Positions 1-22,227 are shown, counted from the first letter of the stretch. The stretch is DNA of 22,227 nt from an uncultured virus (IMG/VR IMGVR_UViG_2930745263_000001) (IMGVR_UViG_2930745263_000001), one strand, 5' to 3'. Numbers and translations are program-made. Notes: generated from the letters alone by a model not told the origin.

Positions 1-56
1 TGGTCGGGCGGCAGGGTGCGGTAGACCGCTACCTGCTGCTCAAGGGCTGTGGTCAC
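1..56 (-). CDS. N-terminus of a gene running off the left edge (MTTALEQQVAVYRTLPPD...), by position possibly terminase large subunit
   Basis: GTG at 56-54 overlaps the TGA of the preceding ORF (GTGA at 53-56) and the frame is open to the edge. Product is inferred only from synteny with the terminase-small-like gene. Confidence 0.45.
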   Translation of the reverse strand, partial: MTTALEQQVAVYRTLPPD

Positions 57-325
57 CCGGATGCCGCTTCCCGGATGAGCCACTGCTCGTAGTAGGCAAG
101 GGCGAACTGGTCCGCGGTGCCGCCTGGCACGCTTCCACCGAGCAGGATGCCAAGGGCGCCGCGTAGTCCGATGACCTCGCCACGCACGTGCTCGGCCACG
201 GAGGTGGATGGTCCGGAATCGTCTCGGCCGACAGCAGCGAACGCATTGGTGGCAACCAGATCGTAGAGACGAGTAGTGCGGCGGTGGAGTTCCTTCGCGA
301 TGGCGTCGGCCTGCTCGGTACTCAC
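53..325 (-). CDS. Hypothetical phage protein (90 aa, MSTEQADAIAKELHRR...)
   Basis: GTGA overlaps at both ends (322-325 and 53-56). It is the protein-like C-terminal part of track ORF 53..976. Confidence 0.7.
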   Translation of the reverse strand: MSTEQADAIAKELHRRTTRLYDLVATNAFAAVGRDDSGPSTSVAEHVRGEVIGLRGALGILLGGSVPGGTADQFALAYYEQWLIREAASG

Positions 326-957
326 TCCGTGTCCTCGTCTTCGTCGTCGGCTGGGGTGGACGTGGCGGTGTTGGACGGGGCGTCGCTGTCGAGCCGGCTG
401 GTGGCGGCGATGATCGCGGCGAGCTTGTCGGGGTCTGCCGTCGATACGGCGAGCGGGCCTCCTTCGGCGCCGGTGACCTCGGCTTTGACGGGCATGTCGA
501 GCCCGTTGAGCTTGGCCCGGCGTTCGCCGTTTCGCCGCCGAGCTTCGTCGATCTTGACGAGGCGGTCGATGGCTTGGAGAACGGGGGCGTCGTCTTCCAT
601 GGGCTCGTTGGTATCGGGGTGGAGGATGACGCGGCCGTTGTTGACGAGGATGTGCCGGTTCGTGAGGACGTTGCGGGCAGCAGCTTCGAGACTTACGAGG
701 CGTTCCAGTTCGGCGTCGAGGCGTTCGTTTTCCTGCTGCCGGTACACGGACGCTTCGGCTTTCTCGGCGTCGCGGGCTTCTTCGAGGGCGCGGATGAGGT
801 CTTTGGAGGCGCCTTGGACGCTGGAGTAGCCGAGGCAGGTGGGGGATTCGGGGCCGGTGATGCGGGGGTCGTCGTAGCGGACGCCTTCGCGGCGGTAGGC
901 GATGAGCTTGGCGCGCCGGTTGCTGATGGCGGCTTGCGCGGCTTTGGAGGTTGGCAT
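322..957 (-). CDS. Phage terminase small subunit-like protein
   Basis: N-terminal RRAKLIAYRREG...LGYSS HTH-like segment, helical ENERLDAELERL, and C-terminal AIDRLVKIDE...ERRAKLNGLDMPVKAEVTGAEGGPL, typical of actinophage small terminases. RBS GGGAG upstream. Confidence 0.7.
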   Translation of the reverse strand: MPTSKAAQAAISNRRAKLIAYRREGVRYDDPRITGPESPTCLGYSSVQGASKDLIRALEEARDAEKAEASVYRQQENERLDAELERLVSLEAAARNVLTNRHILVNNGRVILHPDTNEPMEDDAPVLQAIDRLVKIDEARRRNGERRAKLNGLDMPVKAEVTGAEGGPLAVSTADPDKLAAIIAATSRLDSDAPSNTATSTPADDEDEDTE

Positions 958-1077
958 GGCGGTGGGGCTCCCGCATGTGTCGTTGTTGTTCTGGTCAGGC
1001 CCCGCGCCTGTTACTGATGATCCCCGATGTGCGGCTTTTCCTTCCCCCTGCCTGGTGCGGGTGGGATCCTGCGCCCC

Positions 1078-1788
1078 ATGAGAGCGATGCGTGGGGCGGG
1101 GTGTGCGGTGTCTGGTCTGGCCGCTGTGGTGCTGGTGTCGGGGTGCGGTGGCGGTGAGGGCGGGGATGCGGGGGCGAAGGCGTCCTCAAGCCCGACGGTG
1201 TCTGTGTCGCCGACTCCGGATCCTGTGCCGACGGTGGAGGAGCCGGTGTATCCGGCCGGCCCGGAGGGTGACATCGACCGGTTGGCGGATGAGAAGGGCT
1301 GGGCTGTCGATGAGTTGTACTCGTCGGCGTCGGAGTTCGTGGCGGACATCTGCGAGTCGTTGCCGGAGAGTGCGGTGGAGGGGGCGTCGCGGCCGCAGTG
1401 GTTGGCGGAGTCGGGGAATCTCGACGGGGCGGGGGCGGACATTCTGAAGGTCGGTGTTCCGAAGCTGTGCCCGAAGTGGACGAAGACTTTGAACCAGGCG
1501 GTGTCCGGGGACTATGAGCGCTGGTTCGGGAACGGGACGTATGTGGTGTCGTCGAAGCCGCCGACTGACGAGCAGTTGGCGGAGGACGAGGACACGGTGA
1601 CGATCCCGCCGGGTACGTACCGGGCGAAGGGCAGCATGGAGGACTGTTACTGGGAGCGGACGTCGGAGTCGGGGGAGATCATCGACAACAATTTCGCGAC
1701 GTCGGCCAGGGTGATCACGGTGACGATCGCGGCGTCGGACGGTCAGTTCACGTCGGAGGGCTGCGAGGTGTGGAAGCCGGCGGGGTAG
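1078..1788 (+). CDS. Secreted lipoprotein
   Basis: Basic N-terminus, hydrophobic stretch and lipobox LVSG|C, Ser/Pro/Thr linker, C-terminal PGTYR..CYWER..GEIIDN..F.SEGC domain common in actinobacterial lipoproteins. Start could be 1078 or 1087. Confidence 0.8.
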   Translation: MRAMRGAGCAVSGLAAVVLVSGCGGGEGGDAGAKASSSPTVSVSPTPDPVPTVEEPVYPAGPEGDIDRLADEKGWAVDELYSSASEFVADICESLPESAVEGASRPQWLAESGNLDGAGADILKVGVPKLCPKWTKTLNQAVSGDYERWFGNGTYVVSSKPPTDEQLAEDEDTVTIPPGTYRAKGSMEDCYWERTSESGEIIDNNFATSARVITVTIAASDGQFTSEGCEVWKPAG

Positions 1789-1804
1789 CAGGTGCTGACA
1801 TGCG

Positions 1805-1841
1805 GAAGGCCCCGGCCGGGGGGATTGCGGTCGGGGCCTTC
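1805..1841. terminator. Stem-loop between convergent genes (probable bidirectional terminator)
   Basis: GAAGGCCCCGGCCG...CGGTCGGGGCCTTC inverted repeat 16 bp after the lipoprotein stop. Confidence 0.65.
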
Positions 1842-1996
1842 GTGTGTCCCGCGGTGGGGCGGGAGTCTGTGGCACGGCCCGGTTGGCGGGCTCCTGGGCG
1901 CGGGGACGTCGAGGAAGTCCAGACCGTCCGGGCCGTGCGGTTCTAGCGTGGCGCACGATCGAGGGTTTGTCCGGGCTGCCCTTCCCCCGGGTTCTC

Positions 1997-2326
1997 TCAG
2001 GGTGTTCGGGCGAGCCGGTCAGTGAATCGTGTGCTGCGTCGGCTCCACTGGCCTGCGCCGTAGTTGACCGGGACGTTGAGGAAGTCGCGGGCGCTCAGGG
2101 TTCGTCCGATGCCGGTTTCGAGGCAGCCGATGCACAGGTACCCGCGGTGGCAGGTGCCGGCCTGGGCCCAGATGTCGTCGTGGACCATGTACCACTCGCC
2201 GATCCGTCGTACGTCGACACGGCAGTCCCGGCAGCGCTGCACTGTGGCGAGGACGAGTTTCAGGCGGCCGGTGATGGACCGCCGCGCCCACTGCGGGAGG
2301 GCGAGTGTGCTGGTCACGGTGGTCAT
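1997..2326 (-). CDS. Phage-type putative Zn-binding protein (CxxC...WYMVHDDIW...LCIGCLE)
   Basis: Two CxxC pairs; ATGA overlap with upstream ORF at 2323-2326; RBS AAAGG. Confidence 0.75.
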   Translation of the reverse strand: MTTVTSTLALPQWARRSITGRLKLVLATVQRCRDCRVDVRRIGEWYMVHDDIWAQAGTCHRGYLCIGCLETGIGRTLSARDFLNVPVNYGAGQWSRRSTRFTDRLARTP

Positions 2327-2496
2327 CGGGCACCTTTGCTGGGGTTGGGTCCCTTTGGTCCCTGCCGGTCGTGGGCTGCCTCGGCGCGGAGGTGGTGGCG
2401 TAGGGGGCTGTGGTGGTCGGGGACGGTGGGGTCGAGGATGGCGATGAGGAGCCGCCCGTCGGGGAGACGGGCGGCCACCGTGTTGGTGCTGGTCAT
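2323..2496 (-). CDS. Small hypothetical protein (57 aa, MTSTNTVAARLPDGRLLIAILDP...)
   Basis: Not in the ORF track (<60 aa). ATGA overlaps at both ends fill the gap exactly. Confidence 0.6.
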   Translation of the reverse strand: MTSTNTVAARLPDGRLLIAILDPTVPDHHSPLRHHLRAEAAHDRQGPKGPNPSKGAR

Positions 2497-3011
2497 CGGG
2501 GCAGTTCGTTCCGGGTGCTGGCGATGATGCCGCGGGTGTTGGCGTGGATGCTGCGCTGGTCGACGGCGCCGTTGTAGGTGTTGTGGACGGAGGCCGGCGC
2601 GGCGCCGACGACTTCCTTGGCGCTCTTCACGAGGCTCTTCAGGGCGAGAACGGGAAGGGCGAGAGCGGCAGGGATGCCCACGACGCAGCCACAGACCCAG
2701 GCGATGACCTCAGGGTTGGCGTGGCCGGAGCCCCAGAGGACGGCGGTAGTGGATGCGCCGAGGGCGCCGACGAGGACACTGCTGGTGAGGATGGTGGTGT
2801 TGAGGTCGACGGCGCGCTGGGACATGGGTGGCCGTCCGGGCTGGGGTACGGGTGGGGTATCGCCGATGGCGGGGAGCTTGCTGTCGTCGCGGTGGAAGGT
2901 CGGGGTACGGAAGGCGTCTTCCAAGTCGGCGAGGAAGAGGGTGGCCTGGGCGTTGATGGCGGGCTGCCCGGCCTTGCGGGTGGGCTGCTGGGGGTCGGGC
3001 AGGCGGTTCAC
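2493..3011 (-). CDS. Two-TM membrane protein, probable Spd (plasmid spread)-type accessory
   Basis: Pro-rich N-terminus and two hydrophobic segments; directly downstream of the TraB-like gene; RBS AGGAGA. Confidence 0.7.
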   Translation of the reverse strand: MNRLPDPQQPTRKAGQPAINAQATLFLADLEDAFRTPTFHRDDSKLPAIGDTPPVPQPGRPPMSQRAVDLNTTILTSSVLVGALGASTTAVLWGSGHANPEVIAWVCGCVVGIPAALALPVLALKSLVKSAKEVVGAAPASVHNTYNGAVDQRSIHANTRGIIASTRNELPR

Positions 3012-3045
3012 GGGCGGGTGTCTCCTGATTCGTGGTTGAAAGCTG

Positions 3046-3074
3046 GCGCCGTCCGCCGTGGTGGCGGACGGCGC
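3046..3074. terminator. Perfect 12-bp stem-loop downstream of the traB-like gene
   Basis: GCGCCGTCCGCC-gtggt-GGCGGACGGCGC. Confidence 0.55.
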
Positions 3075-3083
3075 GGGGCAGGT

Positions 3084-5555
3084 TCAGTTGTCGGGCTGGC
3101 GGAGGACGGGGTGGGAGCCGTCCTCCTGTGCGGCGCCGATGACGCCTTCGGCTTCGAGAGCGCCGAGGAGCGCCTGGGTGAGGTCCCATCCGATGCGGAG
3201 GTTGCGCTGCAGGAACTGGGCGGAGGCCCGCTGCTTGGCGACGACGAGTTCGATCGCGGTCGGCAGGAGTTCGGACAGGGTGGAGTCCTCTGTCTTGTTC
3301 TGCTCGTCCGCGGTGTCGGGCTGGGGTCCGTGGCCGTAGATGCCTTTGGCTTTGCGGTGGAGGCGCCCGGCGGTGACGTCTTTGCTGAGCCAGTTCGTGA
3401 CGACGGTGCGGTCCCAGCCTTCGGGGCCGAACTCCTGGGTGAGGGCGGGCCACAGCTCGCGGGTGTCGAGCCCGTCAAGGCCGGCGGCACGGATGAGGTT
3501 GCGGGCGAAGGTAAGGCGGGGGTCGGTGCGGTCTTCGGGCTGGGTTCGCTTGTAGGAGAGATTGAGGCCGCTGGTGCCGGGCTCGTCGGTGGTGCCGTAC
3601 TCCTGGTCGATCTGTTCCATGAGGCGGGCGGCGAGCTGGTCGGGGTCTTCGTCGGGGAGGGGCTGCTGGCGGCGCTTGTAGGAGAGGTTGAGGCCGCCGC
3701 CGGGTTCCTGTGGGGGGCGGGCGGTGCGGGGCGCCTGCGGCTGCTGGACGGTGGTCTGGGCGGGGAGGGTGGGTGCGGCGCCGGGCTCGGGGTCGGTGTA
3801 TTCGGGGGCTCCCCAGAGCCATCCGGCGCGCTCGGGGGTCCATCGCTGGGCGTAGATGTCGCCGCCCGCGGCAGCGGATACCTGGTCGAGGTGGGGGCGG
3901 ATGTCGTTCGTGGCGAGGACGACGTCGCGGACCATGTTGGGGCTGGTGCGCCACGTCTTGAACGGGGTGGGGGCGAAGCCGTCGGCTCCGGCCTGACCGA
4001 TGACGCCGGCCCCCTTCTCGTTGAGCTGGCTGGCGTCGACCTTGACGCTCGAGAACAGCTTGCTGATGTTGCTGGTGACGGACTCGCCGGAGGTAAGGGC
4101 TGCACCGACCGGGGCGAACTTGCGAACCTCGGTGCTGCCGATCGCGGACACGTTGCCGTCGATCGCGGTGAGGACAAGCCGTTCGGCCATGGCGCGGGTG
4201 GTGCGCATGGTCTTCTTGACGGCCTCTTGGAGTTCCTTCATGACGGGGTCGCCGAAGGAGCGTGCGGACAGAAGCTCGGCGCCCTCATCGATGACGACTT
4301 CGATCTGCGGGATGGTGCGGGAGACGGGCAGGAGGGTGGTGTTCGCCGCGTCCATAAGGTCCTGGTAGTGGTGCTGGCGGGCGGCGTTGATCGCGAGGAC
4401 GACGCGCATCATGAGGAGCGCTTCGGCGGGGGTGGAGGCGATCCAGTCGACACCGGGGCGGGTCCCTTCGGGGGCGCGGTCCATGCCTGCGGTCGGCTTC
4501 ACGTGGCCCGCCGATTCGAGCCATGGGCGGGCCCAGGGGCGGCCGACGGCTCCGGCCTTGAGGTCGATGACCCAGGTGACGACGTCTACGCAGCGGGCGA
4601 ACCCGGCGATGATCCCGTCGAGGAATGTGGACTTGCCGGATCCGGGCGGGCCGAGGACGAGGGCGCACGCTTCGCGGAGGTAGACGGTGACGGGCTGGGA
4701 GTTGGGCTGGGAGCCCCACGGGATGCCGGTGAGGATGGACAGGGGGGTGTAGTCGGTGGGGTAGTCGACGATGTCGCCCATGATGTTGACGGTGGTGACG
4801 TCGATGACGACGCGGCCCTGGATGTCGCCTTCTTCGACGTGGACGGTGCAGCCGCGGGGCAGTCGGGCGTCGGCGGCCAGGGCGCGGTGCTTGTCGCGGA
4901 TGGTGGTCCAGACGGCGGCGCCGGGGAGTTCTCCGGCGATGGAGTATCCGGCCCCGTTCTTCCACTGCTCGACGGCGAAGACTTTCACGTCGAGGCGGGT
5001 GACGCGCAGGAGTCGGTCGTGCCATTCGTTGGCGATGGCGCGGCGACCGGCGTCGAGTTCTTGGGCGAGCTGGCGGGCTTCGGCGGTGAGGCGTTCGTCT
5101 TCGGCGACTTCTTCGTGCATGGCTGCGTTGGAGGCCATGGCGCCGATGCCGACTCCGATGCCGGTGAGGGTCCCTGCGGCGACCCAGGTGAGGGGGCCGG
5201 TGGTCATGGCCCAGGTGGTCCAGCCGCCGGCGAGGAGCCAGGAGGCGGCACGGGTGACGCCGGTGCGGGCGGTGAGGCGGCGGAAGACACTGTGGCCGAT
5301 GCCGTGGCCGAGGGCTCCTGCTGTTCCGATGAGGAGGGGCAGGGTGTCGGGCATGCCGGTGGCGGTGCCGAGGAGGGCGGTGGCGTAGGCGCCGGTTGTG
5401 GCGGATACGGCGCCGGTGATGGGTCCGTGGGAGGCGGCCCAGTCGAGCGGGGGGAGCCGGGACTGGTTCTTGGTGGTCTTTCTCGGGGTGGGGGTTTTCG
5501 TGGTGTCGGCGGGCGGGGGTGTGTTGGTGAGGTAGAGGCGCTGGGGCTCGGTCAT
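3084..5555 (-). CDS. traB: TraB-type FtsK/SpoIIIE conjugative dsDNA translocase
   Basis: N-terminal TM segments, Walker A GPPGSGKS, WVIDLK, Walker B VVIDEGAELL, C-terminal wHTH plus FtsK-gamma-like domain (SAQFLQRNLRIGW...LEAEGVIG); RBS AAGGAC. Confidence 0.88.
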   Translation of the reverse strand: MTEPQRLYLTNTPPPADTTKTPTPRKTTKNQSRLPPLDWAASHGPITGAVSATTGAYATALLGTATGMPDTLPLLIGTAGALGHGIGHSVFRRLTARTGVTRAASWLLAGGWTTWAMTTGPLTWVAAGTLTGIGVGIGAMASNAAMHEEVAEDERLTAEARQLAQELDAGRRAIANEWHDRLLRVTRLDVKVFAVEQWKNGAGYSIAGELPGAAVWTTIRDKHRALAADARLPRGCTVHVEEGDIQGRVVIDVTTVNIMGDIVDYPTDYTPLSILTGIPWGSQPNSQPVTVYLREACALVLGPPGSGKSTFLDGIIAGFARCVDVVTWVIDLKAGAVGRPWARPWLESAGHVKPTAGMDRAPEGTRPGVDWIASTPAEALLMMRVVLAINAARQHHYQDLMDAANTTLLPVSRTIPQIEVVIDEGAELLSARSFGDPVMKELQEAVKKTMRTTRAMAERLVLTAIDGNVSAIGSTEVRKFAPVGAALTSGESVTSNISKLFSSVKVDASQLNEKGAGVIGQAGADGFAPTPFKTWRTSPNMVRDVVLATNDIRPHLDQVSAAAGGDIYAQRWTPERAGWLWGAPEYTDPEPGAAPTLPAQTTVQQPQAPRTARPPQEPGGGLNLSYKRRQQPLPDEDPDQLAARLMEQIDQEYGTTDEPGTSGLNLSYKRTQPEDRTDPRLTFARNLIRAAGLDGLDTRELWPALTQEFGPEGWDRTVVTNWLSKDVTAGRLHRKAKGIYGHGPQPDTADEQNKTEDSTLSELLPTAIELVVAKQRASAQFLQRNLRIGWDLTQALLGALEAEGVIGAAQEDGSHPVLRQPDN

Positions 5556-5606
5556 GGCTGCGGGTCCTTGGGTGGAAGAGGGGGTGGGCGGGGTGGTGGG
5601 GCGGGG

Positions 5607-7328
5607 TCAGAGGAGGTCTTCGTTCGATCCGACGTCCCAGGCCTTCTCCGCTTCGAGGCTCTTGCGGGGCGACTGGAGGCGCTCGAGGTCCTGTTCGTGC
5701 TTGGTCTCGAACACCTTCTGGACGTCCTCGGCGGCGGTGGCGGCTTTCTGGAGGAGCTCGAAGACTTCGCTGAGCGCTTCACCGACCTCCGCTTCGAGGG
5801 GGAAGCTCTCGTCGCTCTTCTCGGCAAGGATCTTGAAGGTGTTCGCCCAGGACTGGATGCCGGCGGGCATGCCCTGGATGGTCTGGTAGACGTGGATCAT
5901 TCCGCCGGGCTCGTATGCGGCGGCGGCGGCTTCCATGTCGGCTGCGGACTCGTCGAAGTGGAAGCGGAGCTCGGCGGTCATGAAGGGTTCTCCCAGGGTT
6001 GCGGGGTGCGTGTTCTGTCGGGGTCCGCGGGGGACGCCGTCGGCGATGGTCGGGTCGGTTTCGAGAGAGGCGGGGTCGGTGGTGTGGGCGTGGGTGTTCT
6101 TCGCGTCGGCGACGCGGGCGAGGTGGTTGTGCTTGGCGTTGGCGGTCAGGCGCCGGTACATGCGGCGGCCGGGGTGCATGAGCCAGGACCAGCCGAGTTT
6201 CCGGCCGAGGGGGGTGGTGACGGCTCCAAGGAGGGCGGCCGGGGCGGACAGGATGGCGGCACCGGCGGCCTTGGTGGCATAGCGGGCCTTGGACGAGGCG
6301 ACCTTGCGGGTCAGGTTGGCGCGGGCGGCGGCGTTACGGCGGGCCTGGCGGATGCGCTGGGCCCGGGTCAGGGTCCGCTGGTCCTTGTGGTCGCGGGCCT
6401 TGGTGCGGGCCGTGTCGGCTTTCGTGGGGGCGGTCTTGGGCAGGGTGGTGTGGGCGCCGCCCTTGTTGTGCTTCGCGGCGGCCGTCGTGTTCTTGCGGGC
6501 GGCCTTGTCCTGCTTGTTGAGGTTCCTCAGGGCTTTCTTTTCGCCGCGGCGCCCGTCCTTGAGTGCCCGACGCTGCTTCGTGTTCTGCTCCCGCTGCTCC
6601 TTACGGGTCTTACCCTCGGTCTTCTTTGCGTTGCGGAGGGCTTTGATCTGCCCGACGCGGCTCTTCGGGGTGGTGGAGGTGCCCTTACCGGCGGGGCTCT
6701 TGGCGGGGGTCTTGCCGGTGGGCGGCTTGTGGAGGCTGGTGGGCTTCGGAGTGTTGGGCGCCTTCGTCAGTGAGGGGCTGGCCGTCTTCTTCCCTGCCGC
6801 GGCCGCACCCTTCCCGCCGGGCGTCTTCCCGGCGAAGGTGCCCGGGGTGCGTCCTGTGGTGCCGCGGCCGCCGAGAGGGCGGGTGCCGGATGCGTTGCGG
6901 GTTCCCCCTGACCTGTTGCTGCTGGTGCGGGTGCTGCCGGCGGCGGGCGTACGGGTCGGAGTGTTCTGCCGGGTCGGTGCCTTCTTCTGCTGTGCGGGCT
7001 TGACCGGGGTGCGGCGGGCCGTCTTCTGCGCCTTGCGGCGGGTGCTTGCCGCAGCGGCGGCCGCGGTGACGATCCCTGCGGCGGCGACCCCGGCGGCGGC
7101 CAGCGGGCCGCCGACCACGGCGGCGGCGGACAGGCCGGCGGCTGCGGTGTTGCTGGTGATGACGAGGAGGGGGATGGCGGGGAGTCCGCCGTCGGTGTGC
7201 TGGACGGCGGCCGGGGCGGGCTTCGGGGTGGGGGCCGGCTCCGCGGACTGTGGGGCATCGAAGGCCTGCGGGTCGGGGGTGGGGTCGGTGTCGGTGGGCT
7301 GGAGGGTGAAGCTGGTGTCGATGCTCAC
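5607..7328 (-). CDS. Basic K/R/T/A-rich membrane-anchored protein with acidic helical C-terminal domain; TraA-like accessory transfer protein
   Basis: Hydrophobic segment at aa ~50-95, long basic low-complexity region, second hydrophobic segment, acidic C-terminal ~125 aa; lies immediately upstream of traB; RBS AAGGAC. The TraA label is positional. Confidence 0.7.
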   Translation of the reverse strand: MSIDTSFTLQPTDTDPTPDPQAFDAPQSAEPAPTPKPAPAAVQHTDGGLPAIPLLVITSNTAAAGLSAAAVVGGPLAAAGVAAAGIVTAAAAAASTRRKAQKTARRTPVKPAQQKKAPTRQNTPTRTPAAGSTRTSSNRSGGTRNASGTRPLGGRGTTGRTPGTFAGKTPGGKGAAAAGKKTASPSLTKAPNTPKPTSLHKPPTGKTPAKSPAGKGTSTTPKSRVGQIKALRNAKKTEGKTRKEQREQNTKQRRALKDGRRGEKKALRNLNKQDKAARKNTTAAAKHNKGGAHTTLPKTAPTKADTARTKARDHKDQRTLTRAQRIRQARRNAAARANLTRKVASSKARYATKAAGAAILSAPAALLGAVTTPLGRKLGWSWLMHPGRRMYRRLTANAKHNHLARVADAKNTHAHTTDPASLETDPTIADGVPRGPRQNTHPATLGEPFMTAELRFHFDESAADMEAAAAAYEPGGMIHVYQTIQGMPAGIQSWANTFKILAEKSDESFPLEAEVGEALSEVFELLQKAATAAEDVQKVFETKHEQDLERLQSPRKSLEAEKAWDVGSNEDLL

Positions 7329-7376
7329 GGGGGGTCCTTGGTTGTCTGCCGGGGTGTCACTCTCGGTGGTTTCGCT

Positions 7377-7523
7377 TGTTGTTGGCCCTGTTGTTGGCGC
7401 CTTGTTGTTCGGGGTGTTGTTGCCTTGTTGTTGGCGTTGTTTCCCCTGTTCAGAGGGGGTACAGGGCCCCTCCGGCCGAGCGATCGACCGTTCTCACCGT
7501 GGGCAACAACACCGCCAACAACA
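7377..7523. repeat. Cluster of TGTTGTT(G) repeats: five direct plus two inverted copies; candidate clt (cis-acting locus of transfer)
   Basis: TGTTGTT at 7377, 7389, 7403, 7415, 7426, a degenerate copy at ~7435, and inverted CAACAACA at 7504 and 7516, all within the intergenic gap 7329-7534. Confidence 0.75.
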
Positions 7524-7534
7524 GGCACACACCG

Positions 7535-7714
7535 TCACGGAACGGGGTGGCGGGGGCGCAGCCCTTCGATGTGACGGAGGGCCGCGGCGAGCTCCTCCTG
7601 AACCTGCTGCATGTCGAGGTCCAGGGGCGTCTCAGCAGCGCCCGGGAGGGCGTCGACTCCGCGGGTGCGGATGTCGGGGCTGGTGAACTGCGACGGGGCC
7701 AGAGTGGGGTTCAT
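7535..7714 (-). CDS. Small hypothetical protein (59 aa, MNPTLAPSQFTSPD...QEELAAALRHIEGLRP)
   Basis: TGATG overlap with the upstream gene stop; GC3-rich codons; not in the track (<60 aa). Confidence 0.6.
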   Translation of the reverse strand: MNPTLAPSQFTSPDIRTRGVDALPGAAETPLDLDMQQVQEELAAALRHIEGLRPRHPVP

Positions 7715-8901
7715 CAGTCGTCACTTCCGTTGCGGGACTTCTCGAAGGCGGCGTGCATTTCGTTGTAGAGCTCGCGGAGGGTCTGGTCGGTCTCGCCGTA
7801 TCCGAGCTCGCGCCACTTCTTGATGAAGGCGCGCTGGGAGGGCTGGCCGAGGTCGGCGTAGACGCGGAAGGCTCGTGCCTTTCGCTCGGCTTCGGTTGCT
7901 GCGGGGTTCGAACGCGGCTGCGGCTTCTCGTCGTGCGGCTCGATCGTGTCTTCGGCTTGGCTGGAGGGTGCGGCTCCGGAAGCCGCGCTGGTCAGCGGCA
8001 TGTTGCCAAGCGGAGAGGCTGCGTCCAGATTGTGCGGTCCGTTGTTCGAACGCACTCCCTGCATGACGGCGGTTTCGAAGTGGCCGCCGCCGAGCTGCAT
8101 GCCCTTCTCGAAGGCGATCCGGTCGACAAGGTGGGCTTCGGTCATCTGCCGCTCGAAGCCTTCGAGGCCGTGGAGGGCGGCTCGGCCGGCGCGGACGAGG
8201 GCGCGGCGGTACCGGCGGTCGCTCATGAACCTGGGCTTGCCAACCGAGTTCAGGTCGACGAACCGGTCGGCGGCGTTGCTGCGGCTGATGGCTTCGGCGT
8301 CGGCGCCGCGGGAGCCGATGCCGAGCTTGGACTCGAGGCGCTTGAGGCGGTCGCGCCAGGCGCGGGCGAGGATGCCGTCGGACTTGATCTCGATCTTCTT
8401 GAGCTTGGTCTCAAGCCCCAGGAGCTTGTGGAGGCCGTAGGCGAGCATGACGGGTCCGACGATGCGGACGGCTGCGGTGCCGAGGTCTTCGTTCTGGAAC
8501 CTGACGACTTCGATGGCGCCGATGGCCTGGGCGAGTACGAGGAAGTAGGCGGCGCGTGCGGTGCCCTTGTCCTCGAAGGCCCAGGAGTAGAGCGTGAGGC
8601 CGAGGACGATGCCTTCGAGGGCGAGGCCAACGGTGAGGGTCCACGGGGACTGCATGTGGAGTCGGGCTTCGGCGAAGACGATGGAGGTGTTGGCGGAGAG
8701 TCCGAAGCCGAGGAGGACGACGAGGCCCATGCCGAGGAAGCCGGTGAGGGTGCGTCGCTTCTTGGGGTCGTGGGGCTTCTTGGTGCGGGGGGTGCGCTTC
8801 TGGGCGATGCGGTGGCCGAAGGTGAGGGTGAGGAGGGCGAGGAGGACGGCCCATGCCTGGACGGGCACCTGCTCGACCGCGGTCTGCACTGTGGAGAGCA
8901 T
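7714..8901 (-). CDS. Multi-TM SpdB2-like (DUF2637-type) spread protein
   Basis: Five hydrophobic segments in the N-terminal half, basic helical region, C-terminal HTH-like segment (PSQRAFIKKWRELGYG); RBS GAAAGGA; located in the tra operon. Confidence 0.7.
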   Translation of the reverse strand: MLSTVQTAVEQVPVQAWAVLLALLTLTFGHRIAQKRTPRTKKPHDPKKRRTLTGFLGMGLVVLLGFGLSANTSIVFAEARLHMQSPWTLTVGLALEGIVLGLTLYSWAFEDKGTARAAYFLVLAQAIGAIEVVRFQNEDLGTAAVRIVGPVMLAYGLHKLLGLETKLKKIEIKSDGILARAWRDRLKRLESKLGIGSRGADAEAISRSNAADRFVDLNSVGKPRFMSDRRYRRALVRAGRAALHGLEGFERQMTEAHLVDRIAFEKGMQLGGGHFETAVMQGVRSNNGPHNLDAASPLGNMPLTSAASGAAPSSQAEDTIEPHDEKPQPRSNPAATEAERKARAFRVYADLGQPSQRAFIKKWRELGYGETDQTLRELYNEMHAAFEKSRNGSDD

Positions 8902-8934
8902 GGGCGGTGTCCTTTCGGGTTGGTGGTGCGGTGG

Positions 8935-9096
8935 TCAGGCGGCGGGGGCGAGGAGTGCGCGGGGCCGGTCGGCGCTGTTGTGGGCGGTCTGGTCGCGGTG
9001 CTGGTCGTTGGTGCGGAGGACGTCGTAGGTCTCGTGGTCGGCGGTCGACCAGGTGGTGGGGTCGCCGTGGGTCTGGCGGAATTCGGTGGCGGTCAT
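8935..9096 (-). CDS. Small hypothetical protein (53 aa, MTATEFRQTHGDPTTWS...)
   Basis: RBS GAAAGG before ATG at 9096; stop TGA at 8937-8935. Confidence 0.6.
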   Translation of the reverse strand: MTATEFRQTHGDPTTWSTADHETYDVLRTNDQHRDQTAHNSADRPRALLAPAA

Positions 9097-9132
9097 CGGG
9101 GTGCCTTTCTCGTCGTTGAGCGGCGGGGTGGT

Positions 9133-9171
9133 GCGGGGTTCGGTCGCTGTCGGCTCACGACCGGACCCCGC
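9133..9171. repeat. Intergenic stem-loop copy 1, loop contains CTGTCGGCTC
   Basis: GCGGGGTTCGGTCG-ctgtcggctca-CGACCGGACCCCGC. Confidence 0.7.
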
Positions 9172-9183
9172 GGGGGTGGGTGG

Positions 9184-9468
9184 TCAGGAGGCGTCGCTGT
9201 ACTCGCGGGCCATACCGGCGATGTAGGCGGCGTCGAGGTGCTTGGCGGCCTGGTCGAGAAGGGTGATGCCGGACAGCGACTGGGCGGCGGCCTCGAGCTC
9301 GTTGGCGCCGGTGATGTCGGTTCCCTCAAGGTTCTCGACGGCGTCGTGCAGCTGCTCGACAAGGTCGGTGAAGGTGAGGGCGGGCTGCTCGGCTTCGGCG
9401 ATGGTCGCGATGTCGGCGGCGTAGCGGGTGAGGAACGCGTCGGTGGGGGTGATCTCGGTCTGCGTCAT
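9184..9468 (-). CDS. Hypothetical helical protein (94 aa)
   Basis: RBS GAAAGGAC; good codon bias. Confidence 0.75.
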   Translation of the reverse strand: MTQTEITPTDAFLTRYAADIATIAEAEQPALTFTDLVEQLHDAVENLEGTDITGANELEAAAQSLSGITLLDQAAKHLDAAYIAGMAREYSDAS

Positions 9469-9485
9469 GGCGGGTCCTTTCGGGG

Positions 9486-9522
9486 GCGGGGGTCCGGTCT
9501 GTCGGCTCGGCCGGACCCCCGC
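9486..9522. repeat. Intergenic stem-loop copy 2, loop contains CTGTCGGCTC
   Basis: GCGGGGGTCCGG-tctgtcggctcgg-CCGGACCCCCGC, perfect 12-bp stem. Confidence 0.7.
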
Positions 9523-9534
9523 GGTGGGTGGTGG

Positions 9535-9996
9535 TCAGCGGGGGCGCTGGGAGGACTGCTTGTTGAGTCGGCGGACTTCCTCGGACATGGCTTTCTTCTC
9601 GTCGTCGGTGAGGCTCACGGGGGCACCTCCCCTCGTGGCTTCGTCGATCAGGCCGGCGGCGTGGTTGGGGTGGGCACGGGGGGTGTACTCCGCGGTGTCG
9701 TGGGCGTGGTGTTCGCCTGCGAGCTGGACGGTTTTGCGGGTGGTGTGGTCGAGGGCGGCCAGGGTGGGGTTGGTGTCGGCGTTGGTGAGGTGGGCGGCGA
9801 GGAGGGCGAGGAGTTGGGGGAGATCGGGGCCGTTCGGGTTGGCGAGGAGGGACAGGGTGGTCTGGGTGGCGTCGAGGGTGAACTGGCCGGCGGCCGCGGC
9901 GTCGGCCATGTCCTGGATGCCGTCGAGGAGTTTGGTGAGGCCGGGGATCCAGTCGAGGCCGTCGAAGTCGTCCAGGGTGTTGTGGAGGTCGCTCAC
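9535..9996 (-). CDS. Hypothetical protein (153 aa, MSDLHNTLDDFDGLDWIPG...)
   Basis: GTGA overlap at 9993-9996. Confidence 0.7.
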   Translation of the reverse strand: MSDLHNTLDDFDGLDWIPGLTKLLDGIQDMADAAAAGQFTLDATQTTLSLLANPNGPDLPQLLALLAAHLTNADTNPTLAALDHTTRKTVQLAGEHHAHDTAEYTPRAHPNHAAGLIDEATRGGAPVSLTDDEKKAMSEEVRRLNKQSSQRPR

Positions 9997-10415
9997 AGCT
10001 GGCCGTCCCACTCGCCGGTGACCATCTGCTCGTAGGCGACGAGGGAGGCTTCGGCGTCGGGGCCGCCGAACACGTCGGCGAGGTACGACTCGGGGTCGAT
10101 GGCCGCGAACATGTCCTCCAGGTCGGCGACGAGCAGCGGGTCGAGCTCCGGGGCCGGGGCGGGCACTGTGCGGCCAGCCTGGTAGTCGGCAGGCATCGCC
10201 AGGGCGTATTCGGCGAGAACTCCGGCGACGTCGCCGATCTCCTCGGCGGCACGTGGGTTGAGGAGCGCTTCACCGGCAGGCCGGCCGTCCACGGTCTCGA
10301 CCTTCACGCGGACCACGGGGGTCTTGGTGGGGTCGCTGAGGGTGTCGGCCCCGTTGAGCTTCTGCAGTTCGGAGACGACTCGGAGGGCGGCTGTCATGTT
10401 CGGGTCCTGGTCCAT
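9993..10415 (-). CDS. Hypothetical acidic protein (140 aa, MDQDPNMTAALRVV...)
   Basis: TGATG overlap at 10413-10417; RBS GGAGG. Confidence 0.7.
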   Translation of the reverse strand: MDQDPNMTAALRVVSELQKLNGADTLSDPTKTPVVRVKVETVDGRPAGEALLNPRAAEEIGDVAGVLAEYALAMPADYQAGRTVPAPAPELDPLLVADLEDMFAAIDPESYLADVFGGPDAEASLVAYEQMVTGEWDGQL

Positions 10416-10675
10416 CACGCGGCCTCCGCCTTCGGCTCGGGCTGCGCCAGCATCGCGGCCACCTGCTCCGGGGTGATTCCGAGGCGGGCCAGGATGCGGA
10501 TGATCCCGGCGTCGGTGAGGTCGACGCTCGTGCACTGGGCGAGGGCGTCCGGGGTGTGCATGGGGACGGGGGCGAGGGTGGCGCGGATCCCGGTCTGGCC
10601 GAGGCGGATGGGTTCGCCGGCGATGGCGGTGAGTTGGGCGGCGAGGACGTCAATGAGGGTGAGGGGTCGGTTCAT
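10415..10675 (-). CDS. Hypothetical protein (86 aa, MNRPLTLIDVLAAQ...)
   Basis: ATGA overlap at 10672-10675. Confidence 0.7.
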   Translation of the reverse strand: MNRPLTLIDVLAAQLTAIAGEPIRLGQTGIRATLAPVPMHTPDALAQCTSVDLTDAGIIRILARLGITPEQVAAMLAQPEPKAEAA

Positions 10676-10899
10676 GACCGCACCTGCCGGGTCTCGGCCG
10701 TGTAGCCCGCGACGGCGATCAGCGCTACGGAGCCGCGGAGAAGCTGATCGGGCATGGTGCCGTCTGCCAGGAAGAGCAGGGCCACGTTCGCCGTGAACAT
10801 CAGGGTCCATGCCAGGCGGCGGTTTCCGCCGCCGACGAGGAGGACGTAGAGGGCGGCGGCGGTGCTGAGGTGTGCGGCTGAGGTGAGGATCTCGTTCAT
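10672..10899 (-). CDS. Small three-TM membrane protein (Spd-like)
   Basis: 75 aa with three hydrophobic stretches; ATGA overlaps at both ends. Confidence 0.7.
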   Translation of the reverse strand: MNEILTSAAHLSTAAALYVLLVGGGNRRLAWTLMFTANVALLFLADGTMPDQLLRGSVALIAVAGYTAETRQVRS

Positions 10900-11063
10900 G
10901 CCGCCACCTCGGTGATGATGAGGCGGCCGTTGCCGCGCTTGATGCCGGCTGCGATGAGGCGCCGGGGGGTGATGGTCGGGGTGGCGACGGTGCGGTGCAG
11001 GGCCTCGTCGGCGTCCGGGGTGGTGGGTGCGGCGTGTCCGGTGATGCGGCTACGCTGATCCAT
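10896..11063 (-). CDS. First small ORF of the transfer operon (55 aa, MDQRSRITGH...)
   Basis: Strong RBS AGGAGG upstream of ATG at 11063. Confidence 0.65.
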   Translation of the reverse strand: MDQRSRITGHAAPTTPDADEALHRTVATPTITPRRLIAAGIKRGNGRLIITEVAA

Positions 11064-11106
11064 GCGGATCGACCTCCTGTTGTGGCAGGTGGGTGGGTCT
11101 GCGTCG

Positions 11107-11140
11107 CGGCCCTCGGTGTCCAACCACCGGGGGTCGTTTT
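11107..11140 (+). terminator. Intrinsic-terminator-like hairpin plus T-run on the + strand
   Basis: CGGCCCTCGGTG-tccaac-CACCGGGGGTCG-TTTT; the two G-U pairs form only on the + strand. Confidence 0.5.
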
Positions 11141-11166
11141 GCGTTTACTGCGCGTTGCTTGTGACC

Positions 11167-11195
11167 ATTAAGACATGGCAAGATGGACGTGTCAA
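11167..11195 (-). promoter_or_regulatory. Putative leftward promoter of the transfer operon
   Basis: Perfect -35 TTGACA (11195-11190), 17-bp spacer, TG-n-CTTAAT; lies in the AT-richer divergent intergenic region facing the GntR gene. Confidence 0.45.
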
Positions 11196-11253
11196 GAAAG
11201 CTATTCGCAATGTAGGCTCAGGTTGACGCACCACAAGGAAAGGAGGGACCGAA

Positions 11254-12021
11254 GTGACTCAGACCGAGATCGTCAAGGCGCTCACGAACGCGATCGACCA
11301 GGGCGCCTACAAGTACGGAGACCGTCTGCCGACCACGCGCGAGCTGGCCGACAAGTACGGGACCAGCCAGCAGACCGTCGCGTCAGCGCTGGCAAGAATG
11401 GCCAACATGGGCTTGGTGCAAGTCCAGCGAGGCTGGGGAGCGCGAGTCATCGCGGGGAAGCCCCCGAAGATCAAGCTCGGCACCTATCGGTCGGCGAACC
11501 GTGAGATCGCGACCAGCACGACCGCATGGAAGCGCGACAACGGGAACGGCTCCAAGGAGGGCCCGACCCAGGTCAGCCAGACCGTAACCATCGAGGACGA
11601 CACGGACACCGGCATCCCGGCCGGCATCGAGGTCGTCGAGAGGAGCCGTACGCGGTTCGACGCAGATGGAGCCCCTTGCCAGCACAAGCGAACGCTGGTG
11701 ACCGTCGCGGCGGCCACGCTGACCCCTGAGGGGTGGACTGGCCTTCCGCCCATGATGAGCCCGGCGGACATCACCCCGCCCGGAGGGCAGAGCATCGCCC
11801 GCTGGTTGGGAATGGGCGTCGAACAGATCACCTACGAGGTCACGGTCACGGCGGCCACCGGGTCGGCAGCAGCAGCCCTCGGACTGCCAGAAGACACGCC
11901 GTGCCTTCGCATCGTTTCCCGAGGGGCGAAGGCGGACGGAGAGGTCGCGTACGCCACAGTGACGACCGCTCCGCTCCGCAGTTCGGTTTCGTGGGAAATC
12001 CGAGACGACGGAGTGGGGTGA
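11254..12021 (+). CDS. GntR/HutC-family repressor with UTRA-like domain (TraR/KorA/KorSA-like)
   Basis: N-terminal GDRLPTTRELADKYGTSQQTVASALARMANMGLV..QRGWGARV wHTH; C-terminal AAALGLPEDTPCLRIVS; RBS AAGGAGG; divergent from the tra operon. Confidence 0.88.
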   Translation: MTQTEIVKALTNAIDQGAYKYGDRLPTTRELADKYGTSQQTVASALARMANMGLVQVQRGWGARVIAGKPPKIKLGTYRSANREIATSTTAWKRDNGNGSKEGPTQVSQTVTIEDDTDTGIPAGIEVVERSRTRFDADGAPCQHKRTLVTVAAATLTPEGWTGLPPMMSPADITPPGGQSIARWLGMGVEQITYEVTVTAATGSAAAALGLPEDTPCLRIVSRGAKADGEVAYATVTTAPLRSSVSWEIRDDGVG

Positions 12022-12034
12022 GTGGCTAGATGAA

Positions 12035-12067
12035 CTCGCGTCCTGGCATCCAGCCTGGACGCGCGAG
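12035..12067 (+). terminator. Stem-loop after the GntR gene
   Basis: CGCGTCC(12037)...GGACGCG(12063) inverted repeat with flanking CTC/GAG. Confidence 0.4.
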
Positions 12068-12218
12068 CGGCCGACCGGTCATCACCCGGCCGACCGCCCC
12101 TTATAGCCGCCGACCTGCGAAGACAAGCGGCTACGTGAACCGATCCGGAAAGAAGGGTTCGTCATGAGTCTATGGGCTTTTGCGAGTCTCAGAAAAGATC
12201 GTGGGGGGTGTGCACCTC

Positions 12219-12518
12219 ATGGTCAGCACTTCCACCCCTGACAACCTCCCGCCGTTCGTGACCTTCGAGGGGGCCGCCCGGCTTCTCGTCGAACGGGAAC
12301 TCCTCCCGCACGCTACCGGCGACACCATCCGCTACCTCGCTCGCACCCGCGACGACTGGCCGTTCGGTGACGGACAGCGCCTGCCGTACATCAAAATCGG
12401 CAACGCTCGGACGATGGAGACGGGGATACTCCTCGACTACTTCCGGAAGCACCCGGTGCAGGCCGACGTTCGAGGCCCGGACAAGAAGCCGCGGGCGCGG
12501 CGGGCGAGTCGCTCATGA
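12219..12518 (+). CDS. Small DNA-binding protein (excisionase/AlpA-like wHTH)
   Basis: VTFEGAARLL...TIRYLAR..DWPF...YIKIGNAR pattern and basic C-terminal tail; RBS GGGGG upstream. Confidence 0.65.
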   Translation: MVSTSTPDNLPPFVTFEGAARLLVERELLPHATGDTIRYLARTRDDWPFGDGQRLPYIKIGNARTMETGILLDYFRKHPVQADVRGPDKKPRARRASRS

Positions 12519-12675
12519 GCCGCTTACGCAGGCGTATAGCCACGGTTCGTGGCAGTCCTGGACATGCAAGAAGGCCGGAGAGTTCGCAGCTCCAACCGGC
12601 CTTCCAAGTGCAACGGCGGGGTCTGAACCCGCCGCAACAAGAACGTCTCGCGCCACCAGAAAGGCGAGGTCCTCA

Positions 12676-12756
12676 GTGCTGAGGGTACCCGTAGCAGTCC
12701 ACACCATCGCAAGTGCACGCTCCGTGATCGTCCGCATGGCGGGGGTGACGGCATGA
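12676..12756 (+). CDS. Putative 26-aa leader peptide coupled to the rep gene (MLRVPVAVHTIASARSVIVRMAGVTA)
   Basis: GAAAGGCGAGG upstream of the GTG; its stop overlaps the rep ATG (ATGA at 12753-12756). Confidence 0.45.
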   Translation: MLRVPVAVHTIASARSVIVRMAGVTA

Positions 12757-14297
12757 GCATCAACCGACGCCGCCCCTCGAACCAGCACCGCCCCATCGTG
12801 AGCCGTCCTGGCTCGACCGGTCTTCGCTTCGGCATGTTCGCCGTATGCGTGACGCGCGACTCCGATTCGGACCTCAACAAGGGCAAGGCCAAGCCGCTGT
12901 ACGAGCTGCTGATCACCTTCGCGGACGTCAGCTCTCGGGACACCGGTCAGGGATACCCGTACCGCGAAACCCTGGCCACATGTCTGGACTGCTCCAAGCA
13001 GACCATTGACCGGGCCGCCGACTACCTCGAGAAGGAGATCGGCCTGGTGAAAGTCCACCGCCGGAAGGTGGAAGGCAAGCCGGACGAGAACGACGCGAAC
13101 CTGTACGAAATCTTCGACGCGTGGCTGATCCACGGCGCGACTCCGCCGGCAGGCACTCCTCCGCAGCTGGTCGCCCGGTACGGCCACACGGTCCCCGGCC
13201 TGGACATCGACGCGTGGGTCAGCAAGAACGCCCCAGACTTCGACCTGGCGGCTTGGAGAGCGGCCTACAACGCGAAGGCGGGCGCCCAGGAGGCCAAGCG
13301 CGAGGAGCAGCGACGCAAGGAACGTGCCCGCCGGAAGAAGGCGAGGAAGGGGGGTGACGTCACCTGTGACGCCACCTCTGAGGGTGGCCAAGAGGCGGGG
13401 GGTAGCGTCACCCATGACGCGTCCCGTGACGTCATGGGTGACGCGTCCGGTGGCGTCACGGATGACGCCCTATCTAGAGCCGGTCTTCCAGAGTCTTCTT
13501 CTACAGACAGTGATGCGCTTTCAGCGCGTAGCGCTGGTGACGCCCGCAGGGCATCTGCAGGTATCAGTACGCCTGCGCGCGAAGGCGGCTCCGCCGCGTC
13601 CGGCAAGACCAGCCCCTCCCCCACACCGAACGACGACACCCGCGGGCCGGCTCGAGGGCCCAAGGGCAGCAGCAAGAAGGCAGCCCACACCAGGGCACAG
13701 CTCGACGTCGTCCGCCGGGTGCGGGCGTTCTACCCGCCGGAGATCCGCGAGCAGCTGCCGGAGCTGCCTGCCATCTCGGAAGCCATCTTGTCGACCATGG
13801 CGAAGGAGGGCCGCACGGTGGAACAGATGGGCCAGCGAATCTTGTCGCGGTGGGTGGGCCACAACTACGCGGCAAAGTTCGCGGCCGGCGAGCTGGTGAA
13901 CGTGGTGGGTGCGGCGATCGGCATGGTGCGCCCGCTGGTGCCGGGTGACCGGTACGCGTGTTCGGACGTTCGGTGTGAGGACGGGGTTCTTGACGGGGAG
14001 CCGTGCCGGTTGTGTGCGGTTCGGATCGCCGACTGGGAGGCTGCGCGGTCCCGTGAGCGGGCCCAGGGGCTTCCTGTGGGCGCGAACTCGGCTCCGGTGG
14101 CCGCCGGTTCGCCTGAGCCCGCGCTGCCGCCTCAGAGGGCCGTTGCGCCGGATGCGCCGGAGAGGGCGCAGTGCGGCGGCAAGGGCGGCACCTGCACTAC
14201 CGGGCTGACGTCGTGGCAGACGCTCTGCTGGGAGTGCTCGGAAGCCGCCGCGGCACAGCACGATCTCGAGAACGCGGGCGCTTCCGCCCCGTTCTGA
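12753..14297 (+). CDS. Phage/plasmid replication initiator with N-terminal HTH and C-terminal Cys clusters
   Basis: AKPLYELLITFAD...YPYRETLATCLDCSKQTIDRAADYLE..GLV..RRK...NDANLY is the HTH_36-type N-terminus of phage initiators; internal iteron array; C-terminal C-x4-C...CxxC and C-x6-C...CxxC. Confidence 0.75.
   Translation: MSINRRRPSNQHRPIVSRPGSTGLRFGMFAVCVTRDSDSDLNKGKAKPLYELLITFADVSSRDTGQGYPYRETLATCLDCSKQTIDRAADYLEKEIGLVKVHRRKVEGKPDENDANLYEIFDAWLIHGATPPAGTPPQLVARYGHTVPGLDIDAWVSKNAPDFDLAAWRAAYNAKAGAQEAKREEQRRKERARRKKARKGGDVTCDATSEGGQEAGGSVTHDASRDVMGDASGGVTDDALSRAGLPESSSTDSDALSARSAGDARRASAGISTPAREGGSAASGKTSPSPTPNDDTRGPARGPKGSSKKAAHTRAQLDVVRRVRAFYPPEIREQLPELPAISEAILSTMAKEGRTVEQMGQRILSRWVGHNYAAKFAAGELVNVVGAAIGMVRPLVPGDRYACSDVRCEDGVLDGEPCRLCAVRIADWEAARSRERAQGLPVGANSAPVAAGSPEPALPPQRAVAPDAPERAQCGGKGGTCTTGLTSWQTLCWECSEAAAAQHDLENAGASAPF
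13354..13469. repeat. Four palindromic iteron-like repeats CGTCA-N4-TGACG inside the rep gene (candidate origin)
   Basis: Copies start at 13358, 13406, 13430 and 13454 (spacing 48, 24, 24 bp). Confidence 0.8.
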
Positions 14298-14360
14298 CAC
14301 GCTGTTCGGGCCGGCCTTTACCGGCCGGCCCGGACTTCCGTGAAGCAAGCGAGGACTCCC

Positions 14361-15344
14361 ATGGCCAAGAAACCCAGCAAGAACCGCTCGTCTCATGACA
14401 AGCAGTTGGCCCGCCAGCGGGCACGTCGGGAGCAGCGAGAGTCAACCCCCTGCGCGGACATTCGCCCCACTGATCTGCCTGAGCTGCGTTCCGCTCTGGT
14501 AGAGAAGGTTTCGTCGCAAGGAATGCTCTGGTTCTTCGAGGGACGCGCCCAGGGGCGCATCTACCACGAGGTAGAGCCTGCAGTCCTGCAGGAAGCAGAG
14601 GCCAAGCAGCTACTCAGGGCGGAGCTCTTCTTCGTCTCAGAGTCGATGGCTATCTTGGCGAGGGAAGCCGCCAAGACGCTGCCACCGTTTCAGCTCTTCC
14701 CTGAAGATCTGCCCTCCAAGTGCGGCTTCGCGTTCATCGGTGGCGGGACGTTCCAAGCCGTTGACGAGGTCAACGGATGCTCGGCCTTCCTCTGGGAGGA
14801 GCGGGACAACAAGGTGCACTTCGGTCTTTACGCAGACACCGATGCAATGCTCCGAACGATGACCGCCTCTGGCAGCTGCACACCGGAACAAGCTGCGGAC
14901 CACTGGCAGAGAGCCGGCCGCCTGACACCTATGGGTTTCGAAGCTGTTCTTCCGTTTGGCGCGAACGAGGAAGTTCCGGAAGAGGACGGGGGCGGGCAGG
15001 GGCCTCTCCTCGCTGCGCTCCGGTCGATGTGGCTGCTCATGCATCAGCCGCTAACGGAAGTCGTGACCGTGGAACCGGAGCGTTCCGCCGCGACGCGACT
15101 ACGCAAGGCTGGGCGAGAGCCCGCCGCCGTACGGGTGATCGAGCTGCGCCGACCGAAGAACGCAGGGGGTGCCTCTGGAGATTCGAACCGTGAGTACCAC
15201 CATCAGTGGATTGTGCGTGGCCATTGGCGTCAGCAGTGGTACCCCGCTCGGCAGGTTCACCGCCCCGTCTGGATCGCCCCCCACGTGAAGGGACCCGATG
15301 GTGCGCCAATGATCGGCGGGGAGAAGGTGTACAGCTTGAAGTGA
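14361..15344 (+). CDS. RGHW-motif phage protein, possibly a distant AcrVA2/FinQ-like family member
   Basis: RBS GAGGA; 327 aa; C-terminal HQWIVRGHWRQQWYP...VWIAPHVKGP; visibly more A/T-ending codons than flanking genes. Confidence 0.8.
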   Translation: MAKKPSKNRSSHDKQLARQRARREQRESTPCADIRPTDLPELRSALVEKVSSQGMLWFFEGRAQGRIYHEVEPAVLQEAEAKQLLRAELFFVSESMAILAREAAKTLPPFQLFPEDLPSKCGFAFIGGGTFQAVDEVNGCSAFLWEERDNKVHFGLYADTDAMLRTMTASGSCTPEQAADHWQRAGRLTPMGFEAVLPFGANEEVPEEDGGGQGPLLAALRSMWLLMHQPLTEVVTVEPERSAATRLRKAGREPAAVRVIELRRPKNAGGASGDSNREYHHQWIVRGHWRQQWYPARQVHRPVWIAPHVKGPDGAPMIGGEKVYSLK

Positions 15345-15436
15345 GCCGCCTTGGCCAAGAGTGCGACGATGCCCCCAGCCTGGATCGGGTTGGGGTGCTG
15401 TCGTGCCCGTTCGGGTCGTTGCGTCGTTGAGAGAAC

Positions 15437-15625
15437 ATGATCAATGCCCAAGACCGAGTGATGCTCGAAGCTGCCTACGCCCACGGCGGACGCGTAAAGG
15501 CCGTCGATACGCTCCTCGATACGCTTTTCGGTCGTGGTGGTGAGTGGTCGGACGAGCGCCTGCGTGACGCAGTACGTTTCATTCGAGATCTCCCGCGTGA
15601 CGAAGAGCCTGTCGCAACGGGCTGA
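15437..15625 (+). CDS. Small hypothetical protein (62 aa)
   Basis: GAGAG upstream; helical protein-like sequence; flanked by two hairpins. Confidence 0.55.
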   Translation: MINAQDRVMLEAAYAHGGRVKAVDTLLDTLFGRGGEWSDERLRDAVRFIRDLPRDEEPVATG

Positions 15626-15638
15626 CCAGCCGACAGCT

Positions 15639-15672
15639 CACCTCCCCCAACCCGGATGGGCTGGGGGAGGTG
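15639..15672. terminator. Strong stem-loop
   Basis: CACCTCCCCCAACCC-ggat-GGGCTGGGGGAGGTG. Confidence 0.6.
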
Positions 15673-15721
15673 TTGTGCAATGCCCGGACAAGGCGCCCAC
15701 CAGCCGACAAGACTGGACCGC

Positions 15722-16360
15722 ATGACTACCGACCCTGACGCCCCACCCCAGACAGTGCTCCCGTACGGCCCCGGCAACCGGTGGACCTACTCCTCCAAGC
15801 AGACCGGCTATGTCCACACCGAGGAACTTGCGCTCCTGCCCGACCCGTACGGCTCCGGCTTCACAGACGGGTACACGCGGGACGAGGTCAGCGCGGAGGT
15901 CCTGTGGCAGATGTGGGTCGACAAGTACGCCAGCGTGATGCACGCCGAGTGGCCGGACCTGTTCAGCCCCGGCGAGCTTCTTATCGAGTGGGGAGTCGTC
16001 GGGGCCAACCGGGGCCGCGTCAACGAATACGCTCCGCATGCACGCCGGATCCCCAGCCGCCGCGTCGAGAACATGAACCCCGAGGAACGGGATGCCCACG
16101 AGCGGCTCGAGCGTCTCATCGGCCCGGACCCCGATCCCGAGCACTTCCTGACGCACTTTACGTACCCCGTTCACGCCGTCACCGGGGAGCCCATCAACTG
16201 GCTGCGCCTGCCCGTTCTGGACAGCCAGTGGAACAAGACCGCGGCTGACCGGGGTGGGTTCATTCAGCAGGTGACCGGGTGGAAGCCGTCTCCGCTGCAG
16301 CCCACCATGGATGTCCGCCAGATCGGCGCCGCGGCCGGCCTGTACGTCCCGCCCCTGTAA
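15722..16360 (+). CDS. Hypothetical Trp/Pro-rich globular protein (212 aa)
   Basis: Strong GC3 bias from ATG 15722; no clear RBS, so possibly leaderless. Confidence 0.75.
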   Translation: MTTDPDAPPQTVLPYGPGNRWTYSSKQTGYVHTEELALLPDPYGSGFTDGYTRDEVSAEVLWQMWVDKYASVMHAEWPDLFSPGELLIEWGVVGANRGRVNEYAPHARRIPSRRVENMNPEERDAHERLERLIGPDPDPEHFLTHFTYPVHAVTGEPINWLRLPVLDSQWNKTAADRGGFIQQVTGWKPSPLQPTMDVRQIGAAAGLYVPPL

Positions 16361-16394
16361 CTCACCCGCACCCAGCAGAAAGAAGCGTGACGCC

Positions 16395-16670
16395 ATGACG
16401 AAGCCGAGACTGACCGTCGAGGAGCACCAGCAGCTCGGGTTGCGCCTGGCCGCGATCCGCGACGAGCTCCTGCACCTGGGCACCGACCTGATGAACGCCT
16501 ATCCCAAGTCCGGGCCCGAAGCCGTGCCGGCGCAGAAGCTGACCGCGGCCCGTGAAGCGGTCGACCAGGCGCGCTGCGAGCTCGACAACGCCATGTTCCG
16601 GGAGCACCCCCAGCAGGGCGAGACGACGTTCTACTACCCGCACTCCGAGGACCGCGCCTACCGGCGCTGA
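16395..16670 (+). CDS. Hypothetical helical-hairpin protein (91 aa, MTKPRLTVEEHQQLG...)
   Basis: GC3 bias; amphipathic helices. Confidence 0.75.
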   Translation: MTKPRLTVEEHQQLGLRLAAIRDELLHLGTDLMNAYPKSGPEAVPAQKLTAAREAVDQARCELDNAMFREHPQQGETTFYYPHSEDRAYRR

Positions 16671-16787
16671 CCCGCCACAACCCTGTGCCCCCGGACCGGC
16701 CCTGGTGCGGGGGTGCAGCCGTGTTCAGCCCCGCCCTGTCGGTGCCCGCTGCCACACTGGGCACAGACCCGCACCGAGGAGACCGCC

Positions 16788-17114
16788 ATGGGCCCCGACC
16801 AAACCCCACAGGACGCGCCACGCTGCCCGGCCGCGCACATCGACGACCCCACGCCGTGCGTGGGCCCCCAGGACGCTGTGACGGTCCTTGATGGGGCTGG
16901 TGGGGCTGCGGCCGGGTGTGAGCACCACGGGGCCCGTATGGCGGCGTCCATCGACGGGGCGCGTATCGAGCCGGGCAGTGTCGTCGGGGCGGCGACCCGG
17001 GCATTCACCGCGGCAGACGGCCTCCGACCGTTCTGCTGGTACCAGGACGCGCCGCGCACGAAACCGGCGCAGCTGTCGCATGCGGAGAACCGGGCAACCG
17101 GCGCCACCAGGTAG
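16788..17114 (+). CDS. Cys/His-rich hypothetical protein (CPAAH..DPTPC...GCEHH)
   Basis: RBS GAGGAG; putative Zn ligands. Confidence 0.75.
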   Translation: MGPDQTPQDAPRCPAAHIDDPTPCVGPQDAVTVLDGAGGAAAGCEHHGARMAASIDGARIEPGSVVGAATRAFTAADGLRPFCWYQDAPRTKPAQLSHAENRATGATR

Positions 17115-17134
17115 GCGTCCCGCACTTGGATTTG

Positions 17135-17160
17135 AGCCCCCGGCCTGATGGTCGGGGGCT
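17135..17160. terminator. Stem-loop between convergent genes
   Basis: AGCCCCCGGCC-tgat-GGTCGGGGGCT. Confidence 0.7.
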
Positions 17161-17179
17161 TCGTCGTGTCAGCCTGCGG

Positions 17180-17848
17180 CTACTCCGCAACGTCATCATC
17201 GTTGTCCGCGGGCTGAGGGACCGCCTTCGCCCACACCCGGTTCGCCGCCACCATCAAGGCTGTCGCCACAGACGCAGGCACAGCCCCGTCCTCCAACAAG
17301 CCCGACGCCGTCTCACTCGACACGATCGCCGTCATCAGCAGCCCGAACGCTGCGACGAAAACGAACGCCATGAACAAGCGGCGCTGAACATCCCACGACA
17401 GTCCCGCACCCTCCACGGCTGCAAACGCAATACCCTCCTCGCCCAGCTCCCCCAGGTCTGCGTCGGAGCCGTCCAGCACCAGCTGGTCCAGATCCGGGTT
17501 GGCGTGGGCGATCGCGTCGAACTGGTTGAGCATGTCCAGCAGGTCCCTGCGCGCGGCCATCCCCAAGGCCGGCACGTGGAGGGTGTCGGTAATGCGGTCC
17601 ATCCACGTCGTGTCCAACGGTTCCAGTGCGCTGCGGACCAACTCCTCGGTCTGGCGGTTGATGTCGGGCAGGACGTCCGCCAGGAGCTGTTCCACCATTC
17701 GCCGGCCCACCGGCGCGAGCATGGTCTGGATGCTGTCCGCGAAGCCCTCGAGGGCCGGGTTCGGCTGGGAAGGGCACAGTTCGGCAAGCCGACGTGATGC
17801 GGCGTTGAAAGAGGGCTCAGGTGAGCTGTCTGCGTATGCGGTGGTCAT
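17180..17848 (-). CDS. Hypothetical membrane protein with two C-terminal TM helices
   Basis: 222 aa; acidic helical N-terminus, hydrophobic LFMAFVFVAAFGLLMTAIV and AVPASVATALMVAA; opposite to neighbours (moron-like). Confidence 0.65.
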   Translation of the reverse strand: MTTAYADSSPEPSFNAASRRLAELCPSQPNPALEGFADSIQTMLAPVGRRMVEQLLADVLPDINRQTEELVRSALEPLDTTWMDRITDTLHVPALGMAARRDLLDMLNQFDAIAHANPDLDQLVLDGSDADLGELGEEGIAFAAVEGAGLSWDVQRRLFMAFVFVAAFGLLMTAIVSSETASGLLEDGAVPASVATALMVAANRVWAKAVPQPADNDDDVAE

Positions 17849-18174
17849 GCCCGGGAGCTTTCCATAGGACGCTGACGCTCAGGTCTGGTCTTGCGTTTTG
17901 GGCTGTTCAGACGTTGAGGGCGGCCCGGGTGCGGCGCCCGTCGGGCCGGTGGTCGGTGCCGCAGATGGTGACCGCCTTGGGTGGGCGGTGAGGCGGTGTA
18001 GGACGTCCTCGTTGTCCACGACGCCCGCGGTGTCCTGGGCGGTCGGGGCGGCGTGGGAGAGGGCCAGGATGCACACCTGTCGACCTGCGCCAGGTCGTAG
18101 GCGCGGCCCCGGCGGTGGGTGGTGGTTCGGCGGGATGGGGTGACGCCTCACATCACCCCGTTCCATGCAACGTC

Positions 18175-18204
18175 TGGCGTATGCCATACGATTCCGGGTA
18201 TGAT
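18175..18204 (+). promoter_or_regulatory. Putative rightward promoter with overlapping palindromic operator
   Basis: -10-like TATGAT at 18199-18204; palindrome CGTATG-c-CATACG at 18178-18190. Confidence 0.4.
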
Positions 18205-18359
18205 GGGCGCCTGCCTACCCGAGCGGGGGGAGTAACCGGCCACATCCGCGCCACCCTGAAAAGGCCCCCGTTCCCGCCCTGGACCACACCCGCCGCCTCC
18301 TCGACACCCCACCCACCCCGCCCATCCCCGGACAACTCGACCTCACCAGGGAGGAAGCC

Positions 18360-18923
18360 GTGACCGTGACCACCAATCCTGCCGCCACAGCCAGCTACCG
18401 CCGCTACCACTACGACCCCGACCCAGCCATCGGCGGCAACACAGCCCTCCCCAACCTGCCGCCGCTCGAAGCCACCCACCTCGCCCACACCCACCTCCGC
18501 ACCTACCCCACCCTGCGCAGCATCCAGGCCGACTCCTGCGGGGCGCTGACGCTCCTCCAGGGCAACCGGCGCATTGCCCTTGCCCCGGGCACTGCAATCC
18601 ACCCCAAGCGGCTCACCGCCCGCCAGGCCAACGACCTACTCCTCATTGCCCAGGTCGGTTACAGGGCGCACATCACCGTCCTCCCAGGGCGAGGGCCCGC
18701 CATCGACGCCGGTCTCAACCGCATCCCCCCGGCCGCAGCGGAACGGCTCATCCGTTCCGGGTGGGCCGCCACAACTGGCGGGCCCGGGGCGCGAGTGTCG
18801 GTGTCCCTGGCCGGGACAGTCGCGCTGGCCTGGCGGGCGTGCAGAGACCAGTCGGTGCCATCAGGTGAATGGGCGGCGCAAATCGCAGAGTCCGTCTTCG
18901 AAGCATTCGCCCCCACCCCGTGA
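18360..18923 (+). CDS. Hypothetical phage protein (187 aa)
   Basis: RBS GGGAGGA before GTG. Confidence 0.7.
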   Translation: MTVTTNPAATASYRRYHYDPDPAIGGNTALPNLPPLEATHLAHTHLRTYPTLRSIQADSCGALTLLQGNRRIALAPGTAIHPKRLTARQANDLLLIAQVGYRAHITVLPGRGPAIDAGLNRIPPAAAERLIRSGWAATTGGPGARVSVSLAGTVALAWRACRDQSVPSGEWAAQIAESVFEAFAPTP

Positions 18924-18935
18924 CCACAGCAGCAC

Positions 18936-18964
18936 GCCCGCCCCTGTTCGACCCAGGGGCGGGC
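18936..18964. terminator. Perfect 11-bp stem-loop
   Basis: GCCCGCCCCTG-ttcgacc-CAGGGGCGGGC right after the stop. Confidence 0.55.
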
Positions 18965-19008
18965 GCCCGCTCACCGTACCCCCGCCCCGCACCCGTCTGG
19001 AGACCACC

Positions 19009-19980
19009 ATGACCACCACACCCGCTGACACCCTCCGCACCGCCGCCGACCGCGCCCGACAGATCGGCGACCCGCTGTACACCGTCCTTGCCTCGCTGCT
19101 GGACGCCGTGGCGGTGGATGCCATGGCCTGCCGGTGCGTCCCGGAGTGCCCGACGCTCGCCGCCCTGGCGGTGGCCCGGCAGGTCCTCGGCACCACCACC
19201 GGTCAGCCGGCTACCGCACCCTGGCCCCCGGCGGTCGTCGCGCGCCCGGATCACGAGCTGTACGTCACGCTGCGGAAGCACGGGCTTGACCCGGCTCCCG
19301 CACAGCAGATGATCGACACCTACACCCAGACGATCCTTGCTGGGCAGGGCGCGCCCGCCGTCGACCGGGCCACGGTCTGCATCTGCGGGCACACCGAGGC
19401 GCAGCACTTCGAGGACGTCTGCCAGGTCTGCGACTGCGGCGACTACCTGGTACCCGAGGCGGCCCGGGAGATGATCGCCCACCTCCGCGGCGCCGCGCTC
19501 GCGAAGCAGGACGGACGCCGGGCCGCGACCCTGCGCGAGGGTGCGGACCTCATCGAGCAGGCGCTTATCCACTCCGTCGCCCCGGCGTCCAGCGAGCGTG
19601 ACGAGGTATGGGACCAGGCCGTGCGCGCCGCCGCTACCGAGCTCCGCAATGTGGCCGACGGAGTTGCCGCCGAGGCGCAGCAGCCCACCCCCGACGAGGA
19701 CGAGTCCTGCGGCAGGTTCGTGCCGGACACGCCCCGCGCCCCCGGCCTGTGCGCCTCGTGCGGCGACGCGAAGGGGTGGCACAGCCTCCTGGCCACCGCC
19801 GAGCCCGCCACCCCGCCCGCTGCCCCTGCCATGCCCGAGGAGTCGAAGCCCGCGGTGCGGATGTGCCCGGCGAAGCACGGGAAGTGGGGCCGGATCTGCG
19901 ACCAGGCCGACGGGCACACCGGGTTCCACTCCGGTCCGATCCCCAACGGCGGGGTCACCTGGGAAGGCGACGCCCCGTGA
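19009..19980 (+). CDS. Mosaic multi-Zn-finger-like phage protein (323 aa)
   Basis: RBS GGAGA; motifs CRCVPEC, CICGH..QH..VCQVCDC, CGRF...CASCG..WH, CPAKH...CDQADGHTGFH. Confidence 0.75.
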   Translation: MTTTPADTLRTAADRARQIGDPLYTVLASLLDAVAVDAMACRCVPECPTLAALAVARQVLGTTTGQPATAPWPPAVVARPDHELYVTLRKHGLDPAPAQQMIDTYTQTILAGQGAPAVDRATVCICGHTEAQHFEDVCQVCDCGDYLVPEAAREMIAHLRGAALAKQDGRRAATLREGADLIEQALIHSVAPASSERDEVWDQAVRAAATELRNVADGVAAEAQQPTPDEDESCGRFVPDTPRAPGLCASCGDAKGWHSLLATAEPATPPAAPAMPEESKPAVRMCPAKHGKWGRICDQADGHTGFHSGPIPNGGVTWEGDAP

Positions 19981-20189
19981 CCGCCCACCCGATCGGTGTC
20001 GAGGTGTACTGCGACGGGCCCGCTGGCCGCGACGACTGCCCCGACAGTGCCGCCGTCGAAGCCCGGTTCACCTCCCGTACCGCCCGCGAGGTCCGGGCCG
20101 ACGGACGCCGAGACGGGTGGACCACCCGCCGGGCCCCCGGCCGGCTCCTCGACCTCTGCCCCCGCTGCCGCACCCACCCCGCCTCGTGA
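19977..20189 (+). CDS. Small Zn-ribbon protein (70 aa, YCDG...DCP...GW...DLCPRC)
   Basis: GTGA overlap at 19977-19980; CD...C...GW...CPxC pattern common in actinophages. Confidence 0.7.
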   Translation: MTAHPIGVEVYCDGPAGRDDCPDSAAVEARFTSRTAREVRADGRRDGWTTRRAPGRLLDLCPRCRTHPAS

Positions 20190-20328
20190 CCCCTGCGCAT
20201 GTCGTCCTGCACGTGGCCCTGTGCACCGCCCTCGGGACCACAGCAGCACTCCTGCTCCACCACGGACGGCACAGGCCCGGACACAGGCACACAGCACACC
20301 GCAACCACCACCACCGAAGGAGCACCCG

Positions 20329-20805
20329 ATGTCCCAGCCCCTGCCCGACGCACTCGTTGACTACTTCGTCCAGCGGAGCGCAGAACGTGCCGACGCCGTC
20401 ACCAAGTTCCTCGGCAACCTCACCGACCGCGAGCGCACCCTGATCCGCGAAGCCGCCGTCATGGGCTACGTCCACGGCCGCCGACACCCGCGCGACGAGG
20501 ACCACCCCAAGGACGCCGCCGTACTCCACCTCGTCGTCGACGCCTGCCTCGCAGCCCCCGACCTGTACCCGGCCATTGCTGCCGTCCACGAGCAGACCAC
20601 CAGCAGCACGCTGAAGTACCTCATCGAGATCCAGCAGCCCGACGGGACGTGGGAGCAGGGCAGCAGCTCCTCGCCCGACCCGGAGTACATCCAGCAGCAG
20701 CTTTCGGTGAAGCGGGCCAAGCATCCCGAGTGCGAGTACCGGATCGCCTGGCGCACCACCACCGTCACCACCGGGCCGATCCCCAGGATCGTTCCCGCCG
20801 CCTGA
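20329..20805 (+). CDS. Hypothetical phage protein (158 aa)
   Basis: RBS GAAGGAG; GC3 bias. Confidence 0.75.
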   Translation: MSQPLPDALVDYFVQRSAERADAVTKFLGNLTDRERTLIREAAVMGYVHGRRHPRDEDHPKDAAVLHLVVDACLAAPDLYPAIAAVHEQTTSSTLKYLIEIQQPDGTWEQGSSSSPDPEYIQQQLSVKRAKHPECEYRIAWRTTTVTTGPIPRIVPAA

Positions 20806-20875
20806 CCTTCGCGCCCACCCCGTCTTGTGGCCGCCCCACCCCGGGGCGGCCACCCACCACCCGGAAGGACCCCCC

Positions 20876-21091
20876 GTGGACCGCATCTACATGGACCGCA
20901 TCCCCGGCAACGAACGCATCCACATCGAGATCGCCAGCAACGAGGTAGCCGACCTCCTCGACGACCTGCCCGCCGACGACCCCGCATGGTTCGACGCCAC
21001 GAAGAAGCTCCGCGCCCTGCTCGTCAAGGCCAACGAGGACTTCGGGCAGGCCCGCCGGGACAACGCCTATGAAGCCGAGGTCTCCCGGTGA
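20876..21091 (+). CDS. Hypothetical protein (71 aa)
   Basis: RBS GAAGGAC before GTG; GTGA overlap with the next gene; preceded by hairpin TGGCCGCCCC...GGGGCGGCCA (20828-20852). Confidence 0.7.
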   Translation: MDRIYMDRIPGNERIHIEIASNEVADLLDDLPADDPAWFDATKKLRALLVKANEDFGQARRDNAYEAEVSR

Positions 21092-21588
21092 CCACCCAGT
21101 CCGACCGCATCCAGCTCAACGACCTCACCAGCGACCAGCTCGACCAGCTGTACGACCGGCTGGACGTCCTGGAGAACGGAGCCCGCGAACGGTCCGCGCT
21201 CCTCGAAGAAGCCCGCGACGCCCTCGAAGCAGCCGGGATCAACGAAGCGCACGGCGGAGAGTCCTGGCCCCGGCTCGCCCCTGCCATCGAGGCCTTGGCC
21301 GCCGACCGCGACCGGTACGAGGAGGTCGTGGGTGAGATGAACGAGAAGGCGATCGACCTCACCCGCCGGATCGCCGAGCTGGAGACAGCCGCCGCCCCCG
21401 AGGTGGACCGGCGTCCCCTTCACGCCCGGCACGTGGCCGCCCTCACCGACGCGTACCCCGACCTCCGGCACACCGCCGACCACATCGCCAACATCAGCCT
21501 CGCCGTCCGCGACGAGCACGTTCGGGAGCTGGAGCAGCGGGTCGCCGAGCTCACCGCCGGCCAGTGCACCCACCAGCCCACCCCGTGA
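21088..21588 (+). CDS. Coiled-coil phage protein (LNDLTSDQLDQLYDRL)
   Basis: Heptad-rich; N-terminal motif recurrent in Streptomyces prophage early genes. Confidence 0.75.
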   Translation: MTTQSDRIQLNDLTSDQLDQLYDRLDVLENGARERSALLEEARDALEAAGINEAHGGESWPRLAPAIEALAADRDRYEEVVGEMNEKAIDLTRRIAELETAAAPEVDRRPLHARHVAALTDAYPDLRHTADHIANISLAVRDEHVRELEQRVAELTAGQCTHQPTP

Positions 21589-22044
21589 ATCAGGCCGCCC
21601 CCGGCCGGAGGCGGGCATGCGAAAGCCCCGCACCAGGCAGGAGGGGCGCCGGCGCGGGGCAGCATAAGGGGGCGGAAATGCCGGAATGGTGGCAGGAATA
21701 CCAGAGGACTAGACCCGTGCTGCGAAACACTCCGACCCTGAATGACGGAATTCGGGTTGTAGCCTGTTCCGGTATCCCCACCACTTCCGAACTTGTAACG
21801 GGATTCCGCTGCGAGAGACCACACCCGAACACACGGTAAAGGTTTGGCCAGGAATCCCGTCGTGTGGCACAACCCGCCTACCAGCCCGTAGACCAGAGGG
21901 GGTTGCCCCACGAGCACCATCATGCCGCCCCCACACCACGTAAAGTCACCCCCACCCGTTTATCACCATCAAGCATGCACAAAAAAGGCCGCACACGATC
22001 CGTGGCACACACCATGACAACCGCACGGGGGGAATTCACCGAAC

Positions 22045-22227
22045 ATGCACAGCACCCGCAAAGCAGCCCTGAAGAAGCTCCTCGAAGAACGCCGCGCACT
22101 GATCGACCCCACCACCCACAACCTCCCCCCCTACACCCCCGGGCCAGGCCGCCGCCCCGGCCTCACCCAGCAGCAGGTCGCCGACCTGTGCAACGTGTCC
22201 CTCGGCGCCTACCGCAATCTTGAATCC
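22045..22227 (+). CDS. XRE/MmyB-family HTH transcriptional regulator (5' partial; runs off the right edge)
   Basis: Own translation: MHSTRKAALKKLLEERRALIDPTTHNLPP...GRRPGLTQQQVADLCNVSLGAYRNLES; RBS GGGGGG. Confidence 0.75.
   Translation, partial: MHSTRKAALKKLLEERRALIDPTTHNLPPYTPGPGRRPGLTQQQVADLCNVSLGAYRNLES

Follow-up and report, generated by a model that had tools for sequence, protein, structure and literature searches.

TraB is described as a conjugative pump with one winged-helix domain (wHTH) and one DNA signal. The Streptomyces proteins pSVH1 TraB, pWTY27 TraA, pIJ101 Tra and pZL12.71c consist of a membrane segment, an FtsK-like motor and a terminal wHTH, and a clt site lies nearby (PMC3583192 and PMC4447253, in excerpt, as are all sources cited here by PMC number). 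Published clt sites are clusters of direct and inverted 7-9-bp repeats (PMC3583192, PMC4447253). In E. coli, the helix-2/loop surface of FtsK's gamma domain touches both DNA, in the KOPS complex, and XerD (PMC5052618), and the triple mutant R1300A/E1303A/E1306A is blind to KOPS yet supports Xer recombination (PMC2680272). The DNA-contact assignments used here are second-hand. Gamma domains fused to phage proteins or encoded by free phage genes have been published with their role stated as unknown (PMC8190038). The small terminase of Bacillus phages Sam46 and Sam112 is an example of a host-derived gamma on a mobile-element DNA machine, and its DNA-binding residues are reported as conserved (PMC8190038).

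The TraB protein considered here (P0001) is encoded in a 22,227-nucleotide stretch of DNA from an uncultured virus (the window) and has the parts of a Streptomyces TraB plus an extra FtsK gamma domain after the wHTH. In contrast to Sam46/Sam112, the carrier is a conjugation pump and the DNA-binding residues of the TraB gammas are systematically lost. No description of a TraB with an added gamma was found in the literature surveyed, which largely excluded subscription papers; a prior mention is possible.

The traB gene, its surroundings and the candidate clt

P0001 is 26% identical to pZL12.71c and has an N-terminal membrane segment (by sequence), a P-loop motor and a wHTH after the motor, as expected of a TraB (Table 1). 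GPPGSGK is invariant in 15/15 aligned sequences, and Pfam FtsK_SpoIIIE scores 15.9 bits on P0001, which is under the cut-off of 24. A Pro-rich linker joins the motor to the C-terminal domains; its two GLNLSYKR copies bracket a short acidic helix-like segment. A chromosomal septal FtsK would have a high-identity FtsK motor followed directly by gamma, whereas the motor of P0001 is TraB-type and is separated from gamma by a wHTH. For such proteins, the name 'DNA translocase FtsK' in the database appears to follow the gamma match, and caution is needed with this label on Streptomyces plasmids, where it often denotes TraB.

Table 1. Features of the traB locus and its neighbours in the window
Feature	Position	Strand	Remarks
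traB-type gene (P0001, 823 aa) for a conjugative DNA translocase of the FtsK/SpoIIIE family	3084..5555	-	phrog_31069, E 9e-72
Hydrophobic N-terminal segment, aa 44-145	5121..5426	-	putative membrane anchor, from sequence
Motor	4284..4652	-	Walker A GPPGSGKS 4629-4652; Walker B-like EVVIDE 4284-4301
Linker with two GLNLSYKR motifs	3546..3695	-	motifs at 3672-3695 and 3546-3569, kept across the family
wHTH1, aa 679-742	3330..3521	-	helix 3 RTVVTNWL; net charge +3; putative clt-repeat reader
Appended FtsK gamma domain, aa 759-820	3096..3281	-	net charge -2 (host gamma +3)
Gamma helix 3, WDLTQALLGALE	3150..3188	-	lacks the host K/R/D
Lys-rich traA-like gene, 573 aa	5607..7328	-	immediately upstream of traB; assigned to the pZL12.72c slot from its position alone
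Membrane-protein gene in spread-gene slot	7714..8901	-	75% to pZL12.73c
Gene downstream of traB	2493..3011	-	43% to pZL12.70c; phrog_19266
Divergent GntR/UTRA regulator	11254..12021	+	TraR/KorA type by position
Candidate clt, CAACAACA array	7377..7523	.	upstream of the traA-like gene

The surroundings contain the GntR regulator, spread genes and clt-like repeat array of a tra operon. The gene order is that of pZL12: GntR regulator, small genes, pZL12.73c-like gene, long traA-like gene, traB and pZL12.70c-like gene. Thirty-one Streptomyces plasmid records match the window DNA, and most of the top-ranking ones are 88-102 kb in size. In the one matched plasmid that was inspected, terminase and capsid genes adjoin the matched stretch; the window ends before such genes. 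The plasmid matches and the gene order suggest that the element is a pZL12-like Streptomyces phage-plasmid, with P0001 as its putative conjugative dsDNA pump (TraB).

Other repeats are also present in the window. GTGACGC-type 12/24-bp tandem repeats occur at 13354-13468, inside a probable replication gene (12753-14297), and similar GCGTCAC repeats occur in loci L008, L009 and L011. Four CAGCAGC repeats are found at 20600-20700 with a spacing of 29-31 bp. The matching region of three sibling phage-plasmids of ~90 kb (H169, H175 and H179) carries the annotation 'type IV secretory system conjugative DNA transfer family protein', which suggests that the transfer module can be exchanged.

The first C-terminal domain, wHTH1, is the ordinary terminal wHTH of the family; homologues that have no gamma stop right after it. 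The search with wHTH1 alone returned no plasmid match, no Pfam family and no Atlas feature match. The array upstream of the traA-like gene has four exact direct copies of CAACAACA (five if one mismatch is allowed), spaced 11-14 bp (7377-7433), followed by an inverted pair at 7504 and 7516. There are six matches to the unit against 0.36 expected, all within the array, and 0/100 shuffles reach six. The layout is the same as that of the CGACAAG arrays of relatives, including L113, which suggests that this array is the clt of the element and, by analogy, that wHTH1 may bind it. A CGACAAG array directly follows traB in 19/20 loci with a TVVGWL-type helix and in 0/10 loci with other helices, a tally over the 30 best loci among the 92 matches to the family that 401 Streptomyces genomes contain; these elements are related rather than independent. 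The wHTH1 type thus covaries with the adjacent array in the gamma-less relatives. Tandem CAACAACA was seen in 0/90 other loci, none of which offers the upstream DNA of a relative with the same wHTH1 type. In the two closest loci the upstream sequence is missing. The blastn matches to plasmids do not cover the array, and metagenome scans for relatives with it returned nothing or distant loci only.

A single TraB motor family has several wHTH types with differing repeats downstream of traB (L004-L020, L096-L125), the units being CGACAAG, CCCACTA/CCCAGTA, GGCAGTA and CCATACA. Such pairings of wHTH type and repeat unit would amount to a naturally occurring code for the specificity of each TraB towards its clt. 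Four loci (L001, L002, L003 and L089) have a direct or inverted repeat feature of their own upstream of the traA-like gene, which is the slot of the candidate clt in the window.

Fold, residue pattern and selection of the gamma domain

An AlphaFold2 prediction of aa 670-823, based on an input alignment of 32 sequences, gives two separate domains of three helices and a hairpin (mean pLDDT 80.6, pTM 0.42). The earlier note had claimed two tandem C-terminal wHTHs, the second FtsK gamma-like; both peptides lie within the traB frame and the prediction bears the claim out. The second domain matches Pfam FtsK_gamma (PF09397) over aa 761-818 with 44.5 bits against a cut-off of 30.6. Its predicted structure is closest to 2VE8, the FtsK gamma of P. 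aeruginosa (Z 11.6, rmsd 1.8, 65 aligned), and its top Foldseek match is E. coli gamma (2J5P, rmsd 1.2). The first domain, as modelled, resembles generic wHTHs (best Z 9.0, rmsd 2.2, 63 aligned). The second domain is therefore a true FtsK gamma by profile and fold. It agrees with the known gamma subdomains (2J5P, 2VE8/2VE9, 5DCF) in fold, at an rmsd of 1.2-1.8 A, and in the helix-2/loop surface S..QR..R(I/V)G. It differs from them in that it follows another wHTH in a protein with a TraB motor and is without the equivalents of R1297, R1300 and E1303 and the wing arginine. An origin of the gamma as a duplicate of wHTH1 was rejected, as BLASTP shows no similarity between the two domains.

The recognition helix of the gamma is altered, as the same note had proposed, and the basic residues of the host type are gone. 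The note described the change as YNRAAR replaced by WDLTQA. WDLTQA is present in P0001, but YNRAAR is the wrong baseline because the actinobacterial host motif reads FAKAGR and is essentially invariant as GFAKAGR in the FtsKs inspected. The TraB gamma derives from an actinobacterial FtsK of this type.

Among 27 TraB gammas (non-redundant at 85%; E. coli numbering), S1283 is kept in 26 and Q1288, R1289 and R1292 in all 27, but K1297 is kept in only four and R1300 in only six. Profile-based detection favours QRxxR, so that the conservation of this motif is partly built in and inflated. Both basic helix-3 residues are present in 0/39 TraB gammas compared to 15/15 FtsKs, a set that leaves out one redundant FtsK copy and most of 30 host loci. 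The mean charge of helix 3 is -1.3 in the TraB gammas and +1 in the FtsKs. P0001 keeps S778, Q783, R784 and R787, while L792, A795 and G798 occupy the positions of R1297, R1300 and E1303. At the positions associated with KOPS reading in E. coli (R1300, E1303 and E1306) it has A795, G798 and E801, so that it departs from E. coli at two of the three sites altered in the KOPS-blind mutant. The wing arginine, kept in 20/27 TraB gammas, is replaced by H. Five of the six residues in the XerD-contact set (Q1288, R1289, R1292, I1293, G1294 and N1296) are kept, the exception being N1296, which is D. The gamma of P0001 is among the most eroded copies.

Pooled dN/dS over seven pairs is 0.26 for helices 1-2 and the loop and 0.83 for helix 3 (Fisher p 0.003). 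Synonymous sites are near saturation at a GC3 of 0.9 and the ratios are inflated (distant motor pairs give dN/dS of about or above 1), which leaves the difference between segments as the one meaningful result. Between the window and L001, pN/pS is 0.15/0.41 in helices 1-2 and 0.33/0.25 in helix 3. Host gamma pairs have no amino-acid change in helix 3 in two of three cases. The gammas of P0002-P0004 are 77-92% identical to that of P0001 and the adjoining linker is 25-56% identical, while helix 3 of P0002-P0007 ranges from 33 to 92% identity to that of P0001. In each lineage helix 3 is scrambled in a different way, and its evolution is near-neutral relative to helices 1-2.

Distribution of gamma among TraB proteins

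The tandem arrangement is not the norm, in agreement with the earlier note. Gamma is found on 13 of the 120 best TraB homologues (six of the 13 are partial) and is not present in the transfer proteins of pIJ101, SLP2, pZL12.71c and pSG5, the four known proteins compared. In the 401 Streptomyces genomes, 8/92 family matches coincide with gamma-bearing ORFs. All 13 carriers among the best homologues are on contigs of up to 177 kb, and 0/24 homologues on contigs larger than 300 kb have a gamma. This suggests that gamma is linked to free plasmids, although the tally ignores relatedness. A viral scan with aa 670-823 returned no match.

Gamma carriers fall in four places of the motor tree, which uses 82/115 motors. 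The motor of P0007 is 79% identical to those of the gamma-less P0015/P0016 and 73% identical to that of P0005, but its tail is 90% identical to the tail of P0005. Similarly, the L001 protein and P0006 are 27% identical in the motor and 76% in gamma. The 39 gamma-bearing TraBs make up eight motor groups at 40% identity, two of which have an N-terminal gamma. The backbone of the gamma tree is weak and does not fix the number of independent captures. One of the N-terminal cases, the TraB-like protein of pFP1 (NC_006912) with its relatives, also combines a TraB motor with a captured actinobacterial gamma of altered helix 3; it differs from P0001 in its unrelated motor group and in the location of gamma ahead of the membrane segments.

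Extra PF09397 matches occur in 25 of the 401 genomes, with 26 matches in total (one genome flagged as unpublished, G135, contributes one match, which has no bearing on the result). The 19 matches that were classified comprise ten C-terminal and three N-terminal TraB gammas, three whole FtsKs, two free small ORFs and one weak other match; of the seven left out, three are in very long frames, one is in a frame of 35 aa and three score under the cut-off. Both free gamma ORFs are located 1-2.5 kb from a traB. Twelve plasmid regions, chosen from the 60 plasmid matches listed for 422 records, contain six TraB-gammas (including the N-terminal gamma of pFP1) and six FtsKs proper. Gamma is a recurrent module, a point absent from the earlier note, and is found as a C-terminal domain, an N-terminal domain (pFP1) or a free gene and on unrelated TraBs. 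The two-headed TraB of the window is real and is one member of this module, in which the recognition helix is systematically lost.

The free gamma ORFs lie in tra operons (L079, 3669-4193, plus strand; L083, minus strand, near traB) and each is without one of the two basic helix-3 residues. Large actinomycete plasmids or small contigs (L028, L030, L031, L032, L070 and L071) carry whole FtsK copies, whose gamma, in contrast to that of the TraBs, has an intact helix 3 of the host type. Gamma domains are also encoded inside actinophage genes that bear the annotation sliding clamp or RusA-like resolvase (phage matches H111, H115 and H120), and many unnamed proteins (P0123-P0272) carry 2-4 gamma-like stretches.

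Possible roles of the gamma domain

The best explanation is that gamma acts as a recognition-blind accessory grip, a sequence-blind tether on DNA that would leave specificity with wHTH1 and clt; this is put forward tentatively, with a little less than an even chance of being correct. In this reading wHTH1, like its counterparts in other TraBs, would read the clt repeats of the element (the candidate CAACAACA array). The gamma was captured from an actinobacterial FtsK and passed as a cassette between large extrachromosomal elements, losing the sequence-reading residues of helix 3 and retaining the helix-2/loop QRxxR surface. The extra heads of the hexamer could grip the DNA backbone near the pore and help to load or hold a large replicon with no second signal added. 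The sequence specificity most likely stays with wHTH1 and clt, and the TraB-borne gammas probably aid grip or docking and not the reading of a second DNA signal. Since the gamma fold and QRxxR are kept, helix 3 is freed, and either end or a separate gene is tolerated, grip or docking fits better than a second code, decay or Xer activation. The lost wing arginine and net charge of -2 in P0001 count against a non-specific grip on DNA, as the affinity may be negligible. In E. coli, XerD too is bound by the QRxxR surface (PMC5052618), so a protein partner would explain the conservation of this surface just as well.

Such a partner could be a host FtsK partner or a protein of the element bound by the QRxxR(I/V)G surface, which would bring TraB, and the plasmid with it, to septa or cross-walls and serve spore segregation and intramycelial spreading. 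This docking role is possible but unlikely. The kept residues Q1288, R1289, R1292, I1293 and G1294 belong to the E. coli XerD-contact set, although in the KOPS complex it is DNA that they touch (PMC5052618, Table 1 for the former). The acidic gamma of P0001, the occurrence of the module at either terminus or free, and the whole FtsK copies on large plasmids are consistent with docking, as is a host gamma that is nearly invariant in Streptomyces, though no XerC/D scored over the cut-off in five genomes. A more specific activation of an XerD-like tyrosine recombinase, resolving plasmid dimers during transfer, would agree with the kept XerD-contact residues and the lost KOPS residues, and a 9-aa peptide from the region is enough for activation in E. 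coli (PMC5052618). It is nevertheless most improbable: XerD or XerC over the cut-off was found in 0/5 Streptomyces genomes, and TraB-gamma is also found on linear plasmids (L003, L029, L033 and L034).

The earlier note proposed dual specificity, or else a gamma that was repurposed or decayed. With dual specificity, gamma would read a new motif of the element or a KOPS-like motif of the host, resulting in oriented pumping or chromosome mobilisation. The fold is intact, members of the local clade share W790 and an acidic residue at position 791, and chromosome mobilisation by TraB is large with an open mechanism (PMC11571958). However, helix 3 varies even between close relatives and is near-neutral. 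None of the 39 TraB gammas keeps the host-type K+R, and this together with the conservation of QRxxR makes a second sequence specificity decidedly unlikely and disfavours plain decay. No second clt-like array for gamma was seen within the window, and the E. coli KOPS is not enriched there (13 vs 9.6 expected; a Streptomyces equivalent of this consensus was not found in the literature surveyed). A gamma acquired by recombination with ftsK and now eroding as a neutral passenger, furthest in the P0001 lineage, has a similarly small likelihood. Its Pfam score compares poorly with the 83-88 of host copies, helix 3 and wing are both altered, and gamma is absent in 107/120 best homologues, including the near relatives P0008 and P0016 on ~88-kb contigs. 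On the other hand, the frame is intact in 10/10 members seen of the AKQ(H/R)AS-type clade, gamma is better conserved than the adjoining linker in P0002-P0004, pN is well below pS in helices 1-2, and recurrent capture in eight motor groups plus a free form is hard to explain without a benefit. Repurposing fits, and the conserved frame and helix-1/2 surface disfavour plain decay, but the strong erosion of the P0001 copy leaves some probability for decay in this one lineage.

Returning to the accessory grip, most TraBs transfer without gamma and therefore any effect of it may be small. This, the minority form and an architecture already visible in public annotation limit the weight of the result. 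By repeatedly losing the recognition helix but retaining QRxxR, these gammas pull apart the domain's two functions. As this happens in a genus whose five sampled genomes showed no XerCD, it points to an undescribed activity. In a broader and rather doubtful proposal, Streptomyces plasmids have repeatedly captured host gamma and stripped it of its sequence-reading helix, and the remaining surface is a portable adaptor to the septal segregation machinery or for clt-free seizure of DNA. If true, large plasmids would gain spore inheritance or high chromosome mobilisation, and a non-Xer partner of actinobacterial FtsK gamma would be indicated. In the natural near-pairs P0001-P0006 vs P0008 and P0007 vs P0015/P0016, the gamma tail is almost the sole difference.
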